DNA from: Candidatus Flemingiibacterium sp.
GTDB taxonomy: Bacteria > Bacillota > Clostridia > Oscillospirales > CAG-272
Reading direction: 5' to 3'
Assembly (NCBI GenBank): GCA_045579745.1
Contig: JAZNMQ010000046.1
Span: 15,301 to 79,300, forward strand
DNA length: 64,000 bases
How positions within the stretch are numbered: position 1 is the stretch's first letter; every line of letters begins with the position of its first letter. The translations under genes and the position numbers were made by a program. This document shows, one piece after another, positions 1-64,000 of the stretch. Under the pieces are notes generated by a model that worked only from the letters and a program-made list of their open reading frames with translations, was not told the origin of the DNA and ran no database searches.

Positions 1-165
1 ACGGCTTTCGCTTGCGGCTTGCGGCTGCTCCGTATAGCTTTGAGTCGGAGCAGGCTCGGGTTCGCTGACGTGAACTGCCTCTGCTTCACGCGGCTCGGAG
101 ATATTATTATCGGGGGAATTATTTATTAAATTTTCACTGTTATTTTGAAATTGATTGTTGTCCAT
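1..165 (-). CDS. hypothetical protein, N-terminal fragment (gene runs out of the window start)
   Basis: ATG at 163-165 with GGAGGA (174-179, minus sense) 8 nt upstream. The frame is open to position 1. Translation: MDNNQFQNNSENLINNSPDNNISEPREAEAVHVSEPEPAPTQSYTEQPQAASESR. Low complexity, no family recognised. Absent from the ORF track because it is under 60 aa in-window. Confidence 0.4.
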   Translation of the reverse strand, partial: MDNNQFQNNSENLINNSPDNNISEPREAEAVHVSEPEPAPTQSYTEQPQAASESR

Positions 166-300
166 TTTGAAATCCTCCTTTATGGATTTGACAGTATTAT
201 AATTTCTCAATGTGACGGTTATATGATGAAGTCGGGAAAGTTTATTGAAATAATCGTCCGTCAAAAATATATATGCAAAATATCGATTTTTATAAACAGC

Positions 301-329
301 TTGAATTTTCAAATGAACTGTGTTATAAT
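301..329 (+). promoter_or_regulatory. sigma-A-type promoter upstream of the DUF1015 gene
   Basis: TTGAAT (301-306), 17 bp spacer, TATAAT (324-329), with an extended -10 TG at 321-322. Confidence 0.55.
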
Positions 330-382
330 GAATACAGTAAATCGACTTTAAAATATCTCCTTGCGAGATAATGGAGGAACAA

Positions 383-1645
383 ATGAAAAACTGTTTTTAC
401 CCGGCGGATATTTTACTCCCGAAATTTGCAAACGACGCTGACAAAATGCGTCTGTGGTCGTGTGTGGCGTGCGACCAGTACACATCTGAGCCCGAATATT
501 GGGATGATGTCGAAAAGCTTGTCGGGGATGCACCGTCAACGCTTCGCGTGACCTTGCCCGAGATTTATCTATCTGAGGCTGAAAAGCGAATCCCAGCGAT
601 AAACTCGATGATGGCGGACTATATGGAGGATGTTTTTGTCGAGCACAAAAATTCGATGATATTTCTCGAGCGTCATCAAAACAACGGAAAAATACGCCGC
701 GGACTTGTAGGCGCGATTGACCTCGAATGCTATGATTATAACAAGGGCGCGAAATCGCTTGTCCGCGCAACCGAGGGAACGGTTCTTGAGCGTATCCCAC
801 CTCGCATAAAGATTCGAGAGGGTGCGCCGGTTGAGCTTCCCCACATTATGATTCTTATCGACGACCCCGAGAAGAGTGTAATCGAACCGCTTCTTTCAAA
901 TTCTGCTGAATTTGAAGCTGCCTACGATTTCGAGCTCATGAAGAACGGAGGCAGAGCAGTAGGGCGCTTTTTGCCGCAGACGGAGATCGAGCGCGTTTCG
1001 ATGGCACTTGAATCGCTTTGCAAAAAGGCGGAGGCAGAACAGATGTGTGATTCGCCGCTCGTATTTGCTATGGGCGACGGAAACCATTCGCTTGCATCTG
1101 CAAAGGCATTTTGGGAACAGCTTAAGTTAACACTGAGCGATGCAGAACGTGAATCTCACCCTGCGAGATACGCACTTTGCGAAATCGTAAACATTCACGA
1201 TGATGCGCTTGAGTTTGAGCCGATATACAGAGTCGTATTCGGCGCAGAGCCGATGGAGCTTATGGGTGAGCTTGAGAGCTACATAAAAAATCTTCCCGCG
1301 AGCGACATTCAGGCTCAGGCGTTTGAGTTCTTTGCAGGAGCCAAATCTGGCAAGTTTACAATCGACAATCCCACATCACTTCTTCCCGTGGGCTCGCTCC
1401 AGGCGTTCCTTGATAGTTATGTCAGATCACACGAGGGCGTTTCAATTGACTATATTCATGGCGTGGAGTCAACCAAAAAGCTCGCATCAGGCGAAAAAGC
1501 GATCGGATTCCTGTTTGAGGGAATGGGCAAGAGTGAGTTGTTCCCGACGGTCGTTCGTGACGGTGCGCTTCCGAGAAAGACGTTTTCCATGGGAGAGGCG
1601 GACGATAAGCGCTACTATCTTGAAGCGAGAAAAATTCGTGCATGA
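383..1645 (+). CDS. DUF1015 family protein (function unknown)
   Basis: Track ORF 371..1645. I prefer ATG 383, just after GGAGGA at 373-378. Segments such as RRGLVGAIDLECYDY and VRATEGTVLERIPPR resemble the DUF1015 family. Confidence 0.65.
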   Translation: MKNCFYPADILLPKFANDADKMRLWSCVACDQYTSEPEYWDDVEKLVGDAPSTLRVTLPEIYLSEAEKRIPAINSMMADYMEDVFVEHKNSMIFLERHQNNGKIRRGLVGAIDLECYDYNKGAKSLVRATEGTVLERIPPRIKIREGAPVELPHIMILIDDPEKSVIEPLLSNSAEFEAAYDFELMKNGGRAVGRFLPQTEIERVSMALESLCKKAEAEQMCDSPLVFAMGDGNHSLASAKAFWEQLKLTLSDAERESHPARYALCEIVNIHDDALEFEPIYRVVFGAEPMELMGELESYIKNLPASDIQAQAFEFFAGAKSGKFTIDNPTSLLPVGSLQAFLDSYVRSHEGVSIDYIHGVESTKKLASGEKAIGFLFEGMGKSELFPTVVRDGALPRKTFSMGEADDKRYYLEARKIRA

Positions 1646-1730
1646 ACTTGTCCCGACACAAAAGCTGACTCGGTAAGCAATAACGCAAAAATTATTTTTG
1701 CCCTGAAATGCAAAAATGGTCATGCGCCAC

Positions 1731-1759
1731 TTGACAAAAAGTAAAATTTAGGATATTAT
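1731..1759 (+). promoter_or_regulatory. sigma-A-type promoter upstream of the HPr-like gene
   Basis: TTGACA (1731-1736), 17 bp spacer, TATTAT (1754-1759). Confidence 0.6.
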
Positions 1760-1793
1760 ATAAACAAATAAATATATTAAGGAGTGACTTATA

Positions 1794-2021
1794 ATGAAAA
1801 CTGTTGAAATCAAGCTTTCCTCGATTGAGGACGTACGCAATTTCGTAAACATCGTAGGTAAATATGAGATGGATATTGACCTCACATCCGGACGCTATGT
1901 TGTAGATGCAAAGTCGATTATGGGTATTTTCTCGCTCGATCTTCTCAGCCCGATTCAGCTTACCGCACACAGCGACGAGCCCGAGGCACTTCTCGAGGAA
2001 ATCAAGCCATATATCATCTAA
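1794..2021 (+). CDS. HPr-like small protein (degenerate phosphocarrier fold, no His15 motif)
   Basis: 75 aa. VDAKSIMGIFSLDL matches the HPr Ser46 region (VNLKSIMGVMSLG). The N-terminal GIHARPA active-site segment is absent. AGGAG lies upstream and a consensus promoter sits at 1731-1759. Confidence 0.6.
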   Translation: MKTVEIKLSSIEDVRNFVNIVGKYEMDIDLTSGRYVVDAKSIMGIFSLDLLSPIQLTAHSDEPEALLEEIKPYII

Positions 2022-2098
2022 CTCCAAGGAAGCATCTTGATTCATATTAAGGCGGTGCCGCATCTGCACCACCCGAATCATGCGATACTGACATAAAT

Positions 2099-2144
2099 AT
2101 TTCCCCGAGGGAATTCCGATTATTTCGAAAGCCCTCGGGGAAAT
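2099..2144. terminator. bidirectional terminator between the HPr-like gene and trmL
   Basis: ATTTCCCCGAGGG (2099-2111) pairs with CCCTCGGGGAAAT (2132-2144). 13-bp arms and a 20-nt loop. Confidence 0.7.
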
Positions 2145-2189
2145 TGTATTTGTTCGCGCTTTGCATAAAAGCAGATTGAATTTATGAAA

Positions 2190-2690
2190 CTAATCCCACG
2201 AATATTTTGTCAGCTGACCGTCACCTCGAAGCCCTTCAAAGCCGTGCTGGCGAAGCACTTCATAAACGGCTATTGCGGCGGAATTTGAAAGATTGAGCGA
2301 ACGCAGTGAATCTCGCATGGGTATGCGCACACAGCGTTCGGGGTTACTGTACAGAAGATCCTCGGGAAGTCCCTTGGTTTCCTTGCCGAACATCAAAAAA
2401 ACGCGATTTGGGTATTCTATATCGGCATAGCAGTGCTTAGCTTTTGTTGTAAAACAGAAAAAATCGGCATCGGGGTTGCGCGAGAAGAAATCGTCAAGAT
2501 TTTCATAGTAGGTTATGTCAAGCTTATCCCAATAGTCAAGCCCTGCACGCTTGAGCTTTCGGTCATCTATTGTAAATCCGAGCGGCTTTACAAGGTGGAG
2601 TGCGGCTCCGGTTGCGGCACAGGTTCTTGCGATGTTGCCGGTGTTTTGCGGAATTTCGGGCTCGACAAGGACAATATTGATGTTGCTCAT
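2190..2690 (-). CDS. trmL: tRNA (cytidine(34)-2'-O)-methyltransferase TrmL (SpoU/TrmH family)
   Basis: 166 aa. N-terminal IVLVEPEIPQNTGNIARTCAATG and C-terminal knot region SLNLSNSAAIAVYEVLRQ are typical of TrmL. Confidence 0.85.
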   Translation of the reverse strand: MSNINIVLVEPEIPQNTGNIARTCAATGAALHLVKPLGFTIDDRKLKRAGLDYWDKLDITYYENLDDFFSRNPDADFFCFTTKAKHCYADIEYPNRVFLMFGKETKGLPEDLLYSNPERCVRIPMRDSLRSLNLSNSAAIAVYEVLRQHGFEGLRGDGQLTKYSWD

Positions 2691-2774
2691 GGCTCTTCCT
2701 CAAATAAATAAAATAATGCGTATTAAGCTCTGTCGCGGTAATACTAAGGGTGAAAACAATTAAGGAGTTTAAAT

Positions 2775-3695
2775 ATGCGAAAATTCAGAAGTGATAGTAT
2801 AAATCTTGCAGATCCCCGTATCACATACATGTTTCTTTGGGCATTTGTGATCGTTTGCGCAGTAATGTGCGCTCTATTAAGCGGCCTCGAGGTCAAGCTT
2901 CGCGATAGTGAGCTTGATCTATGCCGAAAATCTCTTGCTGAATGTGCCGATGCACTTAACGCTTGGTCAAATGGAGAGGATTCTGTATCACAGCTTCATT
3001 CTTCGCTCAGGTTTAAAAATGCAATAGCCATGCTGCCGAGGGGCGTAGATATTGAGCCGCTGTTAAGGCTTGCGGATTCGCTCGAGTCCGCCGATGACAG
3101 CATACGGATGATCGCGAGGGCGTATGCCGATGTGTTTGTTTTGCTTTCGGCTATTGAATATTCAAGCGAGGATGATGCAAGCAGGCTTATAGGTAACACG
3201 CTTGCGGCTGTATCTGATAGGTTTTCTGACGCTTCCGATGGGGCGCCCATACAAAATGCGTCAGGGGATATTACGGGCTTCGCCGAGCTCGATACAAGTC
3301 GGTACAGCTTGAATGCAGCCGAGAATATAATGAAGGGGCTGTTTGGCGACAGCGGAGAGAGCATTAAATGCGAAAGTGCCGCTGACGGCGGGGCTTGGAT
3401 GGCCGAAGCAGACAATCTCAGACTTGTATTCTCGTCATTTGACGGCAGTCTTGAGAGCTTTGTTTATGTCCGACTTGGTGCACCGTCAAAAATGGAATGT
3501 ACCGAGAATGAGCAAATAGAGCGCCTCGAGGGCTTTGCTGAGAATAAGCTGAAGCTTGGCAGAGTGAGAGAAATAAAATGCTGTGACAGGCTGGGCGGAT
3601 TTTCGCTTTACGAGCTGTCGTGCAAACGAGGCGATTATCGGGCGGTGATCGATGGTAGCGGCAGAGTGTGGAGCATGATTAAAGTAAAAAGGTGA
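2775..3695 (+). CDS. hypothetical membrane-anchored protein
   Basis: 306 aa with one N-terminal TM (ITYMFLWAFVIVCAVMCALLSGL) followed by an acidic, Ser/Ala-rich domain. No family confidently recognised. A YpeB/PepSY-like relationship is only a weak impression. Confidence 0.5.
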   Translation: MRKFRSDSINLADPRITYMFLWAFVIVCAVMCALLSGLEVKLRDSELDLCRKSLAECADALNAWSNGEDSVSQLHSSLRFKNAIAMLPRGVDIEPLLRLADSLESADDSIRMIARAYADVFVLLSAIEYSSEDDASRLIGNTLAAVSDRFSDASDGAPIQNASGDITGFAELDTSRYSLNAAENIMKGLFGDSGESIKCESAADGGAWMAEADNLRLVFSSFDGSLESFVYVRLGAPSKMECTENEQIERLEGFAENKLKLGRVREIKCCDRLGGFSLYELSCKRGDYRAVIDGSGRVWSMIKVKR

Positions 3696-3733
3696 TGAAA
3701 GAACTTCATCACCCAAAGTACATATAAGAGTAA

Positions 3734-4000
3734 TTATGCGTCAAGCTTGTTGAGCTTTACGGTAAAGTTGCTCTTTTTTCTTGCAGCATTGTTCTTGTGG
3801 AGAAGTCCCTTGGCAACTGCCTGGTCGATCTTCTTAACTGCCGCCTTATAAGTTTCTGCAGCTTCAGTCTTATTACCGGATGCGAGAGCTGCTTCATACT
3901 TCTTCATAGAAGTCTTGAGAGCGGTCTTGAGCATCTTATTCTGCATTGTTTTAGCTTCGATAACCTTAACACGCTTCTTTGCGGATTTAATGTTCGGCAA
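3734..4000 (-). CDS. rpsT: 30S ribosomal protein S20
   Basis: PNIKSAKKRVKVIEAKTMQNK is the S20 N-terminal signature. The real start is probably TTG 3998-4000, 6 nt after GGAGGTG (4007-4013, minus sense). The track ORF start at 4018 reads through the SD. Confidence 0.9.
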   Translation of the reverse strand: MPNIKSAKKRVKVIEAKTMQNKMLKTALKTSMKKYEAALASGNKTEAAETYKAAVKKIDQAVAKGLLHKNNAARKKSNFTVKLNKLDA

Positions 4001-4102
4001 ACTGTTCACCTCCTTCAAAGTTCGTCTGCATCAAGCTTTGACTGGCATTGGTTTTCCTGATGCAGCCGGGGCTTGAAGCTGTATAACAGCATTACTCCGT
4101 AT

Positions 4103-4131
4103 ATGATATCACATATTTTTTCAAATTTCAA
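4103..4131 (-). promoter_or_regulatory. sigma-A-type promoter of rpsT
   Basis: Minus strand reads TTGAAA (4126-4131), 17 bp spacer, TATCAT (4103-4108), with TG of an extended -10. Confidence 0.55.
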
Positions 4132-4359
4132 GAGGTTTTTGAAAAAAACTTTAAATTTTGTGAATCTTTTTTATAATGCGGGGAAATTAAGCCGCTTTGA
4201 GGCTCGATACGCGAGCGATATTACAAATTTACTTCAATAATCATTGTATTTGCTCCGGCGTTTTTGCTGCGAAAGCTCAAAGGCACATTCTCGTGCGTAC
4301 CGCTTGAAAGGGTCGCTGAAGACACCTTAAAAATATTTCATAAAAAAGAAATTTTTCTA

Positions 4360-4388
4360 TTGACAATATTGAAAACGTGTGATATAAT
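4360..4388 (+). promoter_or_regulatory. sigma-A-type promoter of rpoB-rpoC
   Basis: TTGACA (4360-4365), 17 bp spacer, TATAAT (4383-4388), with an extended -10 (TGaTATAAT). About 140 nt upstream of the rpoB ATG. Confidence 0.7.
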
Positions 4389-4440
4389 ATTATACTGCAT
4401 TATAATCGCTTTGATTATGCATATTTTTGGCTTTGTGACG

Positions 4441-4470
4441 AAAAATGTGCATAATTTCACATTTTTTATG
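4441..4470 (+). terminator. possible attenuator hairpin in the rpoB leader
   Basis: AAAAATGTG (4441-4449), loop CATAATTT, CACATTTTT (4458-4466), followed by TATG. The stem is 9 bp and AT-rich with an embedded U-run. Function not established. Confidence 0.3.
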
Positions 4471-4529
4471 TGATTTCGGACGATGTAAATGACCGGATGT
4501 CAATTTTGTTGAATGGAGTGATAGTTTTT

Positions 4530-7500
4530 ATGGTGGTCAAACCTACGATGCTTGGCAAAACCGAACGAATGAGTTTCGCTAAGATAGGCGATACTCTGGA
4601 AATGCCAAATCTTATCGAGACCCAGAAAAAGTCATACAGGTGGTTCCTTGAAGACGGACTTCGCGAGGTGCTGCGTGATGTGTCACCGATTACAGACTAT
4701 TCTGGCAATCTCGTAATAGAATTTATTGACTATACCATCGACCCGACCCCGAAATATCCTGAAGAAGAGTGCAAAGACCGTGATACCAATTACGCGGCTC
4801 CTCTTCGCGTTACCGTTCGCCTGACAAACAAGGCTACGGGCGAGGTTAAGGAATCTGCGGTATTTATGGGCGATTTCCCGCTCATGACCGACAACGGCAC
4901 ATTTATTATCAATGGCGCAGAGCGCGTTATTGTTTCTCAGATTGTGCGTTCTCCCGGCATTTATTATGATACCTCTATTGATAAAACAGGTAAGGTGCTC
5001 TATACAGCTACTGTTATCCCATATCGTGGAGCATGGCTTGAATATGAAACCGACACAAACGATATTTTCTATGTTCGCATAGATAAAAACCGCAAGATTC
5101 CGGTTACAGTTCTTATTCGTGCACTCGGCATAGAATCAAATGAGGAAATCGTTAAATATTTCGGCGAAGATCCGAAGCTCATGGTTACCATGGAAAAGGA
5201 CATGATGCAGGCAGAGGCCGAAAAGAATCATACATCGCTCGGCGATGAAGCTTTAAAGGAAATTTATAAGAAGCTTCGTCCGGGTGAGCCTCCGTTGGTC
5301 GAAAGCGCTCAGCTTCTCATGAATAATTTGTTCTTTGATCCTAAGCGTTATGACCTTGCGGCAGTTGGACGTTATAAGTTTGATAAGAAATTGGCGCTTG
5401 GCAGCCGTATTTCCGGACGCAAGCTTTCCCGTGCGGTGGTTTCTCCGATTACGGGTGAGGTGCTCTTCGATGCAGAGGTGCTTCTTGACGAGGAGAAGGC
5501 GCTGGCAATTGAGAATGCAGGCGTCAACGAGGTTTATCTCTTCCTTGATGATAACGAAACCGAAATCAAGGTGTTCGGCAACGGCATGATTGAGGCTAAG
5601 AATATCATCGGATGCGACCTTGACGATATCGGAATATCCGAAAAGATCAAGCTTTCGGTTGCACTCGATATTCTCGAGGAAACCGGCGGAGATGTTGAAG
5701 AATTCAAGAAAATCGCTGCAACTAAGGCTGCAGAGCTTTCGCCGCGTCATATTACTAAGGATGATATTTTTGCATCTATTAACTACCTGACATGTCTTGC
5801 ACATGGTATCGGAGTTGAGGATGACATTGACCATCTCGGAAACCGACGTCTGCGTTCCGTAGGCGAGCTTCTCCAGAATCAGCTTCGCATCGGTTTCTCC
5901 CGCATGGACAAGACTGTAAAAGAGCGTATGACAACTCAGGATGCGGAAACGCTCACTCCGAATACGCTTATTAATATCAGACCGATTGTTACTGCAATCC
6001 GTGAATTCTTCGGCTCGTCGCCGCTATCTCAGTTCATGGATCAGAACAACCCGCTCGCAGAGCTTACTCATAAGCGCCGTCTTTCTGCACTTGGTCCCGG
6101 CGGCTTGTCGCGCGATCGCGCTTCGTTCGAGGTTCGTGACGTACACTATACTCACTATGGCCGTATGTGCCCGATTGAAACTCCTGAAGGACCCAATATC
6201 GGACTTATTTCGTATCTTTCAACTTATGCAAAGATCAATAACTACGGCTTTATTGAAGCTCCATACCGCAAAATCGATAAGGCTACCGGCGTAGTTACCG
6301 ACGAGGTTGTATACATGACCGCGGATGTTGAGGATAACTACACTATTGCGCAGGCTAATGAAGCACTGGATGAAAACGGACGCTTTGTCAACAGCCGTAT
6401 ATCGGGTCGCCGCAGAAATGAAATTATCGAATTTAACGCAAGTGAAGCGGATTTCATGGATGTTTCGCCTAAGATGGTTGTTTCTGTTGCAACAGCGTGC
6501 ATTCCTTTCCTTGAAAACGACGATAACTCCCGTGCGCTCATGGGTTCAAACATGCAGAAGCAGGCTGTGCCGCTTCTTATCCCTGAGGCTCCTATCGTTG
6601 CTACCGGTATGGAATACAAGGCTGCAGTCGATTCCGGCGTAGTTGTATGCGCTAAAAACGCAGGTTACGTTGAAAGAGTTTGCGCTGATGAAATCGTAAT
6701 CCGTACAGACGCAGGAACAAAGGATGTTTATCATCTTGTTAAGTTTAAACGCTCTAACCAGGGTACTTGTGTAAACCAGCACCCGATAGTTGACCTCGGC
6801 GAGAGAGTGGAGGCAAAGCAGGTAATCGCTGACGGACCTGCAACCGATAAGGGCGAAATTTCACTCGGAAAGAATGCTCTCATCGGCTTTATGACCTGGG
6901 AAGGCTACAACTACGAGGACGCGGTTCTTCTTAATGAAAGACTCGTTCGCGACGATGTATACACCTCAATCCATATTGAAGAATATTCTCATGAAGCTCG
7001 TGATACAAAGCTCGGACCGGAAGAAATCACACGCGAAATACCGAACGTCGGTGAGGACGCGCTGAAGGACCTCACACCGGACGGTATCATCAGAAAGGGT
7101 ACTGAGGTTCGTGCAGGAGATATCCTTGTAGGTAAGGTTACTCCTAAGGGTGAAACCGAGCTTACTGCGGAAGAACGTCTGCTTCGTGCAATTTTCGGAG
7201 AAAAAGCGCGTGAGGTTCGCGACACCTCGCTCCGTTTGCCTCATGGCGAATCGGGTATCGTTATAGATGTTAAGGTGTTCTCGCGTGAGGATTCGGATGA
7301 GCTTCCTCCCGGAGTTAACAAGGTCGTTCGCGTTTATATCGCTCAAAAGCGTAAGATTTCCGTCGGAGATAAGATGGCGGGCCGTCATGGTAACAAGGGT
7401 GTCGTTTCCCGTATTCTGCCGCCCCTGGATATGCCGTTCCTTCCTGATGGAACTCCGCTTGATATCGTTCTTAACCCGATGGGCGTACCTTCCCGAATGA

Positions 7501-8267
7501 ATATCGGACAGGTGCTCGAGGTTCACCTCGGTATCGCGGCTAAGAAGCTTGGCTGGAAGATCATGACTCCCGTATTTGACGGCGCTAACGAGAAGGATAT
7601 AGCTGAGTGCCTCAGAATGGCAGGCATGAACGAAAACGGAAAGACCGTTCTTTATGACGGCCGTACGGGCGAGGCGTTTGACAACCCCGTAACTGTCGGT
7701 ATCATGTATTATCTCAAGCTTCACCACCTCGTTGACGATAAGATCCATGCTCGTTCAACAGGACCTTATGGACTTGTTACACAGCAGCCTCTCGGCGGTA
7801 AAGCGCAGTTCGGCGGACAGCGTTTTGGCGAGATGGAGGTTTGGGCACTCGAGGCATATGGTGCGGCTTACACGCTGCAGGAAATCTTGACCGTTAAATC
7901 GGACGATGTTACCGGTCGTGTCAAGACATATGAAGCGATTGTCAAGGGTCAGAATATTCCGACTCCTGGCGTTCCTGAAGCATTCAAGGTGCTTGTTAAG
8001 GAGCTTCAGTCGCTTGCACTTGATATTAAGGTGCTCGACCGCGAAGGCAATGTAATTGAGCTTTCTACTCTTGACGATGAGGACGACGGATATACGCCGA
8101 ATTATGTTTCTGACGCCGATGTTGGAGAAACTGTTACTGATGAAAGCGAGCTTCGCGATTCATTTACAGAGGAGCAGTTTGACGAGGACGATGATCAGTA
8201 TGGCGATGCCGACGATATTCTCGACGACGGTGATTACGACGACATCTACGATGATGACGACGAATAA
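4530..8267 (+). CDS. rpoB: DNA-directed RNA polymerase subunit beta
   Basis: Unmistakable RpoB sequence ([41 protein letters not shown]-like [23 protein letters not shown]). Start moved to ATG 4530, with GGAG 9 nt upstream. The upstream part of the track ORF crosses the leader. Confidence 0.97.
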
Positions 8268-8288
8268 GAATGGAGAAGGAAATAATTG

Positions 8289-11200
8289 ATGGAACGAAAC
8301 GTATTTGATTCAGTTAAAATCGGTCTTGCTTCTCCCGAAATGATAAGAAGCTGGTCTTATGGCGAAGTAAAACGCCCTGAGACAATCAACTATAGAACTC
8401 TCAAAGCAGAACGCGACGGTTTATTCTGCGAGCGCATTTTCGGTCCGACAAAGGACTGGGAGTGCCTTTGCGGAAAGTACAAGCGTGTTCGCCATAAAGG
8501 CAAGATCTGCGAGAAGTGCGGCGTTGAGGTTACAACCAAAAAGGTACGCCGTGAGAGAATGGGACATATTGAGCTTGCTGCACCTGTATCGCATATTTGG
8601 TACTTCCGTGCAATCCCCTCAAGAATGGGTCTGCTGCTTGATATTACACCAAGACTTCTCGAAAAGGTTCTGTATTTTGCAAGCTATATCGTAATTGATC
8701 CCGGTGCTACCGAGCTTGTAAAAATGCAGCTTCTCAACGAGCGTGAGTATCAGGAGAATATTGAAAAGTACGGCAGAGATGCATTCAAGGTCGGCATGGG
8801 AGCTGAGGCTATCAAGGAGCTTCTTGCGGAAATTGATATCAATGCACTTTCCGAGAGCCTTCATGCTGAGCTCGAGACTGCATCCGGACAGAAGAAGATC
8901 CGCATAATCAAGCGCCTTGAGGTTGTCGAGGCGTTCAAAAAGTCGGGCAACAAGCCTGAATGGATGATTCTTGATGTTGTACCGGTAATCCCACCAGATA
9001 TTCGTGCGATGGTACAGCTCGACGGCGGACGCTTCGCATCGAGTGACCTTAACGACCTTTACAGACGCGTTATCAATAGAAATAACCGTCTGAAAAGACT
9101 TATTGAGCTCTCTGCGCCCGAAATTATCATTCGCAATGAAAAGCGTATGCTTCAGGAAGCTGTTGACGCGCTTATTGATAACGGCCGCCGCGGAAAGCCC
9201 GTTACCGGTCCGAACAACCGTCCTCTCAAATCTCTTTCCGAAATGCTTCGCGGTAAGCAGGGACGCTTCCGTCAGAACCTTCTCGGTAAGCGTGTTGACT
9301 ACTCCGGACGTTCGGTTATCGTCGTAGGTCCTGACCTTAAGATCTTCCAATGCGGACTTCCTAAGGAAATGGCACTTGAGCTCTTCAAGCCGTTCGTTAT
9401 GAAGCGCCTTGTTGAAACTCAGAAGGCAACAAATATTAAGGATGCTAAGAAAAAGGTTGAAAAGGTTGACGTTGTAGTTTGGGACGCTCTTGAGAATGTA
9501 ATCAAGGAACATCCGGTTCTTCTCAACCGTGCGCCTACACTTCACAGACTGTCAATTCAGGCGTTTGAGCCGATTCTCGTTGAGGGCAGAGCAATTAAGC
9601 TTCACCCGCTCGTATGTACAGCATTTAATGCAGACTTCGACGGTGACCAGATGCCGGTTCACGTTCCGCTTTCGGCAGAAGCGCAGGCAGAGGCGCGTTT
9701 CCTTATGCTTTCTGCAAACAACCTCTTGAAGCCTGCTGACGGCCGCTCGGTAACGGTTCCGTCACAGGATATGATTCTCGGTTCATATTATCTGACTATC
9801 GACCGCGAGGGTGAACCCGGTGAGGGAACTGTTTTCCGCGATTTTGATGAAGCTGTAATGGCTTATGAAAATCATCTTCTCGGTATTCATGCAGCGATCA
9901 AGGTTCGCGTATCCCGTGAAATTGACGGCGTTATGCACACCGGAATTATCGATGCTACTCTCGGACGTCTTATATTCAATCGCGAGATTCCTCAGGACCT
10001 CGGCTTCGTTGACAGAAGCGATCCTTCAAAGCTTCTCGACCTTGAAATTGCATTCCCGACAAAGAAGAAGGACCTTGGTAAGATCATCGACCGTTGTATC
10101 AAAAAGCATGGTCCTGCAGTTACCGCTCAGGTGCTTGACAGCATCAAGGCGATGGGCTTCAAGTATTCTACAAAGTCCTCGCTCTCTATATCTGTTGCGG
10201 ATATGACTATTCCGCCGGAAAAATATACAATCATTGCTGAGGCTGAGAAGGAAGTTCTCAATATTACAAAGCACTTCCAGCGTGGTTTGTTATCTGAGGA
10301 CGAGCGTTATAACAGCGTTATCAAGATTTGGGACCAGGCAACAAAGGATGTCGTTGAGGCACTTCAGGCAAAATTCGACCGCTATAATCCTATTAAGATG
10401 ATGAGCGATTCGGGTGCCCGCGGTAACCTGACACAGATGCGTCAGCTTGCCGGTATGCGCGGACTTATGTTCGCAACAAACGGTAAAACCATGGAAATGC
10501 CGATTAAATCGAACTTCCGTGAAGGTCTTAATATTCTTGAATATTTCGTTGCGGCACGCGGTGCGCGTAAATCTCTTTCGGATACCGCGCTTAAAACAGC
10601 TGACTCCGGATATCTTACCCGCCGCTTGGTTGACGTTTCTCAGGATGTTATCGTTCGCGAGGACGACTGCGGAACACGTCACGGTATTTGGGTATCCCAG
10701 ATTGTCGATGGAAACGAGGTTATCGAGCCGCTCAAGGACCGTCTTATCGGCCGCTTCGTAATCGGAGATGTTGTTCATCCCGAAACCGGCAAGGTAATCG
10801 TTGCGGATAACACGATGATTACTGACGATACTGCCGACGAAATCGTTAATGCAGGAATTGAAAAGGTTCTTATCAGAACGATTCTCGAATGTAAGGCTAA
10901 GCATGGCGTTTGCTCGCATTGCTACGGTGCAGACCTTGCTTCCTCAAAGCCTGTTAATGTCGGTGAGGCTGTTGGTATCATCGCGGCTCAGTCTATCGGT
11001 GAGCCCGGTACACAGCTTACGATGCGTACATTCCATACCGGTGGTGTTGCGGGTGCGGATATTACGCAGGGTCTTCCGAGAGTTGAAGAGCTCTTTGAGG
11101 CTCGCAGACCGAAGAAGACAGCTATCGTATCTGAGATTTCCGGCGTAGCTCGTATTTCAGATAACAAGCGCCTCAGAACAGTTACAGTTTCGGGCGGCGG

Positions 11201-11837
11201 AGATACAGAGGATGTTGCATATCCGATTCCGTTCGGTGTTCGCGTTATCATTGAGGACGGTCAAACGGTTTCAGCCGGTCAGGCTATCACAGAGGGTTCA
11301 GTCTGCCCGACAGATATCCTTCGCATTAACGGACTCGACGCGGCTTATGATTATATCATCCGCGAGGTTCAGAAGGTTTACCGCTTGCAGTCTGTTGAGG
11401 TTAACGACAAGCACATCGAGGTTATTGCGCGTCAGATGACTCGTAAGACAACGGTTGTTGATGCAGGTAATACCACATTGCTTGCAGGTTCTGTTGTCGA
11501 TTTGCTCGAGCTCGAGCGTGAAAACGAAGCAGTTCAGGCAAGAATCGATGCAGGTGAGATCGACCTCAAACTTGCTACGGGAACGCCGGTACTCCTCGGT
11601 ATCACCAAGGCAGCGCTCCTTACAGATTCGTTCCTTTCGGCGGCATCGTTCCAGGAAACCACAAAGGTTCTCACAGAGGCTGCTATCAAGGGCAAGGTTG
11701 ATAATCTCCTCGGCCTCAAAGAAAACGTTATTATCGGTAAGCTTATTCCTGCCGGAACCGGCATGGAATGCTACAGAAATATCGAGATTGGCAAGAGCGA
11801 AGATAACATCTCCGCTGTTACAGGAGAAGCTATATAA
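8289..11837 (+). CDS. rpoC: DNA-directed RNA polymerase subunit beta'
   Basis: RpoC hallmarks: zinc finger [23 protein letters not shown] and catalytic [12 protein letters not shown] 8289 follows GGAGAAGGA. Confidence 0.97.
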
Positions 11838-11844
11838 CTTTATT

Positions 11845-11877
11845 AATGCGGCAGCTGATTTTCAGTTGCCGCATTTT
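11845..11877 (+). terminator. rho-independent terminator after rpoC
   Basis: AATGCGGCAGCTG, loop ATTTT, CAGTTGCCGCATT (one mismatch), followed by TTG. Confidence 0.7.
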
Positions 11878-11909
11878 GCATGTAAATTAAGATTTTTTTG
11901 AAAAAATGC

Positions 11910-11940
11910 TTGACATTTACCTTGGGTCGAATGGTATACT
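11910..11940 (+). promoter_or_regulatory. promoter of the MerR-family gene with 19-bp spacer
   Basis: TTGACA (11910-11915), 19 bp spacer, TATACT (11935-11940). The spacer contains an imperfect dyad TTTACC-N11-GGTATA. Confidence 0.6.
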
Positions 11941-11963
11941 GAACGCGAAAGGAGGTAAATAAC

Positions 11964-12941
11964 ATGCGGATGAAGGAAATTTGCGCCGCTACCGGATTGA
12001 CCGACAGAGCTGTTCGCCTGTATATCGAGAATGGTCTTGTTCATCCCGAAAGACAAACGAGCTATAGCGGACGCGACAGCATAAGCTTTAGTCAGCACGA
12101 CCTTGAAGCACTAAAGCAAATTGCGATTTTACGCAAGGCGGATTTTTCCATAGCACAAATCAGCCGAATGCAGAGAGAACCCGATTCCATCGGTGAAATA
12201 ATCGAAGAGCACCGTAATAGGCTCAGTCAAGAGCTTGAGCAAAAAACAGCGCTGTTAAAGCTCATCGACGAAATTAAGGACGATAAGTCGAATCTGTCCG
12301 AGCTTGAATCACTAACAAAGGCATTATCGTCTTCGGCTGAAACACAAATCTTACCAAAGGAGGATAATATGATGACAAGACATGAAATGAATCGAAAAAC
12401 CGTTCGAAAAATACTTATGCCTATAACATTGGCGGCATCGCTTTGGGGAACAATCGGCATGGCGAGCCTTATTATTAATGTTTTGAGATATTCGGGCGGT
12501 ATAACCTTAAAACCAGGTGGTGGTTATTTGTATGAGAATAATTTTTCATCTGATTTGCTGATAAGAAATTTTCCGTATTTGCTTGGACTTGCGTTCTTTG
12601 TCGGTATGTTAGTCCTGCTTGGACTATTCATTTGGCGAATGGACAAACGGCTTCTGCTTGCGGCATACGGCTGTATGCTCGTCGGATGCGTAATTATCGG
12701 TGCTACCTCGATATATATGTCGAAGCTAAGCGGTTCTGCAACGGTAAGCGGAAGTCTGTATTTGGCAGAATTTATGGCGGCACGGTATGGATGGCTCGGC
12801 AATAGTGCTGCATTTATGACGGGAAGTGTTTTCGGAGAAATAATCATTCGTGCTGTGAAATATGTTCCGTTTGTAATAAGCGGAATACTCGGTGTTGTGA
12901 GTGCCGCAATGCTCAGGAGAGAAAACAACACCGAAAAATAA
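11964..12941 (+). CDS. MerR family transcriptional regulator with C-terminal multi-pass membrane domain
   Basis: N-terminal MerR HTH (MKEICAATGLTDRAVRLYIENGLV ... FSQHDLEALKQIAILRKADFSIAQI), then a coiled-coil-like linker, then about 4 hydrophobic segments from residue 150. AAAGGAGG lies 8 nt before the ATG. Confidence 0.8.
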   Translation: MRMKEICAATGLTDRAVRLYIENGLVHPERQTSYSGRDSISFSQHDLEALKQIAILRKADFSIAQISRMQREPDSIGEIIEEHRNRLSQELEQKTALLKLIDEIKDDKSNLSELESLTKALSSSAETQILPKEDNMMTRHEMNRKTVRKILMPITLAASLWGTIGMASLIINVLRYSGGITLKPGGGYLYENNFSSDLLIRNFPYLLGLAFFVGMLVLLGLFIWRMDKRLLLAAYGCMLVGCVIIGATSIYMSKLSGSATVSGSLYLAEFMAARYGWLGNSAAFMTGSVFGEIIIRAVKYVPFVISGILGVVSAAMLRRENNTEK

Positions 12942-12956
12942 ATCAAAGAAACAGTC

Positions 12957-12986
12957 GGACCGCCGCGAAATGCGGCGGTCTTTTTC
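12957..12986 (+). terminator. rho-independent terminator after the MerR-family gene
   Basis: GACCGCCGC, loop GAAAT, GCGGCGGTC, followed by TTTTT. Confidence 0.8.
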
Positions 12987-13060
12987 GCGCATTATTAATC
13001 ATTTGAAGGCTGTTATATATTATATCGCTTTACATCGTTAAAATATGAGCAAATTTACTA

Positions 13061-13089
13061 TTGACATCAGCACGAGAAAGGTTTATAAT
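13061..13089 (+). promoter_or_regulatory. sigma-A-type promoter of serC-serA
   Basis: TTGACA (13061-13066), 17 bp spacer, TATAAT (13084-13089). Confidence 0.7.
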
Positions 13090-13140
13090 ATATGGTATAA
13101 GTTTATACCACGAAAAGTGGAATTTATGGAGGTAAGTGTA

Positions 13141-14226
13141 ATGAATAGAGTTTATAATTTCTCTGCAGGTCCTTCCATGCTCCCGATGCCTGTGCTTGAA
13201 AAAGCGGCATCTGAGCTCGTAAATTACGGCGATGCAGGTATGTCGGTAATGGAGATGAGCCATCGCTCCCCGGTATACGAGGCAATTATTCAAAAGGCTG
13301 AGGCTGATCTTCGCAAGGTCATGAATATTCCGGATAACTACAAGGTGCTCTTCCTTCAGGGCGGTGCATCCACGCAGTTCGCGGCAGTTCCGCTCAACCT
13401 CATGAAAACAGGCAAGGCTGACTACATTGTGTCCGGTCAGTTCTCAGGCAAGGCTCAGAAGGAAGGCGAAAAGTACGGCGAAGCAAAGATAGTAGCTTCT
13501 TCTAAGGCTGATAATTTCACCTATATCCCCAAGACTGAACGCGAAAGCTTCAGCCCTGATGCAGATTACGTTCACATCTGCTTTAACAATACTATTTACG
13601 GAACAAAGTTCAACTATATCCCCGACACAGGAGATATTCCGCTGGTTGCTGACATGTCCTCCTGCATCATCTCCGAGCCGGTTGATGTTACAAAGTTCGG
13701 TGTTATCTATGCAGGCGCACAGAAGAATATGGCTCCCGCAGGCTTGACTGTAGTTATCGTTCGCGAGGATCTTCTCGGAAATGCTCGCCCCGAAACTCCC
13801 TCTATGCTTGATTGGAAGCTTATGGCTGATAACGATTCCATGTATAATACTCCTCCTTGCTATGCAATTTACATGGCAGGTCTTGTATATGAGTGGATCC
13901 TCGGTCTTGGCGGACTTGAAAAGATGAAGGAAATGAATGAGAAGAAGGCAAATCTTCTTTACGATTATCTTGATTCTCAGGATTATTACATTGCTCCCGT
14001 TAAGAAGGAGTCTCGTTCAATGATGAACGTGACCTTCGTAACAGGTGTTGAGGAGCTCGACAAGAAGTTCCCGAAGGAAGCAGAGAAGGCTGGTCTTATG
14101 AACCTCAAGGGTCACAGATCTGTTGGCGGTATGAGAGCATCCATCTACAATGCTATGCCTTACGAGGGCGTTGAAGCGCTTGTTGAATTCATGAAGAAAT
14201 TCGCCGCTGAAAACCCCAAGAAATAA
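13141..14226 (+). CDS. serC: 3-phosphoserine/phosphohydroxythreonine aminotransferase
   Basis: MNRVYNFSAGPSMLP is the canonical SerC N-terminus. ATG 13141 is preceded by GGAGGT. The track ORF start at 13045 lies inside the promoter. Confidence 0.92.
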   Translation: MNRVYNFSAGPSMLPMPVLEKAASELVNYGDAGMSVMEMSHRSPVYEAIIQKAEADLRKVMNIPDNYKVLFLQGGASTQFAAVPLNLMKTGKADYIVSGQFSGKAQKEGEKYGEAKIVASSKADNFTYIPKTERESFSPDADYVHICFNNTIYGTKFNYIPDTGDIPLVADMSSCIISEPVDVTKFGVIYAGAQKNMAPAGLTVVIVREDLLGNARPETPSMLDWKLMADNDSMYNTPPCYAIYMAGLVYEWILGLGGLEKMKEMNEKKANLLYDYLDSQDYYIAPVKKESRSMMNVTFVTGVEELDKKFPKEAEKAGLMNLKGHRSVGGMRASIYNAMPYEGVEALVEFMKKFAAENPKK

Positions 14227-14315
14227 GAGTATACCCAAACTAAAAGCTCAAACCTGAGCAGAACGGTTTTATCGACTGAAAATAATCAGCCGAAATTCCC
14301 AAAGAAAGGACGCTT

Positions 14316-15533
14316 TTGCCAAGCAAAAGCAATGCACATACAATGAAAAATATTCAACTGCTTAATAAAATCGCAAAGTGCGGTACAAATATTTTTGATA
14401 ATTCCTACACTGTAGCTGAGGATGTAAGCAATCCTGATGCAATAATGGTTCGTTCGGCAGTGATGCATGACATGGAATTTGGCGACAACCTCAAGGCTAT
14501 CGCAAGAGCGGGCGCAGGTGTTAACAACATTCCACTCGAAAAATGTGCTGAACAGGGTATCGTAGTTTTCAACACTCCCGGCGCAAACGCAAACGGAGTT
14601 AAGGAAGCCGCTATCTGCGGAATGCTTCTCGCATGCCGTGATATCGTTGGCGGAATCAACTGGGTTAAGACTGTTAAGGAAGATCCCAATGTTGCAAAGC
14701 TCGTAGAGAAAGAAAAGGCTAAGTTCGCAGGAACTGAAATCAAGGGCAAAACCCTCGGCATCATCGGTCTTGGTGCAATCGGAGGACCTCTTGCAAACGC
14801 AGCGGTTGCTTTAGGAATGAATGTTCTCGGATGCGACCCGTATATATCCGTAGAAGCTGCATGGAATCTCTCTCGCTCAGTTCAAAAGGTCAACACCCGC
14901 GAGGAAATTTTCAAAAATGCTGACTTCATTTCTATCCACACTCCGCTTATCGACAATCCCGATCCTGCTGTTGCTACCAAGTATATGATTAACAAGGACA
15001 CAATCGCGATGATGAAGGATGGCGTTATCATTCTTAATTTCGCCCGTGATGCTCTTGTAAACGACGATGATATCGAAGCGGCACTCAAGTCGGGCAAGGT
15101 CAGACGTTATGTAACCGACTTCCCGAATGCCCGTACAGCAGGCATGGAAGGCGTTATTGCTATCCCTCACCTTGGTGCTTCTACCGAGGAGAGCGAGGAC
15201 AACTGCGCAGTTATGGCGGCAAAACAGCTCCGTGAATATCTTGAAAACGGCAACATCGTTAACAGCGTAAACTTCCCGGATGTTTCGATGCCTCATAATG
15301 GCGATGTTCGTATTTGCGTGCTTCATAAGAATGTACCCAACGTAATTTCTCAGATTTCCAGCGCAATATCCGCTGAGAATATTAATATTGAGAACATGGC
15401 GAATCGTTCAAAGAAGGATTACGCATACACAATCGTTGAAATTATCGGCGAGGTTGCTGATGATACCATGGCAAAGATTACTGATAAAATCAATGCAATC
15501 GAAGGTACCATCAGAGTAAACATCATTAAGTAA
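14316..15533 (+). CDS. serA: D-3-phosphoglycerate dehydrogenase (short type with C-terminal ACT domain)
   Basis: 2-hydroxyacid dehydrogenase NAD motif GIIGLGAIGG and an ACT-like tail. Directly downstream of serC. The start is ambiguous: TTG 14316 has AAAGGA 5 nt upstream, while ATG 14343 (MKNIQLLNKI) looks more homolog-like. Confidence 0.88.
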   Translation: MPSKSNAHTMKNIQLLNKIAKCGTNIFDNSYTVAEDVSNPDAIMVRSAVMHDMEFGDNLKAIARAGAGVNNIPLEKCAEQGIVVFNTPGANANGVKEAAICGMLLACRDIVGGINWVKTVKEDPNVAKLVEKEKAKFAGTEIKGKTLGIIGLGAIGGPLANAAVALGMNVLGCDPYISVEAAWNLSRSVQKVNTREEIFKNADFISIHTPLIDNPDPAVATKYMINKDTIAMMKDGVIILNFARDALVNDDDIEAALKSGKVRRYVTDFPNARTAGMEGVIAIPHLGASTEESEDNCAVMAAKQLREYLENGNIVNSVNFPDVSMPHNGDVRICVLHKNVPNVISQISSAISAENINIENMANRSKKDYAYTIVEIIGEVADDTMAKITDKINAIEGTIRVNIIK

Positions 15534-15544
15534 TTTCCAAAATA

Positions 15545-15581
15545 AAAAAGTTGCATGATGAAAATCATGCAACTTTTTTTC
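15545..15581. terminator. bidirectional terminator between serA and the nucleoside hydrolase gene
   Basis: GTTGCATGAT, loop GAAA, ATCATGCAAC, flanked by an A-run upstream and a T-run downstream. Confidence 0.85.
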
Positions 15582-16493
15582 TTATTTTGTGAGAGCTTCA
15601 CAGTAGCGTTTCAGGTTTTTATGGAAAATATCCCATGTAGCCGCATTATCAATATCATAAACGCGAAGCATCTGACCGACGGTTTTTGTGTGGTCAAAGA
15701 ACATGAATTGATCCATTGTCGGTGCAGGGATTATCTCACTCGTGCCAATCTCGGGAGCTATCATCCATACGATATCTCCGAGGTCATAAAAGCCTTTGCT
15801 GTCTGTTTGGCACTCTTTCCACGGATGATTCATTCGATAATTGTGAAGATATGCTCCGACGGGCTCCAATGTTCCGATGAAATTCTTATCGTAATCGACC
15901 GAGCAGCGGATGTTTGTTCCTGTGTCAAACCAAACGAGAGGGACATTTTTTGCAAGAAGTGTGCGTGCCGCATGAATATCTCCCATAACATTAAACTGCT
16001 TGGAGCGCTCGGGCCAACTGTATTCGCTTCTTGAGTGGAATACATAGCGCACCTTCGGAATAATTGTCGGGTCTTTAAGTATCGCCGATGCGAGATTTGT
16101 AGCGGCACCGAGTCCAACCACCCAAAGTGGATCATTTTCGGTCGAGGCGTGCGCGCGTTCGATTATAAAATCTACGCCCTCACCCTCGCTCGGATAGCCG
16201 TAATAGCTTATCGGATCTGCGCTTTTTTTTATCGTATATTTGCCTGAAGCGCCTGCGATTTCGAGGAACTCGCTGAGCAGGTCGTAGGATTTTTGAATGC
16301 TCTTTGGGCCCGGGCAGCTGTTGTTGAAATGGGTTGCAATAAATCCCTCGATTTTAAAGCGTTCCGGCGTGGCAATCGCAAGTGCAACTGCATATAAATC
16401 ATCGAGCTCGTTTGCGAAATCTGTGTCGATTATTACTCTGAGCTGTTTCTCCTTAGACGGAAGCTCGGGGATTATTCTATCGGTGTTGTTCAT
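15582..16493 (-). CDS. nucleoside hydrolase (IUNH family)
   Basis: RVIIDTDFANELDDLYAVALA is the N-terminal Asp-cluster (DxDxxxDD-type) motif of inosine-uridine-preferring nucleoside hydrolases. Start set at ATG 16491-16493 after GGAGGAG. Confidence 0.85.
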   Translation of the reverse strand: MNNTDRIIPELPSKEKQLRVIIDTDFANELDDLYAVALAIATPERFKIEGFIATHFNNSCPGPKSIQKSYDLLSEFLEIAGASGKYTIKKSADPISYYGYPSEGEGVDFIIERAHASTENDPLWVVGLGAATNLASAILKDPTIIPKVRYVFHSRSEYSWPERSKQFNVMGDIHAARTLLAKNVPLVWFDTGTNIRCSVDYDKNFIGTLEPVGAYLHNYRMNHPWKECQTDSKGFYDLGDIVWMIAPEIGTSEIIPAPTMDQFMFFDHTKTVGQMLRVYDIDNAATWDIFHKNLKRYCEALTK

Positions 16494-16810
16494 TTTCTCC
16501 TCCGATGAGTAAAGATTTACAGCTTTATTATACCATGAAGCAAAAATGCTTGCTTGAACGGGCATTTTGCAAAGCCGTCAAGGGCGCATCCGCGCAAAGC
16601 GCGAAAGGACGAAGCCCGAAGAACTGCGAGAGCAGGGCTTATGTGTATATTATAGCATATATTTTGTGCTTTGTATATAAAATCATTTAAATTTACAAAT
16701 AAAACGAAAAATTATTGATATATATTTGTAATTCAAATCAAAGCCTCGGTTCATACTAATATAGAATAAGCGCATGCGCGTTTATTTGAAATTATGATTG
16801 GAGAATAAAA

Positions 16811-17476
16811 ATGTTTAAACACGAAAAGCAATTCTTTCATCCGGTTGGAATTGAAAAGCCCAATCCCCAGTATGCCGTACTGCTTCAAGAACAGCTTGGC
16901 GGTGGAAACGGAGAATTAAAGGCGGCAATGCAGTATATGTCGCAGAGCTTCAGGATTAAAGACCCTGAAATCAAGGACCTTTTTCTTGATATTGCGGCAG
17001 AGGAGCTTAGCCACATGGAAATGGTTGCGCAGACGATTAACCTTTTAAACGGCCATGATGTTGATGCGATGTCGGTCCCGGCTGGAGAGATACAGACGCA
17101 TGTTTTGCTTGGATTGAATCCCGGACTGATCAACTCGTCGGGATATTCTTGGACAGGAAATTATGTTACTGTAACGGGCGATCTTTGCGCAGACCTGCTG
17201 TCAAACATTGCATCTGAACAGCGCGCAAAGGTGGTTTATGAGTACCTTTACAGACAGATTTCTGACAAGAAGGTCCGAGAAACGATTGATTTTCTGCTTA
17301 ATCGCGAGGAAGCGCATAACGCCATGTTCCGCGAGGCATTCAACAAGGTTCAGGATACAGGCTCAAATCGCGATTTCGGCACGACAAAGGCGGCACGAAT
17401 GTATTTCTCAATGAGCGAGCCGTCGCCGAATTCGGAGCTTTCCGAGGTCGAGAGCAAGCAAGTTGCATTCAAATAG
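16811..17476 (+). CDS. manganese catalase family protein (CotJC-like ferritin fold)
   Basis: LQEQLGGGNGELKAAMQYMSQSF and AAEELSHMEMV are di-metal ligand motifs of the Mn-catalase/CotJC family. Confidence 0.85.
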   Translation: MFKHEKQFFHPVGIEKPNPQYAVLLQEQLGGGNGELKAAMQYMSQSFRIKDPEIKDLFLDIAAEELSHMEMVAQTINLLNGHDVDAMSVPAGEIQTHVLLGLNPGLINSSGYSWTGNYVTVTGDLCADLLSNIASEQRAKVVYEYLYRQISDKKVRETIDFLLNREEAHNAMFREAFNKVQDTGSNRDFGTTKAARMYFSMSEPSPNSELSEVESKQVAFK

Positions 17477-17481
17477 CAGGA

Positions 17482-17513
17482 AAAGAGGAGAACGCTTATG
17501 CATTCTCCTCTTT
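17482..17513. terminator. bidirectional terminator between the Mn-catalase and ANT-like genes
   Basis: AAAGAGGAGAA, a 10-nt loop, TTCTCCTCTTT. Overlaps the last codons of the minus-strand ANT-like gene. Confidence 0.65.
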
Positions 17514-18263
17514 AAAAATTTGTCGGATTTCGTTTAGCATATACACAGCAAATCCATCGAGATTCGAATCGAACACAACGGATTGCCCCGAATAGGCATT
17601 CAATGCTGTATATATCAGAGAATGATAATTCGTCGGCAGATGCGCAAGTCCCCATGTGCCGCCTTGCTCCTTGGAAAGAACACCGTCACCTCGCAGATAT
17701 GCGAGCACGCGACAGAGATTGAGTGTCATGTATGTGGGATTCTTTACGATCTCCTCGCGCGCTTTTCCGACATCGAAGATAAGACTGTCTATATAATCCC
17801 TGCGCGGCACATCGCCGAATAATTCTGCGACAGAGGGACCGCACAGAGTTAACCCCACTGCTCTCAACACGGTGAAGTGCGCAGCGAGATCCTTATCAAC
17901 GCCACGCATACCTCGGCAGTACGCGGCAATGTCGGTCGTCGCCTTTTCGCGATGCGAGATCGAGTAGTGCAGTTCATACGGCGTCGGATAGACAAACTCA
18001 CGGCAGTACTGCTCGAGCACGACGCTCATCTCGAATCCTTTTGCAGGCGCATGAGGTTCGAGATCAAGAAGTACGCGAATCATTTGAATTCGCGCAGCCT
18101 CGCTCGGAGCTGTGTTAACGATTACAATGAAATCGAGATCGCTGACGTTCGGATTGTAGCATCCGAATGCCAAAGATCCGTGTATGTACATTCCTACGAA
18201 TGCGCCGCCGAGTATATGTGCATACTCGGCGGCAATTTTCTTTAAAAGTTCAAGTTCAGACAT
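17496..18263 (-). CDS. aminoglycoside nucleotidyltransferase-like protein (ANT(3'')/ANT(9) architecture)
   Basis: 255 aa. NTase motif HGSLAFGCYNPNVSDLDFIVIV (G-S ... D-x-D) plus an alpha-helical C-terminal half, colinear with AadA/Spc-type enzymes. The start overlaps the upstream gene's stop by 8 nt. Confidence 0.7.
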   Translation of the reverse strand: MSELELLKKIAAEYAHILGGAFVGMYIHGSLAFGCYNPNVSDLDFIVIVNTAPSEAARIQMIRVLLDLEPHAPAKGFEMSVVLEQYCREFVYPTPYELHYSISHREKATTDIAAYCRGMRGVDKDLAAHFTVLRAVGLTLCGPSVAELFGDVPRRDYIDSLIFDVGKAREEIVKNPTYMTLNLCRVLAYLRGDGVLSKEQGGTWGLAHLPTNYHSLIYTALNAYSGQSVVFDSNLDGFAVYMLNEIRQIFKEENA

Positions 18264-19056
18264 GATATCTCGCTTTCAGCTCACGCAGGAATTCAACCGC
18301 TTTGCGAATGTCGGCAACAGGATCCTCGCCGACCTCTCGTTCAATCGTCAAAAAGCCGTCGAATCCACTTTTTGCGAGATTTGGAAGATATGTATCAAAG
18401 TTTACATCGCCCTCGCCGAGCGGAAGCTCGATATAATGGCCCTCGTTGATCATTTTGCCATCCTTGGCGTGAGTATGGACGATATATTTTGACAGCTCGT
18501 GAACCGCAAGTTCTGGACGATCGCCGACACACATAACAAGATTCGCCGGGTCAAAGTTAACTCGGACTCCCGACGCACCGAGGCTGTCGAGAAAATCTCT
18601 GAGAACAATGGCTTTTTCGGGACCGGTTTCAACAGCAAACACTGCTCCGACGGAGTCTGCATATTCCGCAAGCTCCCGACAGGCGTTGTGCATCACTTCA
18701 TAGGTCTTGTTGATGGTGGTTGGGATCTTTCCGATATGAGTTGTCACAATTTTGCATCCAAGCTCACATGAAAGCTCAAGTATCCTCTTTGAGGCATCGA
18801 TCCTCCATCTGTTCTCGGATTCTTCCATGAAGCCGTGTGAACCAAAATCTCCGCAAAGTGCACTTAATGTCAGACCGTATGAGCTTAACAGATCACGCAC
18901 TTTTCCGAGTTCTTGAGCTGTCATTTCGTCATATTTAAGAAGCCCTCTCGCCGCATTTATCTGAACGCCATCAACGCCGAGCTTTGCGGCAAGCGCAACA
19001 GAAGACTCAAGAGGCAAACGAAATGATTCAGCCATTACACCGAGCTTCATTGGCAA
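18256..19056 (-). CDS. sugar phosphate isomerase/epimerase (xylose isomerase-like TIM barrel)
   Basis: 266 aa. The pattern of conserved E/H/D metal ligands (VTTHIG, AVETGPE, HTHAKD, LTIERE) is typical of the AP-endonuclease-2/IolE-like TIM barrel family. Confidence 0.8.
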   Translation of the reverse strand: MPMKLGVMAESFRLPLESSVALAAKLGVDGVQINAARGLLKYDEMTAQELGKVRDLLSSYGLTLSALCGDFGSHGFMEESENRWRIDASKRILELSCELGCKIVTTHIGKIPTTINKTYEVMHNACRELAEYADSVGAVFAVETGPEKAIVLRDFLDSLGASGVRVNFDPANLVMCVGDRPELAVHELSKYIVHTHAKDGKMINEGHYIELPLGEGDVNFDTYLPNLAKSGFDGFLTIEREVGEDPVADIRKAVEFLRELKARYHV

Positions 19057-19063
19057 ATTCTCC

Positions 19064-19669
19064 TTAATATCTTGTTTTTGCGAGAATTACAGAGGAATTG
19101 TAATACTTGATAACCTTGAGCGTTTTTTCGGTTGCTTCGAAAAATACCACGCAGTCACCTGCATTTTCATCCTTGAAGATTCCGAAATAAACATCAGGTG
19201 AATCAAGGGACGAAACACATAAGCAGCGGTTTTGTGCAGGAATAGCGTCAGCTTCTGCCTTGTATTCGCCGTTATATGGCGCAATTCTTGACATTGAACT
19301 GACTCTGACTCGGCATAGCTCGCGCATGTTTTTGCCGCCGAATGTTTCCAAAAATTTCATCTCACCGTCGAGAATGTAGTATTCGCACTCGATGGAAACA
19401 TATCTCCAAGTGAAGAATACAAGAACCCAAATGAAAAGCGGGAGGAAGGTTATAGCCATCGGCAACTTGATGTTGATTCCGGGAATCACTCCAAGGAAAA
19501 AGCAGAAATAGAAGATTGCAAACACAACATAACCGGAAATCAGAAGGGCACGGTGAAGCTTGAGCTTTGAATCTGCCTTCTTTTTTACCCCGTAATTTAC
19601 AAAATTCGTTGAACTGTTGTCCCCTGCATCTGCCGCGCGAACATATTTTTCCATCTTACCCTTTGTCAT
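19064..19669 (-). CDS. hypothetical membrane protein
   Basis: 201 aa with two central TM helices (LLISGYVVFAIFYFCFFLGVIPG, MAITFLPLFIWVLVFFTW). Lies between the oxidoreductase and isomerase genes with gaps of 17 and 7 nt. No family recognised. Confidence 0.5.
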   Translation of the reverse strand: MTKGKMEKYVRAADAGDNSSTNFVNYGVKKKADSKLKLHRALLISGYVVFAIFYFCFFLGVIPGINIKLPMAITFLPLFIWVLVFFTWRYVSIECEYYILDGEMKFLETFGGKNMRELCRVRVSSMSRIAPYNGEYKAEADAIPAQNRCLCVSSLDSPDVYFGIFKDENAGDCVVFFEATEKTLKVIKYYNSSVILAKTRY

Positions 19670-19686
19670 GAGTCGATTACCTGCTA

Positions 19687-20670
19687 TTAAAGAGTTACGA
19701 TAGTATTGGTGCGGTCTCCGATGTAAGCGTTTTCGAGAAGTCTTGTCAGGTCGATAGCATCATCGATTCCGAGAAGTGCGGGAGAACCTGTCTTGTTAAT
19801 GCATGCATCAACAAACTGAACGATAGGAGCGGGGTCAGCCTTCGGGAGCGCGGGTCTTACCCAATCATTTGTGTACGGAGCGATTTTTGTAGAGCGGAAT
19901 TTAATCTCGCCGTTGTTGCTGATAAGTGCGCCTTCGGAACCGTATACTTCAAACGCGTTGGGAGAATCGGTTGAGATAAAGCCGGTCTCAGCGATACCGA
20001 TAATGCCGTTCTCAAATTCAATGATAGCAACAGCATTCTCATCGAGCTTGCTTCCATGAGGAGCGTTGAACATACCTGTGATTCTCTTGGGCTTGCCGCC
20101 GAAGTATGCAAGGTCATACATAGGATGGCAGCCGAGGTCCATCATTGCACCGCCTGCAGCCTGAGATTCGTCGAACCAATAGCCGGGGAGCCAGCCGAGA
20201 GCAAGTCCATTGTGAGCGTTTCGGCGGCGAATCATGGAAATAGTACCGAAAGCACCGTCATCGATCATCTTTTTAATGAATTTGAAAACGGGTGCTCCGC
20301 GCTGAGGATAGGAAATAGTGAAGATAACTCCTGCTTCTTCGATAGCTTTCTTTACCTCAAGGCACTCTGCAACAGTCGGGCAAAGCGCTTTTTCGGTGAA
20401 GATGTGCTTTCCTGCCTTAGCAGCAGCGATAATGATATCTTTATGAGCGGTAGTAGCAGCGTCAACGATAACAGCCTCAATATCGTCACGAGCGAGAAGC
20501 TTGTTAAGGTCAGCCTCAAAATCTGCACCGAGCTCCTTAGCCCAAGCGCTGCCGCGACCTTCGTTCTCGTCCCAAACTGCCTTGATTGTAACCTTTCCGG
20601 TGTCAAGAAGGTTCTTTGCATAACCGCCGGCATGTACATGCCATTTGCTGAGCATTGCAACATTCAACAT
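19687..20670 (-). CDS. Gfo/Idh/MocA family oxidoreductase
   Basis: N-terminal Rossmann region and a C-terminal GFO_IDH_MocA-type fold. Start moved to ATG 20668-20670 (MLNVAMLSKW), after GTGAGGT. Confidence 0.85.
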   Translation of the reverse strand: MLNVAMLSKWHVHAGGYAKNLLDTGKVTIKAVWDENEGRGSAWAKELGADFEADLNKLLARDDIEAVIVDAATTAHKDIIIAAAKAGKHIFTEKALCPTVAECLEVKKAIEEAGVIFTISYPQRGAPVFKFIKKMIDDGAFGTISMIRRRNAHNGLALGWLPGYWFDESQAAGGAMMDLGCHPMYDLAYFGGKPKRITGMFNAPHGSKLDENAVAIIEFENGIIGIAETGFISTDSPNAFEVYGSEGALISNNGEIKFRSTKIAPYTNDWVRPALPKADPAPIVQFVDACINKTGSPALLGIDDAIDLTRLLENAYIGDRTNTIVTL

Positions 20671-20719
20671 AATATTGTACCTCACTTTGAGTTTTATTCG
20701 TGCATATCACACTAACTGT

Positions 20720-20748
20720 ATTATAGCATGATTGTTTTTCAATTGCAA
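20720..20748 (-). promoter_or_regulatory. sigma-A-type promoter of the oxidoreductase-membrane protein-isomerase-ANT operon
   Basis: Minus strand reads TTGCAA (20743-20748), 17 bp spacer, TATAAT (20720-20725). Confidence 0.6.
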
Positions 20749-20760
20749 TAGTTTTCCTGA

Positions 20761-20778
20761 AAAAAGCAATTGCTTTTT
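20761..20778. repeat. perfect 18-bp palindrome AAAAAGCAATTGCTTTTT
   Basis: Read directly. Lies 13 nt upstream of the -35 of the 20720-20748 promoter and just downstream (minus sense) of the 20791-20828 terminator. Confidence 0.7.
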
Positions 20779-20790
20779 GCGCGTAAAACC

Positions 20791-20828
20791 AAGAAAAGGA
20801 GCTGTTGCACTTAAGTGCAACAGCTTCC
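20791..20828 (-). terminator. rho-independent terminator after the 20835-21878 oxidoreductase gene
   Basis: Minus strand reads GGAAGCTGTTGCAC, loop TTAA, GTGCAACAGCTCC (one bulge), followed by TTTTCTT. Confidence 0.8.
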
Positions 20829-20834
20829 ATAAAA

Positions 20835-21878
20835 TCAGTCAAAATAAATTGTTTTACCCGTTCTTGCCGATTCGTAGATAGCATTAACAATGCGAACACT
20901 CTTGATTGCTTCAAGCGGAAGAATCTGCGGGTCGGTGTTGTTGATTATCGCATCAAGCATGTTTTCAACCATCGAAGCGTGTCCGGTAATAAGGGTAGGG
21001 TCGTTCTTTTCGGCGATGCGGTTTCCGCCGCCGTATTTTTCGAGCATTTCCTCTTCCTCTTCGTCCTCATCATCAGCATCGCGAAGCTTCCAACGCTTGA
21101 GTATATCAGCGTCTGCTTCGATAGTGCCGCCTGTTCCGTAAAGCTGAATATCGGTTGAGATTCCGGGATAAGCGCAGGTCGTGCTGACAAAGGTTGCAGC
21201 AGCGCCGCTCTTGAAGGTGACTACGGAAGCAGTCATATCCTCGGTTTCGATGTCGTGACCGTAAATACCCATAGTAGAATGAACACTTGTAACATCGCCC
21301 ATAAGCCACTGCATAAGGTCTACCGTGTGAACAGCCTGATTCATAAGGGAGCCGCCGCCGTCCATTGCCCAGGTGCCGTGCCAACCCTCATAATAATGCT
21401 GGTCGCGATACCACTTTACAGAGAAGGTTGCAAGAACCATCTTGCCAAGTCTGCCCGCGTCAACAGCCTCTTTAATAGGCTTCATGACTGCATTGTTGCG
21501 GTTTTGATGGATAACACCTGCGATTTTACCCGTGCGAATGCGTGCTTCTTCAATTTTGAGAGCCGCTTCGACGGTTATGTCAATCGGCTTTTCGACCAAA
21601 ACATGCTTGCCCGCTTCCATTGCTTTTACAGCAAATTCTGCGTGCATTGCGCTGGGAAGACAGATGCTTATTACATCGATTTCGCTATCTTTGAGCATTT
21701 CATCAAACTCTGTATAAGTCTTAGTACCGGGATAGCGTTCAACGATTTTGTCCATTTTTGATTGAATCAGGTCGCATACTGCAACGAGCTCGCATTTGGA
21801 GGATGCGGCGGCTGCGTCAACATGTGCCTTACCGATGCCGAGTCCGACTACGGCATATCCGAGCTTACCGTTTTTCAT
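20835..21878 (-). CDS. Gfo/Idh/MocA family oxidoreductase
   Basis: GYAVVGLGIGKAHV Rossmann motif and EKP motif (VLVEKPI). 347 aa. Confidence 0.85.
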   Translation of the reverse strand: MKNGKLGYAVVGLGIGKAHVDAAAASSKCELVAVCDLIQSKMDKIVERYPGTKTYTEFDEMLKDSEIDVISICLPSAMHAEFAVKAMEAGKHVLVEKPIDITVEAALKIEEARIRTGKIAGVIHQNRNNAVMKPIKEAVDAGRLGKMVLATFSVKWYRDQHYYEGWHGTWAMDGGGSLMNQAVHTVDLMQWLMGDVTSVHSTMGIYGHDIETEDMTASVVTFKSGAAATFVSTTCAYPGISTDIQLYGTGGTIEADADILKRWKLRDADDEDEEEEEMLEKYGGGNRIAEKNDPTLITGHASMVENMLDAIINNTDPQILPLEAIKSVRIVNAIYESARTGKTIYFD

Positions 21879-21999
21879 GATAATAGTCCTCTTAAAATAT
21901 AAAATTATTTGGATAGGAATGCTATAACCAATGTTATTATACTGCCGTTAAGCAAAAAAGTAAATAGTTTTTCAGAAAAAATGTTAATTTTAACATAAC

Positions 22000-22040
22000 C
22001 GAAAATTAAAAGGAATGATGCTATAAACATCATTCCTTTT
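22000..22040 (-). terminator. rho-independent terminator after rpsU
   Basis: AAAAGGAATGATG (22008-22020), a 7-nt loop, CATCATTCCTTTT (22028-22040). The minus sense is followed by AATTTT. Confidence 0.7.
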
Positions 22041-22072
22041 AATTATGAAATTCAATAAAAACTTGCGGTAAA

Positions 22073-22249
22073 TTATTTAGACTTACGCTTTCTAGCTGCT
22101 TCAGACTTTTTCTTGCGTTTTACGCTCGGCTTTTCGTAATGCTCTCTCTTACGAAGCTCAGAAAGAACTCCGGATCTTGCACACTGTCTCTTAAATCTGC
22201 GAAGTGCGCTGTCAAGCGACTCGTTTTCTTTTACTCTAACCTCTGCCAT
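22073..22249 (-). CDS. rpsU: 30S ribosomal protein S21
   Basis: [42 protein letters not shown] is canonical S21. Start at ATG 22247-22249 after GGAGGGAGGG. Confidence 0.9.
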
Positions 22250-22314
22250 TACAACAATCCCTCCCTCCGCAAGTGGAAAGGAGATTAACATCTCCGAGAT
22301 TTTATCTCCACAAT

Positions 22315-22343
22315 ATTATACTATAAAATCCCGTGTGTGTCAA
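22315..22343 (-). promoter_or_regulatory. sigma-A-type promoter of rpsU
   Basis: Minus strand reads TTGACA (22338-22343), 17 bp spacer, TATAAT (22315-22320). Confidence 0.7.
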
Positions 22344-22472
22344 GGGCTTATCGGAATTTTGTGGAGATATTTTTTAAAATGCCAAAATTAGCTTAAAATT
22401 TGCATATACTATACCGACTCGGTAAAGAAAGTGTTAATTTTTGCGAGTGAAAAATAAAAATGAGAAAAACAC

Positions 22473-22501
22473 TTGCATTATTAAAAAAAATCTGATATAA
22501 T
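22473..22501 (+). promoter_or_regulatory. sigma-A-type promoter of the SRP RNA (and possibly dnaX)
   Basis: TTGCAT (22473-22478), 17 bp spacer, TATAAT (22496-22501). About 35 nt before the SRP RNA terminal helix. Confidence 0.65.
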
Positions 22502-22537
22502 ATATTATCGTCGGAAAAACTATGATACTAATTACAA

Positions 22538-22834
22538 GCTATAAAATAAGGCCATACCAGCCGGGGAATTAGCGGTGCCTTGTACCTGCAATCCGCTGTA
22601 GCAGGGGTGGATTCCTTTAATAAGGGCTGATTCTGTGTGGTCTGCGCGTCGGATTTTATGTGATGACGGATGGGTCTCACGCAATCGGAAGCCGTGAACC
22701 ATGTCAGGTGGGGAACCAAGCAGCATTAAGCGGTCACTCCGATGTGCCGCGAGGTCGCCTGTCCCGAGCATATGCCGGCGTTTGCGCGCATAGAATCAGT
22801 TCGAATTATCGGTGTGTGGCCTTATTTTATAGCT
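22538..22834 (+). ncRNA. ffs: signal recognition particle RNA, long (Bacillus-type, with Alu domain)
   Basis: Domain IV motif GTCAGGTGGGGAACCAAGCAGC at 22703-22724, with a GGAA tetraloop. A 17-bp perfect terminal helix pairs AGCTATAAAATAAGGCC (22538-22554) with GGCCTTATTTTATAGCT (22818-22834). Sits immediately upstream of dnaX, as scr does in B. subtilis. A consensus promoter lies at 22473-22501. Mature ends are not determinable by eye. Confidence 0.8.
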
Positions 22835-22898
22835 TGTACAATTATATATGCTCCGTTAAATGTGCTGACTGGCTTGAGGTGCTTCGCGAAAAGCCTGA

Positions 22899-22930
22899 AA
22901 CAGCAACGTAGCTATATAAAAGCTGTTTTT
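22899..22930 (+). terminator. weak hairpin plus T-run downstream of the SRP RNA
   Basis: AACAGC (22899-22904) pairs with GCTGTT (22922-27), followed by TTT. Short stem and large loop. May only attenuate read-through into dnaX. Confidence 0.3.
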
Positions 22931-22968
22931 GCGTTTGATAAACGATTTTTGGGAAAGGGAGTGATGGC

Positions 22969-24561
22969 TTGCATCAGGCGCTTTATCGCAAGTGGCGTCC
23001 TAAGACGTTTTCCGATGTCTGCGGGCAGGAACATATCACCTCAATCCTGCGTTATCAAGTGGAAATGAGCAAGACCAATCATGCCTATCTTTTTTGCGGA
23101 ACCCGCGGAACGGGTAAAACCACCTGCGCCAAGATTCTTGCAAAGGCTGTAAACTGCAAAAATCCGAAAAACGGCGATCCGTGCGGAGAATGCGAGGCGT
23201 GCAAAAGCGCAGACCTTTCGGGCTGTATAGATATCGTAGAAATGGACGCGGCTTCCAACAACGGTGTTGACGATATAAGGCAAATCCGCGACGAGGTCGA
23301 GTATCTCCCGGCAGAATTAAAATTTAAGGTTTATATCATCGACGAAGTACATATGCTGTCGGCAAGCGCATTTAACGCACTGCTCAAAACGCTTGAAGAA
23401 CCGCCGGCTCATGTGATGTTTATTCTCGCGACCACAGAGCTTCAGAAGATTCCGACAACCATTCTTTCGCGTTGTCAGCGTTTCGATTTCAGACGCATTA
23501 CAGGCGACGTCATAGCCGCGCGGCTAGAGTATATCGCGAGTGAAGAGGGTATCTCGATCGAACATGACGCGGCGTTTATGTTAGCGCATCTTGCACAGGG
23601 CGGCATGAGAGATGCAATTTCGCTGCTTGAGCTATGCGCCGGTGACAACAGACCGGTTACCTGTGAGGTCGTTGAAGAGATCGCAGGTACAGGCGGACGC
23701 GATGTTATCGTCAAGCTTCTTGAAGCGATATGCGACAAGGATTATGACGTTATTTTCTCAGAGATTGGCAAGCTTTTTATGTCGAGCAAGGATATAACTG
23801 TTTTTTGGCAGGATATGATTGCTTTTTATCGGGACATGCTTGTCGTTAAGACAACAAAAGGGGCTAGAGATTATCTCGAGCTCTCGGAGAAGCAGTACGC
23901 ACAGCTCGTTGAAATTGCGGCAAGATTTGCGACCGAAACTCTGATATATCACGCAAAGCTACTCGATGAAGCACTTATCTCAATGAGAACAAGTACATCT
24001 AAAAGGTTGACAGCCGAAATGACACTCATTCGAATGAGTGACGAACGGTTCTCAGCGTCAAACGAGTCGTTGGCTTCAAGGCTTACAAAGCTCGAAGATA
24101 AGCTGAAATCGGGTGCATTCAAGCTGTCAAATCAAACGGAGAATGATCAGACAAAGCCGATTGTTCAGCTTGAAGCGGAGGATGAATCCCCCGAAAAGCC
24201 ATCCGACGAAACAGCTGAAAAAACCGATTCGGTTGGGAAAAAGGAATACCGACAGCTTCCGTATTGGGCGGATTTTGTTCAGAAATGCTGCGAAAGCGAC
24301 CAGATGCTCGGCAGCTTGCTCAGAAGCTCTTCAAAGGGCTTTACGGTAAATACTGATGATCTGATCCACATACGCACAGGAAACAAAATGGCACTCACTA
24401 TTATCACAAACATGTTTTCGACTATGCTCGAAATATTAAATACATTTGAGGACGGGCGGCTTGATTCCAATATGGTAAAGCTCGAATATTCGCCCGAAAA
24501 AAAGGAAGACAAATTCAAGGCACTTGACGAGCTTGCCCGTAATGCCAAGAATATTGATTAA
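22969..24561 (+). CDS. dnaX: DNA polymerase III subunit gamma/tau
   Basis: YRKWRPKTFSDVCGQEHI, Walker A GTRGTGKTT, a zinc module CGECEACK, and SRCQRFDF. TTG start 22969 after AAGGGAG. Confidence 0.92.
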   Translation: MHQALYRKWRPKTFSDVCGQEHITSILRYQVEMSKTNHAYLFCGTRGTGKTTCAKILAKAVNCKNPKNGDPCGECEACKSADLSGCIDIVEMDAASNNGVDDIRQIRDEVEYLPAELKFKVYIIDEVHMLSASAFNALLKTLEEPPAHVMFILATTELQKIPTTILSRCQRFDFRRITGDVIAARLEYIASEEGISIEHDAAFMLAHLAQGGMRDAISLLELCAGDNRPVTCEVVEEIAGTGGRDVIVKLLEAICDKDYDVIFSEIGKLFMSSKDITVFWQDMIAFYRDMLVVKTTKGARDYLELSEKQYAQLVEIAARFATETLIYHAKLLDEALISMRTSTSKRLTAEMTLIRMSDERFSASNESLASRLTKLEDKLKSGAFKLSNQTENDQTKPIVQLEAEDESPEKPSDETAEKTDSVGKKEYRQLPYWADFVQKCCESDQMLGSLLRSSSKGFTVNTDDLIHIRTGNKMALTIITNMFSTMLEILNTFEDGRLDSNMVKLEYSPEKKEDKFKALDELARNAKNID

Positions 24562-24588
24562 AATTTATTTTTGAAAGGGAATAATTTC

Positions 24589-24936
24589 ATGAAAGCACGT
24601 TTACCGAAGGGAATGGGCGGCGGCCCTCAGAATATGAATGCAATGATCAAGCAGGCACAGAAGATGCAGGCTGATATGGAAGCTCTCCAGGAGGAGCTCG
24701 ACGCACGCGAATATGATGTTTCTGTCGGCGGCGGAGTAATAGGCGTAAAGATCAACGGAAAGAAGGAAATCCTTTCAATCGACATTAAGCCTGAGATTGT
24801 TGACCCCGATGATATCGAAACACTTTCTGACACCTTGGTTGCAGCAGTTAATGAGGCTATTAAGAAGGTCGAGGAAACCAACAGCTCGGAAATGCAGAAA
24901 ATTACCGGTGATATAAACGTTCCGGGATTGTTTTAA
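24589..24936 (+). CDS. ybaB: YbaB/EbfC family nucleoid-associated protein
   Basis: [23 protein letters not shown] is the family signature. Canonical position between dnaX and recR. ATG 24589 lies 8 nt after AAGGGA. Confidence 0.9.
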
Positions 24937-24941
24937 GAGAT

Positions 24942-25541
24942 ATGGCGGAATACGTTCTGCCGCTTGAAAAGCTTATCGAGCAGTTCAGACGTCTGCCCGG
25001 TATTGGTAAAAAAACGGCGGTCAGGCTTGCGTTCTCGGTGCTCGATTTCACTGCAGAGGAAGCTTATGCTTTCGCCGATGCGATAAGAAACGCAAAAGAC
25101 CAGATGCGTACCTGCAGGGTGTGTCAGAATATTACCGACGGGGAAATTTGTTCGATATGCGCTGACGAAAAGCGCGATGGATCTGTGATATGCGTTGTTG
25201 AGGATGCAAAGGCGGTCATGTCACTTGAAAAGGTCAAGGAATATGACGGAGTGTATCATGTGCTTCACGGTGCCATATCGCCTATGGCAGGCATCGGTCC
25301 GGATAAGCTGAAAATAGCTGAGCTCATCAGCCGTCTTGCTGACGGAAGCGTCAAGGAGATCATTATAGCAACCAATCCGACAATCGAGGGAGAGGCTACT
25401 GCAATGTATCTCACAAAATTGATAAAGCCGCTCGGCATTAAGGTTTCAAGGCTTGCGTACGGTATTCCAGTTGGCGGTGAGCTTGAATACGCAGACGAGG
25501 TTACGCTTATGCGCGCTATCGAGGGCCGTCGTATAATGTGA
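24942..25541 (+). CDS. recR: recombination protein RecR
   Basis: [21 protein letters not shown] (HhH), a C4 zinc finger [16 protein letters not shown], and a Toprim region. Confidence 0.95.
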
Positions 25542-25569
25542 ACAAAATTGGACAATTTTCTTATAACTA

Positions 25570-25598
25570 TTGACAAATCGGATAAAATAATATATAAT
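25570..25598 (+). promoter_or_regulatory. sigma-A-type promoter of yceD-rpmF
   Basis: TTGACA (25570-25575), 17 bp spacer, TATAAT (25593-25598). Confidence 0.7.
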
Positions 25599-25637
25599 TA
25601 GTAGGTTAGTTGATTTTGGTATGCTGGAGGTGCGGTC

Positions 25638-26165
25638 ATGGCAATAGATATGCGCCCGCTTCTTAAGGGTGAAGTTAGCAAAATATCGCTTGAGCAGGAC
25701 TTTCCGATAAAAAACGAAGACTATATGTTTGATACCGAGATTGACGATGTGGTTTTTACAAAGGATGCTCATATCAGCGGCGAAATCACAGATATGGGCG
25801 GGTACATCCGACTTGACGCGATAGCAAGCGTAGAATACAACACCGAATGTGCAAGGTGCCTGAAGGAATTGACACGCACATTTGAGGTTAGAGTTGAAAG
25901 AACCGTCGTTAATCGCGGCGAGCTTGTCAACACATCCGAGGACGATGGCGAGGAATATATCGAAATCGTTGACGGAATGCTTGATGTCGAGAGAGTTTCA
26001 GCAGAACAGATTATTATGGATTTTCCCATGAAGGACATCTGCAGCGAGGATTGTAAAGGGTTGTGCCCAAAGTGCGGAAAGAATCTTAACGAGGGTGAAT
26101 GCAATTGCCCTAAAAAAGAAATCGACCCAAGACTTGAAATTTTGCAGAAACTACTTGAAAAGTAA
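25638..26165 (+). CDS. yceD: YceD family protein (DUF177, large-subunit ribosome maturation-associated)
   Basis: C-terminal CSEDCKGLCPKCGKNLNEGECNC motif. Directly upstream of rpmF. Confidence 0.85.
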   Translation: MAIDMRPLLKGEVSKISLEQDFPIKNEDYMFDTEIDDVVFTKDAHISGEITDMGGYIRLDAIASVEYNTECARCLKELTRTFEVRVERTVVNRGELVNTSEDDGEEYIEIVDGMLDVERVSAEQIIMDFPMKDICSEDCKGLCPKCGKNLNEGECNCPKKEIDPRLEILQKLLEK

Positions 26166-26217
26166 TAATATTTGATGTATAATAAAAAGTGTTATACAAT
26201 TAAGGAGGTGTCGTAAA

Positions 26218-26394
26218 ATGGCAGTACCGAAGAAAAAAGTCTCAAGTGCGAGACGTGACAAAAGACGTTCCAATGTTTGGAAGCTCGATATGCCGGGTAT
26301 GGTAAAGTGCCCGAAGTGCGGTGAATACAACCTCGCTCACAGAGTTTGCAAGGCTTGCGGTTCCTATAACGGAAAGCAGGTTATCAGCAAGTAA
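26218..26394 (+). CDS. rpmF: 50S ribosomal protein L32
   Basis: Not in the ORF track (58 codons). Read directly: [67 protein letters not shown] lies 7 nt upstream and a terminator follows at 26418-26445. Confidence 0.92.
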
Positions 26395-26417
26395 TTGTTT
26401 GTCCAAATATGCGGATA

Positions 26418-26445
26418 AAGGGGATGCCGATTGGCACCCCTTTTT
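26418..26445 (+). terminator. rho-independent terminator after rpmF
   Basis: AGGGGATGCC, loop GATT, GGCACCCCT (one bulge), followed by TTTT. Confidence 0.8.
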
Positions 26446-26491
26446 GCCATTTTTGAAAGTGTGTGCAGTATTGGCTGTATTCGGAAAAAAG

Positions 26492-26520
26492 TTGACAAAA
26501 TATGAAAAATGGTTTAAAAT
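26492..26520 (+). promoter_or_regulatory. sigma-A-type promoter of the hypothetical/GNAT pair
   Basis: TTGACA (26492-26497), 17 bp spacer, TAAAAT (26515-26520). Confidence 0.6.
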
Positions 26521-26568
26521 AATTAAAGAATGCTATAGTAATCTTATTGCTTTTTGTGAGGTGATAGC

Positions 26569-27399
26569 GTGAAAAATACGCAGGGTATCCCCAAAATAAT
26601 ACACAGAGTGCTGGTTCTTTTATTATTATCTGCTTTTTCACTTGTTATTTTGACGGTTGCATTTTCAAGCATCGGAGCGAAGGCCGCTTTCCGGCTTGGA
26701 GTTTGGCTGAATGTCGAGGAGGTTGATGTCGATGACTCGGCACATCTTGAGTATTTTGCAGTCAAGCAGGCAATCGATGAATATCAAAGCTATCGTATTT
26801 TTATTGATGAACGGTATGGCGGAAGCTACGATGCAGCACTTGATTTTTTGAAATTCTTAAAACAAAATACCGATGTCAATATTATTTGCATGAAAAATAT
26901 TGATTCGGAGAGTGTAAATAAATATCTTGAATCAGGCGAGGAGAGCATGCTTCCCTCTGAGATGAGCAATTTCCTCCGAGGCTTCATCAGAAAGTTAAGC
27001 AGCTATAATCAGATTCTCCCACCTCAGAAGCGAGTAACCATTTCGGCTGACATGCCTGAAGGAAAATGCTTTATAATTGAAAACGGAAGCTATGATCGCG
27101 CTGTCGAAAGCGATGGCGTGTTCGATATTAATGTTTGCTACCCTGAAAAGGAGGACTGCGACCCAATGTTCAATATCGACTCGATCGCGCTCGACAATGT
27201 GCGCATCCGCTTCGGTACGCTTGACAGTGTTTCATGGTACATCAACTATCTTGAGTCGGTATCAGGAAATTTCGGCATGCCGCTGTTTGAAGGAATCAAT
27301 CAGCCCGATTGCTATTTTCTGATTGAAAGCGGCGGGCAGATCGAGGTGGAGAACGAGAAATGCTATATGAGGAGCGCGAGGATGAAGCGCTTGTTCTGA
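26569..27399 (+). CDS. hypothetical protein with N-terminal signal-anchor
   Basis: GTG start after GAGGTGA. N-terminal hydrophobic segment VLVLLLLSAFSLVILTVAFSSIGA. No family recognised. The 3' end overlaps the next ORF by 40 nt. Confidence 0.45.
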   Translation: MKNTQGIPKIIHRVLVLLLLSAFSLVILTVAFSSIGAKAAFRLGVWLNVEEVDVDDSAHLEYFAVKQAIDEYQSYRIFIDERYGGSYDAALDFLKFLKQNTDVNIICMKNIDSESVNKYLESGEESMLPSEMSNFLRGFIRKLSSYNQILPPQKRVTISADMPEGKCFIIENGSYDRAVESDGVFDINVCYPEKEDCDPMFNIDSIALDNVRIRFGTLDSVSWYINYLESVSGNFGMPLFEGINQPDCYFLIESGGQIEVENEKCYMRSARMKRLF

Positions 27400-28052
27400 G
27401 CGGGGAATTTGATATCTCTGTGCCGTTTTCCCTTTCATTTCAATGCGGACAGAATGAGCCCGATGTGCGCGTGTATCCGTCGCTTCGTGGCTTGGCGGAG
27501 GAGTATTTGACCCTTTTTTCTCCTGATAGCCTCTTTTCGGATGAGGCAATAGCGTGGGCAAAGGCAAAATTCGGAGCGTTTTTTATAAAAAATGAGTTTG
27601 AGCTCAGCGACGATTCCGATGATTATTATATTAATTATCGCCTTAGAAGCGTGGATGAGCGATTTATTATGGACTCGACTCGTATTTTCAAGGGCGATGA
27701 AGAGGCTCAAAACCTTACGGATTATGACCTTGAACAGCTTGTAAATCTTGGGCATATGTGCTCTATAACCGTTGTTGAGGACAAAATCGTTTCAGCCGCA
27801 AGTACGAATGCACCGCTTGAGCAGGGGCTTGCTCTCGGTGAGATAGAGATAGGTGTCGAAACTGCTTCGGGATTTGGCGGAAAGGGATATGGAAAATCAA
27901 CTGTTGCGGCATTGGCCATGGAGCTTGCACGCCGTGGGTGCACTGCGTTGTATGAATGTGCTGCCGGAAACAAGGAGTCGGTTGGATTGATCACATCGCT
28001 TGGCGGTGTTGAATACGCAAGAAATTTCTATATAGTCGGTATAAAATACTGA
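27360..28052 (+). CDS. GNAT family N-acetyltransferase with uncharacterised N-terminal domain
   Basis: The C-terminal ~90 aa carry an acetyl-CoA-binding-like motif (VETASGFGGKGYGKSTVAALAMELARRG). ATG 27360 follows GAGGTGGAG. The N-terminal ~130 aa are unassigned. Confidence 0.6.
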   Translation: MLYEEREDEALVLSGEFDISVPFSLSFQCGQNEPDVRVYPSLRGLAEEYLTLFSPDSLFSDEAIAWAKAKFGAFFIKNEFELSDDSDDYYINYRLRSVDERFIMDSTRIFKGDEEAQNLTDYDLEQLVNLGHMCSITVVEDKIVSAASTNAPLEQGLALGEIEIGVETASGFGGKGYGKSTVAALAMELARRGCTALYECAAGNKESVGLITSLGGVEYARNFYIVGIKY

Positions 28053-28098
28053 CAAAGTCGGGTAAATGTATTTCCTCGGAAAGGACGGACTTTAAAAT

Positions 28099-29850
28099 AT
28101 GGCATATGATGCGGGAATGGTTTGTGCCATCGTAAATGAGCTTGATAGCCGCATTAAAGGCGCTCGTGTTGAAAAGGTAAATCAGCCTGAAAAGGATGAG
28201 ATCGTATTGCTTCTTCACATCGGACGCGAAAATTTGCGGCTTGCATTCTCGTCGGGCTCAAACAACCCTCATTTTAATATTACAGGCACAACCAAGGAAA
28301 ATCCGATGGTTGCGCCTATGTTCTGTATGCTTCTCAGAAAGCATCTCACGGGAGCGCGCGTAAGGGAGGTAACACAGCTCGGATTCGAACGGGCGGTGGA
28401 GGTTGCCTTCGATTGCTACGATGAGATGGGCTTTGCCACGACGAAGTACCTTGTCGCGGAAACAATGGGAAAATACAGCAATATTATCCTGCTGAACAGC
28501 GAAAAAAAGGTAATCAGCGCATTAAAGATAATCGACCTTGCTTCGAGCTCGGTAAGACAGATTCTGCCCGGCTTTCCGTATGAGCTTCCGCCGGAGCAGA
28601 AGAAATTCTCGCCGCTTGCGGTTGATGAAATGCAGCTGCGCACAGCGTTTGAAAATTCCCCCGATATGCCTGCTGACAAGTTTATTCTTTCAAATTTCTA
28701 CGGATTTGCGGCAATTGTGGCTCGCGAAATTGCTTTTCGCGCATCGGGACGTGTTGATTCGATGCTTTCCGAATGTAGCGCTGAAAAGCTTTGGAATAGC
28801 TTTGCTGAGATTCGGGATAATTTGCTAAACCACCGCTTCGAGCCATGGCTCGTAAGTGACCAGACAGGCAGGCCTATCGAATATTGCTTCTTTGAGCCGC
28901 TCGAATATTCTTCGCCGATTGAGGTGAGAAAGCTTGACAACTTTGGGGAGCTGCTTGATGAATATTTTGGCAGGCGTGACCACGCGGAGCGTATTCGTCA
29001 ACGCACAGCTGATATCTTTCGGTTGCTTACGAACGCGGAAACGCGCTTGACTAAGAAAATCGCACTCCAGAAGCAGGACCTCGCAGCCTGCGCAGATAAG
29101 GATAAATACAAGCTTTGGGGCGACCTTATTACCGGCAATATCTATAGGCTTGAACGCGGAATGGAAAAGGCACATCTTGAAAATTACTATGAGGAAGATT
29201 GCCCTCAGATCACAATCGCTATGGATAAACGCCTGTCACCTCAGCAAAACGCTCAGCATTATTACAAGCGTTATAACAAGTCAAAGGTCGCCGAAATAGA
29301 GCTTGCAAAGCAGATAAAGCTTGCACAGGCGGAGCTTGAGTATATCTATACCGTTTTTGATTCGCTGACCCGCGCGGAATCGGAAAGTGATATTCTTGAG
29401 ATACGGGATGAGCTGTACCGCTCAGGCTATGCTTCGAGGATGAAGAACTACGCGGCAAAAAAGCTCTCCGCTCCGAAGCTTATGGAGTTTAAGTCGAGCG
29501 GTGGATATCGAATCCTTTGCGGCAAAAACAATCATCAGAACGACCATCTCACGACAAGGGTTGCGGCGAAGCACGATTATTGGTTCCACGTTAAAAATCA
29601 GCCCGGCTCGCATTGCGTTATGATAACCGATGGGGAAGAACCCTCAGAGCAGGATTTTACCGAGGCAGCCATCATTGCAGCGTACTATTCAAAGGTGTCA
29701 GACGGCGAAAATGTCGCGGTTGACTACACGCTTATTAAAAATATCCGTAAGCCGAACGGCTCAAAACCCGGATTTGTAACGTATAATACCAACTATACTG
29801 CATATGTTACTCCTGATGAAAAGCTCGTTTTGTCATTGAAAATCAAATGA
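28099..29850 (+). CDS. rqcH: ribosome quality control factor RqcH (Rqc2/NFACT, formerly fibronectin-binding protein A)
   Basis: 583 aa. NFACT-N start MAYDAGMVCAIVNELDSRIKGARVEKVNQPEKDEIVL, a coiled-coil middle, and a C-terminal NFACT-R region (WFHVKNQPGSHCV). Confidence 0.85.
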   Translation: MAYDAGMVCAIVNELDSRIKGARVEKVNQPEKDEIVLLLHIGRENLRLAFSSGSNNPHFNITGTTKENPMVAPMFCMLLRKHLTGARVREVTQLGFERAVEVAFDCYDEMGFATTKYLVAETMGKYSNIILLNSEKKVISALKIIDLASSSVRQILPGFPYELPPEQKKFSPLAVDEMQLRTAFENSPDMPADKFILSNFYGFAAIVAREIAFRASGRVDSMLSECSAEKLWNSFAEIRDNLLNHRFEPWLVSDQTGRPIEYCFFEPLEYSSPIEVRKLDNFGELLDEYFGRRDHAERIRQRTADIFRLLTNAETRLTKKIALQKQDLAACADKDKYKLWGDLITGNIYRLERGMEKAHLENYYEEDCPQITIAMDKRLSPQQNAQHYYKRYNKSKVAEIELAKQIKLAQAELEYIYTVFDSLTRAESESDILEIRDELYRSGYASRMKNYAAKKLSAPKLMEFKSSGGYRILCGKNNHQNDHLTTRVAAKHDYWFHVKNQPGSHCVMITDGEEPSEQDFTEAAIIAAYYSKVSDGENVAVDYTLIKNIRKPNGSKPGFVTYNTNYTAYVTPDEKLVLSLKIK

Positions 29851-29884
29851 TTTCTACAATATTTAATAAATATTATTGTAGAAA
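29851..29884 (+). terminator. AT-rich hairpin after rqcH
   Basis: TTTCTACAATA (29851-) pairs with TATTGTAGAAA (-29884). No clear U-run, so efficiency is uncertain. Confidence 0.4.
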
Positions 29885-29907
29885 GATGAAAAATATATAA
29901 TAAGGAC

Positions 29908-29936
29908 TTGAAATTTTCTCTGTATCGCGGTATACT
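29908..29936 (+). promoter_or_regulatory. sigma-A-type promoter of the dprA-topA-trmFO... run
   Basis: TTGAAA (29908-29913), 17 bp spacer, TATACT (29931-29936). Confidence 0.6.
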
Positions 29937-29962
29937 ATTTTGTAAGAGCAATTTTACGGTAT

Positions 29963-31339
29963 ATGCACCAAAGGAAAGGTATGTTCGCCATGAATGATAT
30001 TATCTATTGGGTTTGGCTGTCACTCAAAAATCGATATGGAAGCTCAGATGCTCCCAGACTGCTGAAATATTTCCCCGGCGGTGCTCGTGAAATTTACGAG
30101 GCTTCGCAGGCAGAGCTTTTGCGCGTGCACGAATGCAATGCGAGCTTCATCAAAAGGCTTGATAACCACGACCTTGGCGAGGCTGAGAGAATTCTGGAGT
30201 TCTGTTTTTCGCAGGGCATACAGATAATAAGCTGTGCAAGCCCCCGCTACCCGAAACGACTTCACAGCCTTTATAACAAGCCGATCGTGCTCTATGCCCG
30301 CGGTCAGATACAAAATCTCGATTCGCAGCTTTGCGTGAGCATTGTCGGAACGAGGTCTATGACCGATTACGGCAAGCATACGACCTTCACGATCGCTCGA
30401 CAGCTGATAGGCTATGGAGCGATAATTATAAGCGGTGCGGCATACGGAATAGATTCCTCAGCCAATAATACGGCGGTTTATCTTGAAGCGCCGACTGTAG
30501 CGGTTCTCGGCTCGGGCGTAAATGTTCCATATCCATCGGATAACAAGGACATGCTGGACAAAATTGCATCAAATGGCTTGGTGCTAAGCGAATTTCCGCC
30601 GAATACGGGCCCGAATCGAGGCAATTTCCCTATTCGCAACAGAATAATCAGCGGTCTTTGCGACGCTCTGCTTGTTGTTGAAGCACCGGAAAAGAGCGGA
30701 GCACTTATTACAGCGCGTATAGCGGCAGAGCAGGGCAGACCGGTTTATGCCATCCCCGGCAACATCGGAGCACCGCAAAGCATGGGAACAAATAATCTTA
30801 TTCGCGACGGTGCAAAGCTTGTTACCCGCGCGGAGGATATTCTTGAGGATTTCACAGACAGGTTTGACCTCAGGAAAATTGATGCTATAGTAAACAGCGA
30901 CAAATACCTGAGATACGAATACACTAAAAAAACATCGACAACCAATGCTTCACTTTCAAGAACAAAGCCGGCAAAATCTGCCGAGAAAGGTCCAGAACCA
31001 AGCAGGTCAACGCCTTTGATTCAAAAGAAAGTCGAGCAAACGGATATAAAACCCGAACCAAGGGAAGAACAAATCGAAATTCCGATAAAAGCTCAGATCG
31101 AAGCACAAACGAAAAAAGAAGAATCGGATAAAACGGACGGAGTAATTACGGGGAGCGACATCTTTTCGGCGGTCCATGTACGCGTTCTCAAAGCAATGCC
31201 GAGCGGCGTTGCGGTAACGCCTGATGAGATTGCACAGCATGGAATCCCAACAAATCAAGTTTTGGCATCGCTCACAATTCTTGAAATGGCGTCTGCTGTT
31301 GAAGCGATGGCAGGCGGTAAGTACAAAAAATGCATCTAA
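29963..31339 (+). CDS. dprA: DNA-processing protein DprA
   Basis: Rossmann-like DprA core (VSIVGTRSMTDYGK, ISGAAYGIDSSA, GNFPIRNRIISGL, SGALITA). A long low-complexity linker precedes a winged-helix-like C-terminus. The start could also be ATG 29990. Confidence 0.85.
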   Translation: MHQRKGMFAMNDIIYWVWLSLKNRYGSSDAPRLLKYFPGGAREIYEASQAELLRVHECNASFIKRLDNHDLGEAERILEFCFSQGIQIISCASPRYPKRLHSLYNKPIVLYARGQIQNLDSQLCVSIVGTRSMTDYGKHTTFTIARQLIGYGAIIISGAAYGIDSSANNTAVYLEAPTVAVLGSGVNVPYPSDNKDMLDKIASNGLVLSEFPPNTGPNRGNFPIRNRIISGLCDALLVVEAPEKSGALITARIAAEQGRPVYAIPGNIGAPQSMGTNNLIRDGAKLVTRAEDILEDFTDRFDLRKIDAIVNSDKYLRYEYTKKTSTTNASLSRTKPAKSAEKGPEPSRSTPLIQKKVEQTDIKPEPREEQIEIPIKAQIEAQTKKEESDKTDGVITGSDIFSAVHVRVLKAMPSGVAVTPDEIAQHGIPTNQVLASLTILEMASAVEAMAGGKYKKCI

Positions 31340-31365
31340 CTCATTAAAGGAGAAATAACTTCATA

Positions 31366-33636
31366 ATGGCTAACCTCGTAATAATGGAGTCCCCGACAAA
31401 GGCGGGCACAGTTAAAGGCTACCTTGGCTCGGGATATAAAGTCGTCGGATGCACGGGACATATCCGTGATTTGCCCAAAAGCACACTCGGCATTGATATA
31501 GATAACGATTTCACGGCGAAGTATATCAACATTCGCGGCAAGGGTCCTTTGATTAAGGATTTGAAAAAAGAAGCTAAAAATGCAGATAAAGTATACCTCG
31601 CAACGGACCCTGACAGAGAGGGTGAAGCTATCGCGTGGCACTTGTCAGAGGCGCTCGGTATTTCCGAAAACAAGATACGCCGCGTAACATTCAACGAAAT
31701 AACAAAAAAAGCCGTAAAAGCAGGAATGAAGGCTCCGCGAGAGATTGACATGGGACTTGTCAATTCACAGCAGGCGCGCAGACTTCTTGACAGAATCGTA
31801 GGATATAAATTAAGTCCGTTCCTGTGGAAAACTATTAAGAGCGGTTTGTCGGCAGGTAGAGTTCAATCTGTTGCCACACGCATAATAGTTGAACGTGAAA
31901 ATGAGATCAACGCTTTCGTTCCGGAGGAATATTGGACGATTGACGTGCTTCTTGAAAATAAGAATCGCGGTAAGATAAAGGCGAAATTCTACGGTACCGA
32001 CAACGGTAAAGCTCAGCTTCATTGCGAGTCGGATGCTATGGCTGTCGTTCGTGCTATCGAAGGCAAAGAATTTAATGTAAAATCGGTGAAAAAGGCGATT
32101 CGAATCAAGAATCCCGCACCTCCGTTTACAACCTCTACCCTTCAGCAGGAGGCATCCCGTCGTCTCGGCTTCCAGTCACAGCGCACAATGCGCGTTGCGC
32201 AGGAGCTTTACGAGGGTATTAATCTCGGAAGCTCGAACGGCGGTGTACAGGGTCTTATCACCTATATGCGTACAGATTCTCTGAGAATTGCCGACGAGGC
32301 GGCTGACGCAGCAAAGGCGTATATTACTGAAAAATACGGAGAGAACTTCTATCCTGCCGAAAGAAGAATATATAAAACAAAAAACAATGCGCAGGATGCT
32401 CATGAAGCGGTTCGCCCGTCAAATCTTTCGTTTGAGCCCGAAAAAATCAAGAAGTTTTTGACCACGGACCAGTATAGACTTTATAAGCTTATTTGGGACC
32501 GTTTTATGGCGAGCCAGATGGCATCGGCTGAGCTTGATACAGTAACGGCGGATATTGAAGCGGGCGGATATATCTTCCGATCGAGCGGATATTCAGTCAA
32601 ATTTCAAGGCTATATGACTCTTTATGAGGAAGCAGAGGACTATGTTGCGCCCAATAATGCGGATGCGGATAAACCCGAAAAGAGTATTCGCTTGCCCAAG
32701 ATTGAGGAAGGAGAGTCGTTATCTCACCTCTCCACACAGCCGTCGCAGCATTTTACCGAGGCTCCGCCCCGCTATAATGAGGCATCGCTTGTAAAATTCC
32801 TCGAGGAAAAGGGAATCGGCAGACCGAGCACATTTGCGACTATAATCACCACTATAATTGCAAGAGGTTATGTCGTCAGAGAAAGCAAGTCGCTCAAACC
32901 GACCGAGCTCGGAGAGATTACCACAAGCCTGATGGTAGATAATTTCCCGAATATCGTTGACTACGAATTTACTGCCAATATGGAAACAGAGCTTGATGAA
33001 ATTGCAAATGGTGCGGATACGCTTGTTGGCGTTCTGAGGGGCTTCTATAAAGATTTTGAGAAGAGTCTCGAAACTGCAGAAAAGACAATTGACAAATCGA
33101 AATATGAGCTTTCGGTTGAAGAAACAGACATTATCTGCGAAAAATGCGGTTCAAGAATGGTTGTCAAAAACGGTCGCTTCGGAAAATTTGCGGCTTGCCC
33201 GAATTATCCCGAATGCAAAAATACAAAGCCGCTCGTTGACAAAAAAGCCGAAGCTGATGATAAAGCTGCTCCGACGGATATGGTTTGCGAAAAATGCGGA
33301 AGCCCTATGGTGCTGAAAACAGGACGCTTCGGAAGCTTTTACGCATGCGAGCGATATCCCGAATGCAAGACGACCAAGCAGATAACAAAAGATACCGGTG
33401 TTAACTGCCCGAAATGCGGCTCTAAGATCGTTGTAAAAAAAGGCAAGAACAGAACTGTATTCTACAGCTGTGAAAAATATCCCGAATGCGATTTTTCATC
33501 GTGGGATATGCCTACCAACGAAAAATGCCCGAATTGCGGAGATATTCTCTACAGAAAAAAGGGAAAAAATCAGCTTATATGCAAGCGCGATGGCTGCGGA
33601 TATAAGCGTGAAGCGGAGATTGAAGATGCCGAGTAA
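31366..33636 (+). CDS. topA: DNA topoisomerase I
   Basis: Toprim start [18 protein letters not shown], active-site region YMRTDS, and four C-terminal C4 zinc ribbons (CEKCGS...CPNYPEC and others). Confidence 0.95.
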
Positions 33637-34987
33637 TCGACCAACAATCAACATCGTCGGTGCAGGACTTGCAGGCTGTGAAGCCGCTTGGCAGGCAATA
33701 AAGCAGGGCGTTGCAGTCAGACTTTATGAAATGAAGCCAACAAAGTATTCGCCTGCACACCATTCGCAGGGCTTTGCGGAGCTGGTCTGCTCAAATTCGC
33801 TCAGGTCGAATATGCTCTCGAACGCTGTTGGCGTACTCAAGGAGGAAATGAGGCGTCTTGGCTCTTTGATAATCGAAGCCGCTTACGCTTCAGAGGTTCC
33901 TGCAGGAAGCGCTCTTGCGGTTGACCGTGAGCTCTTTTCAGAGTATATTACAAACAAGCTTCGCTCACATCCTCTCGTTGAGGTTATCGAGGGAGAGGTG
34001 TGCGATATTCCCGATGGGATTACAGTTATTGCAAGTGGGCCCTTGACCTCAGAGGCGCTGTCGGAATCAATAGGCAAGCTTATAGGCGATGACTATCTGC
34101 ACTTTTTTGACGCGGCAGCACCCATAGTCAGCTTTGATTCGATTGATATGAGCAAGGCGTTTTATGCGTCACGTTATGACAAGGGTGAGGCTTCATATAT
34201 AAACTGTCCGTTCACCAAAGAGGAATACGACCGCTTTTGGGAAGCGCTTATTACTGCCGAGGAAGCAGAATTAAAGGAGTTTGACAAGTCGGAGCAGTTG
34301 ACTGTGTTTGAGGGCTGTATGCCCGTTGAGGTCATGGCAAAGCGAGGTCATGATACACTGCTGTTCGGACCGATGAAGCCTGTAGGCATTACCGTTCCGC
34401 AAACGGGAAAAGAGGCGTATGCAATAGTACAGCTTCGTCAGGAAAATTCCGAAAAGAGCATGTACAATATCGTAGGCTTTCAGACCCATCTTAAATTTCC
34501 GGAACAGAAGCGTGTTTTCGGGATGATTCCGGGACTTGAAAACGCAGAATTTTTGCGCTATGGAGTAATGCACCGCAACACCTTTATGAATTCACCCAAG
34601 CTGCTTGATAGGACATACATGATGCGCAGTCGTCCGGGACTGTTTTTTGCCGGACAGATGACGGGCGTTGAGGGATATGTTGAAAGCGCATCCTCGGGAC
34701 TTGTTGCCGGACTTAATGCCGCAAGACTTGCGCTTGGTATGGATGCGGTGGCTTTCTCATCAGAAAGCGTAATCGGGTCGCTCGCAGGGTATATCAGCGA
34801 TGAGAATGTCGTGAATTTTCAGCCGATGAATGCGAATTTCGGCTTAGTTTCGCCTCTTGGCTTCAAGGTTAAGGGCGGAAAGAAGGCACGCGGCGAGGCT
34901 ATGGGCCAAAGAGCGCTCGAATACATTGATAATCAGTTGCGACTGCTGACCGACGAAGGAGTTTTAACCAATGAAGCTGATAATTGA
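33626..34987 (+). CDS. trmFO: methylenetetrahydrofolate--tRNA-(uracil(54)-C(5))-methyltransferase TrmFO
   Basis: [19 protein letters not shown] motif and TrmFO/Gid-type sequence throughout. ATG 33626 overlaps the topA 3' end by 11 nt. The track ORF start at 33470 lies inside topA. Confidence 0.93.
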
Positions 34988-35978
34988 TGCGATGGGCGGA
35001 GATAACGCTCCCGCAGAGATACTGAAAGGCGCGGCTTTGGCTGTTGCCGAATATAGCGATGTTGAGCTTGTGCTGACCGGAAAAGAAGCGGAGCTTCGAA
35101 AAATATGTGCCGATGAGAAGATTTCAACAGAGCGATTTACATTTATGGACGCGGTTGAAGTCGTTACTATGGAGGATAATCCGACGTCTGTCGTAATGTC
35201 CAAGAAAAATTCCTCGATGGCTCTCGGGTTGAAGGCTTTGGCGGCAGGTGACGGCGAGGCTTTCATCTCGGCAGGAAATACGGGAGCTCTTATGACGGGA
35301 GCTACGCTGTATGTTCGATGTGTAAAGGGGATAAAGCGTGCTGCGATAGCAACGGTCTTGCCGATGGAAAAGCCGCTATTGATGGTAGATTCAGGCTCGA
35401 ATGTCACAGTAACTCCCGAATATCTGCAGCAGTTCGGAATCCTCGGTTCGATTTATGCCGAGAAGGTGCTCGGTGTGAAATCGCCGAAGGTCGGTCTTTT
35501 GAATAACGGCACGGAGGAGCATAAGGGCACGCCTATTGTCGCAGATGCGTACAAGCTCCTATCCTCGACCGAAAGTATAAATTTCGTCGGAAATATTGAA
35601 GGCAACATGATTCCGTTCGCAAAATGTGATGTGCTTGTTACCGACGGATTTACGGGAAATGTCGTACTTAAAACCATTGAGGGACTAAGCAAATACATTT
35701 TAAAGAAGCTAAAGGCGATGTACTTTAGGAGCTTCATAAACAAGCTTTCTGCACTTATGATAAAAGGTGAGTTTGGCGCGCTGAAAAAATCCTTTGACGC
35801 GAGTGAATACGGCGGAGCGCCGTTCCTCGGAATATCGAAGCCCGTATTCAAAGCTCATGGAAGCTCAGACGCCGCTGCAATAAAAAATGCAATCAGGCAA
35901 GCGCGCGAATATGTAAACAAGGATGTTTCCGCAATCATCGCGCAGAGAATTGCCGATACTTTAGAAGATAACAAGTAA
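34971..35978 (+). CDS. plsX: phosphate acyltransferase PlsX
   Basis: [14 protein letters not shown] and SAGNTGALM motifs. Overlaps trmFO by 17 nt, with GAAGGAG upstream. Confidence 0.93.
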
Positions 35979-35990
35979 CGGAGGTCAAAA

Positions 35991-36704
35991 ATGGGAAACT
36001 TTCCTCTTTCTCCTAATGATTTTGAGGATAAAATAGGTTATCATTACAAAAACATACAATTACTTGTTGATGCTCTGACGCATTCGTCCTATGCCAACGA
36101 AATGAAGGCAAAGGGCGACGATGTCGTTTTTAATGAGCGCCTTGAATTTCTTGGAGATTCGGTGCTGTCTATAATTGTCAGTGATTATCTTTACCGCCAT
36201 TATTCCGACCTGCCGGAGGGAGATTTAACGCGCATCAGAGCGAGCGCTGTATGCGAAAAAACGCTCGGCAAGCTTGCACTTGAACTCGAGCTTGGAAACT
36301 ATATGCGTCTTGGCCGCGGAGAAGAAATGACAAACGGCAGAAAGCGCATTTCGATTTTAGCCGACGCATTTGAAGCACTTCTTGCATCCATCTATATAGA
36401 TTCGGGCTCGCGTAGTGCAGTCGAAGCGTTTCTTATGCCGCGTGTTATACCCGAAATCAAGCAGTTTGTAGAAAACGGCAAGAATAAGGACCACAAGACA
36501 TTGCTGCAGCAGATAGTTCAGCAAGAACACGGAGAACGGCTCGAGTATGTTCTCGTAGGAGAGAGCGGTCCCGACCATGCAAAGGTCTTTGAGGTTGAAG
36601 CCAGACTTAACAGTAATGTAATAGGTCACGGCAAGGGAAAAACAAAACGCGAGGCTGAACAGATGGCGGCTAAGGAAGCGCTTGTGCTGTTTGGAGATAA
36701 ATGA
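35991..36704 (+). CDS. rnc: ribonuclease III
   Basis: RNase III signature NERLEFLGDSVL and a C-terminal dsRBD (GKGKTKREAEQMAAKEAL). Confidence 0.93.
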   Translation: MGNFPLSPNDFEDKIGYHYKNIQLLVDALTHSSYANEMKAKGDDVVFNERLEFLGDSVLSIIVSDYLYRHYSDLPEGDLTRIRASAVCEKTLGKLALELELGNYMRLGRGEEMTNGRKRISILADAFEALLASIYIDSGSRSAVEAFLMPRVIPEIKQFVENGKNKDHKTLLQQIVQQEHGERLEYVLVGESGPDHAKVFEVEARLNSNVIGHGKGKTKREAEQMAAKEALVLFGDK

Positions 36705-37729
36705 AGCGGCATATAAACATTCCGATTTTCATACCGCATCTTGGTTGCCCGAATGCATGCGTATTCTGCAATCAGCGGCGTATTTCGGGAAAGATGAGCT
36801 TTGATGTTTTAGCAGTAGATGAGGAACTAAAAAAAGCCACAAAGACGATTGATTATCAGAACAGCGAGGTCGAGATAGCTTTTTTCGGCGGAAGCTTTAC
36901 GGGGATAGACCGAGAGCAGATGATATATTTGCTCGGGCTTGCAAAAAAATACATCGACCTTGGCAAAGCGCAGTCTGTGCGTATTTCAACCCGTCCTGAT
37001 TATATTGATGAGGAGATACTTGACATCCTCGAAGAATACTGCGTGACGGATATTGAGCTTGGGCTGCAGAGCTTTGATGAGCAGGTGCTTTTAGCTTCAA
37101 AGCGAGGTCACAGCGCGGAGAGAGCTAGACAAGCCTGCAGAATGATAAAAGCGCGCGGATTCAATCTCGTAGGACAGATGATGCTCGGTCTTCCGAGCTC
37201 AACTCTCGAATCCGAGCTGATGACGGCGCGGGAAATTGCTGCTCTTGAATGCGATGCGGCGAGAATTTATCCGACTGTTGTACTTTGCGAAACGGAGCTT
37301 GCCGAAATGCTTAATGACGGCGTGTATACACCGCTTGAAATGGACGACGCGATACGACGCGCAAAGGAAGTGCTTGAGGTGTTCGTTTCGGCGAGGGTTC
37401 CCGTAATACGGCTTGGACTTCACGCGGCTGAGAATATGTCTGACCCGGATATTGTTGAGGGTGGAGCGTATCACAGCGCGCTCGGAGAGCTTGTCTATTC
37501 GGAGCTTTACTATAGCCGTATTTGCAAATATATCGAAGAGCACAATATGCGCGAAAAGCTTGTCGGAAAAGAGCTGACAATTTATGCTCCATGCGGTGAA
37601 ACTTCAAAGGTATCGGGGCAAAAGCGTGCTAATAAACTGCGTATTCAAAATGAATATAATGTAAAAAAAATCAAAATCATTGAAAAATCAGATTTGATTT
37701 GGTATAATATTATTTTAGAGATAAATTAA
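36701..37729 (+). CDS. radical SAM protein (ELP3-like family)
   Basis: CPNACVFC is a CX3CX2C cluster motif near the N-terminus. ATGA overlap with rnc. The position between rnc and smc is common in Clostridia, from memory. Confidence 0.75.
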   Translation: MKRHINIPIFIPHLGCPNACVFCNQRRISGKMSFDVLAVDEELKKATKTIDYQNSEVEIAFFGGSFTGIDREQMIYLLGLAKKYIDLGKAQSVRISTRPDYIDEEILDILEEYCVTDIELGLQSFDEQVLLASKRGHSAERARQACRMIKARGFNLVGQMMLGLPSSTLESELMTAREIAALECDAARIYPTVVLCETELAEMLNDGVYTPLEMDDAIRRAKEVLEVFVSARVPVIRLGLHAAENMSDPDIVEGGAYHSALGELVYSELYYSRICKYIEEHNMREKLVGKELTIYAPCGETSKVSGQKRANKLRIQNEYNVKKIKIIEKSDLIWYNIILEIN

Positions 37730-37757
37730 TTAAACGTGTACGAGGAGGGATTAAACA

Positions 37758-40700
37758 ATGTATTTGAAATCGCTTGAATTGTTCGGATTCAAGTCTTTTC
37801 CCGATCGCACCGTTTTAAATTTTGACCAAGGAGCGACAGTCGTTGTCGGGCCTAACGGAAGCGGTAAATCCAATATCTCCGATGCTATGCGCTGGGTGCT
37901 TGGCGAGGTTTCCTCAAGGCAGATACGCGGCACGAAGATGGAGGATGTAATTTTCGGCGGTACCGATGAGCGCCGTCAGATGAATTTTGCCGAGGTTACG
38001 GTTACATTTGATAATTCCGACAGACAGATAGATATATCATACGACGAGGTTTCGGTAACACGTCGCTATCACCGCAAGGGCGAGAGCGAATATTTTATAA
38101 ATCGCAAGCCCGTTCGCCTGCGTGATATACACGAGCTGTTTATGAATACCGGTGTCGGACGAGAGGGATACTCAATTATCGGTCAGGGCAGAATTGCGGA
38201 AATCATCTCTCAAAAGAGCGAGGAACGCCGCTCGATTTTTGAGGAAGCCGCAGGAATTTCGAAATATCGCTACAAGAAAGAGGAAGCCGAAAATAAGCTT
38301 AAAAATGTAGACGATAACCTGACGCGTCTGAACGATATTATGTCGGAGCTTGAGGGACGTGTTGAACCGCTTGCCCGCGAATGTGAAAGAGCAAAAAAAT
38401 ATCTTGAATATTATGAAATAAAAAAGCGCGACGATGTTTCGCTTTGGATTTGGGATATGGACAAGCTTTCCGTTTCACTCAAAGAAGCGGAGGATCGTCT
38501 GACGCTTGCGAAAACCGAGCTTGATATCGTTACCGAGGCACTCGAATCGTTTGAAAATCAAAACGAGCGCGTTTTTGAAGCCTCGCAGGATTCGAAGTAT
38601 CGCTATGAACAGCTTCGAAGCAGAATCGAAGAAGCTGTAAAAGATATGCACGAGCTCGACAGCAAAATACAAATCACCGAGAACGATATATCTCACCGTG
38701 AAAAACAGCTTGCTGAAAAAACTGAGGCGAAAAAGAAATTTGCCGACAGAACCGCGCAGGTTGAGCTTCAATGCGCGCAGAGAAAGGCAGAGCTTGATGA
38801 AGCTCAAAAAAGAGCTGAGGAGCTCGCGTCTGAGCTTTGCGAAATTGAGAATGCAGGTGAAGCTGCACGGGCAGAGCGTGATGATCTGCGCGATGAGCTT
38901 GACAGACAGCTTGCTGAGATCAAGAATAGCGAGGAGCGACTGGTTGAGCTGAAAATTCGTCTTTCCGTATTGGATTCGACCGAGAAAAGCGATATCGGAA
39001 AAGCGGATTCGATTTCCGAAGAAATAAAGAAGTACAGCGAAAGCTCTGCAATGCTGACATTGCGCGCAGAAAAAGCGGAGAAAACCATCGCTGATTATAA
39101 TGCCAAGAGCGAGGAGCTTCGCAAAAAGTCTGAGCAGTTTGCTTCCTCTATTGCCACGAAGCGATTGGAAAAGCAGGAGCTTATCGACAAATCAAATGAG
39201 GTTTATCTCGAATATACCGCCAAAAAGCACCGTATTGACGCTATACGCCGAATGGAGGAGCTTTTTGAGGGATACACGCAAAGCGTTCGCTTTATAATGA
39301 GCGAATATGAAGCGGGACGAATTGAGGGCACAAGCCGAATCTCGGATCTGAGCGCGACAAGCGGAAGAATTTGGGGACCCGTTTCAAGACTTATAAGCGT
39401 TGGGGCGAGATATACCCTCGCAATCGAAACAGCACTTGGCGTTAATATTCAGAATATTGTTGTTGACGATGAAGCTACGGCAAAGGCATCGATAAATTAT
39501 CTGAAGAAAAAGAGCGCGGGCAGAGCTACATTCTATCCTATCAGCTCAATGAAGCCTCGTTACAGCCAAATTCCGGACGCTGAATGCAAGCGCTATGCAG
39601 GCTATCTCGGAACGGCTGACAGCGTGCTCGAATATGATAAACGCTTTGAGGGAATTATCCGAAATCTTCTTGGCGCAACACTCATTTTCGATAACATCGA
39701 TAACGGTGCCGAAATGGCGAAGGCTACCGGATATAAGGTCAGAGTTGTAACGCTTGACGGTCAGATAATAAATGCGGGAGGCTCGTTTACGGGCGGATCC
39801 TCGAAGAGGGATTCCGGCATGCTGACCCGCCGCACCGAAACAGACAAATTGAAAAATGACTCTGAAGCACTTGCGGCAAAGCTTGAGGAGCTAAAACGTG
39901 CACAATGCCGCTGCGATGCGGAGATTGCTTCAAAGGAAAAGGAACAGTCGATGCTCAATTCTCAGGTGTCGATGCTTATGTCGCTTATCGGAGCTGAAAC
40001 CACACAGCTTGAGGTTATCAGAAGCCAGATAAACGGCGAAAAAAATATGTCCGAATCGCTGGAGCGCGACCTCCAGACCTTAAAGGATGGAGCAGCTGAG
40101 CGTGCGGACGGTATCACAAGGCTTAAAGAGGAATCAGCACAGCTGACCTGTGAACAGGAAAAGCTCTCTGCATCCCGCGAAGCGGGAATCAACAAGCTCG
40201 GAGCACTTGAAGAAGCTCTCGAAAATTATGATATAAAGCGAAGCGAGCTTCTCGTTCGCCGTGCAGAGGTCGGCAAGGATGTCGAAAATGCAGAAAAAGC
40301 ACTCGAGGAAATGCGCAAGCGGCTTAGCGAGAGCATGGCGGAATCTGATGAAAACATTCGCCTTTGCGAAAGCTTAGCAGAGGAGAACATATCAGCTCGA
40401 CAGATGCTTGATGCGATGAATGCGGAGCTTTCCGATGCGAAAAAGCAAATTGACGAGCTCGAGAGTGAACGAGAGTCAACCTCAGTGAAAAATCTTGAAT
40501 TTGACCATAAGCTTAACACTCTGAGAGTTCAGATTCGCGATAAATCAAACCAAAAGGAAGCGTGCTTCCGCGAGCATACGGTAGCTGAAAGCCGATATAA
40601 GAGTCTTACCGATGAGCGCGAAAAGTTGGTCGAAAGACTTTGGGATGAATATGAGCTTACATATTCAGGCGCGAAGGAATGCGCTTATCCGCCTGTCACC

Positions 40701-41381
40701 GAGGAAACACACAAGAGTGTTGCGGCGGAGCTCAGCGAATATCGCTCCAAGCTGAAGGCACTCGGTGGAGTAAATCTTTCTGCGATTGATGAATATGCGG
40801 ACGTAAAGGCTCGATATGATTTCATGAAGGAACAGATTGCCGACCTTACGAGCTCGAAGGAAAATCTGCTTGAGATAATTATTAAACTCGAAACTGAAAT
40901 GCGCGAAACCTTTGTAAGCGCATTCGAGGAGATAGACCGCAACTTTAAGATCGTATTTGAGGAGCTTTTCGGCGGAGGTATTGCCGAGCTTTCGCTCACC
41001 GATCCGAGTGATGTGCTCAGCAGCGGAATTGAGATACGCGTAGCACCTCCTGGAAAAATCATCAAAAGCCTCACGCTTTTGTCAGGCGGTGAGCAGGCGT
41101 TTGTTGCTATCGCGCTGATCTTTGCAATACTTCGCGTTAATCCGACACCGTTCTGTATATTCGATGAGATCGAGGCTGCACTTGATGAGGCAAATGTTTT
41201 CCGCTTTGCCGATTATCTCGGACAGTATTCCGACAAGACACAGTTCATAATAATTACACACCGTCGCGGTACTATGGAGATTGCAGACAGAATATATGGC
41301 GTTACCATGCAGGAGCGCGGAATATCGAAGATCCTTGCACTCGATATAAACGGGGCAGAAGAAAAGATGGGAGAATTGTAA
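37758..41381 (+). CDS. smc: chromosome segregation protein SMC
   Basis: Walker A GPNGSGKSN, long coiled coils, a hinge, the signature LSGGEQA and Walker B FCIFDEIEAALD. Confidence 0.95.
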   Translation: MYLKSLELFGFKSFPDRTVLNFDQGATVVVGPNGSGKSNISDAMRWVLGEVSSRQIRGTKMEDVIFGGTDERRQMNFAEVTVTFDNSDRQIDISYDEVSVTRRYHRKGESEYFINRKPVRLRDIHELFMNTGVGREGYSIIGQGRIAEIISQKSEERRSIFEEAAGISKYRYKKEEAENKLKNVDDNLTRLNDIMSELEGRVEPLARECERAKKYLEYYEIKKRDDVSLWIWDMDKLSVSLKEAEDRLTLAKTELDIVTEALESFENQNERVFEASQDSKYRYEQLRSRIEEAVKDMHELDSKIQITENDISHREKQLAEKTEAKKKFADRTAQVELQCAQRKAELDEAQKRAEELASELCEIENAGEAARAERDDLRDELDRQLAEIKNSEERLVELKIRLSVLDSTEKSDIGKADSISEEIKKYSESSAMLTLRAEKAEKTIADYNAKSEELRKKSEQFASSIATKRLEKQELIDKSNEVYLEYTAKKHRIDAIRRMEELFEGYTQSVRFIMSEYEAGRIEGTSRISDLSATSGRIWGPVSRLISVGARYTLAIETALGVNIQNIVVDDEATAKASINYLKKKSAGRATFYPISSMKPRYSQIPDAECKRYAGYLGTADSVLEYDKRFEGIIRNLLGATLIFDNIDNGAEMAKATGYKVRVVTLDGQIINAGGSFTGGSSKRDSGMLTRRTETDKLKNDSEALAAKLEELKRAQCRCDAEIASKEKEQSMLNSQVSMLMSLIGAETTQLEVIRSQINGEKNMSESLERDLQTLKDGAAERADGITRLKEESAQLTCEQEKLSASREAGINKLGALEEALENYDIKRSELLVRRAEVGKDVENAEKALEEMRKRLSESMAESDENIRLCESLAEENISARQMLDAMNAELSDAKKQIDELESERESTSVKNLEFDHKLNTLRVQIRDKSNQKEACFREHTVAESRYKSLTDEREKLVERLWDEYELTYSGAKECAYPPVTEETHKSVAAELSEYRSKLKALGGVNLSAIDEYADVKARYDFMKEQIADLTSSKENLLEIIIKLETEMRETFVSAFEEIDRNFKIVFEELFGGGIAELSLTDPSDVLSSGIEIRVAPPGKIIKSLTLLSGGEQAFVAIALIFAILRVNPTPFCIFDEIEAALDEANVFRFADYLGQYSDKTQFIIITHRRGTMEIADRIYGVTMQERGISKILALDINGAEEKMGEL

Positions 41382-42289
41382 TGGGATTTTTTGACCGATT
41401 AAAGGAAGGTCTTGCAAAAACAAAAAACACGCTTTTTAAGCAGGTTGATACACTTTTTAAAAACTTCGTGAAGGTCGATGAGGATTTGCTTGAGGAGCTT
41501 GAGGAGCTTCTTATAATGGCAGACGTCGGAGTTGCTTCAACCGAAGCGATAATCGAACAGCTTCGCGAGCGTATCAAGAATGAGCGTATTACCGAGCCTG
41601 AGGAATGCCGAGGGGCTTTGCAGGAGATACTTGTCGATATGATAGGTGAGGGCGAGCCTCTGAAGCTCGAAACTGCGCCGAGTGTCATCCTTGTAATCGG
41701 AGTAAACGGTGTCGGAAAAACGACGTCGATTGCAAAAATTGCAAACAATTTAAAAAATAGCGGCAAGCATGTTGTGCTTGCTGCGGCAGATACATTCCGT
41801 GCGGCGGCTATAGACCAGCTTCAGGTTTGGGCTGAGAGAGTTGGTGTCGAGCTTATCAAGCACAGCGAGGGCTCTGACCCGGCGGCAGTCGTGTACGATG
41901 CAATTAATGCTGCGAAGAATCGAAGCGCAGATGTGCTTATTGTCGATACCGCAGGCAGACTTCATAACAAGAAGAATCTTATGGATGAGCTTGCGAAGAT
42001 CAATCGTGTAATAGACCGAGAGCTGCCCGCGGCTTCCCGCGAAACGCTTTTGGTGCTTGACGCAACGACAGGTCAAAATGCTGTCAGCCAGGCAAAGGAA
42101 TTCAAAAATGCTGCCGATATTACAGGCCTTGTTTTAACAAAACTTGACGGAACGGCTAAGGGAGGCATCGTTTTTTCGATAAAGAACGAGCTTGACATTC
42201 CCGTGAAGTTCATAGGCGTAGGCGAAAAAATGGACGATATGCAGAGATTCGACGCTAATGAATTTGTAAGTGCGTTGTTCGAGGTTTAA
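41381..42289 (+). CDS. ftsY: signal recognition particle-docking protein FtsY
   Basis: NG domain with GVNGVGKTTSIAKIA, DTAGRL and TKLDGTAKGG. The start overlaps the smc stop (TAATG). Confidence 0.93.
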   Translation: MGFFDRLKEGLAKTKNTLFKQVDTLFKNFVKVDEDLLEELEELLIMADVGVASTEAIIEQLRERIKNERITEPEECRGALQEILVDMIGEGEPLKLETAPSVILVIGVNGVGKTTSIAKIANNLKNSGKHVVLAAADTFRAAAIDQLQVWAERVGVELIKHSEGSDPAAVVYDAINAAKNRSADVLIVDTAGRLHNKKNLMDELAKINRVIDRELPAASRETLLVLDATTGQNAVSQAKEFKNAADITGLVLTKLDGTAKGGIVFSIKNELDIPVKFIGVGEKMDDMQRFDANEFVSALFEV

Positions 42290-42416
42290 GTCTTAAAATA
42301 TTGTTCAGGCACGGTTTTGTGACTTTCTTAGCACTCCGTGCAAAGATCCGCTTGGCAAACCACCCATAAAATCCAGATAAGGAAGCTTTCGCCAAACGAG
42401 GGCTACGGTCATAATT

Positions 42417-43025
42417 ATGTTAAAATTGGTTCTTGCATCAAGGAATCCCAAAAAAGTCCGCGAACTTGAAACTTTACTATCGGAACTTTCGTCTAATATA
42501 CAGGTGTTAAGCCTTGATGATATCGGTTTCACAGATGAAATTGTTGAGGACGGAACGACTTTTGCCGAAAATTCGCGCATTAAAGCCCGCGTACCAGCAA
42601 GCCTCGGCTATATTGGAATCGCGGATGATTCGGGTTTGGTTGTGGATGCGCTCGATGGAGCCCCCGGTGTATATTCGGCGAGATATTCCGGTGAGAATGC
42701 AAGCGACGGCGAAAACAACAAAAAACTGCTTTTTGAAATGAAGGATGTTCCGGACGAAAAGCGGACTGCAAGATTTTGCACGGTAGTTTCATGTGTGTTC
42801 CCGAATGGCGAGGAGATGCAGTTTGAGGGAAGCTGCGAGGGCGTAATACTTCGTACTCCGGATGGGGATGGAGGATTTGGATATGACCCGCTCTTTTATT
42901 ATCCGCCGCTCAAAAAAACATTCGCGGCACTTGATGCTGAGCAAAAGAACGCAATCAGTCATCGCGGAATCGCTATGCGGAAATTTGCAGAAGCTTTCAA
43001 AAAGTATGCAGAGCTCTCAAAATAG
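42417..43025 (+). CDS. rdgB: XTP/dITP diphosphatase (RdgB/HAM1 family)
   Basis: LVLASRNPKKVRE, EDGTTFAENS, DDSGLVVDALDGAPGVYSARY, FGYDPLF and ISHRG motifs. Confidence 0.9.
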   Translation: MLKLVLASRNPKKVRELETLLSELSSNIQVLSLDDIGFTDEIVEDGTTFAENSRIKARVPASLGYIGIADDSGLVVDALDGAPGVYSARYSGENASDGENNKKLLFEMKDVPDEKRTARFCTVVSCVFPNGEEMQFEGSCEGVILRTPDGDGGFGYDPLFYYPPLKKTFAALDAEQKNAISHRGIAMRKFAEAFKKYAELSK

Positions 43026-43085
43026 CACTCCGTTTTTCAAATAGGTTAGAAAGGTAGACTTGCTTTTGCAGGTTGAGGTAAATTA

Positions 43086-43385
43086 ATGCTAAACAGCAAA
43101 CAACGCGCATATCTTCGTTCGATGGCTGCCATGTACGATACAATCTTTCAGGTCGGAAAAGGCGGTATAACCGATAATATGTGCGAGCAGATATCAAATG
43201 CACTTGAGGCGAGAGAGCTTATAAAGCTTCGCGTGCTCGACAACTGCGATTACAATGCCAAGGAAGCGGCGAATCTTATCGCGAATGAGGTCGGCGCTGA
43301 TGTGGTGCAGGTTATAGGAACACGATTTGTATTATACCGCGAATCGGTTGACCACAAAAGGATCGATCTTTCAGTAGTTAAATGA
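43086..43385 (+). CDS. yhbY: ribosome assembly RNA-binding protein YhbY (CRM domain)
   Basis: LNSKQRAYLRSMA ... QVGKGGITDNM ... ELIKLRV is the YhbY/CRS1 pattern. 99 aa. Confidence 0.85.
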   Translation: MLNSKQRAYLRSMAAMYDTIFQVGKGGITDNMCEQISNALEARELIKLRVLDNCDYNAKEAANLIANEVGADVVQVIGTRFVLYRESVDHKRIDLSVVK

Positions 43386-44044
43386 TAAAGCTCGGAATTT
43401 ACGGGGGAACCTTTTCTCCGATTCACATGGGGCATGTGGTAGCGGCTCAGGCGTTTTTGCGTAATGCTTGTCTTGACAAGCTGCTCATTATGCCCACTGC
43501 AATTTCGCCGCATAAGAACGTAACTGCCGGCGTAAACGCCGAGGACAGGCTAAAAATGGTCAGGCTTGCATTTGAGGGAACCGAAGAATACAAGAGCGGC
43601 AGACTTGAGGTTTCGGATTATGAGATAATGCGAGGCGGTAAAAGCTATACGGTTTACACGCTTGAGCATTTCAGCCGACCCGATGTCATACTTCATATGC
43701 TTGTCGGAACGGACATGTTTTTAACTCTCGATAAATGGTACCGCTCAGAGGACATCTTCAGACTTGCAGAAATCGTATTGATGCGGCGAGAGATGGATTC
43801 CGACCGCTCTGAGGAAATCGAGAGAAAATGCGAAGAATACATAGAGAAGTATTCAGCAAAAATAAAAATAATACCCGAGCCGCCGATAGTAGTTTCATCT
43901 ACGGAGCTTCGTGAGTCCATAAAGAACGGATGCTCGACAGAGGGATTACTGCCGGATGGCGTTGCTGAGTTTATCTCGAAAAATAATCTATATATGCAAA
44001 GCGAAGGGGAATTATGCTTACCCGAGAACAAGAAAAGCACTTAG
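43382..44044 (+). CDS. nadD: nicotinate-nucleotide adenylyltransferase
   Basis: GIYGGTFSPIHMGH (the (H/T)xGH motif) and the SSTELR motif. ATGA overlap with yhbY. Confidence 0.9.
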   Translation: MIKLGIYGGTFSPIHMGHVVAAQAFLRNACLDKLLIMPTAISPHKNVTAGVNAEDRLKMVRLAFEGTEEYKSGRLEVSDYEIMRGGKSYTVYTLEHFSRPDVILHMLVGTDMFLTLDKWYRSEDIFRLAEIVLMRREMDSDRSEEIERKCEEYIEKYSAKIKIIPEPPIVVSSTELRESIKNGCSTEGLLPDGVAEFISKNNLYMQSEGELCLPENKKST

Positions 44045-44661
44045 CAGATCTTCGTGAGAAAATTGTACCGTATATGGGTGCAAAACGGTTGTCACATACT
44101 CTTGGCGTTGAAAGAGAGATTACGGCTCTCTCAGGCATTTATGCACCTGATGACGAGTATTTGCTTAGAGTATCTGCATTGCTTCACGATATTACAAAAA
44201 AGCTGTCACACAGTGAGCAGCTTGCACTTTGTGATGAATATGGCATAGCGTATTCATCCGAAGAAAAGCAGATGCCCAAGGTGTTTCATTCGAGAACCGC
44301 GGCAATAATAATCGAACGCGATTTTAAAGAATATGCGTATGATGATGTTATTTCCAACATCCGTTTCCATACGACGGGAAGAGCCGATATGACGATCGGG
44401 GAAATACTATTGTATCTCGCTGATTACATTGAGGATACGCGTACCTTTGAGGATTGCGTCAAGCTCAGAAGATTTTTTTATGAGGGTCTTGAGAGGGCAA
44501 ATAGTGAATCGTTGCGCAAAGCCTTGCTCGAGAACACCTTGATGCTGTCATTTGATATGACAATAAATGGACTGTTGGAGGAAGCTTCACCTATTCATGC
44601 GGATACGGTTGCGGCACGAAATTTCCTCGTCTGCCATCGCAGTCAAAACGTCCAACTTTAA
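44014..44661 (+). CDS. yqeK: bis(5'-nucleosyl)-tetraphosphatase YqeK (HD domain)
   Basis: RLSHTLGVE and LLHDITK form an HD motif. Conserved position after nadD, overlapping it by 31 nt. Confidence 0.85.
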   Translation: MLTREQEKHLADLREKIVPYMGAKRLSHTLGVEREITALSGIYAPDDEYLLRVSALLHDITKKLSHSEQLALCDEYGIAYSSEEKQMPKVFHSRTAAIIIERDFKEYAYDDVISNIRFHTTGRADMTIGEILLYLADYIEDTRTFEDCVKLRRFFYEGLERANSESLRKALLENTLMLSFDMTINGLLEEASPIHADTVAARNFLVCHRSQNVQL

Positions 44662-44679
44662 AGAGGTAAGAACAGTCAG

Positions 44680-45903
44680 ATGAAAAATCAAAAAAGACGC
44701 CCCAAAAAGGCGAAATTTTCAATGGGGAAAATGCTGTTGATAGCAATAATGGTCCTGATTGCCGCATCGATAGTGTGTGCAGTTTCCTATCTGCGAAATC
44801 ATCGGCCCTCTGTTGATACAGATGTTCCGTTCGATATCACAACAGTAGGACCGGATACGTCGAATAACGCGGGTCCCCAGGATACAGACGCAGATGTTAC
44901 TCCGGATGAGGAGCAATATGTGCGCGACACAGATGTTGTAAACTTTTTTGTTGTCGGACGGGATAAGGAATCGTGGAATACCGACGTTATGATGATTGTC
45001 AACTTCAATATGAAGGATGGCAGCCTTGGTATACTTCAGATACCACGCGACACATATATTAATGCCGAAGACTACCATGGACGATTAAACGCGGCTCTTG
45101 CAACCTTCCGCAACAGAATACGTACCGATGATCCTAAAATATCCTCAAAAGAGCTGCTTGACTCCGGAATGGGAAAGGTTGTTGAGCTGCTTGAAAAATC
45201 AATGTGCATTCAGCTTGACGGTTATGTGCATGTCGATTTGGCAGGCTTCAAGGAAATCGTAAATGCTATTGGCGGAGTGTATATGGATGTACCCTACGAG
45301 ATGGACTACGAGGATCCGGAGCAGAATCTTTATATCCATCTCGAGCCCGGACCTCAGCTCCTTACAGGTGAAAAGGCCGAAATGTTTGTGCGCTTCCGTA
45401 GCGGATACGTTCAGGCGGATATCGGACGAATCGACGCTCAGAAGATCTTCATGACCGCGCTGTTCAAACAGCTTAAATCAAACCTTTCGATAGCAAGAAT
45501 CCCCGCGCTTGCAGGTCAGATTATAAAATATGTCACTACAGATGTTCCGCTTGAAGATGTTATCATTTATGCTAAGGAGCTTCTTGGCGTCGACATGGCA
45601 AAGGTTTCAATGATGACGCTTCACGGTACAGCTCATCAGACTCAATCGGGTGCGTGGTATTATGTTATGAATCGCGCATCAGCACTTAATATGGTAAACG
45701 AATATTTTAATGTTTACAACAAGGATATAACTGAGGAACTGTTTGACCAAGCCAGAATCTTTACAGACGAGAGCTACGCACCGTTTTCAAATATCTACTA
45801 CGCATCTCCGGATGACGATATCGTAGAGATAAAGCCCGATATTGAAACCGGTGAGCATATCAGCGACGGTGGATTGGTTATTCCCTTAAATCCTAACAAA
45901 TAA
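44680..45903 (+). CDS. LCP family protein (LytR-CpsA-Psr cell-wall polymer transferase)
   Basis: N-terminal TM followed by an LCP core (NFFVVGRDKE ... DVMMIVNFN ... ILQIPRDTYI). Confidence 0.85.
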   Translation: MKNQKRRPKKAKFSMGKMLLIAIMVLIAASIVCAVSYLRNHRPSVDTDVPFDITTVGPDTSNNAGPQDTDADVTPDEEQYVRDTDVVNFFVVGRDKESWNTDVMMIVNFNMKDGSLGILQIPRDTYINAEDYHGRLNAALATFRNRIRTDDPKISSKELLDSGMGKVVELLEKSMCIQLDGYVHVDLAGFKEIVNAIGGVYMDVPYEMDYEDPEQNLYIHLEPGPQLLTGEKAEMFVRFRSGYVQADIGRIDAQKIFMTALFKQLKSNLSIARIPALAGQIIKYVTTDVPLEDVIIYAKELLGVDMAKVSMMTLHGTAHQTQSGAWYYVMNRASALNMVNEYFNVYNKDITEELFDQARIFTDESYAPFSNIYYASPDDDIVEIKPDIETGEHISDGGLVIPLNPNK

Positions 45904-45920
45904 ATTTTGGAGAAAAATCT

Positions 45921-46322
45921 ATGGACAACAACTTTATTGAAGAAAAGCTTCCTGATCTTTCAGGCGCAGAACCAATTGAAATCGCAAAGCAGATTGTTCA
46001 TGTTCTTGATATGAAAAAAGGACGCGATATCAAGCTGCTCAAAGTAGAAGCGCAAACGATTATTGCCGATTATTTTGTTATTTGCGGCGGTACCTCCAAT
46101 ACCAACATTAAAGCTCTTGCAGGCGAGGCTGAGTTTAAGCTCGGTCAATGCGGAGTTGTTCCGCTTCGCATGGACGGCTACAGCGAGGGTGAATGGATTG
46201 CACTTGATTTCGGTTCGGTCATAGTTCACATAATGAATAGAGAAAATCGCGATTTTTACAAGCTTGAAAAGCTGTGGAGCGATGCTGAGAGCATCGACAT
46301 CAGTGATATTTTGATACCGTAA
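45921..46322 (+). CDS. rsfS: ribosome silencing factor RsfS
   Basis: ADYFVICGGTSNTNIKALA ... EGEWIALDFGSVIVHIM ... R.FY.LE.LW pattern of RsfS/IojAP. Confidence 0.88.
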   Translation: MDNNFIEEKLPDLSGAEPIEIAKQIVHVLDMKKGRDIKLLKVEAQTIIADYFVICGGTSNTNIKALAGEAEFKLGQCGVVPLRMDGYSEGEWIALDFGSVIVHIMNRENRDFYKLEKLWSDAESIDISDILIP

Positions 46323-46349
46323 TATTTTATTATAAAGGAATAGATTGCT

Positions 46350-48752
46350 ATGAAGTACGATTTTAGAGCCATTGAAAAGAAATGGCAAGACAAATGGGAA
46401 GAAACGGGCGTATTTAAGGCGTCCGAGGACCATTCAAAAAAGAAATTCTACGCGCTTGTGGAATTTCCCTATCCGAGCGGCGCAGGAATGCACGTCGGTC
46501 ACATCAAGGCTTATTCGGGTCTTGAGGTCGTTTCGCGCAAGAGAAGAATGCAGGGATATAATGTACTTTTCCCGATAGGCTTCGATGCATACGGATTGCC
46601 GACCGAAAACTATGCTATCAAGACAGGCATTCACCCTCGCAAGGTGACTGACATGAACATTGAGAAGTTCACATCACAGCTTAAGCGTGTTGGCTTCTCG
46701 TTTGATTGGGACCGCGTGGTTGATACCACTGAGGAGGACTACTATAAGTGGACTCAGTGGATTTTCCGTAAAATGTTTGATAATGGACTCGTTTTCCGTG
46801 CAACAACGCTTGTTAACTACTGCCCGAGCTGCAAGGTCGTTCTTTCGAATGAGGATTCGCAGGGCGGCAAGTGCGACATATGCCACAGCGATATCGTTCA
46901 GAAATCCAAGGATGTTTGGTATCTGAGAATTACCGAGTATGCAGACAAGCTTTTGCGTGGACTTGAAAAGGTCGACTATCTGCCCAATATCGTTCTTCAG
47001 CAGGAGAACTGGATTGGACGCTCAGAGGGTGCGTTTGTCAATTTCGGTATCAAGGATACATCTGACAGCCTCAGAATTTACACAACCAGACCTGATACAA
47101 TGTTCGGAGTAACCTTCATGGTTATCGCTCCTGAGCATCCAATTATTGAAAAATACCGTGACAAGATCGCTAACATCGACACACTTGACGCCTACAAGGA
47201 TGAGTGTGCAAAGAAAACAGAGTTTGAGCGCACACAGCTCGTAAAGGACAAAACCGGAGTTTGCATCGAGGGACTTTCGGCAATCAATCCCGCAAATGGC
47301 AAGGAAATCCCGATTTACATTTCCGACTATGTTATGATGGGCTACGGTACAGGCGCTATTATGGCGGTTCCTGCACACGATGAGCGCGACTACGACTTTG
47401 CTAAGAAGTTCGGAATTGATATTATTGAAGTTATCAAGGGCGGAGATGTTTCAAAGGAAGCATACTCCGGTGACGGAGAGATGATAAACTCCGACTTCCT
47501 TAACGGAATAAAGACCAAGAAGGAAGCTGTCGCGAAAATGCTCGAATACCTCGCCGAAAAGGGTGTTGGCGAAAAGGGCGTTCAGTATAAGATGAAGGAC
47601 TGGGCGTTTAACCGTCAGCGTTATTGGGGCGAGCCGATTCCGATTATTCATTGCCCGCATTGCGGAGTGGTTGGCGTTCCGTATGAGGAGCTCCCGCTCA
47701 GACTTCCTGAGGTTGAAAACTTCGCTCCCGGCGAAGGCGGAGAGTCACCGCTTGCAAAGATAGATTCGTTTGTTAACTGCACCTGCCCGAAATGCGGCGG
47801 CGCTGCTAAACGCGAAACTGATACAATGCCTCAGTGGGCAGGCTCGTCATGGTATTTCCTGCGTTACTGCGACCCGCATAACAGCGAGGCGTTTGCATCC
47901 AAGGAAGCTCTCAATTATTGGCTTCCCGTTGACTGGTATAACGGCGGCATGGAGCATGTTACACGCCACCTGATCTATTCAAGATTCTGGCATCGTTTCC
48001 TCTATGATATCGGCGAGGTGCCTGTAGAGGAGCCCTACGCAAAGCGTACAGCTCAGGGCCTTATCCTCGGTCCGGATGGCGATAAGATGTCGAAGTCCAA
48101 GGGTAATGTAGTTGACCCGAACGATGTTGTAGACGAGTATGGCGCAGATGTACTTCGCGTTTACACACTCTTTATGGGTGATTACGCTTCTGCGGCACCG
48201 TGGAATGAAAGCTCGGTTAAGGGTGTTATGCGTTTCCTCGACCGTGTTGCAGGCCTCTCTGAGATGGCAAATGGCACCGGTGCAACAGCAAAGCTTGAGG
48301 CATCGTTCCATAAGACAATCAAGAAGGTTGCTCAGGATATCGAGGAGATGAAGTTCAACACGGCGATTGCCGCGCTGATGAGCCTTATCAACGAAATTTA
48401 CGATGCAGGTTCTCTCACGAAGGATGAGCTTGGCGTATTTGCAAGACTTCTTTGCCCGTTTGCACCTCACCTTTGCGAGGAAATATGGGAATCTCTCGGA
48501 AATACAGAGCTCTGCGCTCTTGCAGAATGGCCGGAGCACGACGAGGCAAAGACCATTGACTCTACAGTAGAGATTGCTGTTCAGATCAGCGGTAAGCTCA
48601 AGTTCACAAAGATTATTCCGATGAACACCTCAAGGGAGGACGCAATTGCCCTCGTAAAGGCAGATGAGCGTATGATTCCGTTCCTTGACGGCAAGACTAT
48701 CGTTAAGGAGATCAGTGTTCCGAACAAGATCGTTAATATCGTGGTAAAATAA
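46350..48752 (+). CDS. leuS: leucine--tRNA ligase
   Basis: HIGH motif (PYPSGAGMHVGH), KMSKS (DKMSKSKGN) and a CP1 editing domain. 800 aa. Confidence 0.97.
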   Translation: MKYDFRAIEKKWQDKWEETGVFKASEDHSKKKFYALVEFPYPSGAGMHVGHIKAYSGLEVVSRKRRMQGYNVLFPIGFDAYGLPTENYAIKTGIHPRKVTDMNIEKFTSQLKRVGFSFDWDRVVDTTEEDYYKWTQWIFRKMFDNGLVFRATTLVNYCPSCKVVLSNEDSQGGKCDICHSDIVQKSKDVWYLRITEYADKLLRGLEKVDYLPNIVLQQENWIGRSEGAFVNFGIKDTSDSLRIYTTRPDTMFGVTFMVIAPEHPIIEKYRDKIANIDTLDAYKDECAKKTEFERTQLVKDKTGVCIEGLSAINPANGKEIPIYISDYVMMGYGTGAIMAVPAHDERDYDFAKKFGIDIIEVIKGGDVSKEAYSGDGEMINSDFLNGIKTKKEAVAKMLEYLAEKGVGEKGVQYKMKDWAFNRQRYWGEPIPIIHCPHCGVVGVPYEELPLRLPEVENFAPGEGGESPLAKIDSFVNCTCPKCGGAAKRETDTMPQWAGSSWYFLRYCDPHNSEAFASKEALNYWLPVDWYNGGMEHVTRHLIYSRFWHRFLYDIGEVPVEEPYAKRTAQGLILGPDGDKMSKSKGNVVDPNDVVDEYGADVLRVYTLFMGDYASAAPWNESSVKGVMRFLDRVAGLSEMANGTGATAKLEASFHKTIKKVAQDIEEMKFNTAIAALMSLINEIYDAGSLTKDELGVFARLLCPFAPHLCEEIWESLGNTELCALAEWPEHDEAKTIDSTVEIAVQISGKLKFTKIIPMNTSREDAIALVKADERMIPFLDGKTIVKEISVPNKIVNIVVK

Positions 48753-48755
48753 AAG

Positions 48756-48784
48756 TTCGAGGTGCCTCATTGAGGCACCTCGAG
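48756..48784. terminator. bidirectional terminator between leuS and ogg
   Basis: Near-perfect palindrome TCGAGGTGCC TCATTGA GGCACCTCGA. Confidence 0.8.
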
Positions 48785-48788
48785 TTGT

Positions 48789-49682
48789 TTATTCACCTAA
48801 CCATCTTTCATAGTAGAAAAGGTATTGCTGTGCTATTCCTGCGTATTTGCCGAGCATTGAAATGTTGAGCCCCTTCGGGTAATATTTTTCGAGGACGCGT
48901 TTTACCCAAACATCTATCGGGAAGGCTTCGGTTTTGTCAAAGCCGAACAGCATGGAGCAGGATGCGACCTTAGGTCCGATACCCTTTACCGAGCAAAGCA
49001 TTTCCATCGCTTTTTCAGGCTCTGACGCAAAAATCGCATCGAAATTCAGCTCGCCGCTTGAAACCCTGAATGCGGCATCGTATATGTACTTAGCGCGAAA
49101 TCCCGTATGAAGTGCGAATATCTTATCCACACCCGCGTCGGCGAGCACCTTTGCTGAGGGAAACGAATAGTAGATATTATCACCGAAGCTGATAGGCTCA
49201 CCGAATTCACGGCACATTTGTGCGATAATCTTTTTAATACGCGGTATGTTGTTGTTCTGCGATATTATAAACGAGCAGACTGTTTCCCAGGGCTCCTGCC
49301 TGAGAACGCGTATTCCGTGCCCGTAGTCCATTGCTTTTGTTATTACCGAATCATTTCCGCATGCCGCAATGCGAAAACGCTCTGCTATATCGCGGCGAAT
49401 CCCTTTATAGTCCACATCGAGCGCGAGATAGTGCTTCCAAAGCGAATCAAACTCTAAAGCGTTGGTATTGTATATTGTTACGGAGTCGGGAGAATCCTGT
49501 GCTAAGCGTAAATACTTTCCATGGGCAACGCCGTCGATTGCAAGCTTGTGACGCGAATCGTCCACTATATCAAAGCGAAAGCATTGACCGCAATCGAATA
49601 TTTGTTCAATGAGGAAATTCTCGAGCCCGTCTATTTGGATGGCGTTAATACCCCTGTTGTCGATAAACTCTTTAATTTTCAT
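48789..49682 (-). CDS. ogg: 8-oxoguanine DNA glycosylase / AP lyase (OGG1-type HhH-GPD)
   Basis: HhH-GPD region LCSVKGIGPKVASCSMLFGF ... FPIDVWVKR, preceded by an OGG N-terminal-like domain. Start moved to ATG 49680-49682 (MKIKEF), after GGAG. Confidence 0.75.
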   Translation of the reverse strand: MKIKEFIDNRGINAIQIDGLENFLIEQIFDCGQCFRFDIVDDSRHKLAIDGVAHGKYLRLAQDSPDSVTIYNTNALEFDSLWKHYLALDVDYKGIRRDIAERFRIAACGNDSVITKAMDYGHGIRVLRQEPWETVCSFIISQNNNIPRIKKIIAQMCREFGEPISFGDNIYYSFPSAKVLADAGVDKIFALHTGFRAKYIYDAAFRVSSGELNFDAIFASEPEKAMEMLCSVKGIGPKVASCSMLFGFDKTEAFPIDVWVKRVLEKYYPKGLNISMLGKYAGIAQQYLFYYERWLGE

Positions 49683-49785
49683 TCTTTTCTCCGAATTATT
49701 CATAAAAAAGCTCTTGATTTATTTTATTATAACAGTATAATAATATTAAGTCAAGTGAAAAAATTTGAGTGTTTGGAGATAAAAA

Positions 49786-50502
49786 ATGGAGAAGATCTAT
49801 ACAATACCGGTAAACGAAGCTTTTGAAGCATCTCAGGCTGACCCTAAATGTGGATGCCCGTTCTGTACACTTTACAACCGACTTGAAGAAAATGAGCTTG
49901 AGCTCATACTCGGCGCATCAATGATGGAGCCGGATGTTCGTATAAAGACAAATGAGCTCGGATTTTGCAGGACACATTATGACATGATGTTCACCAGAAA
50001 AAACCGTCTTGGAATGGCACTCATGCTTGAAAGCCATCTCGATACGCTCCGGGGTGAAACCGAGGGAAAGGGCTTAGCTGCCCTGAAGGGAATCGGTGTT
50101 GAGCCGATGAAGCGTCTTGAAAAGCTTGAAGACAGCTGTTATGTTTGCGGTCGGATTGAATTTTCTTTGACAAAAATGTTTGAAACAGCCGTGCTTCTTT
50201 GGGAGCAGGATCCTGAATTCCGCAAAAAGCTTGAGGCTCAGCCGTACATATGCCTGCCGCATTACCGTATGTTTGTTGAGTTCGGACGAAAAGGTCTTTC
50301 GAAAAAGCGGTTTGCTGACTTTTACAAGGATGTTTCATCGGTGGTTAATACCTACTTTGATGAGCTTCGCGGTGATGTCAGCTGGTTCTGCAAGAAGTTT
50401 GACTACAGATATGATGCAGAGCCGTGGGGAAATTCGAAGGACGCAGTTGAACGCGCGATAAAATTCACATCGGGCGATATGCACAAGGGTGTTGAAAAGT
50501 GA
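49786..50502 (+). CDS. uncharacterised cysteine-rich protein with two CxxC...CxxHY modules
   Basis: 238 aa. Module 1 is CPFC-x33-CRTHY and module 2 is CYVC-x34-CLPHY. No catalytic motif seen. Possibly a Clostridial DUF family, but I cannot name it with confidence. Confidence 0.55.
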   Translation: MEKIYTIPVNEAFEASQADPKCGCPFCTLYNRLEENELELILGASMMEPDVRIKTNELGFCRTHYDMMFTRKNRLGMALMLESHLDTLRGETEGKGLAALKGIGVEPMKRLEKLEDSCYVCGRIEFSLTKMFETAVLLWEQDPEFRKKLEAQPYICLPHYRMFVEFGRKGLSKKRFADFYKDVSSVVNTYFDELRGDVSWFCKKFDYRYDAEPWGNSKDAVERAIKFTSGDMHKGVEK

Positions 50503-50517
50503 CAGCTTGATAAATAA

Positions 50518-50555
50518 AATCGGCGAAGGTGTTATGCCTTCGCCGAGCTTTTGTT
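50518..50555. terminator. bidirectional terminator between the Cys-rich gene and the Gfo oxidoreductase gene
   Basis: CGGCGAAGG (50521-29), a 7-nt loop, CCTTCGCCG (50537-45), followed by AGCTTTTGTTGTTT. Confidence 0.8.
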
Positions 50556-50561
50556 GTTTGA

Positions 50562-51701
50562 TTAAAATCTCGGAACAGTTACCCATTCGCCATCGCGAAG
50601 AGCCGAGATGTGAGAGCAAATACCTGCCGCACAGATGTTAGCGGAGAGCACCTCATCTGTCCAAGGCTTGCGATTTTCAAGAATACTGCTGACAAACTCA
50701 TGAACCATATGAGCGTGTGAGCCGTGGTGACCTGCACCGGAACCCTTCTTGAGAGATTCCTGCGGATTCTCAGGGTCATAATTGCTGCCAACGGTGTATT
50801 TCCAAAGCTCCTCGGGGAGATATTGGAAGTAGTTAGGAAGATCAATTGTCTCGACTGTGGTAAAAGTTCCGCGCTTGCCGTTTACATTGCGTTCGGAAAG
50901 GGTCGTAACATACGGTTTACCACCATCGCTGAAGCCCCATTCGAAGCTCTTTTTGCTTCCGTATACGAACAGTCCCTCCTGATAAACTCGAGCGGTTTCG
51001 AAAAGAGTTCTTGTTGCTTCTGCAGCAAGACCGTTTGCAAAGTGAAGATGTGTGGTTTCAGCAGGGAAGGGGTTGCCGTAATTTGCAACAAGCTCGTCAC
51101 GCATTGTTCCCGAACCGAGGCAGGAAACGCGGTCTACACGGCTCTCGGAGAGTGTGATCATGGGTGAGAGAGCGTGTGTGCCATACCAGAACGGAGGAAG
51201 TCCAAGCCAGTAGCTCGGCCAGTTTTCCATATCCTGATAGTGGGAGCCTCTCATTAACTGAATGCGGCCAAGCTCGCCCCTGTTAATAAGCTCTTTAATA
51301 TAGAAATACTGATATGTATAGAGCGTAGTTTCCATCATCATGTAGTTTTTGCCCGATCTGCGAACAGCCTCGGTGATTTCGCGAATTTCATCGAGCGTGG
51401 TAGCCATCGGAACTGTGCAGGCGCAGTGCTTTCCTGCGTTCAGAACACGAACCGTCTGAGAAGCGTGATCGGGAATTGCGGTGACAAGATGAACCGCATC
51501 AATGCTTTCATCAGCCAGAATGGCCTCAAAGGACTCGGCAACTGATACATTGGGATACGCTTCCTTGAAGCTCTTTACCTTGTTTTGGTCGAGGTCGCAG
51601 ATTACGATTTCGTCAACTCCGGGATGGTCTGCCCAGATCGGTACAAATGCTCCACCAAATCCAAGACCTACAAGAGCCGCTTTGATCTTTCCGTTTTTCA
51701 T
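50562..51701 (-). CDS. Gfo/Idh/MocA family oxidoreductase
   Basis: KAALVGLGFGGAF Rossmann start. 379 aa. GGAGGA upstream. Divergent from an AraC regulator. Confidence 0.8.
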   Translation of the reverse strand: MKNGKIKAALVGLGFGGAFVPIWADHPGVDEIVICDLDQNKVKSFKEAYPNVSVAESFEAILADESIDAVHLVTAIPDHASQTVRVLNAGKHCACTVPMATTLDEIREITEAVRRSGKNYMMMETTLYTYQYFYIKELINRGELGRIQLMRGSHYQDMENWPSYWLGLPPFWYGTHALSPMITLSESRVDRVSCLGSGTMRDELVANYGNPFPAETTHLHFANGLAAEATRTLFETARVYQEGLFVYGSKKSFEWGFSDGGKPYVTTLSERNVNGKRGTFTTVETIDLPNYFQYLPEELWKYTVGSNYDPENPQESLKKGSGAGHHGSHAHMVHEFVSSILENRKPWTDEVLSANICAAGICSHISALRDGEWVTVPRF

Positions 51702-51775
51702 GTAAAATTCCTCCTTGATATTTTAAGCGTTTTTGATCTCACCTTAATTATATCGGATTTTTTCGCAAAAAAACA

Positions 51776-51804
51776 TTGAAAAATTAGCAAAAAACATGTA
51801 TAAT
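51776..51804 (+). promoter_or_regulatory. sigma-A-type promoter of the AraC-family gene
   Basis: TTGAAA (51776-51781), 17 bp spacer, TATAAT (51799-51804). Lies in the divergent region shared with the oxidoreductase gene. Confidence 0.6.
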
Positions 51805-51825
51805 AATGTAGGTGGAGGTGACACT

Positions 51826-52659
51826 ATGCAAATTGCAGAGCTTGATCTGACAGCTTCGCGCGTAGTTATTGAAGCGTTTTCAAATTGCTATGTCAACGGC
51901 GCGCCGCATCCGAATCGTATACTCGATTTCCACGACTTTATCTATATGACTGATGGCGAATGGGATATTATTCAAAACGGGGTAAGCTTTCATGCTGTTA
52001 CCGATGACGTGGTAATTCTCAGCGCGAGGCAAAAGCATGGAGGAAATCTTCCTTGCTCGAACGGCACGAGGACAATGTATTTGCATTTAAGTGCTTCAGA
52101 AAACGATGATTATTCTGAAGCGGAGAAAAATTCGCCTGATAGTGGTATTGTTGCGCTGCCAACCTTAATTCATTGCCGCGAATATCCGCAAATAAAGTCG
52201 ATTTTTTCTGAGCTGGTAAGCGCATTTTCGGCAAATGGTTCATACCGTGAGGAACGGCTTGGCGCACTCGTGGATTTGCTGTTTATCAATTTACACGATG
52301 CGAATACAAAGATGAACGACTCGCGTTACAATAGCTTTGTCGATAGAGTTCTCGAGGTAATTCATGCCTCGCCACAGCTTTGTTTTTCTAATGAAAAGTT
52401 GTCAGCCATGTTTTTTGTAAGTCCGAAAACACTCGTGGAACGCTTTAAGGCGAAAACAGGGTGCTCGCCGCATCAGTATCAGCAGAACTATAAGCTTAAT
52501 ATTATAAAATCGCAGCTCATTTTCAATCCTAAGCTGACTTTATATGAGCTCGCGATAAATTATGGCTTTTATGATGAATTTCATCTTAGCCGGGCTTTCA
52601 AGAAAGTTTATGGTATTTCACCGCGCGAATACAAGAAAAAGCATTTAAATGATAGATGA
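51826..52659 (+). CDS. AraC family transcriptional regulator
   Basis: C-terminal double HTH (LSAMFFVSPKTLVERFKAKTGCSPHQYQ ... YGFYDEFHLSRAFKKVYGISPREY) and an N-terminal cupin-like domain. ATG 51826 follows GGTGGAGGTGA. The track start at 51796 overlaps the -10 box. Confidence 0.85.
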   Translation: MQIAELDLTASRVVIEAFSNCYVNGAPHPNRILDFHDFIYMTDGEWDIIQNGVSFHAVTDDVVILSARQKHGGNLPCSNGTRTMYLHLSASENDDYSEAEKNSPDSGIVALPTLIHCREYPQIKSIFSELVSAFSANGSYREERLGALVDLLFINLHDANTKMNDSRYNSFVDRVLEVIHASPQLCFSNEKLSAMFFVSPKTLVERFKAKTGCSPHQYQQNYKLNIIKSQLIFNPKLTLYELAINYGFYDEFHLSRAFKKVYGISPREYKKKHLNDR

Positions 52660-52693
52660 TTTGAAGAAAATCTAAGAAAAACCTTAAATTCGG

Positions 52694-52722
52694 TTGACAG
52701 AGATTGCGAAAAATTATATAAT
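52694..52722 (+). promoter_or_regulatory. sigma-A-type promoter of the metallophosphoesterase gene
   Basis: TTGACA (52694-52699), 17 bp spacer, TATAAT (52717-52722). Confidence 0.7.
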
Positions 52723-52767
52723 ATAAAATAGGGGATTAAATTCATAAAAAAGGGGAGGCGGTCAAGA

Positions 52768-53637
52768 ATGCGTTTCGCAGTAATATCGGACATACATTCA
52801 AATTATATGGCACTTGAAAACGCGCTTTGCATTCTTGATGATATGCGCCGCCAAGGAAGCTCGATAGATGGAATGATATTCCTCGGAGATTATTTGACGG
52901 ATTTCCCGTATCCTCAGAATACCTTGCGGCTTCTTGATGAGTGCAGGGCGGAGTTCCCTTGTTGGTTCGTTCGGGGAAACAGAGAGGATTATCTGATAAA
53001 GCATCAAAAGGATACATCAGATATTTGGAATGTATCTTCAAGCGGAGGCTCGCTGATTTATACATATGAGAATCTGTTCCCGCAGGACCTTGAGTGGTTT
53101 GAGAGCATGCCTATATGCCTTGATGTAGCTCCTAAGAGGCTTCCTGCGATAACGGCGTGTCATGCTTCACCAGGTGGCAACAAGGAATGGATAATGAATC
53201 GACCGAGCCTTATTGATAAATACACATCTGAGATAATGGGGCAGGTGCTTCTTTGCGGTCATACTCATCGAAGCGGTGTGGTTGAGGCGAACGGACGTCG
53301 GGTTATATTTTGCCCAAGCCTTGGACTTCCTCAGGACCATCGCTCGAGCTCAAAGATGATTATACTCGAATCCGGACACAAAGCGTGGAGATATCGCACC
53401 ATAACCGTTGATTACGACAAAAAGAAAATGGTCGCTGAGTTTAAGAAAAGCGGGCTTTATGACAGAGCCGGAATTTGGGCGAAGTGTATTATCAAATCTA
53501 TGTTTGACGGACGTGACCACGCATCGCGCTGCGTAGCACTTGCATGGCGCAAAGCGACTGCTGACGGATTCACAAGCGGAACGGCTCTCCCGGAGCAGTA
53601 TTGGGAAGCAGCCGGAAGGGAACTGTCGATTATTTAG
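52768..53637 (+). CDS. metallophosphoesterase family protein
   Basis: MRFAVISDIHSN, LGDY, GNRE and GHTH are calcineurin-like phosphoesterase motifs. Confidence 0.75.
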   Translation: MRFAVISDIHSNYMALENALCILDDMRRQGSSIDGMIFLGDYLTDFPYPQNTLRLLDECRAEFPCWFVRGNREDYLIKHQKDTSDIWNVSSSGGSLIYTYENLFPQDLEWFESMPICLDVAPKRLPAITACHASPGGNKEWIMNRPSLIDKYTSEIMGQVLLCGHTHRSGVVEANGRRVIFCPSLGLPQDHRSSSKMIILESGHKAWRYRTITVDYDKKKMVAEFKKSGLYDRAGIWAKCIIKSMFDGRDHASRCVALAWRKATADGFTSGTALPEQYWEAAGRELSII

Positions 53638-53699
53638 GCGGCAAGGCACAGCCGTTCCGAGCTGTGCTCGTATATAATAACAAGAATTTAGGAGTAAAG

Positions 53700-53819
53700 T
53701 TTGAAAACATATTTTCAAACGCTCTTTTGCAGCGCTGATTCGGTTTAACACCGAAGCTTGGCTGACGCAAACCGCGCCCCAAGAAGGGCAGAAAGGAAGC
53801 TTTCGCTGCGGCGTAAGCT
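53700..53819 (+). promoter_or_regulatory. structured 5' leader of ahcY (candidate cis-regulatory RNA)
   Basis: Hairpin TTTGAAAA/TTTTCAAA (53700-53719). Long-range helix GCAGCG (53729-34) with CGCTGC (53804-09), enclosing hairpin TTCGG-N7-CCGAA (53739-55). Two AAGCTT copies (53754-59 and 53797-802) can pair with each other. GCCC-N6-GGGC at 53776-89. Confidence 0.35.
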
Positions 53820-55073
53820 ATGGTAATAAAAATGAGCAGTATTAAAGATATCAACCTTGCAAAAAGCGGACACGATAAGATAAATTGGGTTAAGAGCTAT
53901 ATGCCTGTTCTTAACATAATCAATGAGCAGTTTACTCGTGAAAAGCCGTTTGCCGGCAAGAAAATATCCATGTCGATTCATCTTGAAGCAAAAACAGCCT
54001 ACCTTGCGATTACATTAGCAGCAGGCGGAGCGGAGGTTTATGTAACCGGCTGTAATCCGCTCTCGACTCAGGATGATGTTGCGGCAGCACTTGTCGAGCT
54101 CGGATTCGAGGTTAACGCATGGCGCGGTGTAACAGATGCGGAATACGAGGAGCATTTAAAGAAGACTCTTTCGCTTTGCCCGGATGTTATGATTGACGAT
54201 GGAGGTGACTTAACACACCTTCTTCATGGCGAATGCCGCGAATACGGAAAGAATCTGATTGGCGGATGCGAGGAAACAACCACGGGAATCCATAGATTGT
54301 TTGCGCGTCAGGCGGCAGGACTGCTTGATTACACGATGATAGATGTCAACGATGCAGACTGCAAGCATTTGTTCGACAATCGCTATGGCACAGGTCAGTC
54401 AACGCTTGACGGTATCATGAACAGCACAAATCTCATTATCGCGGGTAAAACTGTAGTTGTAGCAGGCTACGGCTGGTGCGGTAAGGGCATTGCAATGCGT
54501 GCGAAGGGCATGGGCGCGAATGTTATCGTTACCGAAATTGATCCGGTTAAGGGAATTGAGGCTGTTATGGACGGCTTCAGGGTTATGACTATGGATGAGG
54601 CATGCGCACTCGGTGACCTTTTCATAACCGTTACGGGCTGCAAGGACGTAATTCGCGCAGAGCATTTTGACAAGATGAAGGATGGCGTGCTTCTTTCAAA
54701 CAGCGGTCACTTCGATGTTGAAATCGATAAGGTTGCGCTTCGTGATAAGGCTGTCGAGGTTTGGGAAAGGAAGCCTAACATAACAGGCTACAGAATGGCG
54801 GACGGCCGTGTCCTGAACCTTATGGCTGAGGGACGCCTTGTTAATCTTGCGGCAGGAAACGGACATCCTGCGGAAATAATGGATATGAGCTTTGCAATCC
54901 AGGCTAAGAGCCTTGAATATCTTGTCAAGAATGAGGGCAAGCTTGAAAAGAAGATATATCAGGTCCCGCGTGAGATAGATGCCGAGGTAGCTGCTCTCAA
55001 GCTTCAATCGCTCGGAGCAACTCTTGATGTGCTGAGCGAAGAGCAAAAAGAATATCTTGCAAAGGTAGATTGA
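53820..55073 (+). CDS. ahcY: adenosylhomocysteinase (short, archaeal/Firmicute type)
   Basis: SIHLEAKTA, CNPLSTQDDV, GYGWCGKG (NAD) and SGHFDVEI motifs. The start is ATG 53820 or ATG 53832; neither has a well-spaced SD. Confidence 0.93.
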   Translation: MVIKMSSIKDINLAKSGHDKINWVKSYMPVLNIINEQFTREKPFAGKKISMSIHLEAKTAYLAITLAAGGAEVYVTGCNPLSTQDDVAAALVELGFEVNAWRGVTDAEYEEHLKKTLSLCPDVMIDDGGDLTHLLHGECREYGKNLIGGCEETTTGIHRLFARQAAGLLDYTMIDVNDADCKHLFDNRYGTGQSTLDGIMNSTNLIIAGKTVVVAGYGWCGKGIAMRAKGMGANVIVTEIDPVKGIEAVMDGFRVMTMDEACALGDLFITVTGCKDVIRAEHFDKMKDGVLLSNSGHFDVEIDKVALRDKAVEVWERKPNITGYRMADGRVLNLMAEGRLVNLAAGNGHPAEIMDMSFAIQAKSLEYLVKNEGKLEKKIYQVPREIDAEVAALKLQSLGATLDVLSEEQKEYLAKVD

Positions 55074-55083
55074 CAAAATATGC

Positions 55084-55125
55084 GCCGGAGACGCTTATTT
55101 ACAAGGCGTTCTCCGGTTATTTATT
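55084..55125 (+). terminator. rho-independent terminator after ahcY
   Basis: GCCGGAGACGC, a loop, GCGTTCTCCGG(T), followed by TATTTATT. Confidence 0.7.
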
Positions 55126-55154
55126 AGTAAAGTGTAAATGTTTTCACAATTGTC

Positions 55155-55183
55155 TTGCCAATCTTCGAAATATGATTTATAAT
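55155..55183 (+). promoter_or_regulatory. sigma-A-type promoter of srtB-methyltransferase-GT2
   Basis: TTGCCA (55155-55160), 17 bp spacer, TATAAT (55178-55183). Confidence 0.6.
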
Positions 55184-55215
55184 AGGGTAGTATAACTTTT
55201 TACGGAGGATTTTCA

Positions 55216-56265
55216 TTGGACATTCAGGGTATCATTAATAAATTCCGTTTTGCAAAATCGAATACCAATGCGTCCGAAGCACATACTGAGGTTGTTTACG
55301 AAATATCTCATGGGAGAATCGATACCTTCGTTGAATCGCTCAACGAGCTCACTCCCGATGATATTGCGCCCTCGAAGCCGAAGCAAAAACGCACACTCGC
55401 TGATTTCATCCCGTCGATTTTTCGGTATGCCGTTCTGACCGTCAGTGCGGTTGTGTTTATTATAAGTACGTTCACACTTGTGTACAACTTTGTTGATTAC
55501 AAACGCGCAGATGATATTTACGGGCAGATTTCGGATAACATCTTTGATGAAAGCTTAGGCTCAACCGATCCTCGTGCGGTAGCTCTATCTCAGGCGTCAG
55601 CAAAAATGTCAGCAATGCCTGATTATTATACAGGTCTGTCAGATACCGCCTGGGAGGATTTCGATGCGGACGCTGAGGGCTCTTATAATATCAAATTCCA
55701 GCAGATGAAAGCGAATCTTACCTATTTGCGGACGATTAATCCGGATATTTACGGCTATATGCACATTGAGGGAACGGCGATTAGCTATCCGCTCGTTCAG
55801 TCGAATGATAATGAGTACTATCTTGACCACGCATACACAGGCGACTATATGGTTGTCGGCTCGATTTTTGCCGATTACAGAGCGAAGGAGCATATCGAGG
55901 ATGACCGCAACACCGTTTTTTACGGGCATAATATAAACACCGGTACAATGTTCCATGATGTTACAAAATTCTTCGACAAGGAAGTTTTTGAGTCAACGCT
56001 TATTGAGATATACACCTTTGACGGAATCTACTATTTTAAACCGTTTGCGATATATGACACGATCTCAACCTACCAATATTTCCGCATGCGATTTGAAGAT
56101 GATGAGGATTTTGTTAGCTTCTGCGAGAAAATGCACGCAAATTCCAGAATTAAGAATGACACGACATTTACTGCAGATGACCAGATAATCACGCTTTCAA
56201 CCTGCACAAATTTTGGTAACGGAAGATATGCTCTTCACGCAAAGCTTGTTAAGGTGGAAAAATGA
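55216..56265 (+). CDS. srtB: class B sortase with extended N-terminal cytoplasmic region
   Basis: Catalytic His (VFYGHN), Cys (ITLSTCT) and Arg (GRYALHAKL). TM at residues ~68-90. TTG start 6 nt after GGAGGA. Confidence 0.8.
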   Translation: MDIQGIINKFRFAKSNTNASEAHTEVVYEISHGRIDTFVESLNELTPDDIAPSKPKQKRTLADFIPSIFRYAVLTVSAVVFIISTFTLVYNFVDYKRADDIYGQISDNIFDESLGSTDPRAVALSQASAKMSAMPDYYTGLSDTAWEDFDADAEGSYNIKFQQMKANLTYLRTINPDIYGYMHIEGTAISYPLVQSNDNEYYLDHAYTGDYMVVGSIFADYRAKEHIEDDRNTVFYGHNINTGTMFHDVTKFFDKEVFESTLIEIYTFDGIYYFKPFAIYDTISTYQYFRMRFEDDEDFVSFCEKMHANSRIKNDTTFTADDQIITLSTCTNFGNGRYALHAKLVKVEK

Positions 56266-57089
56266 TGACGCATTCAAGCGCTCATAAGGGTGTGCTGATT
56301 TGCCCGTTTTGCAAGGCAGAGCTCGAACGCGGCGGTAATTGCGGTGCGAGCTTTTACTGCAAGGGTGAAAGACGGCATTGCTTTGATATCGCAAGAAGCG
56401 GATACGTCAGCCTCACCCGCTCGTCGGGCAGCTCCGGAGATGATAAGGGTATGGTCCGCTCAAGGACGGCATTCCTTGAAAAGGACTACTATTCACCGTT
56501 TGCCGATGCTGTTGTAAAGGCGGTTGACGGCGCGGAAATTGTTATAGATGCAGGCTGCGGAGAGGGCTACTATTCAAACCGTATAGCAAATTCACACTCG
56601 CGGGTTTACGGCTTTGACCTATCAAAATACGCATGTGAGCATGCGTCAAAAAAAGCAAAGGCGTTATCAAACGGAGCATTTTTCGGAGTATCAAGCGTAT
56701 TCGAGCTGCCGATAGCCGATGAGTGCGCAGATGCGGTCGTATCGCTTTTTGCACCGATTGCCGAGCGAGAATTTTCCCGCGTGTTGATGTCTGGCGGCAG
56801 GCTTATTGTCGGTGCGGCAGGCAGACACCACCTGATTGAATTAAAGCGGGCGATATACAGCGAGGCGTATGAAAATGACGAACGCCATGACTTGCCGTTC
56901 GGATTCGAGCTTGAGAAATGCGAAAATATAACATACAAGTTCCTGTGCGAGGATTTGAAAAGCTTGTTCTATATGACTCCGTATGCGTTCAGAACCTCGA
57001 CGGAGGATGCGGCAAAGCTCGATAAAATAAATCAACTTGAAATTACTGCGGATTTTGTCCTTTACATTTATAAGAAAGTGGAGCGCTAA
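56262..57089 (+). CDS. SAM-dependent methyltransferase, RlmA (23S rRNA G-N1 methyltransferase)-like
   Basis: N-terminal zinc motif CPFC...C..H..C(F)DIARSGYVSL and SAM motif IDAGCGEGYY, as in RlmA/RrmA. The start overlaps the srtB stop (ATGA). Confidence 0.7.
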   Translation: MMTHSSAHKGVLICPFCKAELERGGNCGASFYCKGERRHCFDIARSGYVSLTRSSGSSGDDKGMVRSRTAFLEKDYYSPFADAVVKAVDGAEIVIDAGCGEGYYSNRIANSHSRVYGFDLSKYACEHASKKAKALSNGAFFGVSSVFELPIADECADAVVSLFAPIAEREFSRVLMSGGRLIVGAAGRHHLIELKRAIYSEAYENDERHDLPFGFELEKCENITYKFLCEDLKSLFYMTPYAFRTSTEDAAKLDKINQLEITADFVLYIYKKVER

Positions 57090-57121
57090 GCATTACAGTC
57101 GCTCACACGGGTTAAAATTTT

Positions 57122-57826
57122 ATGAAAATTTCACTTTGCATACCGATGTATAATGAAAGCAGTATCATAGAAGCCACGTTGAATACTGTATCCGAATGGA
57201 TGAAGTCGAACATTGAGGATTATGAGGTAATATTCTCTGATGACGGCAGCACGGACGGCTGCCGCGCGACGGTGGATCGCTTTGGAGATCCAAGAATTCG
57301 CTCTGTAGGGTATGAGCATAACATGGGCAAGGGTGCGGCTATACGAAACGGTGTTCTGAATTCGACGGGCGATATCGTAATTTTTACGGACTGCGATTTG
57401 GCGTATGGACTCGATGTTATAAAGCAGGCTATTGCAGAATTTGAAGCCGATTCCGAGGCGGATGTTGTTATCGGTTCGCGCAATCTGTCGCAGGACGGCT
57501 ATCAGGGATATACCTTCATTCGCAGGCTTGCGTCAAAGGTGTATATTAAATGCCTTGCAATTGCGGCAGGGTTCAAGCTTTCAGATTCACAGTGCGGCTT
57601 TAAATGTTTTCGCGGCGATATCGCACGCAAAATCTTTTCAACATGCGAGGTCAACGGCTTTGCGTTCGATTTTGAAGTGCTCATCAAGGCGAAAAATCTC
57701 GGAGCCAAGATTGTTGAAACTCCTGTAAAGGTAATAAATCATCGCGAGAGCAAGGTTAATGTTCTTCGCGATAGTATCAAAATGCTTCGCGATGTGAGTA
57801 AAATAAAGAGAAATAATAAAAAATAA
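57122..57826 (+). CDS. glycosyltransferase family 2 (dolichyl/polyprenyl-phosphate glycosyltransferase-like)
   Basis: ISLCIPMYNE, FSDDGSTDG, FTDCDLAY (the DxD) and QCGFKCF motifs. Confidence 0.8.
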   Translation: MKISLCIPMYNESSIIEATLNTVSEWMKSNIEDYEVIFSDDGSTDGCRATVDRFGDPRIRSVGYEHNMGKGAAIRNGVLNSTGDIVIFTDCDLAYGLDVIKQAIAEFEADSEADVVIGSRNLSQDGYQGYTFIRRLASKVYIKCLAIAAGFKLSDSQCGFKCFRGDIARKIFSTCEVNGFAFDFEVLIKAKNLGAKIVETPVKVINHRESKVNVLRDSIKMLRDVSKIKRNNKK

Positions 57827-57976
57827 TGAATTTGGCAGGCAAGCTCGAAAGGGCGCGGGACATGTTTTTCGGTGAATAATTGTTTACAAGCACTTTCAGT
57901 CGTCTTGGCGGAGTCGGGTTTGGGAAAATATTTGTTGGAGCAGATGTGACTTTACAATAATTTCATAAAATAGCAC

Positions 57977-58004
57977 TTGAAATTTTTTACATGTATGATA
58001 TAAT
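57977..58004 (+). promoter_or_regulatory. sigma-A-type promoter of the Cys/acidic small membrane protein gene
   Basis: TTGAAA (57977-57982), 16 bp spacer, TATAAT (57999-58004), with an extended -10 TGa. Confidence 0.55.
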
Positions 58005-58048
58005 AAAAACATGATAATACTATCTATTGAAAAGGACGGTAATGAATT

Positions 58049-58366
58049 ATGAAAAATTGCAAAAAAAGCTCGGGTCTTACTCCGTTGCAGCTTACACTGA
58101 TAATTGTGGGTGCAATTATCGCCGCTGTCGGAATAATGGTTTTGATTATGCAGATTTGCAAGAAGAAGTGCAACAAGAATGCAATTGATGCTTGCTGCTG
58201 CGAGTGCGAGCCGGATGAGCTCGACGGTTGGGAAATCGATGATGATATTCTCAGAGAGCTTGATTTCGATGATGAGGATGAATGCGATTGTGACTGCTGC
58301 TGCGATGAATGCGATTGCGAAGCTGACGCGCTTGAAGCAGAAAGCGATGCCGAAAACAATAATTAA
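58049..58366 (+). CDS. small single-pass membrane protein with Cys/Asp/Glu-rich tail
   Basis: 105 aa. TM LTLIIVGAIIAAVGIMVLIM, then a 62-aa tail with 11 Cys and 28 Asp/Glu by my count (DACCCECEPDE ... DEDECDCDCCCDECDCEAD). It has its own promoter (57977-58004) and a strong terminator (58374-58405). Confidence 0.5.
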   Translation: MKNCKKSSGLTPLQLTLIIVGAIIAAVGIMVLIMQICKKKCNKNAIDACCCECEPDELDGWEIDDDILRELDFDDEDECDCDCCCDECDCEADALEAESDAENNN

Positions 58367-58373
58367 TTAGCAC

Positions 58374-58405
58374 AAAGCTCCTTCGGTTATTCCCGAAGGA
58401 GCTTT
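58374..58405 (+). terminator. rho-independent terminator after the Cys/acidic small protein gene
   Basis: AAAGCTCCTTCGG (58374-86), a 6-nt loop, CCGAAGGAGCTTT (58393-405). The stem is a perfect 13 bp. Confidence 0.8.
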
Positions 58406-58511
58406 AAGTATTTTGAGAGATGTATCAAAAGCATGGAATGGTTAAACATATTATGGGTTGAGGCGGATTTTCAGATTTTGAAAATTGCAAGACTCATTAG
58501 GATTCGCGTTT

Positions 58512-58556
58512 GTAGAAACATCCCCTCGAAAGCGGCTTTCACTCTTCGAGGGGATG
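58512..58556 (-). terminator. rho-independent terminator after the HExxH lipoprotein gene
   Basis: Minus strand reads CATCCCCTCGAA, a loop, TTCGAGGGGATG (12 bp), followed by TTTCT. Confidence 0.8.
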
Positions 58557-58560
58557 TTGT

Positions 58561-59859
58561 TTATGTGAGATATTCCAACCATTCGGCTTTCAATTCTTCA
58601 TATGGTTTCCCGAGGTTTCCCTCGATATCTTGCGTATAATGCGCCGTGAGCACCTTGTCGAAGCCGTAAGTGTCGACGAGATATGTTATCAGCGAGGTTG
58701 ACTGCCAGTAGGTCAATTCGCTTCCTATGAATGAGAATTCTTTCTTGTTCACAAGCTCATACGCCTCGCCGATCGTTGTACTATGATGAGAGTCAAGCTC
58801 CAGCGACGCGACAATATCACTGTATAGACGCAGATCAAAATGATCAACATGATCGTATTTTCCGCCGCGGGCGGTGTACTGGTCAAAGATCATTTTATAC
58901 ATCTTCGCTGTTTCATCGCCTGCATCCGCGCGCGCATCGAAATATCCGCTCTGCGCCATCACGAGAAGCTGTATGTAGCCGGTGGCAATCTGATCGTTGA
59001 ACCCAAGCGCTTTTCCAAGATAATTACAAATGCCCTCACTCAGCCAAATATGGTTGCTTTCGTGGATGCCCATGGCATGAACGGCTTCGTGCAGCGCGGA
59101 GGAGGAATCGTTGATGTACATATTTCCCGTATCATACATGGTTTTTGAACAGCCGCTACCGTCAAAGGTCATGTAGAAATTGTAATCACGATCGGTTTCC
59201 AGCCCTTCGTCGAGGTTATTTGCTTTCAGATATTCGATCATATCATAAAGTCCGGTCGTATTGAAGTAGAGGAAGCCATGATACTGTGAAGGACTTCCTG
59301 CATCAAAATCCTCGAAATAATAGGTCACGCGATCAAATGCGATGATATATTTGTAGGTGCCGTCCGACGAAAAATCCATTGACGCAAGAAGCGCCTCCAC
59401 CTCAGGTGCCTGAGTATAGGCGGTGTCAAGTCCAAGCGATTTCAGATAGGCGCTTTTATATTCGAGGCGCTTGTCTATATCGAGAAGCGCCTCGACACCG
59501 TATTCATCAAGGATAAAGCGGAACAACGCCTCTGCCACAGGGACGGATGTTTCTTTGTCGTAGGTAAAGAAATGGTCGAACAGTGTAAGATAAGTCATGT
59601 TTGTCGGGATAGCAAAAAAATCCTTGAGATCCTGCGGTTGCTTATCATTTTCGTATGCCAAAAGTCCATAGGACAGCCATTCTTCGCTGCTGGCACGAAC
59701 CGCTTCAAATTGGTCGGGAACTGTTCCCGTTGATATCTCGGCTGTGTTTTCTGTATCTTGATGATCTTCGCTTTGTGGTGGCTTGGGTGCATTTGTGCAT
59801 GAAACAAATGAAATCATCACAAGCAACAGAATGACTAAAAAAGCAAATTTAATTTTCAT
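58561..59859 (-). CDS. putative lipoprotein, peptidase MA (gluzincin)-like HExxH protein
   Basis: Lipobox MISFVSC at residues 15-21. HEAVH followed 13 residues later by WLSEG, reminiscent of HExxH...WLNEG in M1-type gluzincins. Otherwise unassigned. Confidence 0.6.
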   Translation of the reverse strand: MKIKFAFLVILLLVMISFVSCTNAPKPPQSEDHQDTENTAEISTGTVPDQFEAVRASSEEWLSYGLLAYENDKQPQDLKDFFAIPTNMTYLTLFDHFFTYDKETSVPVAEALFRFILDEYGVEALLDIDKRLEYKSAYLKSLGLDTAYTQAPEVEALLASMDFSSDGTYKYIIAFDRVTYYFEDFDAGSPSQYHGFLYFNTTGLYDMIEYLKANNLDEGLETDRDYNFYMTFDGSGCSKTMYDTGNMYINDSSSALHEAVHAMGIHESNHIWLSEGICNYLGKALGFNDQIATGYIQLLVMAQSGYFDARADAGDETAKMYKMIFDQYTARGGKYDHVDHFDLRLYSDIVASLELDSHHSTTIGEAYELVNKKEFSFIGSELTYWQSTSLITYLVDTYGFDKVLTAHYTQDIEGNLGKPYEELKAEWLEYLT

Positions 59860-59861
59860 CG

Positions 59862-60104
59862 TTATTCCTCAAATTCCTCAGCGCAGCATGCGTCGCGCGC
59901 GGCAATTATCTTGCGGCGCTTCAGCTCATCCTTGGAATCGAGATAGAGAAGCGCGGTTCCAATGGCGGCACTTATTACAGAAAAAGCTAATATGACCGTA
60001 GACATACTTTTTTTCTTTCTGAACATCATTATGAACACAGCGAGTAATGAGGTTGACTGAGCTAAAAGAGTTAATCCTATATAAAATTTATTCTTGTTCA
60101 GCAT
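59862..60104 (-). CDS. small two-pass membrane protein with acidic Cys-Cys C-terminus
   Basis: 80 aa with two hydrophobic helices and a tail ending RDACCAEEFEE. Its stop lies 2 nt before the lipoprotein start. Sits 28 nt downstream of prfB. Confidence 0.45.
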   Translation of the reverse strand: MLNKNKFYIGLTLLAQSTSLLAVFIMMFRKKKSMSTVILAFSVISAAIGTALLYLDSKDELKRRKIIAARDACCAEEFEE

Positions 60105-60132
60105 CTATTACCTCCTTGATATCAAAGACAAA

Positions 60133-61245
60133 TTATTTTTTGCCTGCCATCTGCTTGAGATATGCGTTAATGAATCCGTCAATATCTCCGTCCATTACAG
60201 CAGAAATATTTCCATCCTCGTATTGAGTGCGATTGTCCTTTACAAGCGTGTAAGGCATGAAAACGTATGAACGGATTTGACTACCCCATTCAATGTTGTT
60301 CTTAATACCCTGAATGTCTTCAATGCGTGCGAGGTTCTCGCGCTCCTTTATCTCCATCAGCTTCGATTTCAACATCTTCATAGCGGTTTCCTTGTTCTGA
60401 AGCTGACTGCGCTCGGTCTGACAGCCGACAACAATACCCGTCGGAAGATGAACGATTCGAATCGCCGAGTCTGTCTTGTTGACGTGCTGACCGCCGGCAC
60501 CCGAGGAACGGTGAGCGGTTATTTCAATGTCTTCATCACGGATCTCGATTTTTCCGTCGTCCTCAAATTCGGGCATAACCTCGACGGATGCAAATGATGT
60601 GTGCCTGCGTCCCGATGAATCGAACGGTGATACGCGAACAAGACGGTGAACGCCTGCTTCACTCTTTAAGTAACCGTAAGCGTTAGTGCCCTCAATCATG
60701 ATAGTAGCACTCTTTAAGCCTGCCTCTTCGCCGTCAAGCCAGTCAACAAGCTTTACATTATAGCCATGTGCCTCGCCCCAACGAGTATACATACGGTAGA
60801 GCATAAGAGCCCAGTCCTGCGCCTCTGTGCCGCCTGCACCGGGATGGAAGGAAACGATCGCATTATTTTTGTCGTACTCTCCGGAGAGAAGCACCTCAAT
60901 ACGCTGACGCTCTTCCTCTTTGACAACCTCAGCAAGCTCGGCTTCGACCTCGGGAATAATGCTTTCGTCATTTTCCTCTATGCCCATCTCAGCGAGAGTA
61001 ATGGCATCCTCGAGCTTGTTTTTTAAATTCTGAAACGCACCTATCTTGTCCTTTTTCTGCTTGATCTTTTGAAGAACGCGGCTCGAATTGTCAGAATCGT
61101 TCCAAAAGTCCGGGCTCATGGTTGCTTCTTCATCTGCCGCAACCTCGGCTATGAGCTGTTCTATTCTGAGTGCAGATTCCAGCTCATCTATATTTGCACG
61201 CATGTTCTGAAGCTTATATTTTGCTTCTTCAAGTTGAATAATCAA
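60133..61245 (-). CDS. prfB: peptide chain release factor 2 (uninterrupted, no programmed frameshift)
   Basis: SPF tripeptide (RVSPFDS) and GGQ (SGAGGQHVNK). TTG start 6 nt after AGGAGG. A single continuous frame of 370 codons. Confidence 0.93.
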   Translation of the reverse strand: MIIQLEEAKYKLQNMRANIDELESALRIEQLIAEVAADEEATMSPDFWNDSDNSSRVLQKIKQKKDKIGAFQNLKNKLEDAITLAEMGIEENDESIIPEVEAELAEVVKEEERQRIEVLLSGEYDKNNAIVSFHPGAGGTEAQDWALMLYRMYTRWGEAHGYNVKLVDWLDGEEAGLKSATIMIEGTNAYGYLKSEAGVHRLVRVSPFDSSGRRHTSFASVEVMPEFEDDGKIEIRDEDIEITAHRSSGAGGQHVNKTDSAIRIVHLPTGIVVGCQTERSQLQNKETAMKMLKSKLMEIKERENLARIEDIQGIKNNIEWGSQIRSYVFMPYTLVKDNRTQYEDGNISAVMDGDIDGFINAYLKQMAGKK

Positions 61246-61373
61246 TTGAATCCTCCTGAAAAATAATTACTTATAGGATATTATATCATAAATTAACCTT
61301 GAACTTTTTGATTCCCAAGATTTAAGATCAAATAAAATTCGCCGCAGCAGGGCGGAGGCATCTATTTGCTTTT

Positions 61374-61403
61374 ATTATAGCATATCGTTGTACTGCATTT
61401 CAA
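61374..61403 (-). promoter_or_regulatory. candidate sigma-A-type promoter upstream of prfB
   Basis: Minus strand reads TTGAAA (61398-61403), 18 bp spacer, TATAAT (61374-61379). A second extended -10 (TGaTATAAT) lies nearer to prfB. Confidence 0.45.
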
Positions 61404-61439
61404 GTGGGTAGAGAATTTTACATAATATTAATCGTTTAT

Positions 61440-62669
61440 TCATCCCGGAGTATGAGATGACAGCATGTCGTAAAATTTATTTATCTCATCCGCGTTTCCG
61501 AATTTACGCTTAGCAAGTGCTTCGGAAAGCCTGTCGCACAAGCCCTCATCCTTGAGTAGACGTGATATTCCCTCGTAAATTCCATCAGAGCTTATCGGGC
61601 AGATAACGCCGAGCGCTTCATCTTCAAGCTGCTCGGGGGCTGAAAGATAATGGGTTGCAAGTATAGGCTTGAACATTATTTTTGCTTCCTCGACGGAAAT
61701 AGGCTTGCCCTCGTGACGCGACGGCTGTGCGTAAATATCGCAGTCGCGCAAATACGAATACGGGTTTTCGGTCGTTCCGAGGAAAATCATCATATCAGCC
61801 ACTCCGTTGTCAAGCAGCAGCTCCGAAAGCTGTTTCTTGTATGCCTCATCACCGTCGCCGATCACATACCATCTGACATTGATGTTATCCTCGCGAAGCC
61901 TTTTAAGGACAGGCACAACAAGGTCAAGCCCCTTTTGATCGCCAATTCGTCCGATGGTTAATATGCGCTTACCGGTGAAGTGAGTGTCGGGAAAGGTTTC
62001 GCCTCGAAGTGCGAGATCCCAGATCTGCTTTGGATTCATGATGTTTTCCATCATGACGCATTTGTCCGCAATCTCGGGCAGCTTTTTTCTGAGCGAGGCA
62101 TCCACAAGGCTTGATACAGTTACAATCTTATCGCACTTTTTGAAGTATTCGCCGTATATGGAATCATCGCGTGGCGGATTTGCGTAATCGAAATGAAGCC
62201 AGGCGAGCTTCTTTTTCGCATTAACTTTGTCGCACATATAGAACATTGTTCTGTCGCCCCAATAAGCAACTGCGACATCATAAGGCTCGGTAATCTCAGG
62301 CATCTTTTTCATAAAATGAAGCCACATTTTCGTTGCAGCCGAGCTTCGCTTTTCGCCTCGTGTGAGCAGAGTCTTAACAAAAAACGGAAAAATCTCAAAA
62401 AGCGTCAGAGGATTTTCCTTAACAAAGCAGTCAATGAGAGTTTTGGGCGCATTTCTTCCCGAAAGGAGGAACATATCGCCGTATTTTTCCATTGTGACTA
62501 CCTTAACCTCGCTTGGAAGCTGTCCGAGCAGCATGCCTTCCTTTTTTGCCAAAAGCAGCGTCACATCAAAGCGGGAGAAATCAAGGCAGGACAAAAAAGA
62601 GAGAAAGGATTTTTCTGTGCCTGCACAGTTCATCGTTATTCCGACGACGAGCATTTTAGTCTTCATCAA
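61440..62669 (-). CDS. glycosyltransferase family 4 (GT-B, group 1)
   Basis: C-terminal EGKPISVEEAKIMFKPILAT motif (EX7E-type). 409 aa. The start overlaps the upstream ABC-F stop by 14 nt. Confidence 0.8.
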   Translation of the reverse strand: MMKTKMLVVGITMNCAGTEKSFLSFLSCLDFSRFDVTLLLAKKEGMLLGQLPSEVKVVTMEKYGDMFLLSGRNAPKTLIDCFVKENPLTLFEIFPFFVKTLLTRGEKRSSAATKMWLHFMKKMPEITEPYDVAVAYWGDRTMFYMCDKVNAKKKLAWLHFDYANPPRDDSIYGEYFKKCDKIVTVSSLVDASLRKKLPEIADKCVMMENIMNPKQIWDLALRGETFPDTHFTGKRILTIGRIGDQKGLDLVVPVLKRLREDNINVRWYVIGDGDEAYKKQLSELLLDNGVADMMIFLGTTENPYSYLRDCDIYAQPSRHEGKPISVEEAKIMFKPILATHYLSAPEQLEDEALGVICPISSDGIYEGISRLLKDEGLCDRLSEALAKRKFGNADEINKFYDMLSSHTPG

Positions 62670-64000
62670 ATTCCTCCGCTTCCTCGTAAAGCTCCATTAA
62701 ACGGGCTTCAACCTCTTGCTGTCGGGTGAAAAGCTCATTTACCTTTACATAATCCGCTTGAATTGATTCATCCTCCAAAGCATCGGTCAGCTCTTTAAGC
62801 TCAGCCTCGAGTGCTTCTGTTTCGGCGGCGTTCTTTCTCATCCGAGCACGGATTTTACGCTTTTCGGATGCTTGATTCTTCGCCTTTAAATATTGGTCCT
62901 TTGACTCGGTAATAACGTCTTCGACGGAGGCTTGCTTTGACGGAGCGTATTTTTCGCGGTATTCCTTGTAATCCGAGTATCCGCCGATATAGTCGAGCGC
63001 GGGATGAACTCCGAGGTCAAGCACGCGAGTTGCAAGCTTGCCGATAAAATATCTGTCATGGGATACGGCGATTATTGTGCCGTCAAATTCCAAAAGCGCA
63101 TTTTCAAGTGCTTCTCTTGAATTAATATCAAGGTGGTTTGTTGGCTCATCAAGTATGAGCAAATTCATGCGTGACAGAATGAGCTTGCAAAGCGTGAGCC
63201 GCGCTTTTTCGCCGCCGCTCAATACGGAAACCTTTTTTTCGATATCATCGCCCTTGAACAAGAAGAGCGCAAGAGCCGAGCGTATTTCCGTTTGAGTGAG
63301 GTTTTCATAGCAATCCCACAGCTCATCAAGCACAGTGTTATTGGGGTTCAGATTTTGGTTTTCCTGGTCATAATATCCGACGGTGACGTTATAGCCGTAT
63401 TCGAAATCGCCCGAGTCGGCTTCAAGCTTGTCCGCAAGTATTTTAATCATAGTGGATTTTCCGCAGCCGTTCGGACCTGCGATAAACAGATGGTCGTGCT
63501 TCTTGACAAGGTATGAAACATCGGAAAACAGAGGCTTGTTGGGATAACTCTTTGTGAGCCCTCTTACCTCCAAAACATCGTTTCCGCTTTCGCCCGATTT
63601 TGTAAATGAAAGGCGAATCTTGTCGGGAAGGTTTTCGGGACGGTCGATTTTCACCATTCGGTCGAGTGCTTTTTGTCTGCTCTCGGCGGCAATAATGTTG
63701 CGCTCGCGATTCCAGCGGCGCTGCTGCTCGATATATGCCTCGATTCGCGCAATTTCCTTTTGCTGATTTTTATACTGACGCTCGCGTATGGAGCGGTTTT
63801 CTTTTTTGAGCTCCACATATTTTGTATAGTTGCCGTTGTAAAGCTCGGAATGAGTGTTTTCGATTTCGAGCGTTTTTGTTGTGACCTTATCAAGGAACCA
63901 ACGGTCGTGCGAAATAACAAGAAGCGTTCCTTTATACTGCGACAGAAAATCCTCAAGCCATGCAAGTGTTTCTATATCGAGATGGTTGGTCGGCTCGTCG
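62656..64000 (-). CDS. ABC-F family ATPase (translation factor type), C-terminal two-thirds; N-terminus beyond window end
   Basis: I translated upstream of the track's GVG-start. The frame stays open to 64000 (DEPTNHLDIETLAWLEDFLSQYKGTLLVISHDRWFLDKV...). Order: Walker B/H-loop of ABC1, a linker (QQRRWNRE), ABC2 with GPNGCGKST, LSGGEKARL and LLILDEPTNHLD, then a coiled-coil acidic tail. Confidence 0.88.
   Translation of the reverse strand, partial: DEPTNHLDIETLAWLEDFLSQYKGTLLVISHDRWFLDKVTTKTLEIENTHSELYNGNYTKYVELKKENRSIRERQYKNQQKEIARIEAYIEQQRRWNRERNIIAAESRQKALDRMVKIDRPENLPDKIRLSFTKSGESGNDVLEVRGLTKSYPNKPLFSDVSYLVKKHDHLFIAGPNGCGKSTMIKILADKLEADSGDFEYGYNVTVGYYDQENQNLNPNNTVLDELWDCYENLTQTEIRSALALFLFKGDDIEKKVSVLSGGEKARLTLCKLILSRMNLLILDEPTNHLDINSREALENALLEFDGTIIAVSHDRYFIGKLATRVLDLGVHPALDYIGGYSDYKEYREKYAPSKQASVEDVITESKDQYLKAKNQASEKRKIRARMRKNAAETEALEAELKELTDALEDESIQADYVKVNELFTRQQEVEARLMELYEEAEEFDED

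Follow-up and report, generated by a model that had tools for sequence, protein, structure and literature searches.

The open reading frame at 58049-58366 on the plus strand of the 64,000-nucleotide stretch of Candidatus Flemingiibacterium sp. DNA analysed here (the window) is a genuine, always monocistronic gene. It encodes a 105-aa protein (the mini-protein) that carries, as structure modelling supports, one transmembrane (TM) helix, followed by a Cys-rich and strongly acidic tail. About 54 homologues were found, and the family is restricted to uncultured Clostridia of gut and rumen, namely Candidatus Flemingiibacterium and its relatives. Binding of metal ions by the tail at the inner face of the membrane is tentatively proposed as its function.

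Composition and predicted structure of the mini-protein

Translation of the frame gives 14 Cys, 16 Asp and 12 Glu in the whole protein, a share of 13% for Cys and 27% for Asp/Glu. The original prediction had described a product of 105 aa with one TM helix and a 62-residue tail holding 11 Cys and 28 Asp/Glu, and the recount of the 62 aa from NAIDACC onwards was exact. The Cys residues are arranged as CCC, CxC and CCC-x2-C-x-C, and the TM segment contains none. The segments of the protein, together with the other features of the locus, are listed in Table 1.

Table 1 Features of the mini gene, its product and the surrounding locus. Coordinates are window positions unless a residue range or another locus is named.
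Feature	Position	Strand	Description
Mini gene	58049-58366	+	CDS, 105 aa
Lys-rich N-terminus	residues 1-12 of the 105-aa protein		
TM helix (hydrophobic core)	residues 13-36 of the 105-aa protein		
Basic stretch	residues 37-43 of the 105-aa protein		CKKKCNK
Cys cluster 1	residues 49-53 of the 105-aa protein		ACCCEC = residues 48-53
Acidic Trp motif	residues 56-75 of the 105-aa protein		
Cys cluster 2	residues 79-90 of the 105-aa protein		followed by the acidic C-terminus
14-nt direct repeat, two copies	58277-58290, 58304-58317	+	GATGAATGCGATTG; DECDC per copy, in Cys cluster 2
A/T-rich 21-nt element	57950-57970	+	CTTTACAATAATTTCATAAAA; abuts the -35; spans about -61 to -41 relative to the predicted start
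Sigma-A-type promoter	57977-58004	+	-35 TTGAAA 57977-57982, 16-nt spacer, -10 TATAAT 57999-58004
Ribosome-binding site (RBS)	58030-58040	+	AAAAGGACGGT; about 9 nt 5' of the ATG
Intrinsic terminator hairpin	58374-58405	+	13-bp stem
Antisense ORF	58024-58359	-	111 aa, Ser/Gln/His-rich
Lipoprotein-like ORF	58561-59859	-	432 aa
Second small membrane protein	59862-60104	-	80 aa; two TM helices, KRRK, then ARDACCAEEFEE
prfB (release factor 2)	60133-61245	-	one uninterrupted ORF
C_GCAxxG_C_C gene (PF09719)	L001 7433-7912; L002 6292-6753; L013 18-~310		

An AlphaFold2 (AF2) model was computed on a 46-sequence alignment. It places a helix at residues 12-45, with a mean pLDDT of 86-95 for the 10-residue blocks across residues 11-40, and a second, short helix at residues 65-70, on the acidic motif. 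Since the remaining tail stays at a pLDDT of about 50 outside this short helix, disorder is predicted for the tail, at least as long as no ligand is bound.

A 14-nt direct repeat encoding DECDC twice had also been pointed out at the DNA level, and both copies were located. A non-overlapping repeat of at least 14 nt arose in 1.7% of 5000 shuffles of the tail codons (P 0.017), and the closest orthologue, P0002, is without the repeat. Because the tail is built from very few codons, the repeat is only mildly beyond chance.

Homologues and selection on the reading frame

A word-indexed search with the single protein as query returned only the protein itself and one 103-aa relative, P0002. An exhaustive HMMER search with a two-sequence profile against 1.84 billion representative proteins (cut-off E<=1e-3) gave 18 representative clusters, 16 of which are 81-121 aa long with the same layout. 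A 17-sequence profile then recovered 54 proteins, which brings the family to about 54 homologues of 81-121 aa. A contig scan with the 46-sequence alignment gave 15 loci. The sense frame is intact in about 54 homologues, and the TM helix and the motifs are kept at 30-73% identity.

The comparison of the window gene with P0002 gave a pN of 0.21 and a pS of 0.77 (saturated), with the strongest constraint in the middle segment (residues 44-76) and the weakest in the last 25 codons. The mini gene is the fastest-evolving gene of its locus, at 63% identity to P0002 versus 72-95% for the neighbours. In more distant genomes the mini-protein is at 38-45% identity, GT2 at about 70% and prfB at about 87%, and the mini gene is still retained.

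These data also bear on the view that there is no gene here at all, and that the frame is a chance product of a GAT/GAA/TGC-rich stretch or that the antisense ORF is the real gene. The low-complexity codon content does keep several frames open, including the Ser-rich antisense one. However, the homologues preserve the sense frame along with the TM helix and the motifs, pN is far below pS, and it is for the sense strand that promoter, RBS and terminator show conservation; the view is effectively refuted and is left with almost no probability. The antisense ORF, which mirrors the mini gene, is no gene but a shadow cast by the GAT/GAA/TGC-rich composition of the sense strand. The claim that the mini gene is a real, independently expressed unit and no shadow ORF was thus supported by the intact frame, by pN<pS and by the conserved signals, and the homologue check proposed with it, performed by profile search, found the same layout of TM helix and acidic tail in the homologues, with a widely varying number of Cys.

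Anatomy of the family

The N-terminus of the family is Lys-rich and comprises 3-17 residues. The TM helix, with the consensus LKLALIITGSIVAAAGI, is the most conserved part. L15, A26 and W61 are invariant, and T20, G21, S22, I23, A25, A27, G28, K38, K39, C50, D64, D66, L71 and D74 are each at least 90% conserved. A small-residue face runs along the helix (T20 G21 S22 / A25 A26 A27 G28), and the juxtamembrane KKK stretch, which includes the conserved K38 and K39, follows it.

At least three Cys precede the Trp in 49/53 members (Cys cluster 1), with CC in 42/53 and CxC in 47/53. The acidic motif W-D-I-D-E-D-x-L surrounds the invariant W61. The second Cys/acidic region is fast-evolving, and Cys cluster 2 is variable, with 0-7 Cys per member. 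About half of the members carry an amphipathic acidic C-terminal helix, ISAAVDEAIEAIEAV, and the window protein is without it. The tails of the family contain 7.5 Cys on average (range 1-13), or 11% Cys and 38% Asp/Glu, and have a mean net charge of -21 (range -14 to -30). Of all members, the window protein is the richest in Cys, and P0012 has a single Cys after the helix. As judged from the aligned homologues, the conservation shows selection on the TM helix, on the juxtamembrane Lys and Cys cluster, and on the Trp/acidic motif.

Promoter, upstream element and terminator

The near-consensus promoter of the original prediction was recovered by a promoter scan, which matched 11/12 positions and added an extended -10, with TG before the -10 hexamer (-16 TATG at 57994-57997). 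The sequence GTATGnTATAAT is invariant across 15 aligned homologous loci, and the promoter-to-ATG distance is 41-44 nt in 12 of the 16 loci scanned. The -35 agrees with TTGACA at 4-5 of 6 positions in 10/16 scanned loci (TTGAAT/TTGAAA-like), and the RBS is GAAAAGGAAGGTA or a near variant in most of the 16. Between the window and L001, the locus of P0002, the 64 nt 5' of the start codon are 83% identical despite saturated synonymous sites. The perfect 13-bp terminator was likewise found as described: all 13 pairs match, 7 of them G-C, the loop has 6 nt, and the T-run behind the hairpin is weak. A strong hairpin lies 3' of the stop codon in nearly all of the 16 scanned homologous loci. Judged by its signals, the mini gene is probably strongly transcribed.

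The 21-nt element upstream of the -35 has a single occurrence in the window at up to 3 mismatches, where 0 are expected by chance. Its 16-nt core is exact in 11 related loci, once per locus and always before the homologous gene, and the element is discernible also in non-syntenic loci with another gene context. The position at about -41 to -61 suggests an UP element; the element may also be a regulator site. By eye, 11/15 positions agree with the CodY-box consensus.

A metagenome scan with the 20-nt core of the element gave 49 stretches, and one of them is a family locus (L034). In the unrelated metagenome contig L045 (about 1241-1260, minus strand), the same 20-mer lies before another strong promoter, TTGACA-17 nt-TGTGGTATAAT. 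No regulon was definable from the 20-nt core in the metagenomes, where the stretches besides L034 and L045 are unrelated A/T-rich matches. The same 20-mer was also seen as tandem 21-nt repeats directly 5' of a conserved ORF (MKFANTKRSQE...) in the freshwater contigs L025, L028, L040, L055 and L066, and these repeats are probably the operator array of another element. A Fur-box-like sequence at 58010-58025, picked by eye, was dropped because it is not conserved in L001. The Rfam search of 57700-58700 gave only sub-threshold C/D-box noise, at 17-23 bits against gathering scores of 40-75.

Hosts and genomic context

The carriers among the GTDB representative genomes are metagenome-assembled genomes (MAGs) labelled Candidatus Flemingiibacterium or uncultured Clostridia, Eubacteriales, Ruminococcus or Lachnospiraceae, and they originate from the gut of ruminant, roe deer, chicken and human, including the rumen. 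The NCBI taxonomy places the genus Flemingiibacterium in Clostridia incertae sedis. Viral contigs contained no relatives of the mini-protein, and plasmids gave no tblastn match for the family member P0015.

Nine other distinct genomes hold the mini gene in the same slot (GT2 -> mini gene -> <- prfB), with the conserved order sortase, RlmA-like methyltransferase, GT2 and mini gene, then prfB on the opposite strand. In the syntenic locus L001, the order is AdoHcyase, sortase, RlmA-like methyltransferase, GT2, C_GCAxxG_C_C and the mini gene, followed on the opposite strand by a small protein with two TM helices (the 2-TM protein), prfB, GT1 and ABC-F. The context is wholly different in 10 further genomes (infC; RNase H with nifS and nifU; AraC-family regulators; fucosidase). 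AraC-type regulators and fucosidase were the only genes that recur in the non-syntenic loci; AraC is multi-copy, and this recurrence was set aside as coincidental.

No conserved neighbour in the window or in 24 homologue loci is feoB or another metal-related gene, and there is no FeoB among the nine largest ORFs of the window (at least 458 aa), all of which are core housekeeping genes. In a single case (L008, 8006-9800), a mini-gene homologue lies about 700 nt 5' of a cysteine desulfurase gene (Aminotran_5) and a NifU_N scaffold gene. In some relatives, GT2 and the mini gene are separated by a C_GCAxxG_C_C gene (PF09719, encoding a putative redox-active protein), which overlaps the GT2 stop codon. 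This gene is absent from the window, and no remnant of it was found in the spacer 57827-58048.

On the other side of the mini gene, the prfB ORF has a TTG start behind an AGGAGG site, and no CTTTGA programmed-frameshift site was seen in 61151-61420. The lipoprotein-like ORF has a signal peptide, an FVSC lipobox-like site and an HEAVH (HExxH) motif, with a weak Peptidase_MA_2 match (E=0.0055). Among the related loci it occupies the gap between the mini gene and prfB in the window only. Elsewhere, this gap holds an HTH/TPR protein (L001), a phosphodiesterase, an ADP-ribosylglycohydrolase and an HTH protein (L002), or nothing (L004, L010 and L012). The differing cargo indicates that the gap is a variable insertion spot.

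The neighbouring 2-TM protein

The 2-TM protein belongs to a family of 18 members in the same host clade, with a layout of two TM helices, KRRKIIAARDACC, and an acidic and aromatic tail. The window copy is shorter than its orthologues, which measure 96-114 aa, and ends just past ...ACCAEEFEE. The loss of the tail falls exactly at the start of the lipoprotein gene, whose GAGGAA RBS lies within the last codons. Since the 2-TM gene starts only 28 nt past the prfB stop, prfB, the small protein gene and the lipoprotein gene probably form one operon.

A DACC-x-E motif had been proposed as common to both small proteins. The motif is indeed present, as AIDACCCE in the mini-protein and ARDACCAE in the 2-TM protein, but it is statistically marginal, with z-scores of 0.5-4.1 in within-segment shuffles of 15 pairs of the two families. 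Within the mini-protein family, DACC is found only in the window protein and P0002. The alignment of the two families by hhalign gave a probability of 77% (E=2e-5, 54 columns). Both families share the clade, the locus (in convergent orientation) and the order of TM, basic stretch, CC and acidic tail; the 2-TM family differs in its two TM helices, its conserved KRRKIIAARDACC and its aromatic-acidic tail without further Cys clusters. At least four syntenic genomes (L004, L010, L012 and L013) have no 2-TM gene next to the mini gene. The likeness beyond composition appears marginal, and the 2-TM protein may be a distant paralogue of the mini-protein.

Relation to PF12669 and to other known systems

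PF12669 (FeoB_associated) comprises small Cys-rich ORFs of Firmicutes and Bacteroidetes that lie downstream of or are fused to feoB (PMC8749426). Their Cys motif, Cx3-5Cx2-3Cx6-8C, is presumed to bind iron; the role is unproven, and even translation is unproven (PMC8749426). Membership was judged by the Pfam gathering score of 27 bits for the 44-position model. The window protein scored 14.0 bits (E=0.061), under the gathering score, with residues 18-53 aligned to profile positions 3-36 of 44, a span that covers the TM helix, the basic stretch and the Cys cluster. Among its siblings, P0015 passes at 30.8 bits, P0013 reaches 26.8, and P0022, P0057, P0054, P0031, P0021 and P0038 reach 18-24 bits; P0024 and P0048 gave no match to the model. 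Three family members have precomputed PF12669 matches.

The layout of PF12669, in which a single N-terminal TM helix, a Lys-rich basic stretch and a Cys-rich segment follow in this order, is found in the window protein and in its family. In contrast, the family is longer (81-121 aa versus 44 model positions) and has a Lys-rich N-terminal extension, a Trp/acidic motif, a second Cys cluster and a polyacidic tail in addition. Its Cys spacing is CC/CxC, and a regular-expression search for Cx3-5Cx2-3Cx6-8C found the pattern in 0/53 members, the window protein included. In neither the window nor the homologue loci with flanking genes examined does the mini gene follow feoB or form a fusion with it. 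Because the window score is below the threshold and the 44-position model consists largely of TM and low-complexity sequence, homology to PF12669 is suggestive and unproven. The similarity is suggestive of a long-tailed offshoot of PF12669-type small membrane proteins. We infer that the family is a peripheral, long-tailed variant with no strict membership and that it is no dedicated Feo subunit. The original prediction had recognised no described family, which is only partly right because the protein sits at the edge of PF12669: P0015 passes the gathering score, and the window protein falls well under it.

The mercury transporters MerF and MerT are small membrane proteins with vicinal Cys pairs, and they exemplify a soft-metal transporter in which such a pair directly follows a TM helix plus basic cluster (PMC5715351). 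The likeness of the mini-protein to MerF lies in the TM helix, the basic cluster and A-D-A-C-C (RKRQADACC in MerF, KKCNKNAIDACC in the window protein, KRRKIIAARDACC in the 2-TM protein), and the MerF sequence was confirmed against annotated merF genes. Homology to MerF was rejected and the likeness kept as an analogy, as hhalign gave 0.7% for the mini-protein family and 5% for the 2-TM family, with only the DACC residues aligned. The window mini-protein also differs from MerF/MerT in that its TM helix contains no CC pair and no mer operon or mer gene lies nearby.

Metallothioneins, such as the bacterial SmtA and BmtA, resemble the window protein in their very high Cys content, in CC/CCC/CxC arrangements and in having no predicted fold without metal. 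Metallothionein-type Cys clusters (CC, CxC or CxxC) are present among the 14 Cys of the 105 aa. Unlike the metallothioneins, the window protein is membrane-anchored, has its high Asp/Glu content and has no fixed Cys framework beyond one column. PDB sequences gave 0 matches to the family profile at E<=1, PHROGs gave no match and NCBIfam gave nothing meaningful.

Proposed function and alternative explanations

Firmicutes generally exclude Cys from exported proteins. Because of this exclusion, and because more Lys/Arg follow the helix than precede it (family means of 4.2 and 2.9), the tail most likely faces the cytoplasm. The topology is ambiguous on present sequence grounds, with a net charge of about +2.3 on both flanks of the helix and Cys also in the N-terminal segment of 16/53 members. 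In the proposed mechanism, the juxtamembrane thiolates and the surrounding carboxylates would serve as ligands for divalent or soft metal ions at the inner membrane face, with Fe2+ or Zn2+ the most plausible and another soft or borderline metal conceivable. The protein would then be a membrane-tethered, metallothionein-like buffer or hand-off module, and its conserved TM helix would dock through the small-residue face to itself or to a membrane partner. This reading as a whole is given somewhat less than an even chance. Binding of a metal or an Fe-S cluster, or a redox role of the tail, is plausible from the composition and the Cys column conserved to at least 90%. Against a metal role stand the lack of a conserved metal-related or feoB neighbour and the Cys count and spacing, which are not fixed.

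Conservation is stronger in the TM helix and in the Trp/acidic motif than at most Cys positions, so a protein-protein role fits as well as a metal role. The protein might accordingly be a metal-independent adaptor or regulatory subunit of a membrane complex, whose TM helix docks on a partner, with the Cys incidental or a redox switch; the W-D-I-D-E-D-x-L-x-E-L helix and the polyacidic disordered tail would be the protein-binding motif. The best conserved positions (the TM helix, W61, D64, D66, L71 and D74) agree with this, as do the swings in Cys number (1-13 in the tail, 0-7 in cluster 2) and the short AF2 helix that falls exactly on the acidic motif. The extra amphipathic helix ISAAVDEAIEAIEAV of many members and the fact that metal genes were not found nearby point the same way. 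However, C50 is conserved to at least 90%, at least three juxtamembrane Cys are kept in 49/53 members, and the 11% Cys of the tails is far above that of typical bacterial proteins. There is also no conserved neighbour as a candidate partner, and sibling members match PF12669. An adaptor is regarded as somewhat less probable than the metal-binding reading.

A reversed orientation, N-in/C-out, would make the Lys-rich N-terminus a signal anchor and the tail an external binder that captures divalent cations in the reducing gut. With 2-5 Lys/Arg ahead of a hydrophobic helix, the N-terminus does look like a signal-anchor n-region, the membrane potential favours export of acidic tails, and the hosts are strict gut anaerobes, so that external thiols could stay reduced. 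This orientation would nevertheless need the export of the KKK stretch, at least 90% conserved, right after the helix, and of Cys that Firmicutes tend to keep out of exported proteins. The PF12669 match, which begins at profile position 3, puts the helix near the N-terminus of that model; if that N-terminus is outside, the Cys part would lie inside. An external tail is considered improbable. The chance is slighter still that the protein is processed into a Cys-rich peptide that is secreted or modified (a RiPP, ranthipeptide- or SCIFF-like), with its N-terminal part as the leader. The small Cys-rich ORF in Clostridia would suit such a precursor, and one member has a faint match to the radical-SAM-modified peptide model NF038169 (E=0.036). 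Yet no radical SAM, protease or transporter gene lies near the mini gene in the annotated loci examined, the supposed leader is a conserved 24-residue hydrophobic TM helix, and the gene is monocistronic with its own terminator; this leaves the precursor a very slim chance.

An extension of the metal-binding proposal was also considered. The family would be an unrecognised class of abundant membrane-tethered, disordered, metallothionein-like proteins of uncultured gut Clostridia, oligomeric via the conserved small-residue TM helix, in which vicinal thiolates and carboxylates of several chains form a metal or Fe-S centre at the inner face independently of Feo, with the 2-TM 'ARDACC' protein as a sister module. 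This broader picture is speculative and, on balance, doubtful.

Significance

Annotation of small membrane proteins is very incomplete. For the PF12669 group, neither a function nor translation has been demonstrated (PMC8749426). Herein, a well-delimited and clearly selected set without feoB linkage is described, with specific and testable handles in the conserved TM helix, the Cys cluster, the Trp/acidic motif and the unusually well conserved promoter. In either case the findings would concern only researchers on small proteins and on metal homeostasis. If the tail binds no metal, the family would be another lineage-specific small protein. If the tail does bind metal, Cys-rich juxtamembrane modules would act beyond Feo in anaerobic gut Firmicutes.
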